The notes below the pieces were generated by a model, which was not told where the DNA came from, searched no databases, and saw only the letters and a list, made by a program, of their open reading frames with translations. Positions 1 to 27,166 of a DNA stretch of 27,166 nt are shown piece by piece. Positions within the stretch are counted from its first letter, which is position 1, and the number at the start of each line of letters is the position of its first letter. A program made the translations under genes and the position numbers. Source of the stretch: Candidatus Geohabitans tengchongensis (GTDB lineage: Bacteria > Sysuimicrobiota > Sysuimicrobiia > Sysuimicrobiales > Humicultoraceae); assembly GCA_031459625.1 (NCBI GenBank), contig JAVKIH010000033.1, forward strand, positions 1 through 27,166. Direction: 5' to 3'.

Positions 1-141
1 GAGGCCTACCAGGCTCAGGTCGTCGCCTTCCTCGACCCCGATGTGCTCGAGCTCTACGATCGCCCGGAGGCGTGGGAACGACTTCGAGCCCACGTCTTGC
101 AGGAGCTGACGACGTATGAGCGCCGCTCGCGCCTACGCTGA
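1..141 (+). CDS. 3' end of a CDS truncated by the window edge; possibly the AbiEii-type nucleotidyltransferase toxin partner of the next gene
   Basis: Frame 1 is open from base 1 (EAYQAQVVAFLDPDVLELYDRPEAWERLRAHVLQELTTYERRSRLR) to TGA at 139-141, overlapping the next ATG (116) by 26 nt. The product call comes from context only. Confidence 0.45.
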   Translation, partial: EAYQAQVVAFLDPDVLELYDRPEAWERLRAHVLQELTTYERRSRLR

Positions 142-757
142 GCTCCGCACCCTGCCCGCGCCGCTGGTCACCACCCGTGATGCGGCCGCCCGCCTGCGTC
201 TGTCGCTCTCCGCAGCCAGCCGCCTCCTGCGGCACCTGGCCGGGTTGGGGCTCGTGACGCGGATCCGACGGGGGCTCTGGGCGCTCACCGAGGTGTCCCC
301 GTATGCCGTCGTCCCGTACCTCACCGCACCATACCCTGCCTACGTGTCCCTCTGGACAGCGCTCTACGAGCACGGCATGATCGCCCAGGTTCCGCGGGTG
401 ATCTATGCCGCCTCCCTCGACCGATCGAAGCGGGTGGCCACCGCGCTGGGGATCTATCGGATCCACCACCTCGCCCCCAGACTCTTCGGTGGCTTCGACC
501 ACACGCCCCGAGGGCCCATCGCCCGGGCCCCCAAGGCCCTCTTCGATACGGTGTACATCGTGGGGACGTACGCGGGGCACAAGATGGGCCTGCCCGAAAT
601 CGAGATTCCCAGGGGATTCGACCGATCGGAGGTCGACGTCTGGGTGAATCGCATTGCATCGCCCAGACGGAGAATCTTCGTGGCACGGCGTCTGGACACG
701 ATCCTGAACCGCGCGCGCCCCACCGGTGCAGCCAGCGGTCGAAGACGGCGCGGCTAG
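116..757 (+). CDS. AbiEi-family type IV TA antitoxin / winged-helix transcriptional regulator
   Basis: N-terminal wHTH-like segment (VTTRDAAARL...LRHLAGLGLVTRIRRGLW) followed by YVSLWTALYEHGMIAQVP and A.PKALFD, which resemble AbiEi conserved blocks. Confidence 0.75.
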   Translation: MSAARAYAELRTLPAPLVTTRDAAARLRLSLSAASRLLRHLAGLGLVTRIRRGLWALTEVSPYAVVPYLTAPYPAYVSLWTALYEHGMIAQVPRVIYAASLDRSKRVATALGIYRIHHLAPRLFGGFDHTPRGPIARAPKALFDTVYIVGTYAGHKMGLPEIEIPRGFDRSEVDVWVNRIASPRRRIFVARRLDTILNRARPTGAASGRRRRG

Positions 758-767
758 TGCGCGGCGC

Positions 768-1799
768 TCACCCGACGCGCAGCACGACCTTCCCGAAGTG
801 CGCCGAGGCCTCCAGGAGGCGGTGGGCCTCGGCGGCCTGCTCCAGGGGCAGGACGGCGTGGACGACGGGGCGCAGGCGGCCGCGCTCCACGAGCGCCATC
901 ACCTGGCGCATCTCCGCCTTCGTCCCCATCCAGGTGCCGTGGATGCTGAGGCGACGGCCGAAGATGTAGCGGATGTCGGTGGGCGCCACCGGACCCGTGG
1001 TGGCGCCGCAGACGGCCAGGCGCCCGCCGTGGGCCAGCGCCTTGAGGCTGGTCTCCCAGGTGGCGGCGCCCACGTGGTCGACGACCACGTCCACCCCGCG
1101 CCGGCCAGTGGCCTGGCGCACCGCCTCCAGCACGTCCTGCTCGCGGTGGTCGATGACCACCTCGGCGCCCAGCTGCCGCGCCCGCTCCAGCTTCCAGGCC
1201 GTCCCCGCCGTGGCCAGCACCCGCGCCTCGAAGACGCGGGCGATCTGGATGGCCGCGCTGCCGACGCCGCTGCCGGCGCCCCAGACCAACACCGTCTCCC
1301 CGAAGCGCAGCCGGGCGTTGGTCACGAGCATATTCCAGGCGGTGAGCATGACGAGCGGCAGCGCCGCCGCCTCCTCGAACGTGAGCGCCGCCGGCTTGCG
1401 CAAGAGGTTCTCCTGGGGGACGACGACGTATTCGGCGTAGCCCCCGGGGACGTGCTCCCCCAGGATGGCGTACTCCCGGCACAGGTTGTCCTGCCCGGCG
1501 GTGCAGGCCGGGCAGTGGCCGCAGGAGACGCCGGGGTGGACCATCACCGCATCGCCGGGCGTCCACCCCTCCACCCCCGGACCCACCGCCGCCACCTCGC
1601 CGGCGACATCCGCCCCCAGGAGGTGCGGGAAGCGCAGGCGCAGCCGCGGCAGGCCCTTCCGCACCCACAGGTCGATGTGGTTGAGCGCCACGGCGCGCAC
1701 GCGGACGAGGACCTGGCCGGGGCCGGGTTCGGGGGTGGGCCACTCGGCGGGCTGCAGGACCTCCGGGCCGCCGTGTTCGCGGATCTCGACGACTTTCAG
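768..1799 (-). CDS. Zinc-containing MDR-family alcohol dehydrogenase / NADPH:quinone oxidoreductase-like protein
   Basis: KVVEIREHGGPEVL N-terminus, ALNHIDLW, CGHCPAC...C Zn loop, GAGSGVG Rossmann motif, HFGKVVL C-terminus. The probable start is CTG at 1799, overlapping the aroE stop. Confidence 0.9.
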   Translation of the reverse strand: MKVVEIREHGGPEVLQPAEWPTPEPGPGQVLVRVRAVALNHIDLWVRKGLPRLRLRFPHLLGADVAGEVAAVGPGVEGWTPGDAVMVHPGVSCGHCPACTAGQDNLCREYAILGEHVPGGYAEYVVVPQENLLRKPAALTFEEAAALPLVMLTAWNMLVTNARLRFGETVLVWGAGSGVGSAAIQIARVFEARVLATAGTAWKLERARQLGAEVVIDHREQDVLEAVRQATGRRGVDVVVDHVGAATWETSLKALAHGGRLAVCGATTGPVAPTDIRYIFGRRLSIHGTWMGTKAEMRQVMALVERGRLRPVVHAVLPLEQAAEAHRLLEASAHFGKVVLRVG

Positions 1800-3094
1800 C
1801 GCCCTCCCCCCTCTCGGGGCTCCGCCGCCCACCCTGCCGCCATCGCCTGCGCCACGGGTGCCCGCGCGGCCTCCGGGGAGACGGGCAGCACCGGCGCGAC
1901 CAGGCGCAGGAAGGCGTGGACGGCCTGCCCCACCAGCATCTCCCTCCCCGGGACGGTCCGCAGCCCGGCCCAGCGGGCGTGCCTGAGCAGGACCGTCTCC
2001 TCGGGGACGTAGACCAGATCCCAGACGGTGCACCCGGCGGGCAGGGCGAGGGTCCGCCGCAGGGCGCGCTCCAGGTCGCCGACGACGGCGGGCCATGCGG
2101 CGGCCCACCAGGCCGGAGGTGGTGCCGGACCGGGTGGCGTGGGGTGAACGCTGTCGTCGTGGCCGCCGGGGTACGGCGGAGGGTCGGCCGGGGCCAGGGG
2201 GCTGAAGGGCTCGAGCCAGGCCACGCCACCCGCGACAGGCACCGGGCCGGCCATGCCGACCGGCGTGGCATTCACCACCAGGTCGATCTGCGAGAGGATC
2301 CCATCCAGGTCGTCGAGGGCCACCACCCGCGTCTCGACGGGTTGGCCGGCCCCGGCAAGGGCGTGGCCCGTTCCGATCAGGGGGTGGCCGGCCGCAGCAA
2401 GGGGGTGATCCGTCCCGGCGCGAGGGTCCCCCGTCCCGGCGGAGGGGTGCCCCGCGCCGGTCAGCATCCGGGCGGCCTCCTGAGGCCGGCGGGCCGCGAC
2501 GATCACCTCGGTCATCGAGCGAGGCGTCGTGGCCAGCGCGAGGAGCACGGCGCGCGCCGCCCCTCCGCTGCCCAGCAGGAGGACCCGGCGCGTGTCCAGG
2601 CGCGCCACGATGTCGCGCGCCGCCGCCACGTCCGTGTTGGCCCCCCACAGCGTCCCATCGGGGGTCCGCCCCACCGTGTTCACCGCGCCGGCCCCGCGGG
2701 CGTCGGCGTCGAGCGTGTCGAGATGCGGCACCACCGCCCCCTTGTGCGGGACCGTCACGTTCAGCCCCAGGAGCCCGGTGGCCTGGCGGCAGGCCGCCAG
2801 GAAAGCGCCCAGCCGCTCCGGGGGGACGTCGAAGGCCAGGTAGACGGCCGGGAGGCGGAGCGCCGCGAAGGCGGCGTTCCACAGGCGCGGGCTGGCGGAA
2901 TAGGTGGAGGGGCGGTCGCCCACCACCCCGGCCACCCAGCGCCGGCCCACGACCGGCAGCGGGTTGGCGACGTGGGGACGCAGGGGTTCCAGGGGGTCGG
3001 CAGGGAGCGCGGCGGGATCCCAGGCAGGGAGCGCGGCGGGGTCCCGCGTGGCGGTGCTCGAGCGCGTGGCCGGCGAGGGATCGGGACTGGCCAC
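1796..3094 (-). CDS. aroE: Shikimate dehydrogenase-family protein with low-complexity insertions
   Basis: SPRLWNAAF, GLNVTVPHK, GAVNT, GANTD, LLGSGGAARA, VNATPVGM, DLVYVP, GREMLVGQA motifs. Confidence 0.85.
   Translation of the reverse strand: MASPDPSPATRSSTATRDPAALPAWDPAALPADPLEPLRPHVANPLPVVGRRWVAGVVGDRPSTYSASPRLWNAAFAALRLPAVYLAFDVPPERLGAFLAACRQATGLLGLNVTVPHKGAVVPHLDTLDADARGAGAVNTVGRTPDGTLWGANTDVAAARDIVARLDTRRVLLLGSGGAARAVLLALATTPRSMTEVIVAARRPQEAARMLTGAGHPSAGTGDPRAGTDHPLAAAGHPLIGTGHALAGAGQPVETRVVALDDLDGILSQIDLVVNATPVGMAGPVPVAGGVAWLEPFSPLAPADPPPYPGGHDDSVHPTPPGPAPPPAWWAAAWPAVVGDLERALRRTLALPAGCTVWDLVYVPEETVLLRHARWAGLRTVPGREMLVGQAVHAFLRLVAPVLPVSPEAARAPVAQAMAAGWAAEPREGGGR
2340..2460. repeat. About six degenerate 21-nt in-frame tandem units inside aroE
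   Basis: Encodes GHPSAGT-GDPRAGT-DHPLAAA-GHPLIGT-GHALAGA-GQP. Confidence 0.75.
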
Positions 3095-3096
3095 GG

Positions 3097-3948
3097 TCAG
3101 GGCTCCGGCGCCTCCCCGCCCAGGCGCAGCCGGGTGGGGCCGTCAGCCACGACCCGGCGCTCCCCATAGTAGATCGTCACCCGCGGGCTCCACAGCTCCC
3201 GCGTCCCCTGCCGCACATACACGTCACCCGCGAGTACGGCGACGCGCTCGCGAGCCCGCAGGTGCAGGACCTGGCCGCGCGCGGTGATCCCGTTGAACTG
3301 TGCCACCACCCCGCCGCTCAGGGTGGCCTCCTCCACGCCCTCGCGCCCCTCCAGGCGCGCGCCCGTGACGACGCCCTGGGCGGTGGCCAGCCGCACCGGA
3401 CCTTCCAGGACCAGGCGGCCGCTACCGTGCGCGTACGCGAGTGCCGACCCCGTGGCCACGAGGTCGGGAGGCGAGGTGACCCGCACGCCGCCGGAGGCGG
3501 TCAGGGCCTCGCCGCCCGGGACCAGCGTGATCGTCTCGGCGCGCACCGTCCCCCGGCGCAGGCCGAGCGCGGCCGCCCCGCGGGCCACGATGCGGGTGAG
3601 CCGGGCGGCGGTGAAGTGCGCCTCCACCTCGCGGGCGCTGAGCGTCCCCCCGGGGCTGCGCACGCGGGCCGGCGAGCCGGTGAGCTGCGCCCGTCCCCGC
3701 GCCCGGTCGAGCACGATGCGGTCTCCCTGCGCCTCCGTGGTGCCGTCGGAGAGGCGCACCCCGCCCTCTCCCACCACGAGACCGGTGGCCTCGTCGCTGG
3801 TGATCGTCCCCTGCACGGTGATGGTGAGCGCCGGACCCGGCGACGGTGCGGCGGCGCCCGGAGGCGGGAGGCGGGCGGGGAGCAGGAGGGCGGGGAGCAG
3901 AAGGGCAAGGGCGGGAGCGAGGACGCGGGCCAGGAGCGCGACCACCAC
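3097..3948 (-). CDS. LptA/OstA-like beta-jellyroll periplasmic protein
   Basis: Hydrophobic signal-like N-terminus followed by repeated A.G.V..., A..L.Y, LAGDVYVRQG strands typical of OstA domains. Start is uncertain (GTG 3948, or CTG 3999 overlapping the ALDH stop). Confidence 0.7.
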   Translation of the reverse strand: MVVALLARVLAPALALLLPALLLPARLPPPGAAAPSPGPALTITVQGTITSDEATGLVVGEGGVRLSDGTTEAQGDRIVLDRARGRAQLTGSPARVRSPGGTLSAREVEAHFTAARLTRIVARGAAALGLRRGTVRAETITLVPGGEALTASGGVRVTSPPDLVATGSALAYAHGSGRLVLEGPVRLATAQGVVTGARLEGREGVEEATLSGGVVAQFNGITARGQVLHLRARERVAVLAGDVYVRQGTRELWSPRVTIYYGERRVVADGPTRLRLGGEAPEP

Positions 3949-3995
3949 AGGCAGCGTCGCGCGCCCCGGGAGACGCCGGTCGGGGAGGATGGCGC

Positions 3996-5489
3996 TCAGT
4001 CCTTGTCGATCTGGGCCCGCTGCAGCCGGCCGCTGTAGTCGATATAGACCGCCTTCCACTCGCTGAAGACGTCCAGCACCTGCAGGCCGCCCTCGCGGTG
4101 CCCGTTGCCCGTGTCCTTGGTCCCGCCGAAGGGGAGGTGCACCTCGGCGCCGATGGTCCCGTGGTTCACGTAGACGATGCCGGTGTCGATCTCGTCGATC
4201 GCCCGCATGGCCGTGTTCACGTCCCGGGTGAAGATCGACGCGGACAGGCCGTAGCGCACCCCGTTCAGGATGGCGATGGCCTCCTCCAGCGAGGCGGCCT
4301 CGATGAGGTCGGTGACCGGGCCGAAGATCTCCTCCTGGGCGATGCGCATCTCAGGGCGCACCTGGTCGAAGATGGTCGGCGCGTAGAAATGCCCACGGGC
4401 GAGGGCGCCGTCGGTCACCCGGCGGCCGCCGGTCAGCAGGCGGGCCCCTTCCTGCCGGCCGAGCTCCACGTACCGGTGCACCCGCTCCAGCTGCGCGGCG
4501 CTCACCAGCGGCCCCACGTCGGTGTCGGGGGCCAGCCCGTCCCCCAGGCGCAGCGCCTCCGCCCGCGCCACGAGCCGCTCGGTCAGCGCCTCCCGGACCT
4601 CGCGGTGGACGATGATGCGCGAGCAGGCGGTGCAACGCTGCCCGGTCGTGCCGAAGGCGCTCCAGATCAGCGCGTCGGTGGCCAGCCCCAGGTCGGCGTC
4701 GGGCAGTACGATGGCGGCGTTCTTGCCGCCCATCTCCAGGGAGAGGCGCTTGCCGAGCCGCCCGCACTTCTCCGCCAGGCGTAGCCCCGTCTCCGTGGAG
4801 CCGGTGAAGGAGACCACCCGCACCTGCGGGTGCTCCACCAGAGCGTCCCCGGCCGCCTCCCCCGGCCCGGTAACGACGTTGAGGACGCCGGGGGGCAGCC
4901 CCGCCTCGGCGAAGAGCTCGACGAACTTCAGGCCCAAAAGCGGCGTGTAGGAGGCCGGCTTGAAGACCACCGTGTTGCCGCACACCAGTGCCGGGACGAT
5001 CTTCCAGGAGGGGATGGCCATGGGGAAGTTCCACGGGGTGATGACCGCCACCACCCCGAGCGGCGCCCGCACGCAGTAGGCGGCCTTGTGCGGCATCTCG
5101 CTGGGGGTGGTGTAGCCGTGCAGGCGGCGCCCCTCGCCGGCGATGAAGTAGGTCATGTCGATGGCTTCCTGGACGTCCCCGCGCGCCTCGGTGAGGACCT
5201 TGCCCATCTCCCGGGTCATCAGGCGGGCCAGCTCCTCCTTGCGTCGTACCAGCAGCTCGGCCACCCGGAAGAGGATCTCGGCGCGCCGCGGCGCCGGGGT
5301 GCGCCGCCAGGCCGGGTAGGCGCGGGCGGCCGCCTCCACCGCGTCCGCCACGTCCTCAGGGCCCGAACGCGGGACCACCCCCAGGACCTCGCCGGTGGCC
5401 GGGTTGCGCACCTCGGTGGTCGCCCCCGAGCGCGCCGGGACCCAGCGCCCGCCGATGTAGTTGCCGTAGACTCCCACCTCGACCGCCAT
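3996..5489 (-). CDS. NAD(P)-dependent aldehyde dehydrogenase
   Basis: [29 protein letters not shown] (catalytic Cys), [17 protein letters not shown] at 5489 is preceded by GGGGGTGG. Confidence 0.95.
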
Positions 5490-5521
5490 GCTTTCCACCC
5501 CCCACGCCGCCGTGCCCCGTG

Positions 5522-6631
5522 TCAGGCGACGCGCGCCGGGAGGCGCTCGGCCAGCCGGGCGGCCACCTGGCGGAAGGCCTGTGCCGCCGGGCCGTCCGGC
5601 GCCGCCAGCACGAGCGGCGTCCCCCGGTCCCCGGCCTCGCGGATGGCCGGATCGAGGGGGATCTGCGCCAGCAGCGGCACCTCCAGCAGGTCGGCCAGCT
5701 GCTGCCCGCCCCCGCTGCCGAAGATCTCCACCGGCGGCGCCCCCGGGGCGGGGACGAACCCCGCCATGTTCTCGATGACCCCCAGCACCGCCATGTTCAC
5801 CTTGGCCGCCATCTTCGCCGCGCGCTGCGCCACCTCGACGGCGGCCGGCTGGGGCGTGGTGACGATGAGCATGTGGCTGCGGGGCAGGATCTGGGCGATG
5901 CTGATGGCCACGTCCCCCGTCCCCGGCGGCAGGTCGATGAGCAGGTAGGCCAGGTCGTCGCCCCAGTGGACCTCCTGGATGAAGGTCTGCAGCGCCTTGT
6001 GCAGCATCGGGCCGCGCCAGATCACCGCGTCGTCGGCGTTGGGGAGCATGAAGCCGATGGAGATGACGCGGATGCCGTCGCGCTCCAGCGGGATGATCAC
6101 CTGGTCGATGACGGTGGGGCGTCCGGTCACCCCGAGCATGCGCGGGATGGAGAAGCCGTAGACGTCGGCGTCGATCACCCCCACCGTGAAGCCGGCCAGG
6201 CGCAGCGCCGCCGCCAGGTTCACGGTGACGGTGGACTTGCCCACCCCGCCCTTGCCGCTGGCCACGGCGATCACCTGGGTGGGGCTGTCCGGGGTGAGGA
6301 AGGCCGGCCGCCGCCCGCCCGCCTCCGGCCCGCCGCGCAGCTTACCGATGAGAGCCTGGCGCTCCTCCGGGGTCATCACCCCCAGGGAGACCTCCACCTC
6401 ACGCACGCCCGGGAGCGCCTGGAGGCGCGAGCGGATGCGCTCGACGATGGTCTCGCGCAGGGGACAGGCGCCGATGGTCAGGACGGCCGAGACCTCCACC
6501 CGGCCGTCGCGCACCCGCACGTCCCGTACCATGTCCAGGTCGACGATGGACCTGTGGAGCTCGGGGTCCTCGACGTCGCGCAGCGCCGCCAGGACCTGGC
6601 CGCGGTCGATGGCCTGCGGTGACCGGAACAT
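5522..6631 (-). CDS. mrp: Mrp/NBP35 (ApbC) Fe-S carrier ATPase with an N-terminal FeS_assembly_P (DUF59) domain
   Basis: V.DPELHRSIVDL and LTIGACPL in the N-domain; SGKGGVGKST, DADVYG, WRGPM, DLPPGTGD, VIENM. RBS AGGAGG at 6635-6640. Confidence 0.93.
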   Translation of the reverse strand: MFRSPQAIDRGQVLAALRDVEDPELHRSIVDLDMVRDVRVRDGRVEVSAVLTIGACPLRETIVERIRSRLQALPGVREVEVSLGVMTPEERQALIGKLRGGPEAGGRRPAFLTPDSPTQVIAVASGKGGVGKSTVTVNLAAALRLAGFTVGVIDADVYGFSIPRMLGVTGRPTVIDQVIIPLERDGIRVISIGFMLPNADDAVIWRGPMLHKALQTFIQEVHWGDDLAYLLIDLPPGTGDVAISIAQILPRSHMLIVTTPQPAAVEVAQRAAKMAAKVNMAVLGVIENMAGFVPAPGAPPVEIFGSGGGQQLADLLEVPLLAQIPLDPAIREAGDRGTPLVLAAPDGPAAQAFRQVAARLAERLPARVA

Positions 6632-6663
6632 CGTCCTCCTCGGCGGTGATGGCGTCCAGGCTC

Positions 6664-6672
6664 AGTCTAGCA
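6664..6672 (-). promoter_or_regulatory. Putative extended -10 promoter (TGcTAGACT) for mrp
   Basis: The minus strand reads TGCTAGACT in the 51-nt gap, about 24 nt upstream of the AGGAGG RBS. Confidence 0.5.
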
Positions 6673-6682
6673 CAGGACCCGC

Positions 6683-7012
6683 TCAGCCCTGGCGCCTCGC
6701 ACCCCTGGCGCCACAGGCCTCGCACTCGCACAGCACCTCCCGCAGCAACGGGAACGGGTAGATGCCGGTCCGGTGGCCGTCCGGCCAGACGAAGCGCAGG
6801 GCGTAGGCGCCGACGCGCTCCACCTGCATCGGCCGCAGCGTGGGCAGCGGGTCGGGCAGCGGCCGGGGAGGATGGCCCCCGCGCTGGACGCAGACGGCGC
6901 AGGGGCAGTTGGCCCGCAACGCCCCCCACCGGTAGGTGGAGCGGTGGCCGTCGGACCAGACGATGGTGAGCTCCGGGGCGGTGATGCTGCCGACGTCGAC
7001 CGGCGTGACCAT
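6683..7012 (-). CDS. DUF971 / GBBH-like N-terminal domain protein
   Basis: LTIVWSDGHRSTY, LRANCPCAVC, VGAYALRFVWPDGHRTGIY. ATG at 7012 lies 1 nt after the DUF2207 stop. Confidence 0.88.
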   Translation of the reverse strand: MVTPVDVGSITAPELTIVWSDGHRSTYRWGALRANCPCAVCVQRGGHPPRPLPDPLPTLRPMQVERVGAYALRFVWPDGHRTGIYPFPLLREVLCECEACGARGARRQG

Positions 7013-7013
7013 C

Positions 7014-8972
7014 CTAGCCGGCACGGCTGCTCCCTCCACCCCCGCCGCCTCCGCCGCCGCTGCTGAAGCCACCCCCGCTGCGCGTGGACGAGGAGAGGGC
7101 GCGCGAGAGGCTCTGGAAGTTCTGGAAGGAGCGCGCCAGACGGGTGAGCGACGCGAGACCGTCCGCGCGCACGCCGCCCCGGCCGGGCCCGCCGCCGGCG
7201 TGGTACCAGCGCGGCCCGCCCACGGCCTGGCCCGTCTCCCGGGCGACGAGCGTCAGCGACCGCAGGAACTCCTCGGCCACCCCCAGCGCCGCGGCGTAGA
7301 CCAGGTAGCGCTCCCACAGCGGGAGGACCTGGGCGCTCGCCTCCTTCAGCATCGAGAAGTCCGTGAGGAAGCGGCGGAAGGCGCCCCAGCGGCGGACCTC
7401 CAGCGCGGCTTCCGGGGTGCGGCGGGAAAGGGTGACGGCCGCCAGCACGCCCACCACGATGCCGACGGGCAGCGCGAAGACCGCGGAGAGCCCGAAGCCG
7501 ACCGGGACGGCGACCACGGTGACCACCACGGTGGCCACCAGGATGGCCAGGCGGGCACGCTCGCTCGTGCGGTCGTCCAGACGGAAGAAGCGCTGCTCGA
7601 ACCAGCGCCGCAGCCCCGGCCCCCATCGCTCCACGAAGTGCAGGAAGTTGCTCCTCGGCCCGCTCATCCGCCGGCCCCACGCCTCGATCTGCTCGTCGGT
7701 GGCGGTCTGCCCGGTGCCGGCCCGCTGGAACACCACCCGCAGCACCTCCACCTCGAAGGGCTCGAGCTCCCGCTCGCGGTCGCGGCTCCGGCGGCCGTCG
7801 TGCGCGCGCGCGCCGCCGCGCTCCGGCGTGTCGCCGCGCCGCTCCCCGGGCCCCGCCGGGCGGTCGTCCAGCAGCGCCTGCCCCCGCGGGGTGAGGCGGT
7901 AGGTCAGGTCCGTGTCGCGGAAGAGGCCCGTCCCCAGGAACCCCTCGTCCTGCCGCTCGTCGATCTCCAGGTAGCCGAGCCGCGCCGCCTCCAGCAGCGT
8001 GGCGGCGAAGGCGTGCGGCAGGAGGCGGCGGTCCACGCCGCGCTGCGGCAGGATGGCCGGGACCACGGCGGGGGGCAGGTCGCGGGGCGGCTCCCGCTCG
8101 TAGTCGGCGTCGTAGGGCACCCGGGGCTCGCGTCCGTACCGCAGGTAGGTCCACAGGTAGGCGGCCACCAGCCCGAGCATCAGCAGCGCGGAGAGGACCA
8201 GCCCGCCCACCACCACCCGGCGGACCAGCACCTCCCTGCGCGCCTGCCGCCGTTCGTCGGCCAGCAGGGTCTCGTAGGTCTCGCCGCGGCGCAGCGGGGC
8301 CTGGGCGAAGAGGGCCGGGTCGAGCAGCACGCGCACCTCGACGAAGCTCGTCGCGGGGATGGCCTCCTGCGTCACCACGGCACGGCTGCCGTCCGGAGCG
8401 ATCTCCAGCGTCCCGGGCGCGGCGCGGCTGTGGACGAAGACCTTGAAGCGCGCGGGGCTGGGGCGCGGCGGGATGACGGTGATGTGGACCCGCCCGATGG
8501 GCGCGTGGTCGTCCTCGATGGCCTTCCAGTAGAACTGGGCCACGTCGGGGTAGCGCTGGACGGCGCCGCGGATGCGGTAGCGCAGGCGGAAGCGGCGGGT
8601 GGTGTCCCGCGCCTGGTAGGACCAGCGCAGGACGCGCTCCGGGCCGGCGCGGCTCCGCTCCATGGGGAGGGGCTGGCCCGTGTCGCCGTCGGTGACGGAG
8701 AGGTACTCGATGTCGTAGGTGCCGTACTGCCCGGTGGTACGCAGGCGCAGCTCGGCCCAGGTGAAGGACCCGCGGAAGCGGAAGGCGCGCACGTCCTCGA
8801 CCAGGGCGTCGCCGGTGGGGAGCAGGGTGAAGACCTGGCGGATCTCCGGGTGATCGTAGGACTTGGCCTGGGCGCCGACGGACGGGGCGAGGGCGAGCGG
8901 CAGGATGCCGGGCGGTCCGATGCCAGGCAGCAGGACGCCAGGCAGCAGGAGGACCAGGAGCAGCGTCCTCAT
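7014..8972 (-). CDS. DUF2207-family membrane protein
   Basis: Signal-like N-terminus, extracytoplasmic domain, YEREPP..LPPA, TM helices, W.AFRRFL.DFS, WERYLVYAAALGV, and a Gly/Ser-rich tail. Confidence 0.88.
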   Translation of the reverse strand: MRTLLLVLLLPGVLLPGIGPPGILPLALAPSVGAQAKSYDHPEIRQVFTLLPTGDALVEDVRAFRFRGSFTWAELRLRTTGQYGTYDIEYLSVTDGDTGQPLPMERSRAGPERVLRWSYQARDTTRRFRLRYRIRGAVQRYPDVAQFYWKAIEDDHAPIGRVHITVIPPRPSPARFKVFVHSRAAPGTLEIAPDGSRAVVTQEAIPATSFVEVRVLLDPALFAQAPLRRGETYETLLADERRQARREVLVRRVVVGGLVLSALLMLGLVAAYLWTYLRYGREPRVPYDADYEREPPRDLPPAVVPAILPQRGVDRRLLPHAFAATLLEAARLGYLEIDERQDEGFLGTGLFRDTDLTYRLTPRGQALLDDRPAGPGERRGDTPERGGARAHDGRRSRDRERELEPFEVEVLRVVFQRAGTGQTATDEQIEAWGRRMSGPRSNFLHFVERWGPGLRRWFEQRFFRLDDRTSERARLAILVATVVVTVVAVPVGFGLSAVFALPVGIVVGVLAAVTLSRRTPEAALEVRRWGAFRRFLTDFSMLKEASAQVLPLWERYLVYAAALGVAEEFLRSLTLVARETGQAVGGPRWYHAGGGPGRGGVRADGLASLTRLARSFQNFQSLSRALSSSTRSGGGFSSGGGGGGGGGSSRAG

Positions 8973-9862
8973 GCCGGCGCCCCGTCCGGTGACCCTCCGG
9001 TCGGTCCGCCCTGCCCCCAGCCCGGGCGCGGCCGGCGACGGCGCCGCCTGCGACGCCGCCGCCCCCTCGGCACCCTCACCGCTCCTGCGACCGCCGGCGT
9101 CTCCTCTCGACTCACGGCCTCTCCGCCCTGAGCCTCTCCGGCCTGTGCCTCTGCGCCCCCGACCGCTGCGCTCTCAACCACGCTGCCCTCGACCACGCCG
9201 CCCTCGACCGCGCTGCCCTGGACCGTGCTGCCCCCGGCCGCCGGGACGGCTCCGGCCGGTTCGGCGGCCCACACCGGCTCTGCGCCGGCGGGGAGCTCCG
9301 GTGCCCTGCCCGCGTCCTCCTCCTCGGCCGGCGTCTCCTCCCCGCGTGCCCGCGCCGCTTCGCGCCGGGCCGGGACGAGGCGCGGCAGGTCCCGCTCCGC
9401 CGCGTCCTTGATCTTGGCCAGCATGCGGTCGAGCGCCCGGCCCATCACCAGGCGGGCTGTCGTCTCCCCCAGCAGCGGGATGCCGGTCTCCACCTCCACG
9501 CGGGCGCGCACCACGCTCTCCGCGCCCTCGGCGGTGACCGCGTACTCCCCCTCCAGGTGGCGGAAGGTGCCGCGGACCTGCCGGAACTCCACGCGCGCGG
9601 GAGGCCGCAGGCGGATCACCTGGACCGACTCCACCGGCATGCCGCCGAAGTAGCCGCGCAGCTCGGCCGTGACCTGCTGGCTCTCGCGCTCCAGGATGTC
9701 GGCGACCAGCCACAGGTCGGTGAACCAGCGGGGGAGGCTCTCCACCCGGCTGAGGAGCTGGTAGACCCGCTGCTGCGGGGCGCGGATCCGCCGCTCCCGC
9801 TCGACGCGCACGGGACGGGGCGCGGCGCGGCGCAGCCGTCCCGCGCCGCCGGACGTCCTCAC
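8969..9862 (-). CDS. SRPBCC (polyketide cyclase/START-like) domain protein with an acidic/Arg-rich disordered tail
   Basis: ERRIRAPQQRVYQLLSRVESLPRW...FRQVRGTFRHLEGEY...LAKIKDAAE. Coupled to both neighbours by GTGA/ATGA overlaps. Confidence 0.75.
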   Translation of the reverse strand: MRTSGGAGRLRRAAPRPVRVERERRIRAPQQRVYQLLSRVESLPRWFTDLWLVADILERESQQVTAELRGYFGGMPVESVQVIRLRPPARVEFRQVRGTFRHLEGEYAVTAEGAESVVRARVEVETGIPLLGETTARLVMGRALDRMLAKIKDAAERDLPRLVPARREAARARGEETPAEEEDAGRAPELPAGAEPVWAAEPAGAVPAAGGSTVQGSAVEGGVVEGSVVESAAVGGAEAQAGEAQGGEAVSREETPAVAGAVRVPRGRRRRRRRRRRPRPGWGQGGPTGGSPDGAPA

Positions 9863-11874
9863 CGGCGCCCTCCTGCCGCTCCGCCGGCGCCGCCCCCCGT
9901 CTCGTGCGGGTCCCCCGCGACACCGGGGCCTCCCCCCGCTTCGTGGGGCTCTCCCACGGCACCGGCCACGCCTCCCGGCTGGTGCGGGACTTCCCCGACA
10001 CCGGCGCCGCCGGCGCTCCCGTCGCGGGCCGGCGCGGCCCGCTCAGCCGAGGCGGCCCGTACCGCCTCGGCCAGGCGGATCACCCGGTCGTACCGCCCGA
10101 AGGCCGGGATCAGGTAGACGCCTTGCACCCGCGGCCGGATGGCGGCGATCAGGTCAAAGGCCAGCTGCAGCCCCACCTCCCGGGCGTCGCCGCCGGCCGC
10201 GCGCAGCCGCTCCCGCACGGCGTCCGGGACGGCCATCCCCGGGACCTCGTTGTGGAGGAACTCGGCGTGGCGGACGCCGTGCAGCGGCAGCACCCCGACG
10301 ATCACCGGCACCGGCAGCCGCCCCACCCGGGCCAGGAAGCGGTCGAGGGTCTCGGGGTCGAAGAGCGGCATGGTGCACAGGAAGTCGCACCCGGCCGCCA
10401 GCTTCTGCTCCAGGACGCGCAGCTCGCGGTCCAGGTGGCGCGCTCCCATGTTCAGCGCCGCGCCGACGACGAAGGCGGTGGGCTGCCCCAGGTCGTTGCC
10501 CGGCAGGTCCCGCCCCTGGTTGAACCGCTTCACCAGCCGGATCAGCCCCGTGGGGGTGACGTCGGAGACGGCCGTGGCCGTGGGGTAGTCCCCCAGCTGC
10601 GGCGGGTCGCCGCGCAGCACCAGCAGGTGGCGGATCCCCAGGGCGTGCAGCGCCAGCAGGTCCGACTGGACGCGCATGAGGTTGCGGTCGCGGGTGGTGA
10701 AGTGGAGGATCGTGGGCAGCCCCACCTCCTGCTCGATGCGCAGGGCCATCCCCCAGGGGCTCATGCGCAGGCGGGCCATGGGGTTGTCGGGGACGTTCAC
10801 CGCGTCGACGCCGGCCTGGCGCAGCAGGCGGCAGGTACCCAGCTCCGGGCCCTCCTGGGTCCCCCGCGGCGGCGCCACCTCGACCGTGACGACGAAGCCG
10901 CGGCGCAGGCGCTCCGCCAGGGTCGTGGGCGGGGCCGGTGGGGCGGCCGGCTGCGGGGCGGCCGTCGGAGCCACGGTCAGGCGCGGCGGGCGCCGCCACG
11001 CCGCCGTCGCAACCGCCTCACCCATGGCGCGGATGTGCTGGGGCGTGGTCCCGCAGCACCCGCCCACGATGGCCACCCCGAGCTCGACCAGCTGCCGTGC
11101 GTAGTCGGCCATGTAGGCGGGCGTGGAGGCGTAGATCACCCGCCCGCCCACGTAGGAGGGGAAGCCGGCGTTGGGCATGGCCGAGAGCGGCAGCCGCGTC
11201 AGCAGCACCAGCTGCTCCATCACCTGCAGGATGCCCTGGGCGCCCACGCTGCAGTTGGCCCCCAGCGCCGCCACCCCCAGCGGCTCGAGCCGCGCCACGA
11301 TGTCGGCGGGGGTGTGGCCCAGCAGCGTGCGCCCCTCGTGGGTGAAGGTCATCTGCGCCACGATGGGGAGCGCCGCGGCCGCCCGGGCTGCGGCCACCCC
11401 GGCGGCCAGCTCGGCCAGGTCGGTGAAGGTCTCGAAGAGGAGGAGGTCCACCCCGCCCTCGGCCAGGGCCGCGGCCTGCTCGGCGAAGACCTCCCCCGCC
11501 TCCTCGGGCGTGACCGCCCCGAGCGGCGCCAGCGGCCGGCCGATCGGCCCGATCGACCCGGCCACCCACACCCGCCGCCCGGCCGCGGCGGCGACCTCCC
11601 GGGCCAGCCGGGCGCCGGCCACGTTCAGCTCGCGCACGCGCTCCTCCAGGCCGTGGGCGGCCAGCTTGAAGCGGTTGGCCCCGAAGGTGTTGGTCTCCAG
11701 CAGCTCGGCGCCCGCCTCCACGTACTCCCGGTGGATCGCCTGCACGAGGTCGGGCTGCTCGGCGTTGAGGGCGTCGAAGCACTGGTCGAAGGGGACGCCG
11801 CGGGCGTAGAGCATGGTGCCCATGGCCCCGTCGGCCAGCAGCGGACCGCGCGCCAGCCGCTCCAGGAACTCCAC
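9859..11874 (-). CDS. yitJ: Bifunctional homocysteine S-methyltransferase / 5,10-methylenetetrahydrofolate reductase (YitJ-like)
   Basis: LADGAMGT, ETNTFGAN, GANCS, PNAG, GGCCGTTP in the HMT domain; PDNPMARLRM, RDRN, RGDPP, EFLHNEVPG in the MTHFR domain. Confidence 0.92.
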   Translation of the reverse strand: MEFLERLARGPLLADGAMGTMLYARGVPFDQCFDALNAEQPDLVQAIHREYVEAGAELLETNTFGANRFKLAAHGLEERVRELNVAGARLAREVAAAAGRRVWVAGSIGPIGRPLAPLGAVTPEEAGEVFAEQAAALAEGGVDLLLFETFTDLAELAAGVAAARAAAALPIVAQMTFTHEGRTLLGHTPADIVARLEPLGVAALGANCSVGAQGILQVMEQLVLLTRLPLSAMPNAGFPSYVGGRVIYASTPAYMADYARQLVELGVAIVGGCCGTTPQHIRAMGEAVATAAWRRPPRLTVAPTAAPQPAAPPAPPTTLAERLRRGFVVTVEVAPPRGTQEGPELGTCRLLRQAGVDAVNVPDNPMARLRMSPWGMALRIEQEVGLPTILHFTTRDRNLMRVQSDLLALHALGIRHLLVLRGDPPQLGDYPTATAVSDVTPTGLIRLVKRFNQGRDLPGNDLGQPTAFVVGAALNMGARHLDRELRVLEQKLAAGCDFLCTMPLFDPETLDRFLARVGRLPVPVIVGVLPLHGVRHAEFLHNEVPGMAVPDAVRERLRAAGGDAREVGLQLAFDLIAAIRPRVQGVYLIPAFGRYDRVIRLAEAVRAASAERAAPARDGSAGGAGVGEVPHQPGGVAGAVGEPHEAGGGPGVAGDPHETGGGAGGAAGGRR

Positions 11875-13020
11875 TCAGCCCGCCTCCAGCAACGACTTGG
11901 CGATGATGATGCGCTGGATCTCCGAGGTGCCCTCGCCGATCTCCGTGAGCTTCACGTCCCGGTAGATGCGCTCCACCACCGCCCCCTTGATGAACCCGTA
12001 CCCGCCGTGGATCTGCACCGCCCGCGTGGCCGCGCGCGCCGCCGCCTCCGAGGCGTAGAGCTTGGCCATGGAGGCCTCGCGTCGGTACGGCCCTCCCCGG
12101 TCCAGGGCGGCCGCGGCCCGGGCCACGAGCAGCCAGGCGGCGTCCAGCTCCGCCGCCATGTCGGCGATCATGAAGGCGATGGCCTGGTGCTCGGCCAGCG
12201 GCTTCCCGAAGGCGCGCCGCTGCTGTGCGTACTCGACGCTGGCCTCCAGCGCCGCGCGCCCCAGCCCCACCGCCAGCGCCCCGATCCCGATGCGGCCGCC
12301 CTCCAGGACGCGCATCGCCTGGGCGTAGCCCTCCCCCTCCTCGCCGATGCGCTGCGCCACCGGGACCTCCGCGTCCTCGAAGATCACCTCGGCGGTGTCG
12401 CTGGTGCGCACGCCCAGCTTGTCCTCGTGCTTGCCGATGCGCAGCCCCGGGGTGTCCCGCTCCAGGACGAAGGCGGTGATGCCGCGCTTCCCGGCCCCCG
12501 GATCGGTCACGGCCATGACGACGTAGACGCCGCCCAGGCTCCCCTGGGTGACGAAGACCTTGGTGCCGTTCAGCACGTAGACGTCCCCGCGGCGCTCGGC
12601 GCGCGTCTGGATGGCCGCGGCGTCGCTGCCGGCGCCGGGCTCGGTCAGGCACCACGCGCCGAGCGCCTCCCCGGAGGCCAGCCGGGGCAGGAAGCGGCGC
12701 TTCTGCTCCTCGCTGCCGAAGCGCACCAGGTGCGCGGTGCACAGCGAGTTGTGGGAGGCGACGGTGAGGGCCACCCCGCCGTCGGCCCAGGCCAGGGCCT
12801 CGATGGCCAGCGCCAGGCTGACGGTGTCGAGCCCGGCCCCGCCGTAGGCGGCGGGCACGGTCATCCCCCACAGCCCCAGGGCGGCCAGCCGGGGGATGAG
12901 GGCGGTGGGGAAGCGCCCCTCGCGGTCCCAGGCGGCGGCGTACGGCCGCACCTCGCCCGCGGCGAAGTCACGCACGGTGCGCTGGACGAGGCGCTGCTCC
13001 TCGGTCAGCGCGAAGTCCAC
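11875..13020 (-). CDS. Acyl-CoA dehydrogenase (short/branched-chain type)
   Basis: [57 protein letters not shown]. Confidence 0.95.
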
Positions 13021-13075
13021 GCCCGCCTCCCCGCCCCAGGGCCGCGGGCGCGGACCGCCGCCCGCCCCGGTCGTC

Positions 13076-14548
13076 TCACCCCTTCACCACGCCGATGGGG
13101 CGCTGCCGGGTCACCCGCCGGCTCAGCCCGGCGGCGTGGCAGACCTCCACGACGCTGGCCACGTCCTTGTAGGCGTCGGGGGCCTCCTCGGCCAGGAGCG
13201 AGCGGTCCTGGGCCCGCACGACGATGCCCTGGGCCCGCAGCCGCGCGGCCACGTCCACCCCGGCCAGCTGCCGCACCGCCGCCCGCCGCCCCAGCACCCG
13301 CCCCGCCCCGTGGCAGGTGGAGCCGAAGGAGCGCTGCATCGCCGTCTCGGTCCCCACCATGACGAAGGAGTAGCGGCCCATGTCGCCCGGCACGAGCACC
13401 GGCTGACCGATGGCGCGGTAGCGCTCCGGGACCTCGGGGTGCCCCGGCGGGAAGGCGCGCGTGGCGCCCTTGCGGTGGACGCACACCGTCACCCGGCGGC
13501 CGTCCACCTCGTAGGGCTCGACCTTGGCGATGTTGTGGGCCACGTCGTACACCAGGTCCATGCCGAGCTCCCGGGCGTCACGCCCGAACACCTTGGCGAA
13601 GGCCTCGCGGGCCCAGTGGGTGATGAGCTGCCGGTTGGCCCAGGCGAAGTTGGCGGCGGCGCACATGGCCGCGAAGTAGTCCTGCCCCTCCCGGGAGCGG
13701 AAGGGGACACAGGCCAGCTGCCGGTCCACCAGGCGGATGTGGTACTGGCGCTCGGCGGCCCGCTCGGCCACGCGCAGGTAGTCGGTGCAGACCTGGTGCC
13801 CCAGCCCGCGCGACCCGCAGTGGATGAAGACCACCACCTGGCCGGGGAAGAGGCCCAGGACTTCGGCGGCCCGGGCGTCGTAGACCTGGTCGACCACCTG
13901 CACCTCCAGGAAGTGGTTGCCCGAGCCGAGGGTGCCCACCTGGGCGCGGCCGCGCTTCTTCGCTTCGGGGCTGACCTTGTCCGGGTCGGCCTGCTCGAGG
14001 GCCCCGCGGGCCTCGATCACCTCCACGTCCTCGGGCCAGCCGAACCCCTCCGCCACCGCCCACTGCGCCCCGCGCCCGAGCGCCCGGTCCATGCGGGGGC
14101 CGTCCAGGCGCACCCGGCCGGTCCCGCCCACCCCCGCCGGCACGGCGCGGAAGAGCTCCTCCACCAGGGCCTCCAGGTGCGGGCGCACGTCGGCCTCGGT
14201 CAGGTTGGTGCGGATGAGCCGCACCCCGCAGTCGATGTCGAACCCGATGCCGCCCGGCGAGATCACCCCCTCGTCGAGGTCGAAGGCCGCCACCCCTCCC
14301 ACCGGGAAGCCGTAGCCCCAGTGGATGTCCGGCATGGCCAGGGACCAGCCGACGATGCCGGGCAGCGTGGCCACGTTGGCCACCTGCTCCAGGGCCTGCT
14401 CCTCCCCGATCTGCCGCAGCAGGCGCTCGTCGGCGAAGACCAGCCCGGGCACGCGCATCCCGGGCTTGTAGGTCGTCGGGATCTCCCAGCGGTAGTCGTC
14501 GACCTTGCGCAGGATGCGTGTCCAGGGTGTGGCCGTCCGCGTCTCCAT
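13076..14548 (-). CDS. rtcB: RtcB-family RNA 2',3'-cyclic-phosphate/3'-phosphate ligase (long, archaeal-like type)
   Basis: MPDIHWGYGFPVGG, DIDCGVR, GTLGSGNHF, HCGSRG, HNIAK, HRKGAT, HGAGR, EEAPDAYK, VKG end. ATG at 14548 follows GGGAGAGG. Confidence 0.95.
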   Translation of the reverse strand: METRTATPWTRILRKVDDYRWEIPTTYKPGMRVPGLVFADERLLRQIGEEQALEQVANVATLPGIVGWSLAMPDIHWGYGFPVGGVAAFDLDEGVISPGGIGFDIDCGVRLIRTNLTEADVRPHLEALVEELFRAVPAGVGGTGRVRLDGPRMDRALGRGAQWAVAEGFGWPEDVEVIEARGALEQADPDKVSPEAKKRGRAQVGTLGSGNHFLEVQVVDQVYDARAAEVLGLFPGQVVVFIHCGSRGLGHQVCTDYLRVAERAAERQYHIRLVDRQLACVPFRSREGQDYFAAMCAAANFAWANRQLITHWAREAFAKVFGRDARELGMDLVYDVAHNIAKVEPYEVDGRRVTVCVHRKGATRAFPPGHPEVPERYRAIGQPVLVPGDMGRYSFVMVGTETAMQRSFGSTCHGAGRVLGRRAAVRQLAGVDVAARLRAQGIVVRAQDRSLLAEEAPDAYKDVASVVEVCHAAGLSRRVTRQRPIGVVKG

Positions 14549-14576
14549 CGCCTCTCCCCCCTGACGCTCCCCGACG

Positions 14577-14609
14577 AAAAACGCCCCCCATGACACACCA
14601 TGAGGGGCG
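14577..14609 (-). terminator. Intrinsic terminator after the nifU-like gene
   Basis: Minus-strand RNA CGCCCCUCAUG-GUGUGU-CAUGGGGGGCG-UUUUU: an 11-bp stem with one G-U pair, followed by a U-tract. Confidence 0.75.
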
Positions 14610-14643
14610 GACGGCGCAGCGGCGCGCCGGGCAGGCGCCGCGC

Positions 14644-14949
14644 CTAGAACGGGATGGCCTCGACCGCCTTGATCTCCGAAACCTGTTCCTTGAGCATGCG
14701 CTCGATGCCCGCCTGCAGGGTCATCATCGAGTACATGCAGCCCACGCAGGCGCCGGCCAGGCGGATCTGGACGATGTCCTCGACGATGTCGACCAGCTCG
14801 ATGTCCCCGCCGTCCGCCTGGACGTAGGGCCGGATCATCTCCAGGACGGCCTCGACGCGCTCCCGCGTCCCCGCCCCGGTGGCCGGCGCAGCCCCGGTCA
14901 CCGACCCCGCCCCGGCCACCGGCCCGTTACTCGTCACCGTCTCCGCCAT
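14644..14949 (-). CDS. NifU C-terminal-domain (Nfu-type) Fe-S carrier
   Basis: IRPYVQADGGDIELV...LAGACVGC...TLQAGIERML. Confidence 0.92.
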   Translation of the reverse strand: MAETVTSNGPVAGAGSVTGAAPATGAGTRERVEAVLEMIRPYVQADGGDIELVDIVEDIVQIRLAGACVGCMYSMMTLQAGIERMLKEQVSEIKAVEAIPF

Positions 14950-15030
14950 CCGTCGCCCCCTCGTCCGCCGCCCGTCACCAGTCGTCGCCCGCGCCGTCGC
15001 AGTCCTCGCCCGCGCCGCCGCCCGCGCCCG

Positions 15031-15420
15031 TCAGCAGCCGCGCCCGTCCTCCCCGCAGGGTTCGGCCTGCCCGGGGTCCTCCGCCGTGGTGAAGGAGTGG
15101 CCGCACCCGCAGGTGGCCACCGCGTTGGGGTTGCGCACCGCAAACCCCTCACCCATCACCGAGCGGTGGTAGTCGATCTCGGCCCCCCGCAGCAGGCGCG
15201 CGGCCAGCGCGTCCACCAGGAGGCGCACCCCGTGCTGCTCGACCACCTGGTCGCCGGGCTGGACCTCGGTGTCGAGCGTCATCCCGTAGGAGTACCCCGA
15301 GCACCCGCCGCGGGTGACGAAGAGCCGCAGAGCCGTCCCGGGCGCCTCCTGGGCCAGCAGGTCCCGCAGCCGCTCGGCGGCGGCGGGCGTCAGCGTGATC
15401 GGATCCTGGGTGATGGCCAT
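15031..15420 (-). CDS. HesB/IscA/ErpA A-type Fe-S carrier protein
   Basis: ITLTPAAA, GGCSGYSY, IDY, NPNAVATCGCGHSF. Confidence 0.93.
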   Translation of the reverse strand: MAITQDPITLTPAAAERLRDLLAQEAPGTALRLFVTRGGCSGYSYGMTLDTEVQPGDQVVEQHGVRLLVDALAARLLRGAEIDYHRSVMGEGFAVRNPNAVATCGCGHSFTTAEDPGQAEPCGEDGRGC

Positions 15421-15429
15421 GACAGGACC

Positions 15430-15458
15430 ATTCTGGCACCCGCCGCAGGGGGTGTCAA
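15430..15458 (-). promoter_or_regulatory. Sigma70-type promoter for the iscA-nifU unit
   Basis: TTGACA (15458-15453), 17-nt spacer ending in TGc, CAGAAT (15435-15430), then 9 nt to the ATG. Confidence 0.7.
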
Positions 15459-15537
15459 TTTGCGCGTCGGTGACGCCCGTCGCGGGTGATGCGCCGGTGC
15501 GCCAGTCACGGGTGACGGGCGGGAGACCCCGCCCGGG

Positions 15538-16107
15538 TTACGCGCGGGAGGCGCCGGCCACGGGCTGCGGGGCGTCCCGCTCGGCATCCACCGGGCAGAA
15601 GAACCCGAAGGGCTCGCGCGGGTCCGGGTTGAGGAACTGGTGGGGCGCCCCCGGCGGCACGTAGACCACGTCCAGCGGCCGCACCTCGAAGCGCTCCGCG
15701 CCCACGCGCACCACGCCGCGCCCGCGCACGACGACCACGGCGTGCACGTGCCGGTGGCGCTCCAGGCTGCTGTACCCGCCCGGCGCCACCTCGAAGTAGC
15801 GCAGGTGGAAGCGGGCCGGCTCGCCGGCGCTGCCGATGAGCGTGTGGCGCGTCACCCCCTCCCAGGCGAGGTCCGCCTCCCGGGCCGGCTTGTAGGCCTG
15901 CGGGGGGACGCCCTCCCAGGTGAAGGTGGCCGGGTCGAAGCGCATCAGCACCCGGCTCGTCCGGAGGCCCGGTTCCGGGATTTCACAGGAGGACGCGTAG
16001 AGGGCGGACGCGGCACCCTCCGGTGCGGGTGCCCGCCGGCGCCCGGCCGGTCCGGGCCGCTCCGGACGCAGCCCTCCTCCGCCTGACCGCCGCCGGACCC
16101 TCCTCAC
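15538..16107 (-). CDS. Cupin-2 protein resembling the R. rubrum Rru_A2000 methylthioxylulose-5-phosphate methylsulfurylase family
   Basis: W.GV..AYK, VTRHTL, LRYFEVAPGGYSSLERHRHVH, PHQF, GFFCPVDAERD.PQ. Start is either GTG 16107 (GTGA overlap) or ATG 15945. The similarity is from recall, not an alignment. Confidence 0.75.
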   Translation of the reverse strand: MRRVRRRSGGGGLRPERPGPAGRRRAPAPEGAASALYASSCEIPEPGLRTSRVLMRFDPATFTWEGVPPQAYKPAREADLAWEGVTRHTLIGSAGEPARFHLRYFEVAPGGYSSLERHRHVHAVVVVRGRGVVRVGAERFEVRPLDVVYVPPGAPHQFLNPDPREPFGFFCPVDAERDAPQPVAGASRA

Positions 16108-17102
16108 GGCCTCACCACCACCTTCAGCGCGTCGCCCGACGCCACCAGCCGGTATCCCTCGGCCGCACGCTCGAGCGGCAGCCGGTGGGTGACCAGCCGC
16201 TCGACGGGCAGCCCCGCCGCCAGCAGCCGCAGCGCCTCCCGGGTGTCGGCCGGCCCGGCGGAGTAGCTGGGGATCACCGACACCTCCCGGAAGAAGAGGT
16301 CGTGCACCGCCAGGGGGAAGGTGGCGCCGGGCGGGAGCGGGGCAAAGAGCACGAGGCGTCCCGCCGGTGCCGTGCAGGCCATCCCGGTGGCGATGGCGTC
16401 GACGCTGGGTGGGGTCACCACGACCACGTCGGCTCCCCCACCCGGGACCGCTTTGTCGATGTCGCCTCCGAGCGCGCGCGCCGTCTCCTGGCGGTCCGGG
16501 CGCACGTCCAGCCCCGCCACCACCGCCGCCCCCAACGCCCGCGCCGCCAGCACGTGCAGGAGGCCCATCACCCCCAGGCCCACGACGGCCACGCGGTCCC
16601 CCTCCCGCAATCCCGCCCGCCGCAGGCTCTTCACCGCGCAGGCCAGCGGTTCGACGAAGACCCCCCGCTCGTCGTCGACCTCCTGTGGCAGCGGCAGGAG
16701 GTCGGCTGCGACGATCTCAGGCGGGACGAGGGTATAGTCGGCCAGCCCTCCGGGCTCCAGCCGGGTCCGGCGCCAGGTGGGGCAGTGCACGGCATCCCCG
16801 CGGCGGCAGGCCCGGCACGCGCCGCACGGCGCGTGGTGGTGGACGAAGACCCGCGTCCCTTCGGGGAGCTCGACGCCCGGCCCTGTCGCCGCCACCTCGC
16901 CCACCGGCTCGTGGCCAAGCGGGACCGGCGCCTTGCGCGCCATGTACCAGGCCATGGTCTCGCCGCTGCACAGCCCGCAGGCGCGGACGCGCACCAGGAC
17001 CTCACCCGGCCCAGGAGGTCGCAGCGGCCGCGTCTCCAGTCGGACGTCCCCCTCGCCGTGGTAGACCGCGGCCCGCGTGAGCGTGGGCAGCGTCAGGGCC
17101 AC
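16104..17102 (-). CDS. Zn-dependent MDR polyol-dehydrogenase-like protein (probably NAD-preferring)
   Basis: GLCSGE, LGHE, CGACRAC...HC, EPLAC, VVGLGVMG, GLD at the end of the second Rossmann strand. GTG start overlaps the upstream gene end. Confidence 0.88.
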   Translation of the reverse strand: MALTLPTLTRAAVYHGEGDVRLETRPLRPPGPGEVLVRVRACGLCSGETMAWYMARKAPVPLGHEPVGEVAATGPGVELPEGTRVFVHHHAPCGACRACRRGDAVHCPTWRRTRLEPGGLADYTLVPPEIVAADLLPLPQEVDDERGVFVEPLACAVKSLRRAGLREGDRVAVVGLGVMGLLHVLAARALGAAVVAGLDVRPDRQETARALGGDIDKAVPGGGADVVVVTPPSVDAIATGMACTAPAGRLVLFAPLPPGATFPLAVHDLFFREVSVIPSYSAGPADTREALRLLAAGLPVERLVTHRLPLERAAEGYRLVASGDALKVVVRP

Positions 17103-18274
17103 GGGGGCTCTCCCGCGAGCGGAGCGGCCCCGTCCGGGACGATCGCCACCTTCAGGTGGGCCCCGCGGTCCAGCTCTTGGAAGACCTCCACGATCTCCCC
17201 GAGCGGCCGTACCGCCGTGACGAGCGGGCCCACGTTGATGCGCCGCTCCGCCAGCCACCGCCGCGCCTCGGCCACGTCATCCGAGGTGTAGTGGAAGGCG
17301 CTGACCAGGTCCACCTCGCCGTAGTGGAGGCGGGCGGCGTCGAAGGTGGCACGGGCCCCGGGCGCCAGCCCTCCGAAGAGGAGGACGCTCCCGCCGCTGC
17401 GCACCCACGCGGGCGCCGCCGTCCACACCGCTGCGCTGCCGGTGGCTTCCACCACCACGTCCGGGGCCTCGCCCAGCGCCCCCTCCAGATGGCGCCGCAC
17501 CGTCTCGGATCCAGAAGCTCCTGGGGCCCCGCGCCGGTGCGCTTTCCCGAGCCCTGCAGCCTCGCCCCGGCCATGCGCGCCGCCCTCGCCGCCCGAGACG
17601 TCGACGGGCAGCCCCCCCAGCGCCGCCACGAGCTCCAGCCGGTCGCGCCGCCGCGCCACCACCGCCGGGCGCAGCCCCAACCGCAGGCCCGTGAGCAGGA
17701 AGAGGAAGGCGATGGCCCCCGACCCCACCACGGCGACGGACGGCCCGCCATTGCCTGCCCACCCGTCAGCTCGCCCCAGCAGGCCCAGGCGCCGCCAGCC
17801 GTGCAGCACGCACGCCAGCGGCTCCAGGAAGGCCGCCTCCGTGTACCGCAGCTCCGGGGGCTTGGGGAAGAGGTGCCGCGCCGCCACCGGAGGCGTCACC
17901 AGCACGTGCTCGGCGTAGGCGCCCAGCACGATGTCCTGAAAGAGGCGGGGACAGTGGTTCTCGGCGCCGCGCCGGCACGCCGCGCACTGGCCGCACCCCG
18001 CGGTGGGCACGTACATCACCGCGTCACCGGGCCTCACCTGCGCCACGCCCGGGCCCACGGCGACGACGTCGCCAGCGGCCTCATGGCCGAACGGCCCGGG
18101 CCCCAGGCGGGCGTGCCCTCGCCGGTAGGTCTTCAGGTCCGTGCCGCAGGTGAGCGCGGCGCGGACGCGCACCAGCACCTCGCCGGGCCCGGGCGCCGGG
18201 AGGGGACCGTCTTCCAGGGCGAGCCGCCGGGGGGCGCGCAGGACGGCCCGGCGCATCACCCCGGCGGCTGCCAC
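17093..18274 (-). CDS. Zn-dependent MDR polyol-dehydrogenase-like protein (possibly NADP-preferring)
   Basis: TCGTDLK, FGHE, CGQCAAC...HC, EPLAC, VVGSGAIA, ARRRDR. Alternative start is ATG 18256. Confidence 0.88.
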   Translation of the reverse strand: MAAAGVMRRAVLRAPRRLALEDGPLPAPGPGEVLVRVRAALTCGTDLKTYRRGHARLGPGPFGHEAAGDVVAVGPGVAQVRPGDAVMYVPTAGCGQCAACRRGAENHCPRLFQDIVLGAYAEHVLVTPPVAARHLFPKPPELRYTEAAFLEPLACVLHGWRRLGLLGRADGWAGNGGPSVAVVGSGAIAFLFLLTGLRLGLRPAVVARRRDRLELVAALGGLPVDVSGGEGGAHGRGEAAGLGKAHRRGAPGASGSETVRRHLEGALGEAPDVVVEATGSAAVWTAAPAWVRSGGSVLLFGGLAPGARATFDAARLHYGEVDLVSAFHYTSDDVAEARRWLAERRINVGPLVTAVRPLGEIVEVFQELDRGAHLKVAIVPDGAAPLAGEPPWP

Positions 18275-18291
18275 CCGATCAGCTGCCCGTC

Positions 18292-19464
18292 TCAGCTTTC
18301 CCTCTCAGCTGCCGTCTCGACGGGCAGGCGCTCGTTGAACCAGGCGATGATGCCGCCCCGCAGGTTGCGGGCGTTGCCGTAGCCGGCCGCGCGCAGCACC
18401 TTCACCACGTCGGCGCTGCGGGCACCGGACGCGCAGTGGACCACCACCGGGCGGTTGGGGTCGATCTCGGTGAGGCGCTGCCGGACCTCCCCCTTGGGGA
18501 TCAGCACGGCGCCGGGGATGCGCGCCTGCGCCCACTCCCAGGGCTCCCGGACGTCGATAAGCTGGGCCCCGGCCTCGAGCAGCCGCACCGCCTCGGCCGG
18601 CTCCACCTCGGGGACCTCGCCGTCGGTCTCGGCGACGGCGTGGCGGCCGGGCAGGCCGCAGAAGGCCTCGTAGTCGATGAGCGCGGTGATCGTGGGCCGG
18701 TCGCCGCAGACGGGGCAGTCGGGGTTGCGGGCCCAGCGCAGCAGCCGGAAGTCCATCGCCAGGGCGTCGAAGATGAAGAGGCGGTTGCCCAGCGTCTCCC
18801 CCACACCCAGCAGGACCTTCACCGCCTCCGCGGCCTGCAGCGTCCCCATGAAGCCGGCCAGCGCCCCCAGGATGCCGCCCTCCGCGCACGAGGGCACGGT
18901 CCCCGGCGGCGGCGGCGTGGGGAAGAGGCAGCGGTAGCACCCGCGGCCGGGCAGGAAGGTGGTGGCCTGCCCCTCCCAGCGCAGGATGGACGCGTCCACC
19001 AGCGGCTTGCGCAGGAAGACGCAGGCGTCATTCACCAGGTAGCGGGTGGGAAAGTTGTCGCTGCCATTCACCACCAGGTCGTAGGACCCGATGATCTCGA
19101 GCGCGTTCTCCGCGGTGAGCGTGGTCTGGTACGGCACCACGGTGACGTCGGGGTTCAGCGCCTCGAGCGTGCGCTTCGCCGACTCGGTCTTGGGGACGCC
19201 CACGTCGGCGGTGCGGTGGATCACCTGGCGGTGGAGGTTGTTGAGCTCCACCCGGTCGCCGTCGATGATCCCGATGGTCCCGACCCCGGCCGCGGCCAGG
19301 TAGAGGGCGGAGGGACTCCCCAGGCCCCCGGCGCCGACGACGAGGACCTTGCTGTCGAGCAGCCGGCGCTGCCCCGCCACCCCGATCTCGTCCAGGATGA
19401 GCTGGCGCGAGTAGCGGTCGATCTGCTCGCGGGAGAGGATAGGACGCCGGGTCTCTACGGCCAT
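18292..19464 (-). CDS. moeB: MoeB/ThiF adenylyltransferase fused to a C-terminal rhodanese (MoeZ/MoeBR type)
   Basis: RYSRQL, GAGGLG, NNLHRQ, DNFPTRY, CYRC, SCAEGG, CPVC; rhodanese IDVREPWE and HCASGARS. Confidence 0.92.
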   Translation of the reverse strand: MAVETRRPILSREQIDRYSRQLILDEIGVAGQRRLLDSKVLVVGAGGLGSPSALYLAAAGVGTIGIIDGDRVELNNLHRQVIHRTADVGVPKTESAKRTLEALNPDVTVVPYQTTLTAENALEIIGSYDLVVNGSDNFPTRYLVNDACVFLRKPLVDASILRWEGQATTFLPGRGCYRCLFPTPPPPGTVPSCAEGGILGALAGFMGTLQAAEAVKVLLGVGETLGNRLFIFDALAMDFRLLRWARNPDCPVCGDRPTITALIDYEAFCGLPGRHAVAETDGEVPEVEPAEAVRLLEAGAQLIDVREPWEWAQARIPGAVLIPKGEVRQRLTEIDPNRPVVVHCASGARSADVVKVLRAAGYGNARNLRGGIIAWFNERLPVETAAERES

Positions 19465-19577
19465 GCTGCGCTCCTCATGCCACCAGGTTGCTCTCCGGGC
19501 TGCTCACGCGCTCCTCACCGGTCGACGGGGCGGGCGCGTCGCCCGCTCACCACGCACTGCGCGACTCGCCACGATTT

Positions 19578-19605
19578 ACGATACCGAGGGGTCCTGCGCT
19601 GTCAA
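19578..19605 (-). promoter_or_regulatory. Sigma70-type promoter for the moeB-dehydrogenase-dehydrogenase-cupin unit
   Basis: TTGACA (19605-19600), 16-nt spacer, TATCGT (19583-19578). Confidence 0.6.
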
Positions 19606-19699
19606 CGCATCGTCATTCAACGCAGGACGGGCCCCGGCTCTTCCCGTCCTCCCCCTGTGGCTCCCGAGGGGTAATCCCGGGGCATAAGGGGCTGGGGGG

Positions 19700-19772
19700 C
19701 CGGCGGGAGGCCGGGCAGCGGAGCTCGGCCCGGCGGGATGCCGGGCAGCAGAACTCGGCCCGGCGGGACGCC
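19700..19772. repeat. 30-nt tandem repeat (about 2.4 copies) of palindromic units, REP-like
   Basis: GCCGGGCAGCGGAGCTCGGCCCGGCGGGAT followed by GCCGGGCAGCAGAACTCGGCCCGGCGGGAC. Each unit has GCCGGGC/GCCCGGC arms. Confidence 0.8.
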
Positions 19773-19796
19773 TGAGGCCGACGCCCTGCAGAGATG

Positions 19797-19809
19797 CTGT
19801 AGAATACAG
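19797..19809 (+). promoter_or_regulatory. Candidate -10 (TAGAAT, 19800-19805) inside the palindrome CTGTA-GAA-TACAG, upstream of the reductase
   Basis: Direct reading. No convincing -35 element. Confidence 0.4.
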
Positions 19810-19877
19810 TGTTCGCCTGGCCCATGGCCTGCGGGTTCGAGGGGCCGTGGGAGCCTGAGTGGGAGGCACAGAGCGTC

Positions 19878-20903
19878 ATGGACGATCTCTTCGACGTCAC
19901 GATCATCGGCGCGGGGCCCACGGGCCTGTTCGCCGCCTACTACGCCGGCTTTCGCTCGCTCCGCACGAAGATCGTGGACAGTCAGCCCGACCTGGGCGGG
20001 CAGATCACCGCCCTCTACCCGGACAAGTACATCTACGACGTGGCCGGGTTCCCTAAGATCCTCGGCAAGGACCTGGTGCGCAACCTGGTGGAGCAGGCGA
20101 TGCAGTACAACCCCGAGGTCCTCCTGAACGAGCAGATCCAGACGGTGGAGGACGTCGGGGACCGGGCGCTGGCGCTGCGGTCGGACGGCCGGGTCCACTA
20201 CACCAAGGTGGCCATCATCACGGCGGGGATCGGGGCTTTCACCCCCAAGACCTTCAAGCGCCCGGAACTGGACCGGTACATGGGCAAGGGGCTCTACTAC
20301 GCCGTCAAGAACAAGGAGGACTTCCGGGACAAGCGGCTGCTGGTCATCGGGGGCGGCGATTCGGCCCTCGACTGGGCCCTGGGCCTGATCCCCTACGCCC
20401 GGCAGATCACCCTGATCCACCGGCGGGACCAGTTCCGCGCCCACGAGGACAGCGTGCGCAAGCTGTTCGACTCCCCCATCACCGTGCGGCTCTTCTACGA
20501 GTTGAAGGAGCTGCGCGGGGACGACCAGGTGCGGGAGGCCGTCATCTTCGACAACCGGACGAAGCAGGAGGAGGTCCTGGAGGTCGACGCGGTGCTGGCC
20601 TTCCTCGGGTTGATCAGCAACCTGGGGCCGATCAAGCACTGGGGGCTGCAGATTGAGGACGACTCCATCGTGGTGAACACGAAGATGGAGACGAACCGGC
20701 CGGGGATCTACGCGGCCGGAGACATCGTCACCTTCCCGGGCAAGCTCAAGCTCATCGCCACGGGCTTTGGGGAGGCGGCCACGGCGGTGAACAACGCCGC
20801 CGCCTACATCAACCCGCGGGCGAAGGTCTTCCCCGGACACAGCAGCACGATCATGGAGCAGAAGGAGAAGAAGGCCACCCCGGCCGGGGCATCGGCGGGG
20901 TGA
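19878..20903 (+). CDS. Ferredoxin--NADP(+) reductase, thioredoxin-reductase-like (YumC type)
   Basis: IIGAGPTG, GGQITALYPDKYIYDVAGFP, GGGDSALDW, IHRR, AAGD, IATGFGEA, PGHSS; no CxxC. GGAGG lies upstream of ATG 19878. Confidence 0.93.
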   Translation: MDDLFDVTIIGAGPTGLFAAYYAGFRSLRTKIVDSQPDLGGQITALYPDKYIYDVAGFPKILGKDLVRNLVEQAMQYNPEVLLNEQIQTVEDVGDRALALRSDGRVHYTKVAIITAGIGAFTPKTFKRPELDRYMGKGLYYAVKNKEDFRDKRLLVIGGGDSALDWALGLIPYARQITLIHRRDQFRAHEDSVRKLFDSPITVRLFYELKELRGDDQVREAVIFDNRTKQEEVLEVDAVLAFLGLISNLGPIKHWGLQIEDDSIVVNTKMETNRPGIYAAGDIVTFPGKLKLIATGFGEAATAVNNAAAYINPRAKVFPGHSSTIMEQKEKKATPAGASAG

Positions 20904-21270
20904 TGAGGGAAGGGCCCATGTCATCCCCGTGGCCCCGGCCACACGTGATACGACCGAACACTACCTGCCCCGGACCCAGTTGTGTTCGGTAGTGTGTTCG
21001 GTAGACTCGCCAATCTGCCTGACTGGCTGGGCGGCGCTGCGTTCCCGCCTGCCCTGTAAACTCGAAGTTCGGTCCGGCCTCCAATCCGGCCAAGAAAATT
21101 TTTCGCCCGCCTTGCCCCCCCTGAAAACGCCCAGCCCATGCCGATAACTCATAACGGAAAACCAGGCAGAGTGTGCCGAGGAGGGGAGCGGCCTGGGGAT
21201 CACGCCAGCTCCGTCAGCCCAACCACGCCCACACGCGCTCGATCAGGACGCGGCGCCACGAGGAGGTTCC

Positions 21271-22938
21271 GCGCCAGCCAGGGATTCCGGGCGGCTGCTG
21301 CGGGTCATCGCCCGCCTGCCTGATGGCGCCCTTCGCAGCCGGGTCGAGCGGCTGGCGGGCCGCGAGCGCCGGGCCACGACCCTGCTCGTCGCCTACCTGG
21401 CCGAGCTGGACGCTCGCCGCTTGCACCTGGCGGACGGGTATCCCTCGCTCTTCGCCTACTGCACTCAGGCCTTGCACCTCTCTGAGTACGCCGCCTACCA
21501 CCGCATCCAGGCGGCCCGGACGGTGCGTCGGTTTCCCGTCCTCCTCGGCGAACTGGCCCGGGGGCACCTGACGCTCACCACGCTGAGCCTGCTGGCTCCG
21601 CACCTCACCGCTGCCAACCTCCAGGCGCTGCTGGCCGAGGCGCGCGGGGCCAGCAAGCGGGCCGTGGAAGCGCTGGTGGCGCGCCTGCAGCCTCGCCCTC
21701 CCGTCCCGGCCTCCGTACGCCGTCTCCCAGCCCCGGGAGGGCCGGCGCACCCAGCCCCGGGAGGTTCGGCACACCCAGCCCTGGGAGATTCGGTGCAGCC
21801 TGTCCAGGGAGGTCCAGAGTGCTCCGTCCCGGGAAGTCTGGCGTCCCCTGTCCCCGGAGGTCCAGCACCTCAGCAAGGCCAGCCACCGACGCCGACACCG
21901 AGTCCAACGCTCGGCGTCGACGGGATTCCAGCAGGGGTGGCTGGAGACACCCCGGTCGCCCACGCGCCCGCGGGAGATGAGACAGACCGTGTCCCACCCG
22001 GGACGCCACCCGGCGGCCCCGCGCGGTTTCTGAGGCCGGGCAGCTGCGGCGGCGGGCCATCGGGCGCTGTCACTCCCCTGGCGCCGACGCGCTACCGTGT
22101 CCAGTTCACGGCCGGCCCGGAGACCTATGCCAAGCTGAAGCAGTGCCAGGACCTCCTGCGCCACCAGATCCCCGGCGGTGACCTGGCCCAGCTCTTTGAC
22201 CGAGCCCTGACCGCATTGCTGCGAGAGCTGATGTGCCGGAGGGTGGGCACCCCGCTCCGGCCGGGGCCGGCCCGGACCACCCCGGCGGCGGCTCCCCCGG
22301 CAAGGATCGTGCGGCCGCATGCCGCCACCGCTCCCACGCCCGGAGACGCATCGGCTTCGAATCCCGGCGCACCGACACTCCCACCGGGGCCTTCGCGTCA
22401 CATTCCGGCCGCTGTCCGTCGGGTCGTGTGGGAACGGGACGGCGGCCAGTGCGCGTTCGTCAGTGCAGACGGGCGTCGGTGCCCGGAACGGGGATACCTG
22501 GAATTCCACCACGTCCGCCCCTACGCCCTGGGCGGACCGGCCACCGTGGAGAACATCCAGCTCCGCTGTCGCGCCCACAACGGCTACGAGGCGGACCAGA
22601 TCTTCGGACCGCCCCCCGCGCGGCGCTCAGGGCCGTCCCAACAGAGCGATCAGCGGGCGGCTGCGGATCAGCGCGCGGCTGCGGATCAGCGGACGGCTGC
22701 GGAACGGACGACTGCGGAACGGGCGACTGCGGATCGGGCGACTGCGGATCGGGCCATGAGGCCAGGGCGGAGCCGCCTAACACCGGGACCTGCCGAACAG
22801 GCCCCGCCCCGGACCCAGTTGGCCTCAGCAGCGCAGGCAGGCTCGGCCCCGGCGACCACCCCTGCCCGGAGCCCTGATCAGCCCGGCAGGACCGCTGCGC
22901 AGACCGGCCGGCCTGGCGAGCACAGCCATCCACCCTGA
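21271..22938 (+). CDS. DUF222-like N-terminal domain + C-terminal HNH endonuclease; start codon unclear
   Basis: RLPDGALRSRVERLAGRERRATTLLVAYLAELDARRLHLADGYPSLFAYC N-domain; PLAPTRYRVQFT middle block; HIPAAVRRVVWERDGGQC...C...LEFHHVRPYALGGPATVENIQLRCRAHN HNH domain. The frame is open from 21148 and the first canonical start is TTG 21421. Confidence 0.85.
   Translation, partial: APARDSGRLLRVIARLPDGALRSRVERLAGRERRATTLLVAYLAELDARRLHLADGYPSLFAYCTQALHLSEYAAYHRIQAARTVRRFPVLLGELARGHLTLTTLSLLAPHLTAANLQALLAEARGASKRAVEALVARLQPRPPVPASVRRLPAPGGPAHPAPGGSAHPALGDSVQPVQGGPECSVPGSLASPVPGGPAPQQGQPPTPTPSPTLGVDGIPAGVAGDTPVAHAPAGDETDRVPPGTPPGGPARFLRPGSCGGGPSGAVTPLAPTRYRVQFTAGPETYAKLKQCQDLLRHQIPGGDLAQLFDRALTALLRELMCRRVGTPLRPGPARTTPAAAPPARIVRPHAATAPTPGDASASNPGAPTLPPGPSRHIPAAVRRVVWERDGGQCAFVSADGRRCPERGYLEFHHVRPYALGGPATVENIQLRCRAHNGYEADQIFGPPPARRSGPSQQSDQRAAADQRAAADQRTAAERTTAERATADRATADRAMRPGRSRLTPGPAEQAPPRTQLASAAQAGSAPATTPARSPDQPGRTAAQTGRPGEHSHPP
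21727..21870 (+). repeat. Six degenerate 24-nt in-frame tandem units (PAPGGPAH-like)
   Basis: CCAGCCCCGGGAGGGCCGGCGCAC, CCAGCCCCGGGAGGTTCGGCACAC, CCAGCCCTGGGAGATTCGGTGCAG, then three more diverged copies. Confidence 0.85.
22648..22755 (+). repeat. In-frame tandem repeat: 3 x 18 nt then about 3.6 x 15 nt
   Basis: DQRAAA-DQRAAA-DQRTAA-ERTTA-ERATA-DRATA-DRA. Confidence 0.9.
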
Positions 22939-22939
22939 G

Positions 22940-22995
22940 GACCCTGACCCGACCTGAAAACCGTGACCCGACTTGGGGACCATGACCCGACCGCG
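22940..22995. repeat. Three 19-nt-period intergenic direct repeats with core TGACCCGAC
   Basis: TGACCCGAC at 22945, 22964 and 22983, each preceded by ACCn. Confidence 0.85.
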
Positions 22996-23015
22996 CCGAC
23001 GCCGAGGCGCGGAGG

Positions 23016-23993
23016 CTACGCCGAGGTGGCGGGGCGCCTGCTCCGGTACGCCAGGACGGCCTGGGCCTGCTCGTCGGCATGGTATGAGGAGCGGACGAGC
23101 GGACCGGCCTCCACGTACCGGAAGCCCCGCCGCAGTCCCTCCGCCTTGAGGGCGGCGAACTCCTCCGGGGTGTAGTACCGGTCGATGGGGTGGTAGCCCG
23201 GGCCAGGGCGCAGGTACTGGCCGAGGGTGAGGACGTCGCAGTCGACGGCACGCAGGTCGTCCATCGTCTGCAGGACCTCCTCCCAGGTCTCGCCCATGCC
23301 CAGGATGATCCCGCTCTTGGTGAAGCAGGTGTAGCCCCACTCCTTGACCCACCGCAGCAGCCGGAGCGAGCGGTCGTAGTTGCCGCCGTGGCGGACAATG
23401 GCGAAGACGCGCCGCACGCTCTCGATGTTGTGGTTGAGGATCTCGGGGCCGGCCTCCAGCACAGTGTGGAGCGCGGCGGGATCGCCCTTGAAGTCGGGGA
23501 TGAGCACCTCCACGGTGCACCCGGGCACGTAGGCGTGGATGCGCCGGATCGTCTCCGCGTAGATCGCCGCGCCTCCGTCGCGCAGGTCGTCGCGGTTCAC
23601 GGAGGTGATCACCGCGTGGCGGAGGCCCATTTGCTGGACGGCGCGCGCCACCCGCTCGGGCTCCTCCAGGTCCAGCTCGCTGGGCAGGCCGTGGGCGATG
23701 GCGCAGTAGGCGCAGTTGCGCGTGCAGATGTTCCCCAGGATGAGGAAGGTGGCGGTGCGGCGCTCCCAGCAGTCGCCGATGTTGGGACAGCGGGCCTCCT
23801 CGCAGACCGTGTGGAGGGCCTGGGTGCGCATGATCCCCACGAGCGCCTGGTAGTTGGGCCCGCTGGGGAGGCGCACCTTGAGCCAGGGAGGACGCCGCAG
23901 CGGCACGGCGCGCCCCTGCGGGTCGAGGGTGTAGAGGGGGCGCTCCGACGTCTGCGCGTCGGGCACGGCGGAGCCGTCGCGAGCGATCGCCAT
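23016..23993 (-). CDS. lipA: Lipoyl synthase
   Basis: [12 protein letters not shown] (CX4CX5C), CTRNCAYC (radical SAM), VLIPDF, NHNIE, GQYLRP, VRSSYHA. Confidence 0.97.
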
Positions 23994-25463
23994 CTAGAAG
24001 TCGGTGACCAGCCCTTCTGCCCGGAAGCCCTCCAGCCGGGCCTTGATGTGGTTCAGGAACTGCATGGCCACCGCCCCATCGAAGACACGGTGGTCGAAGG
24101 ACAACCCCAGGTGCATGATGTCCCGGATGGCGATGGCCTCCTGCCGCACCACGGGGCGCTTGACGATCGCGTCCGTGGCCAGGATGGCGGCCTGGCCGGG
24201 CACGATCACCGGCATCGACCAGATCGACCCGAAGACGCCCGGATTGGTGATGGTGAAGGTGGCCCCCTGGACGTCCTCGAGCGTCAACGTCCCCTCGCGC
24301 GCCCGCCGCCCGACGGCCTCGATCTCGCGGGCGAGGCCGGCCAGGCTCTTCTGGTCGGCGTCGTGGATCACGGCCACGACCAGGCCGTCCTCCACGGCGA
24401 TGCCGAGCCCGATGTGGACGTGGCCGCGCTGGAGGATCCCCTCGTCGGTCCACACGCTGTTCACGACGGGGAACGCGCGCAGGGCGTCGGCGGCGGCCCG
24501 GACGAAAAAGGCGGTGTAGGTGAGGTTCGTACCGTGGCGCTCGCGCCAGGCGGCCTTGTGCGCCTCGCGCCAGCGCACCAGTTCGGTGACGTCCACCTCG
24601 ATGACGCCGTAGGCGTGGGGGATCTCCCGCTTGGACTGGGCCATGCGCTGGGCGATGGTCCGGCGCAGCGGCGAGAGCCGGATCAGGCGGTCCTGGGGAC
24701 CGGCGACCGGTGGCCGGACCGGCGCGGGGACGCCCGGCGGCGGCGCGCCAGGGACCGCTGCGGGCGCAGCCGGCGCAGGGGTGGGCGGGATCGGAGCGGG
24801 CGCAGCCCCGGCGGGGGCGGCGGCAGCGGGCGCCGCCGCGGCTGGGGCGGTAGCGGGCGCGGCACGGCGGGCTTCGATGTAGCGGAGCAGATCCTCCTTG
24901 GTCACCCGGCCGCCCGCGCCGCTGCCCTGGAGCCGCGTCACCTCGGTCAGCGGGACGCCGTGTTCCTCGGCCAGGCGGCGCACCAGGGGGGAGAGCCGGG
25001 GACGCTCGCCGACGGCCTCGCGTGCCTCCGCCGCGGCAGGTGCGCCAGGTGGAGCCGCAGGAGCGCTTGGGGCGGCCGGGGCGGGTCCGCCGGGGGCTGC
25101 GGGGGCCGGAGCCACGCCAGGGGTGGCAGCCGTCGGGGTTGCAGCGGGTGCCGGGCCGGGGGCCGGGCCGGGTGCCGGGCCGGCCGCCTGAGCGGCCGCG
25201 GCAGCGGCGGCGGCTTCCTGGCCGGCCGGAACGTCCATCAGGGCGATGGGGGTCCCCACGGGGAGCGTCTGCCCCTCCTGCGCCAGGATCTCCCGCAGCA
25301 CCCCCTCGATGGGCGAGGGCATCTCCACGTTGACCTTGTCGGTGATGATCTCCACCAGCGGCTCGAAGCGCTCCACCCGGTCACCGGGGCGCTTCAGCCA
25401 CCGGCCGATCGTCCCCTCGTAGGTGGACTCCCCCAGCTGGGGCATCCTCACCTCAACCGGCAT
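23994..25463 (-). CDS. Dihydrolipoamide acyltransferase (E2) of a 2-oxoacid dehydrogenase complex
   Basis: MPQLGES...TDKV lipoyl domain, SPLVRRLA...GGRVTKED E3-binding domain, TFTITNPG, SFDHRVFDG. Confidence 0.95.
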   Translation of the reverse strand: MPVEVRMPQLGESTYEGTIGRWLKRPGDRVERFEPLVEIITDKVNVEMPSPIEGVLREILAQEGQTLPVGTPIALMDVPAGQEAAAAAAAAQAAGPAPGPAPGPAPAATPTAATPGVAPAPAAPGGPAPAAPSAPAAPPGAPAAAEAREAVGERPRLSPLVRRLAEEHGVPLTEVTRLQGSGAGGRVTKEDLLRYIEARRAAPATAPAAAAPAAAAPAGAAPAPIPPTPAPAAPAAVPGAPPPGVPAPVRPPVAGPQDRLIRLSPLRRTIAQRMAQSKREIPHAYGVIEVDVTELVRWREAHKAAWRERHGTNLTYTAFFVRAAADALRAFPVVNSVWTDEGILQRGHVHIGLGIAVEDGLVVAVIHDADQKSLAGLAREIEAVGRRAREGTLTLEDVQGATFTITNPGVFGSIWSMPVIVPGQAAILATDAIVKRPVVRQEAIAIRDIMHLGLSFDHRVFDGAVAMQFLNHIKARLEGFRAEGLVTDF

Positions 25464-25498
25464 GCGGCCCTCCTCTGTCTGCGGCCAGGCGGCGCATC

Positions 25499-26482
25499 CT
25501 AGTACGCGGCCAGGCGGCGCATGGCGGCGGCGATCTTGGCCCGGTCGATGGTGAACCACTCCTCCAGCGGCTTGGAGAAGGGGATGCCGGGCACGTCGGG
25601 ACCGCCCAGCCGCATCACCGGGGCGTCCAGCGACTCGAACGCCTCCTCGGCGATGAGGGCGGCGATCTCCGCGCCGATGCCCATGAAGCGGTTGTCCTCG
25701 TAGACGATCAGGGCGCGGCTGGTCTTGGCCACGGAGGCGAGGATTGTCTCCCGATCGAGCGGGCGCAGACACCGCAGGTCGACCACCTCGGCCTCGATCC
25801 CCTCGGCGGCCACCTCCTCGGCGGCGGCCAGCGCCTCGTGCAGCATCCAGCCGAAGGCGAAGACGGACAGGTCGCGACCCTGCCGCCGGACCGCCGCGGG
25901 GCCGAGGGGCACGACGTAGTCCCCCTCCGGCACCTCGCCGCGGACGATCCGGTACATCCGCTTGTGTTCCAGGAAGAGGACCGGGTCGGGGTCGCGCACG
26001 GCCGCCTTCAGCATCCCCTTGGCGTCGGCCGGGGTGTAGGGAGCCACCACCTTCAGCCCCGGCACGTGCGCGTAGAAGGCCTCCACCGACTGGGAGTGGT
26101 AGAGCGCGGTGCCGTGGGAGCCGCCGTAGGGCGCGCGGAAGACCACCGGGCAGCCGTAGCCGTTGTTGGAGCGGTAGCGCATGCGCGCCGCCTCGCTGAC
26201 GATCTGGTTGAACGCCGGGTGGATGAAGTCGGCGAACTGGAACTCGGCGATGGGGAGCAACCCGTTGGCGGCCATGCCGATGGCCACCCCGGCGATGGAG
26301 GACTCCGCCAGCGGCGAGTCGATCACGCGGTCCTCGCCGAACCGCTCGTACAGCCCCATGGTGACGCCGAAGACGCCGCCCTTGCGCCCGACGTCCTCGC
26401 CCAGGACGACGACCCGCTCGTCCCGGGCCATCTCCTCGTGGTGGGCCTGGTTCAGGGCATCGACGTAACGCAGCTCGGGCAC
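25499..26482 (-). CDS. 2-oxoacid dehydrogenase E1 beta subunit (probably branched-chain type)
   Basis: GEDVGRKGGVF, DSPLAE, EFQFADF, YHSQS, FLEHK, VDLR. Confidence 0.95.
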   Translation of the reverse strand: MPELRYVDALNQAHHEEMARDERVVVLGEDVGRKGGVFGVTMGLYERFGEDRVIDSPLAESSIAGVAIGMAANGLLPIAEFQFADFIHPAFNQIVSEAARMRYRSNNGYGCPVVFRAPYGGSHGTALYHSQSVEAFYAHVPGLKVVAPYTPADAKGMLKAAVRDPDPVLFLEHKRMYRIVRGEVPEGDYVVPLGPAAVRRQGRDLSVFAFGWMLHEALAAAEEVAAEGIEAEVVDLRCLRPLDRETILASVAKTSRALIVYEDNRFMGIGAEIAALIAEEAFESLDAPVMRLGGPDVPGIPFSKPLEEWFTIDRAKIAAAMRRLAAY

Positions 26483-26494
26483 GGTCGCTCCCCC

Positions 26495-27166
26495 CTAGGC
26501 CTGGCCCGACGGCGGCCGGCCGGATGGTTCTCCGCCCGCGGGGGACGACCCCGCGGCGGTCGCGCCGGGGCGGGGGCCCGGACGGGCCGCGGCTGGCGCC
26601 TGCGCCAGCCAGGAGAAGTCCGGGGAGTCGCGCCACGCCCCCGGCGGCGGGGTGGCCGGGTTCCAGTAGACGGGGTCCTCCTGCGGCGGCGCGTACACGT
26701 AGTGTCGGGCGCTCTCCGGGTCGGGGAGCGGGGCGCGCTCGGCCGCGTCGGTGGCCTCGTCGATCTCCCGCTTGATGCGCGCCATCATCTCCTGGTCGGT
26801 GCGCTCGTCCAGCACCCCGGCCTCCTCCAGGTAGGCGCGGAAGGTGCGCAGCGGGTCGGCCAGCCGGGCCGCCTCGATCTCCTCCCGCGGCCGGTAGCGC
26901 TCCTGCTGGTCGTCGCTGCTGTGCGAGCCCAGCCGCTGCACCCGGTACTCGATGAGGGTCGGCCCCTCTCCCCGCTTGGCCCGCTCATAGGCCTCCCGGG
27001 CCACCCGGTAGCACTCCAGCACGTCGCTGCCGTCGGCCACCACCCCGGGCATGCCGTACCCGGCCGCACGCGCGGCGATGTCTCCGCCGGCCACCTGCTT
27101 GCGCAGCGGCACCGAGATGGCGTAGCCGTTGTTCTCCACCACGAAGAGGATGGGGAGCTTGTAGAT
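26495..27166 (-). CDS. 2-oxoacid dehydrogenase E1 alpha subunit, C-terminal part (5' end outside the window)
   Basis: KLPILFVVENNGYAIS, GPTLIE, HSSDDQQERYR. Confidence 0.93.
   Translation of the reverse strand: MYKLPILFVVENNGYAISVPLRKQVAGGDIAARAAGYGMPGVVADGSDVLECYRVAREAYERAKRGEGPTLIEYRVQRLGSHSSDDQQERYRPREEIEAARLADPLRTFRAYLEEAGVLDERTDQEMMARIKREIDEATDAAERAPLPDPESARHYVYAPPQEDPVYWNPATPPPGAWRDSPDFSWLAQAPAAARPGPRPGATAAGSSPAGGEPSGRPPSGQA

Follow-up and report, generated by a model that had tools for sequence, protein, structure and literature searches.

The closest described system to the locus reported here is the MTA-isoprenoid shunt of R. rubrum and Rhodopseudomonas palustris. This shunt is described as consisting of MtnP, MtnA, the DeepYkr Rubisco-like protein (RLP) Rru_A1998/RPA2169, and the cupin Rru_A2000/RPA2170 (PMC5893883, PMC4334135), where the substrate of the R. 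rubrum cupin is produced by an RLP (PMC5893883). The only known version of a route that makes DXP from S-adenosylmethionine waste needs the RLP. The DHAP shunt/Drd pathway (MtnP or MtnK, MtnA, and Ald2/DrdA) is described with the same entry steps and the same ribulose-1-P intermediates, but there a class II aldolase cleaves the C5 sugar, with neither redox isomerisation nor DXP (PMC6079011, PMC5893883). A survey from 2023 gives 181 of 4,400 species that have the full MEP pathway but no Dxs, of which 172 were left unexplained, and four more species that have the cupin but no RLP (PMC10663253).

The window, which is the whole stretch of 27,166 nucleotides that was analysed, encodes two Zn-dependent dehydrogenases (MDR1 and MDR2) and a cupin (Table 1). 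We consider it likely that MDR1 and MDR2 together carry out a two-step redox isomerisation in place of the RLP and thereby provide DXP, where the net reaction would be the same in either order of the two steps. This reading draws on gene content, co-occurrence, RLP exclusion, coenzyme-site residues, and phylogeny. The replacement of an RLP by a dehydrogenase pair was not found in the literature searched.

Table 1. Positions of the module genes and the neighbouring gene in the window.
Feature	Positions	Strand	Basis
MDR1, Zn-dependent medium-chain dehydrogenase/reductase (ORF)	17093..18274	-	Pfam ADH_N + ADH_zinc_N
Putative ribosome-binding site of MDR2 (GGGAGAG), in the 3' end of MDR1	17108..17114	-	Read from sequence
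MDR2, Zn-dependent dehydrogenase	16104..17102	-	GTG start; Pfam
Cupin, Rru_A2000 (1-methylthio-xylulose-5-P methylsulfurylase) group	15538..15945	-	phmmer vs PDB
Bifunctional homocysteine S-methyltransferase/MTHFR, neighbour only	9859..11874	-	NF006396, 699 bits, over cut-off

The arrangement given in a preliminary description of this DNA was confirmed, with all three ORFs located on the minus strand and a 10-nt overlap (17093-17102) between MDR1 and MDR2. The likely start of MDR1 from the comparison of homologues is ATG 18256. The putative ribosome-binding site lies 5 nt upstream of the MDR2 GTG start. Translational coupling of the three genes had also been proposed. Upstream, the cupin frame stays open as far as GTG 16107, which would give a GTGA overlap with MDR2, whereas the conserved cupin region starts at ATG 15945. 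The 54-codon extension between them is low-complexity and was not found in the alignment of 18 cupins, therefore the GTGA coupling of the cupin is in doubt. The true start of the cupin probably lies elsewhere than at the GTGA; a start at ATG 15945 leaves a gap of 158 nt to MDR2. The homocysteine methyltransferase/MTHFR gene was correctly placed at about 4 kb from the module (3.7 kb to its end). The gene was rejected as a module member, being found at only seven of 80 related loci, six of which are from the window's own lineage, a pattern of lineage synteny. The genes moeZ, iscA, nifU, and rtcB were likewise rejected as pathway members; they accompany the module within that lineage only.

The host genome shares with the MTA-isoprenoid shunt an MtnA, an Rru_A2000-group cupin in which the His and Cys residues are conserved, the downstream MEP pathway, and the predicted product DXP. 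It differs from the shunt in having two unrelated MDR enzymes instead of an RLP, and in lacking an MtnP orthologue, a MetY over the cut-off, and dxs. The absence of an RLP, which the proposal calls for, was found as no PF00016 match in an assembly that is 94% complete.

The cupin search with phmmer against the PDB retrieved 3IBM (1.8e-27), 3JZV, which is Rru_A2000 (2.5e-25), and 3KGZ (9.2e-22), where the next unrelated cupin had an E-value of 6.6e-6. The residues H64, H66, H68, H102, C117, R123, and D124 are invariant in all 18 aligned cupins. The Rru_A2000-type motifs noted earlier are present, and the motif GF.C.V..ERD aligns with 3JZV. We take the Cys of this motif to be the catalytic residue (C121).

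The cupin was identified in 13 of 401 sampled Bacillota. Five of these have an RLP and no MDR2 orthologue (best MDR2 score 153 bits vs at least 455 bits for Nitrospirota orthologues); in three of them, RLP and cupin are no more than about 2 kb apart. The other eight have no RLP, with the DeepYkr RLP (MTRu-1-P 1,3-isomerase) not found in any, and all eight have MDR2, seven as MDR1-MDR2-cupin and one unlinked. MDR2 and the RLP alternate as the cupin partner in 13 of 13 cupin-bearing Bacillota (Fisher p 8e-4, uncorrected for kinship), which agrees with the earlier claim that the pair stands in for the RLP. Among 50 module genomes, 43 have no PF00016 match. The other seven carry a gene of the Rubisco family, which is a form I Rubisco in one and an RLP in six; within the ~1.5 kb flanks, no such gene lies beside a cupin. 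These seven genes were rejected as cupin partners, since one is the form I Rubisco, three are located by moeA, and three are in sugar-ABC clusters.

MDR1-MDR2-cupin is a module conserved in several phyla. In other genomes, 80 MDR2 loci were compared: 50 have a full-scoring MDR1, a number that rises to 53 by tblastn when pieces at contig edges are counted, and 39 have the cupin inside the fetched flank. The arrangement is therefore not due to chance. MDR2 tends to remain next to the cupin where the module is split. MDR2 was not found in the plasmid search, nor the cupin in the viral-contig search. Of the 50 module genomes, 47 have mtnA, 46 have dxr, and 15 have dxs. No dxs was found in 31 of the 46 dxr-positive genomes, compared with 181 of 4,400 species in the survey (PMC10663253), and these 31 include three single-chromosome Binatia assemblies (G023, G031, and G045). 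The cupin was not found in nine of the 50 genomes, six of which are dxr-positive and dxs-negative. The gene mtnA is frequent regardless (eight of 14 control genomes). It lies within the fetched flank at only eight of the 80 loci, all or nearly all from Vulcanimicrobiota. Two Nitrospirota have it some 10 kb away from MDR1, and in the host genome it is not near the module. The replacement of the RLP by the dehydrogenase pair is supported by comparative genomics, and the three points on which the proposal was examined all came out in its favour: the cupin falls in the Rru_A2000 group, mtnA is present in the host genome (C9:34412-35545; TIGR00512 417 bits vs cut-off 279), and the pair co-occurs with mtnA.

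Both dehydrogenases, which are 34% identical, belong to the Zn-dependent MDR superfamily that has a GroES-like domain, a Rossmann fold, a catalytic Zn (Cys/Asp, His, Glu), and a four-Cys structural Zn. MDR1 conserves the catalytic Zn motifs C/D-G-T-D, GHE, and EP and the four structural Cys. The AlphaFold model of MDR2 (pLDDT 93.8) exhibits an ordinary MDR fold, and the usual proton-relay Ser/Thr position is Gly in 72 of 81 MDR2 sequences. The genes are labelled L-iditol 2-dehydrogenase in the database. The coenzyme site of MDR1 has no acidic residue in 43 of 44 orthologues (G/A-R-R), a count that leaves out loci L039 and L053, which were at first scored as MDR1 and are unrelated MDRs. Asp199 of MDR2 is present in all 81 orthologues. 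From these residues, MDR2 looks NAD+-specific and MDR1 looks NADPH-specific, and the two signatures point in the direction of the xylulose product.

The two genes might instead encode an ordinary pair of polyol or sugar-phosphate oxidoreductases, similar to sorbitol, arabitol-phosphate, or threonine dehydrogenases, with the cupin as a bystander and no link to SAM by-products or isoprenoids. The database label fits such a pair and so do the best family and PDB matches, which are polyol dehydrogenases. However, all such matches are far under the cut-offs (best NCBIfam score 119.5 vs 450 bits). The best PDB matches in the fold search with the MDR2 model are 28-31% identical, with no solved structure above about 31%. 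The annotated neighbour families include none that recurs and is recognisable as a PTS, sugar transporter, or kinase, and a polyol pair would leave the RLP exclusion and the dxs pattern unexplained. We therefore regard it as very unlikely. D-arabitol-phosphate dehydrogenase, presumably itself an MDR family member, is likened to MDR2 by reaction and not by sequence. The enzyme of Enterococcus avium and AtlD of Bacillus methanolicus are described to interconvert arabitol-1-P and xylulose-5-P, which is the reaction that MDR2 would catalyse if reduction comes first; they differ in serving PTS-linked arabitol catabolism (PMC6685057), and the surroundings of the module contain no recognised genes for a PTS or for arabitol use.

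The host genome has dxr and ispD-H, all over the cut-offs, i.e., every MEP enzyme except DXP synthase. The best TIGR00204 score is only 141 bits vs the cut-off of 466 and belongs to a transketolase. A divergent dxs was rejected, the best matches being the transketolase and E1 alpha/beta pairs. In the host, ispA ends 14 nt before tlyA, and dxs sits between these two genes in all three Bacillota checked. The loss of dxs to an assembly gap is unlikely as ispA-tlyA is contiguous, though dxs could still be elsewhere in the missing 6%. The absence of dxs was overlooked in the preliminary description and is a stronger point than the one made there. Because the host has no dxs, the module is likely its main DXP supply, compared with a side shunt in the MTA-isoprenoid shunt, and the same is probably true wherever dxs has been lost.

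MDR2 was identified in 57 of 201 Nitrospirota, MDR1 in 58, and both in 55, even when unlinked. Both are present in 13 of 14 dxs-less Nitrospirota vs 44 of 187 dxs-positive ones; the remaining dxs-less genome (G188) has neither. Of the 13 carriers without dxs, about 11 seem to belong to a single lineage with small genomes, thus independent losses of dxs are few, and kinship inflates the co-occurrence counts. The gene dxs is retained in 44 of 57 MDR2-positive Nitrospirota and in three of five tested MDR-type Bacillota. Its retention in most Nitrospirota carriers would suit a module that mainly serves disposal or runs in reverse (detoxification of 5'-deoxyadenosine/MTA sugars or recycling of DXP), with the DXP of dxs-less carriers coming from, for example, a promiscuous transketolase or E1. 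The host has a transketolase and several E1-type enzymes, and in E. coli a mutant E1 is reported to substitute for dxs (cited in PMC5462960). However, the concentration of the pair in dxs-less Nitrospirota and the NADPH/NAD+ signatures make this the least probable of the explanations considered.

Under the preferred reading of a redox isomerase, MTA would come from spermidine synthase (SpeE), which is present in the host genome, while radical-SAM enzymes would be the source of 5'-deoxyadenosine. A single PNP would cleave the nucleoside, directly or after deamination, which is the least certain step. No MtnP or MtnK orthologue was found in the host genome. Its single PF01048 gene scores as PNP-I (TIGR01700 336 bits; MTAP 85 vs 275) and has Asp at the position equated by motif with human Asn243, where the E201Q:N243D change is described to open human PNP to adenosine substrates (PMC2799393). 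The deaminase candidate scores below all cut-offs. The MtnA product would be 5-methylthio- or 5-deoxy-D-ribulose-1-phosphate, for which several class II aldolases in the host could compete. MDR1 is predicted to reduce C2 with NADPH and MDR2 to oxidise C4 with NAD+, yielding 1-methylthio-xylulose-5-P or DXP directly. The cupin would likely strip the methylthio group from the former, and DXP would then enter the MEP pathway of a host that has no dxs. Reduction first, via D-arabinitol-1-P, is slightly favoured over oxidation first, and the stereochemistry proposed earlier, from ribulose-1-P through D-arabinitol-1-P to D-xylulose-5-P, is consistent on paper. Substrates, regiochemistry, direction, and flux are predicted here from comparative genomics. 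Methionine salvage is doubtful in the host because no MetY orthologue was found; the two MetY-like genes that come closest reach 363 and 342 against a cut-off of 495 (TIGR01326), and one of them is a cystathionine gamma-synthase. The thiol acceptor in R. rubrum is glutathione, and a GshB motif was not found in the host genome.

The absence of a clear MtnP or MtnK, together with the strong link to dxs loss, would also fit a dedicated Dxs bypass that draws DXP from a source other than MtnA (e.g., central pentose phosphates or an unknown thio-sugar) and is not a salvage route. Hopanoid producers may need more than salvage can deliver, and hpnH adjoins MDR2 at 16 of the 80 loci. However, such a source would require a removal of oxygen that is beyond two dehydrogenases, the known cupin substrate is a methylthio-sugar, mtnA is present in nearly all module genomes, and the sister clade of MDR2 is found in mtnA/mtnP/mtnK clusters. 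This bypass is unlikely, if slightly less so than the polyol pair.

In a quick IQ-TREE tree without characterised reference enzymes, MDR1 forms its own clade (SH-aLRT 100) and MDR2 is sister to an LsrF/MtnA-linked clade, MDR3 (SH-aLRT 96). All 49 Nitrospirota genomes with MDR3 also have lsrF, and the two occur together at 50 of 80 metagenome loci; MDR3 is also found in apt-mtnA-lsrF-MDR3-mtnP and mtnA-mtnK-ABC-MDR3 clusters. P-HPD is described as the LsrF substrate (PMC6410053), and it is the C4-oxidised form of 5-deoxyribulose-1-P. From its place beside mtnA, mtnP, and the thiolase LsrF, this clade is predicted to oxidise 5-deoxy/methylthio-ribulose-1-P at C4, the same reaction that is predicted for MDR2. 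The LsrF branch differs in that it would end in DHAP and acetyl-CoA and not in DXP, and the host has no lsrF orthologue (best 29.5% identity).

This relationship bears on the order of the two steps within the isomerase reading. In the opposite order, MDR2 would act first, using NAD+ to oxidise C4 and so form the 2,4-diketone P-HPD or the methylthio equivalent; reduction of C2 by MDR1 with NADPH would then yield DXP or MTXu-5P. The constant company of MDR3 and LsrF argues for it, as do W52, Y53, K57, H89, H90, and Y280, which are common to MDR2 and MDR3 and missing from MDR1 (mean identity 38% vs 28%). However, the partners do not mix, which suggests different products: lsrF is present in one of 36 genomes with MDR2 and without MDR3, MDR1 in two of 28 genomes with MDR3 and without MDR2, and 21 genomes kept both MDR2 and MDR3. 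The pocket residues also differ between MDR2 and MDR3 (H88/S, W110/L, D134/G, and S281/G), and MDR2 tends to stay by the cupin. Oxidation first is a tentative option that takes up part of the confidence placed in the isomerase as a whole.

With less confidence than in the isomerase itself, we lean towards a wider picture where whole lineages (the window's own group, Binatia, and some Vulcanimicrobiota, Nitrospirota, and Bacillota) dropped DXP synthase and make all their isoprenoids from S-adenosylmethionine waste via the two-dehydrogenase isomerase. One ancestral C4 dehydrogenase family would then route the same sugar to DXP (with MDR1) or to acetyl-CoA and DHAP (with LsrF). The module provides two candidate enzymes that would close the gap of the Dxs-less species reported in the survey (PMC10663253). 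If true, this adds two new enzyme activities, and genes that databases list as 'L-iditol 2-dehydrogenase' gain a function. It would also mean that 5'-deoxyadenosine and MTA have a further, new fate and that the MEP pathway can be entered without thiamine or pyruvate, which could be of use in terpenoid engineering.

Two Zn-dependent dehydrogenase genes (MDR1 and MDR2) and a cupin gene form a real and widespread three-gene module. MDR1 and MDR2 share 34% identity, and neither reached an NCBIfam model at cut-off. Their genes overlap by 10 nt where the preliminary description had placed the overlap. The GTGA overlap that it also suggested exists in the sequence, but the 54 extra cupin codons it entails match nothing in 17 other cupins. 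The top three PDB matches of the cupin are 3IBM, 3JZV (Rru_A2000, the cupin that acts in the MTA-isoprenoid shunt of R. rubrum), and 3KGZ (all E <= 1e-21). Other cupins follow only from 6.6e-6, and this gap bears out the likeness to Rru_A2000 that had been noticed. The window also contains an ORF with a weak HNH domain match (E 3e-4) and a third MDR gene, quinone-oxidoreductase-like, that falls outside the MDR1/MDR2 pair in the tree.

Coordinates of the features in the window and in the loci compared
Feature	Location	Strand	Remark
MDR1	17093-18274	minus	probable start ATG 18256
MDR2	16104-17102	minus	
Cupin	15538-15945	minus	frame open up to GTG 16107
ORF with HNH match	21421-22938	plus	
Third MDR gene	768-1766	minus	
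MDR2 behind hpnH	L040:6989-7984		
ispA, then tlyA, nadK	L375:11539-13372 (G000 contig C45)		no intervening dxs
PNP gene of G000	L010:1489-2331 = C45:18573-19415		
eIF-2B-like isomerases of G000	L002:1331-2377; L003:1405-2367		
Cupin cluster of G590	L347:5422-9641		
MDR3-LsrF pairs alongside apt, mtnA, mtnP or mtnK	L234-L240; L276:1046-6832; L305:1-6038		some contigs with archaeal-looking neighbours

At least 391 relatives of MDR2 were confirmed in genome contigs and the best 80 were used as loci. The labels among these best 80 include Binatota (18), Vulcanimicrobiota (15), Nitrospirota (11), Myxococcota (5), Bacillota (3), and the window's own lineage. On these contigs, many of them short, 50 loci have a full-score MDR1 and 39 have the cupin, with 22 of the 80 having both. 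The remaining neighbours of MDR2 differ by lineage in these loci: the window's group has moeZ, iscA, rtcB, and homocysteine methyltransferase there, and Vulcanimicrobiota have riboflavin genes and mtnA. The nearby homocysteine methyltransferase gene, earlier linked with the module, proved largely peculiar to the window's group among the best 80 loci. In L040 and 15 further loci (Binatia-type genomes), the gene immediately preceding MDR2 is hpnH, the hopanoid radical-SAM gene. PMC5462960 describes Acidobacteria with an unexplained Zn-dehydrogenase before hpnC, a possible member of this family. The physical linkage of mtnA to MDR1 and MDR2 is weak, a point against the proposed DXP-forming role.

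Fifty module genomes, which are not independent of one another, were picked by hand from the best 80 loci (long contigs, spread). Of these, 49 have MDR1 (E <= 1e-40); mtnA was found in 47, dxr in 46 (43 over the cut-off), the cupin in 41, dxs in 15, and a Rubisco-family gene in 7. The mtnA count agrees with the co-occurrence that had been anticipated for the pair. dxs is absent from 31 of the 46 dxr-positive genomes. Six of these 31 also have no cupin match, one with a contig end soon after MDR2. Such carriers could be supplied from 5'-deoxyadenosine alone, where no cupin is required. G021, G022, G029, G044, and G049 have MDR1, MDR2, mtnA, and dxr with neither dxs nor a cupin match, and are candidates for 5'-deoxyadenosine-only DXP supply or for a different methylthio-removing enzyme. 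The Rubisco-like protein (RLP) of R. rubrum reportedly converts 5-deoxyribulose-1-P directly to DXP.

In the window's own genome (G000, completeness 94.2%), a search found no RLP, as the preliminary reading had supposed. Neither dxs nor an orthologue of lsrF, MtnP, or MtnK was found in it, no MetY scored over the cut-off, and a single frame was a candidate match to an HMG-CoA reductase motif. The order ispA-dxs-tlyA was seen in all three Bacillota genomes checked (G303, G494, and G256); in G000, ispA stops 14 nt short of tlyA. The only PNP-family gene of G000 is PNP-I-like and lies within a deoB-PNP-pdp-type cluster. With Asp at the position equated, by motif, with human Asn243, its product may be able to use adenine nucleosides, for example MTA or 5'-deoxyadenosine. 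G000 also has two more eIF-2B-like sugar-phosphate isomerases, whose nearest models are ribose-1,5-bisphosphate isomerase-type and which score below all cut-offs. A second, stand-alone methylsulfurylase-like cupin is found in genomes related to the window's lineage (G010 and G007, at L354 and L355; also G009 and G008).

Unbiased samples covered 201 Nitrospirota and 401 Bacillota genomes. MDR2 was found in 57 Nitrospirota (E <= 1e-130), MDR1 in 58, and both in 55, with at most 10 candidates scored per genome and some carriers possibly missed. Fourteen of the 201 are without dxs, and 13 of these 14 have both MDRs. These 13 carriers probably represent few loss events, since about 11 of them have genomes of 1.6-2.0 Mb and gene order is alike in the four viewed. 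dxs is retained in 44 MDR2-carrying Nitrospirota, which weighs against the reading of the module as a DXP source. G188 (Nitrospirota) has no dxs match and neither MDR among the at most 10 candidates scored, and is a candidate for an incomplete genome or another bypass. RLPs at L092-L094 (Nitrospirota) lie directly downstream of moeA, with OiaX/form III as top-scoring models, below cut-off. The cupin was found in 13 Bacillota, of which 8 have MDR2 without RLP and 5 have RLP without MDR2. This alternation is expected of two alternative enzymes at one step. dxs is present in 3/5 MDR-type and 4/5 RLP-type Bacillota tested. G590 (Bacillota) has a compact cluster of the classical MTA-isoprenoid shunt, in which a cysK-like gene, metY, and RLP flank the cupin.

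In the MDR family, the residue at the discriminating position tells the coenzyme. MDR2 has Asp there in 81/81 sequences (predicted NAD+ type), and MDR1 mostly has Gly or Ala followed by Arg, with no acid in 43/44 (predicted NADPH type). A third clade, MDR3, first met in Nitrospirota, is sister to MDR2 (SH-aLRT 96 in a quick tree of 56 rows) and has Asp in 75/76. lsrF adjoins MDR3 in 7/7 loci fetched and is present in 49/49 MDR3 genomes of Nitrospirota (3 counted from contig-edge fragments). Among 80 metagenome MDR3 loci, lsrF is found in 50, mtnP in 10, and mtnA in 6. Five MDR3 loci have the order mtnA-lsrF-MDR3 with mtnP convergent and an apt-like gene upstream (one confirmed by NCBIfam), and another has mtnA-mtnK-ABC transporter-MDR3 (confirmed by NCBIfam). 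From this gene content, the MDR3-LsrF loci likely encode an oxidative salvage of 5'-deoxyadenosine and MTA with DHAP and acetyl-CoA as end products, and the likely reaction of the MDR2/MDR3 family is C4 oxidation of the sugars that MtnA supplies. C4 oxidation and C2 reduction with retention at C3 would give the D-xylulose-5-P skeleton, as DXP or MTXu-5-P, and this net assignment is valid whichever redox step comes first.

Two orders are suggested. C4 may be oxidised by MDR2 before C2 is reduced by MDR1, as the sister relationship of MDR2 and MDR3 would favour. The reverse order, C2 by MDR1 before C4 by MDR2, is that of the preliminary description and is slightly preferred here. It is supported by strict partner fidelity, where lsrF is found in 1/36 carriers of MDR2 without MDR3 and MDR1 in 2/28 carriers of MDR3 without MDR2 (both MDR2 and MDR3 in 21). 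The pocket residues of MDR2 and MDR3 also differ in a fixed manner, and MDR2 remains near the cupin where MDR1 has relocated.

The module resembles the MTA-isoprenoid shunt in its working and lies outside the RLP-defined form of that shunt. Judged by comparative genomics, it likely serves RLP-independent DXP formation from SAM by-products and would probably be the main DXP source of dxs-less carriers such as G000. Neither a dehydrogenase substitute for RLP nor LsrF-linked salvage was found in the openly searchable full-text literature or in the accessible parts of PMC6302742, PMC5893883, PMC10663253, PMC5462960, PMC6079011, PMC4334135, PMC2799393, PMC6410053, PMC6685057, and bioRxiv 2023.08.10.552779. 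A text search of PMC8102628 gave no match. These genes may be named in supplementary files to Erb 2012 or North 2020. In PMC10663253, three Chloracidobacterium species and Thermodesulfovibrio yellowstonii are recorded as having the cupin and neither RLP nor Dxs, and the MDR1-MDR2-cupin module would account for this profile.

Follow-up and report, generated by a model that had tools for sequence, protein, structure and literature searches.

The window, a stretch of 27,166 nucleotides from Candidatus Geohabitans tengchongensis (GCA_031459625.1, JAVKIH010000033.1:1-27166), carries an open frame for a predicted HTH-RHH-HNH protein, flanked by a gene for a pyridine nucleotide-disulphide oxidoreductase (FNR-like) and by lipA. 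This setting had been proposed in a first-pass annotation of the sequence, and gene assignment of the neighbours confirmed it. The locus contains the following features.

19878-20903, + strand: FNR/TrxB-like oxidoreductase gene, host, left neighbour.
20954-20989, no strand: genome-specific module around the left palindrome, with arms CCGAACAC / GTGTTCGG.
20962-20981, no strand: left 20-bp palindrome, decayed, with the right arm intact (GGACCCAGTT) and the left arm five mismatches from perfect; putative left element end, the family similarity boundary falling at the same edge.
20982-21147, + strand: decayed leader of the window copy, with an A-rich tract at about 21092-21105 and, reading from homologs, a putative degenerate -35-like box at 21112 and a putative degenerate extended -10-like box at 21139-21148.
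21148-22938, + strand: open frame of 596 codons for the predicted HTH-RHH-HNH protein; start codon uncertain.
21361-21693, + strand: N-terminal helical domain with a predicted fold like the ParB/KorB/Spo0J DNA-binding domain (structure model and fold search).
22063-22233, + strand: middle strand-helix-helix domain, a predicted homodimer with antiparallel strand pairing, ribbon-helix-helix-like (dimer prediction).
22393-22605, + strand: HNH nuclease domain with an intact Cys/His/Asn motif.
22801-22820, no strand: right 20-bp palindrome, decayed, with the right arm intact and the left arm degenerate, preceded by CCGAACAG at 22793; judging from family boundaries, putatively at or near the right end.
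23016-23993, - strand: lipA, host, right neighbour.

Two repeat copies bracket the HNH domain, at 20954-20982 and 22793-22821. They are 25/29 identical and share an exact 16-nt core, as first annotated; the repeat pattern matched twice in the window, with 0 matches expected from 100 shuffles. Rather than being a common dispersed repeat, the exact 16-mer has just two sites in the 2.76-Mb genome, both in the window. The right copy, with its palindrome, does lie in the low-complexity tail after the HNH domain, but the frame 21148-22938 continues for 117 nt beyond it. What required revision was the repeat unit. The copies had been described as a 29-nt direct repeat; each is instead a half-decayed member of a family of 20-bp self-complementary palindromes of the type AACTCGGTCCGGACCGAGTT, to which the 12-nt core of the repeat led us. 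Longer direct repeats at both ends, considered as a general rule, were rejected, such modules being seen in some subfamilies only. The would-be palindrome that had been read from the core, AACTGGGTCCGGACCCAGTT, occurs exactly twice elsewhere in the genome (C15:31601 and C44:36107), and a CCGAAC-plus-arm motif occurs 13 times in the genome and 0 times in the reversed control. In a close strain, both right arms of the window palindromes are kept and the left arms are variable. The window also contains tandem repeats: three 19-nt units between the HNH stop codon and lipA (22936-22992; fewer in close strains), and 24-nt and 15/18-nt units in linker and tail (21726-21797 and 22654-22749), whose copy number varies in frame among strains. 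Two 30-nt direct repeats lie 5' of the FNR-like gene (19697-19761).

Searching the genome with the pattern AACTVGKYCCGGRMCBAGTT, with one mismatch allowed, returned 10 sites versus 0 in the control. Three of these adjoin the other two HNH paralogs (C2 on both sides, C28 upstream), and the remaining seven lie elsewhere, mostly intergenic between ordinary genes. Solo modules adjoining tRNA genes were observed in G000 (C13:6379-6398, C44:36107 and C23:131883), one of them between tRNA-Gly and tRNA-Cys. The same pattern gave 1 to 21 palindromes per genome. Among 30 relatives, the HNH gene was present in 13/18 genomes of the same family and 0/12 of other families. All 13 HNH-positive relatives carry the palindrome, as do 2/5 HNH-negative genomes of the same family (one of these with an element remnant) and 2/12 genomes of other families, with a single site each. 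In the gene-free genome G012, two of three palindrome sites are remains of left ends, and one of the two retains the opening codons of the gene. The expectation that the gene is multicopy was borne out, and the gene is also patchy among relatives: a single family includes genomes with no copy and genomes with more than 10, with three loci in this genome and a maximum of about 13 (G032).

The flanks of homologs, which had been named as the place to look for a conserved motif, carry it on both sides. A palindrome was found upstream of the HNH gene in 55/102, downstream in 54/109 and on both sides in 27/84 non-redundant loci, taken from six phyla, counts that are descriptive and carry no test because the detector was built from these same loci and kin loci are not independent. 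They derive from 127 non-redundant loci (of 183), searched up to 330 nt upstream and 160 nt downstream; the controls gave 5/2040 for shuffles and 0/295 for lipA-locus windows. About half of the loci have no detectable palindrome on any given side, and a strict search detected no site, full or half, at 25/70 intact leaders, some of these being missed variants. A wider scan listed 80 of 262 loci, and these came from Armatimonadota, Acidobacteriota, Myxococcota and other deltaproteobacteria, Thermodesulfobacteriota, Eisenbacteria and Chloroflexota.

Is it the bases or the symmetry of the palindrome that is kept? The outer AACT/AGTT is conserved, and inner positions change on both arms together (the detector required 8/10 pairs); pair 7, for example, is GC in 74, TA in 18, CG in 13 and AT in 3 cases, with 1 mismatch. 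Because inner bases vary freely while symmetry is kept, a structure or a copying process fits better than base reading. The left and right variants of an element agreed in 22/27 cases versus 10.8 when permuted, most clearly in G032. The palindrome flanks hold no conserved GTAG/CGTC tag and nothing conserved beyond G/C at position 11, and a helical periodicity of the distance from palindrome to -35 box was looked for across loci and not seen. As separate observations, L075, L076, L091 and L184 have a third palindrome within the gene, in a linker-coding part, with the frame still open, and in L189 and L196 (G035) the region upstream of the HNH genes is occupied by arrayed 450-nt inverted repeats that contain bulged variants of the palindrome.

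We then asked where similarity between copies ends. In 16/18 pairs of same-genome paralogs, similarity starts 9 to 16 nt left of the centre of the left palindrome, that is, at its outer edge. On the right, the limit lies at +9 to +15 (outer edge) in 9/28 pairs and at +34 to +54 (24 to 44 nt past the edge) in 17/28, so that the right boundary of the copied unit is more than one fixed point. Ends at the palindrome centre were rejected, being true of a few copies only. There was no target duplication: abutting duplications measured 0 to 3 nt in 27/27 cases, like permuted pairs. In L191 (1033-1135 and 2655 onward), about 100 nt of a short-chain dehydrogenase-like 5' end lies on both sides of the element, about 80% alike, and could be either a long target duplication or a paralog. 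Across the family, elements measure about 1.4 to 2 kb.

Partial copies and other derivatives agree with a mobile unit. At C12:216485-216631, this genome carries the 3' end of the C2 paralog at an unrelated site (119/121 and 137/147 identical), a recent 3'-end copy. A 75-nt solo module is 99% identical to the right end of an element in a sister genome, and further 3'-end fragments, anchored at the downstream end, were seen. In two Acidobacteriota genomes, a 43-44-nt end module is present at unrelated sites in sharp-ended copies that are 88 to 100% alike. Paired direct end modules can also enclose single unrelated genes. This is so at L234:809-1519 and L235 (the Acidobacteriota genomes G031 and G033), where the genes differ at the same orthologous site, and at L252:1450-2660 of G008, where the enclosed gene encodes a beta-propeller. 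Most end modules have no attC arms; an end module at L238:1449-1555, and one whole element (L180 flanks), lie in the loop of hairpins that we take to be attC-like, in cassette-like gene arrays. Some copies are internally deleted and keep both ends or the leader (L088, L253, L266), and many of the solo copies are simply what decayed elements have left behind (remnants include L260, L261, L266, L268 and L253).

Full copies within one genome are only 63 to 90% identical, and no identical full copy was found within a genome. Neither a circle junction, among the joints listed from assembled contigs, nor an exact empty site was found. Three HNH-free orthologous sites in sister genomes (G031/G033) were rejected as empty sites, since longer stretches had been replaced or deleted there rather than cleanly lost, and an apparent empty site of a solo module is really a deletion ending at the palindrome centre. 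In a quick tree restricted to loci whose frame is fully open (90 of 127), copies sort by host lineage, and all 11 G032 copies form one clade (support 98). Viral contigs and phages yielded no relative, and plasmids yielded two HNH-only partial matches. Because copies group by host lineage and none lies in the viral, phage and plasmid sets, spread looks slow and within genomes.

The leader has a conserved architecture of its own. The left palindrome lies mostly 28 to 75 nt before a conserved TTGACA, and of the 84 loci with an upstream TTGACR, 70 have an extended -10-like box 163 to 169 nt behind it (53/56 with a stricter pattern). This box is mostly directly before the start codon, in loci that span phyla (e.g., L092, L110, L195 and L208). 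The spacer between the boxes has a mean identity of 34.5% over 43 non-redundant loci. A structured RNA was rejected as an explanation because there was no folding signal (z mean -0.1 in 53 loci) and no Rfam match other than tRNAs in 10 loci. The spacer opens with a T-tract and closes with an A-tract (4.6/10 inverted matches versus a background of 2.5 ± 0.44). A leader piece between degenerate direct repeats was rejected as a family-wide feature (3.75/12 at spacing 18 versus a background of 2.9 ± 0.46). In L208, 16 nt separate the boxes, and the junction falls at a GACA repeat common to most of its clade. For the fixed spacer length we can offer guesses only, namely wrapping of the DNA in a nucleoprotein complex or a switch that works by deletion; this split promoter with its constant 166 nt is a puzzle apart from that of mobility. 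The window copy is missing the spacer of about 150 nt of intact family members, and two close strains have a deletion of 20993-21115.

What does the predicted protein look like? The HNH frame has no in-frame ATG before its conserved N-terminus; a CTG at 21193, with GAGGAGG (21178) before it, is a candidate start codon. The protein model (mean pLDDT 65.7) has three confident or partly confident parts and low-complexity linkers. For residues 24-134, the top four of 48,161 chains were ParB/KorB/Spo0J proteins (Z 8.0, 8.0, 7.1 and 6.8; rmsd 8.0, 3.2, 3.8 and 2.7 over 113, 97, 97 and 91 residues), a match whose Z of 7 to 8 is middling for a helical domain and which leaves the ParB CTPase domain outside. 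Foldseek returned nothing at E ≤ 0.001. The middle domain scored 0.74 as a homodimer (best control, 0.00), with runs agreeing on at least 88% of contacts and pLDDT of at least 79. The mark for this score was reached by 20/30 solved pairs and 1/23 single chains, and the pass may be owed to likeness to solved RHH dimers. RHH_5 matched weakly in 1/27 members, the middle domain alone had no Pfam match, and RHH structures were absent among the best 50 fold-search matches, for which the model of the middle region is of low confidence.

The HNH domain (PF01844) was recognized in 27/27 members, and its motif is intact in the window and in 131/150 representatives. The label DUF222-like did not stand: PF02720 matched at 14.6-14.9 bits, below the Pfam curated cut-off of 24.4, over model positions 4-90 of 306, and 4/27 members matched weakly (best E 0.0018). 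We also rejected IscB/OMEGA (HEARO), a system whose protein combines RuvC with HNH, since NF040563 scored 17.6 versus 175 bits, in the HNH part only, and no structured guide RNA was supported. PHROGs recognized the HNH domain only, PADLOC gave 0 families for 3 proteins, and ESM Atlas returned HNH clusters of Myxococcota, Acidobacteriota and Bdellovibrionota with no named function. The family comprises 7,762 clusters at 50% identity (E ≤ 1e-30). Searches of this genome revealed no HUH transposase. Y1_Tnp (PF01797) was absent from this genome (94% complete) and from 12/13 HNH-positive relatives; it was found in 4/12 other-family genomes, and those lack the palindrome.

Has the window copy moved recently? 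An empty site with a single repeat copy at the fnr-lipA interval of relatives had been suggested as a check, and none was found. The lipA loci of 29 relatives include 11 that show fnr; fnr and lipA abut in 7/11 (10 to 96 nt) and have other genes between them in 4/11. None of these 11 intervals holds an HNH gene or a palindrome at up to 2 mismatches, and they are too distant for a base-level reading of the junction. In one contig from another organism, fnr is joined to lipA with 1516 other letters between. The fnr-lipA junction is an insertion spot. Differing other genes were seen at this junction in L038, L041, L045 and L057. Contigs from four runs were compared, one of which may be the source of this DNA; strains from the three other studies all carry the element in place, with deletions in leader and tail. 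Every word sampled from the window was present in one RNA run, which is no evidence of expression. The copy is old and fixed in close strains, with no sign of recent movement.

Compared with a 93%-identical strain, the 273 conserved-core codons differ by 16 synonymous and 5 non-synonymous changes (dN/dS 0.12, p 6e-6), with a dS of 0.070 versus 0.052 for fnr and 0.069 for lipA. By this substitution pattern, the window protein is under purifying selection. The window copy is cis-decayed, its ends and leader eroding and its protein kept. A protein kept at a stationary copy is not explained by selfish copying alone; decay of the ends together with a kept protein suggests that the host may benefit or may be subject to addiction.

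Of the roles first suggested for the repeats, which also included att-like sites, ends of an element or a recognition site of its own protein is the best reading, because the gene is multicopy and patchy, the motif flanks it on two sides and paralog similarity stops at the motif; recent movement of the window copy itself was not seen. We consider it probable that the window locus is an old copy of a widespread family of palindrome-bounded elements with a self-encoded mover. The predicted HTH-RHH-HNH protein of the element likely binds and nicks at these palindromes, which would probably allow the element, fragments of its ends and, occasionally, cargo genes to be copied to new sites. The family is likely a new kind of palindrome-bounded element, moved by nicking and host repair with no known transposase. 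The exact steps are tentative, and we would sooner expect them to need correction than to stand as drawn. A protein dimer would bind the palindrome through its ParB-like domains, and the HNH domain would nick at or near the right palindrome. A host polymerase would then displace a strand; copying that stopped at the left palindrome would give a full copy, and copying that stopped earlier would give 3'-end fragments. Host repair would integrate the hairpin-ended strand without duplication. Fold-back copying at hairpin ends would also account for both the perfect symmetry and the agreement of the two ends.

Could the palindromes instead be operators only? Here a ParB/KorB-like protein would regulate itself, perhaps by looping between sites on the two sides of the gene, the gene would spread by ordinary rearrangement in variable regions, and solo palindromes would be leftovers of lost genes. 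KorB/ParB domains bind palindromic sites, and KorB/ParB are the top fold matches of the N-terminal domain. The position of the left palindrome, mostly 28 to 75 nt before the conserved TTGACA, the remnants at L260, L261, L266, L268 and L253, and the finding of no mobility intermediate are also in keeping with operators. However, paralog similarity ends at the palindrome edge, near-identical sharp-ended modules stand at unrelated sites, inner bases vary freely with symmetry kept, and cargo genes lie between modules, so that we regard operators alone as unlikely. A domesticated host function, such as nuclease attack on incoming DNA or the catalysis of local rearrangement, would bring rare multiplication and would make the palindromes targets, as REPs are for RAYT. 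The dN/dS of 0.12 with dS equal to that of the neighbours, the clustering of copies by host lineage and the absence from the searched plasmid, phage and viral sets agree with this, and RAYTs behave likewise according to the available portions of 10.1101/119735. Against it stand the spread in copy number within one family, from none to more than 10, many broken copies and the lack of a PADLOC match. We think domestication improbable as the whole account, more so than operators; it is compatible with a palindrome-bounded element and not exclusive of it.

Least probable, and hardly to be expected, are REP-like palindromes moved in trans by another enzyme (RAYT/TnpA or an integron integrase) with HNH genes as passengers. 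One module in an attC-like hairpin loop and some elements in cassette-like arrays would suit such a mover, but most modules have no attC arms, there is no GTAG tag, and palindrome presence tracks the HNH gene. The distribution of Y1_Tnp also argues against it, the gene being absent here and in 12/13 HNH-positive relatives and present in 4/12 palindrome-lacking genomes of other families.

How does a palindrome-bounded element with its own HNH protein compare with known systems? Like REPtrons, it combines a nuclease gene flanked by short palindromes with palindromes dispersed between genes. Mostly vertical inheritance, as described for REPtrons in the accessible parts of PMC8266576 and 10.1101/119735, is a further shared trait. 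The RAYT enzyme belongs to the HUH tyrosine class; its gene is usually present once, and the hairpins have a GTAG tag on their 5' side. HNH goes unmentioned in the available part of a survey of GTAG/CGTC repeats (PMC3733652). The present family differs from REPtrons in its HNH nuclease with predicted HTH and RHH, its multiple copies and loop-less 20-mers, and its lack of a GTAG/CGTC tag; its protein matches HNH rather than Y1_Tnp.

Elements of the IS200/IS605 and IS91/ISCR/Helitron types move as single strands, are hairpin-ended and make no target duplication. Common to them and to this family are hairpin-capable ends, no target duplication and one-ended, downstream-anchored fragments (features of IS200/IS605 and IS91-type elements partly from the accessible text of PMC8266576). 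In contrast to IS200/IS605 and IS91/ISCR, there is no HUH/Y1/Y2 transposase, and one self-complementary sequence serves at both ends. Since HNH domains do not become covalently linked to DNA, host enzymes would have to do the joining.

The REP13E12 or DUF222-HNH genes of mycobacteria are likewise multicopy with a C-terminal HNH domain, and there is weak N-terminal DUF222 similarity; REP13E12 is named as a repetitive element in the available portions of PMC10589994 and PMC1931498. The family differs by a DUF222 match below cut-off (87/306 positions), an extra RHH-like domain and 20-bp palindromic ends, which those portions of PMC10589994 and PMC1931498 do not describe for REP13E12. The HNH domain folds like the phage GVE2 and Gme nickases (Z 6.4 and 5.5), and small HNH domains of such type are strand-specific nickases (PMC3592412, in the part available), whereas no relative of the present protein was found in phages or viral contigs. 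Homing endonucleases home into a cut empty allele; here, many unrelated loci are occupied and the putative site is kept on both sides. With integron cassettes the family has in common that direct-repeat modules enclose one gene each and that the enclosed gene can differ at a given site, but its gene-bearing modules have no attC boxes and the element has no integrase gene. No description of palindromes or elements of this kind was found in the mainly open-access literature searched.

HNH endonuclease genes of this multicopy type abound, yet no means by which they move has been described. In its boldest form, which we consider possible and rather doubtful, more so than the individual steps above, the family would be a new class of bacterial mobile element and a cassette shuffler comprising thousands of protein clusters. 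An HTH-RHH-HNH nickase, helped by host repair, would take the place of a transposase; the element, its ends and captured genes would be copied between 20-bp palindromes by way of hairpin-ended single strands; and a split promoter would gate expression, its -35 and -10 boxes staying 166 bp apart until looping or deletion joined them. With the 20-bp end defined, a binding domain predicted and a nuclease present, a single protein and a single oligonucleotide suffice for a direct test. Were the proposal true, transposition could proceed chemically without a transposase, REP-like repeats would have a second origin, gene cassettes would have a further route of exchange, and a compact site-specific nickase would be at hand.
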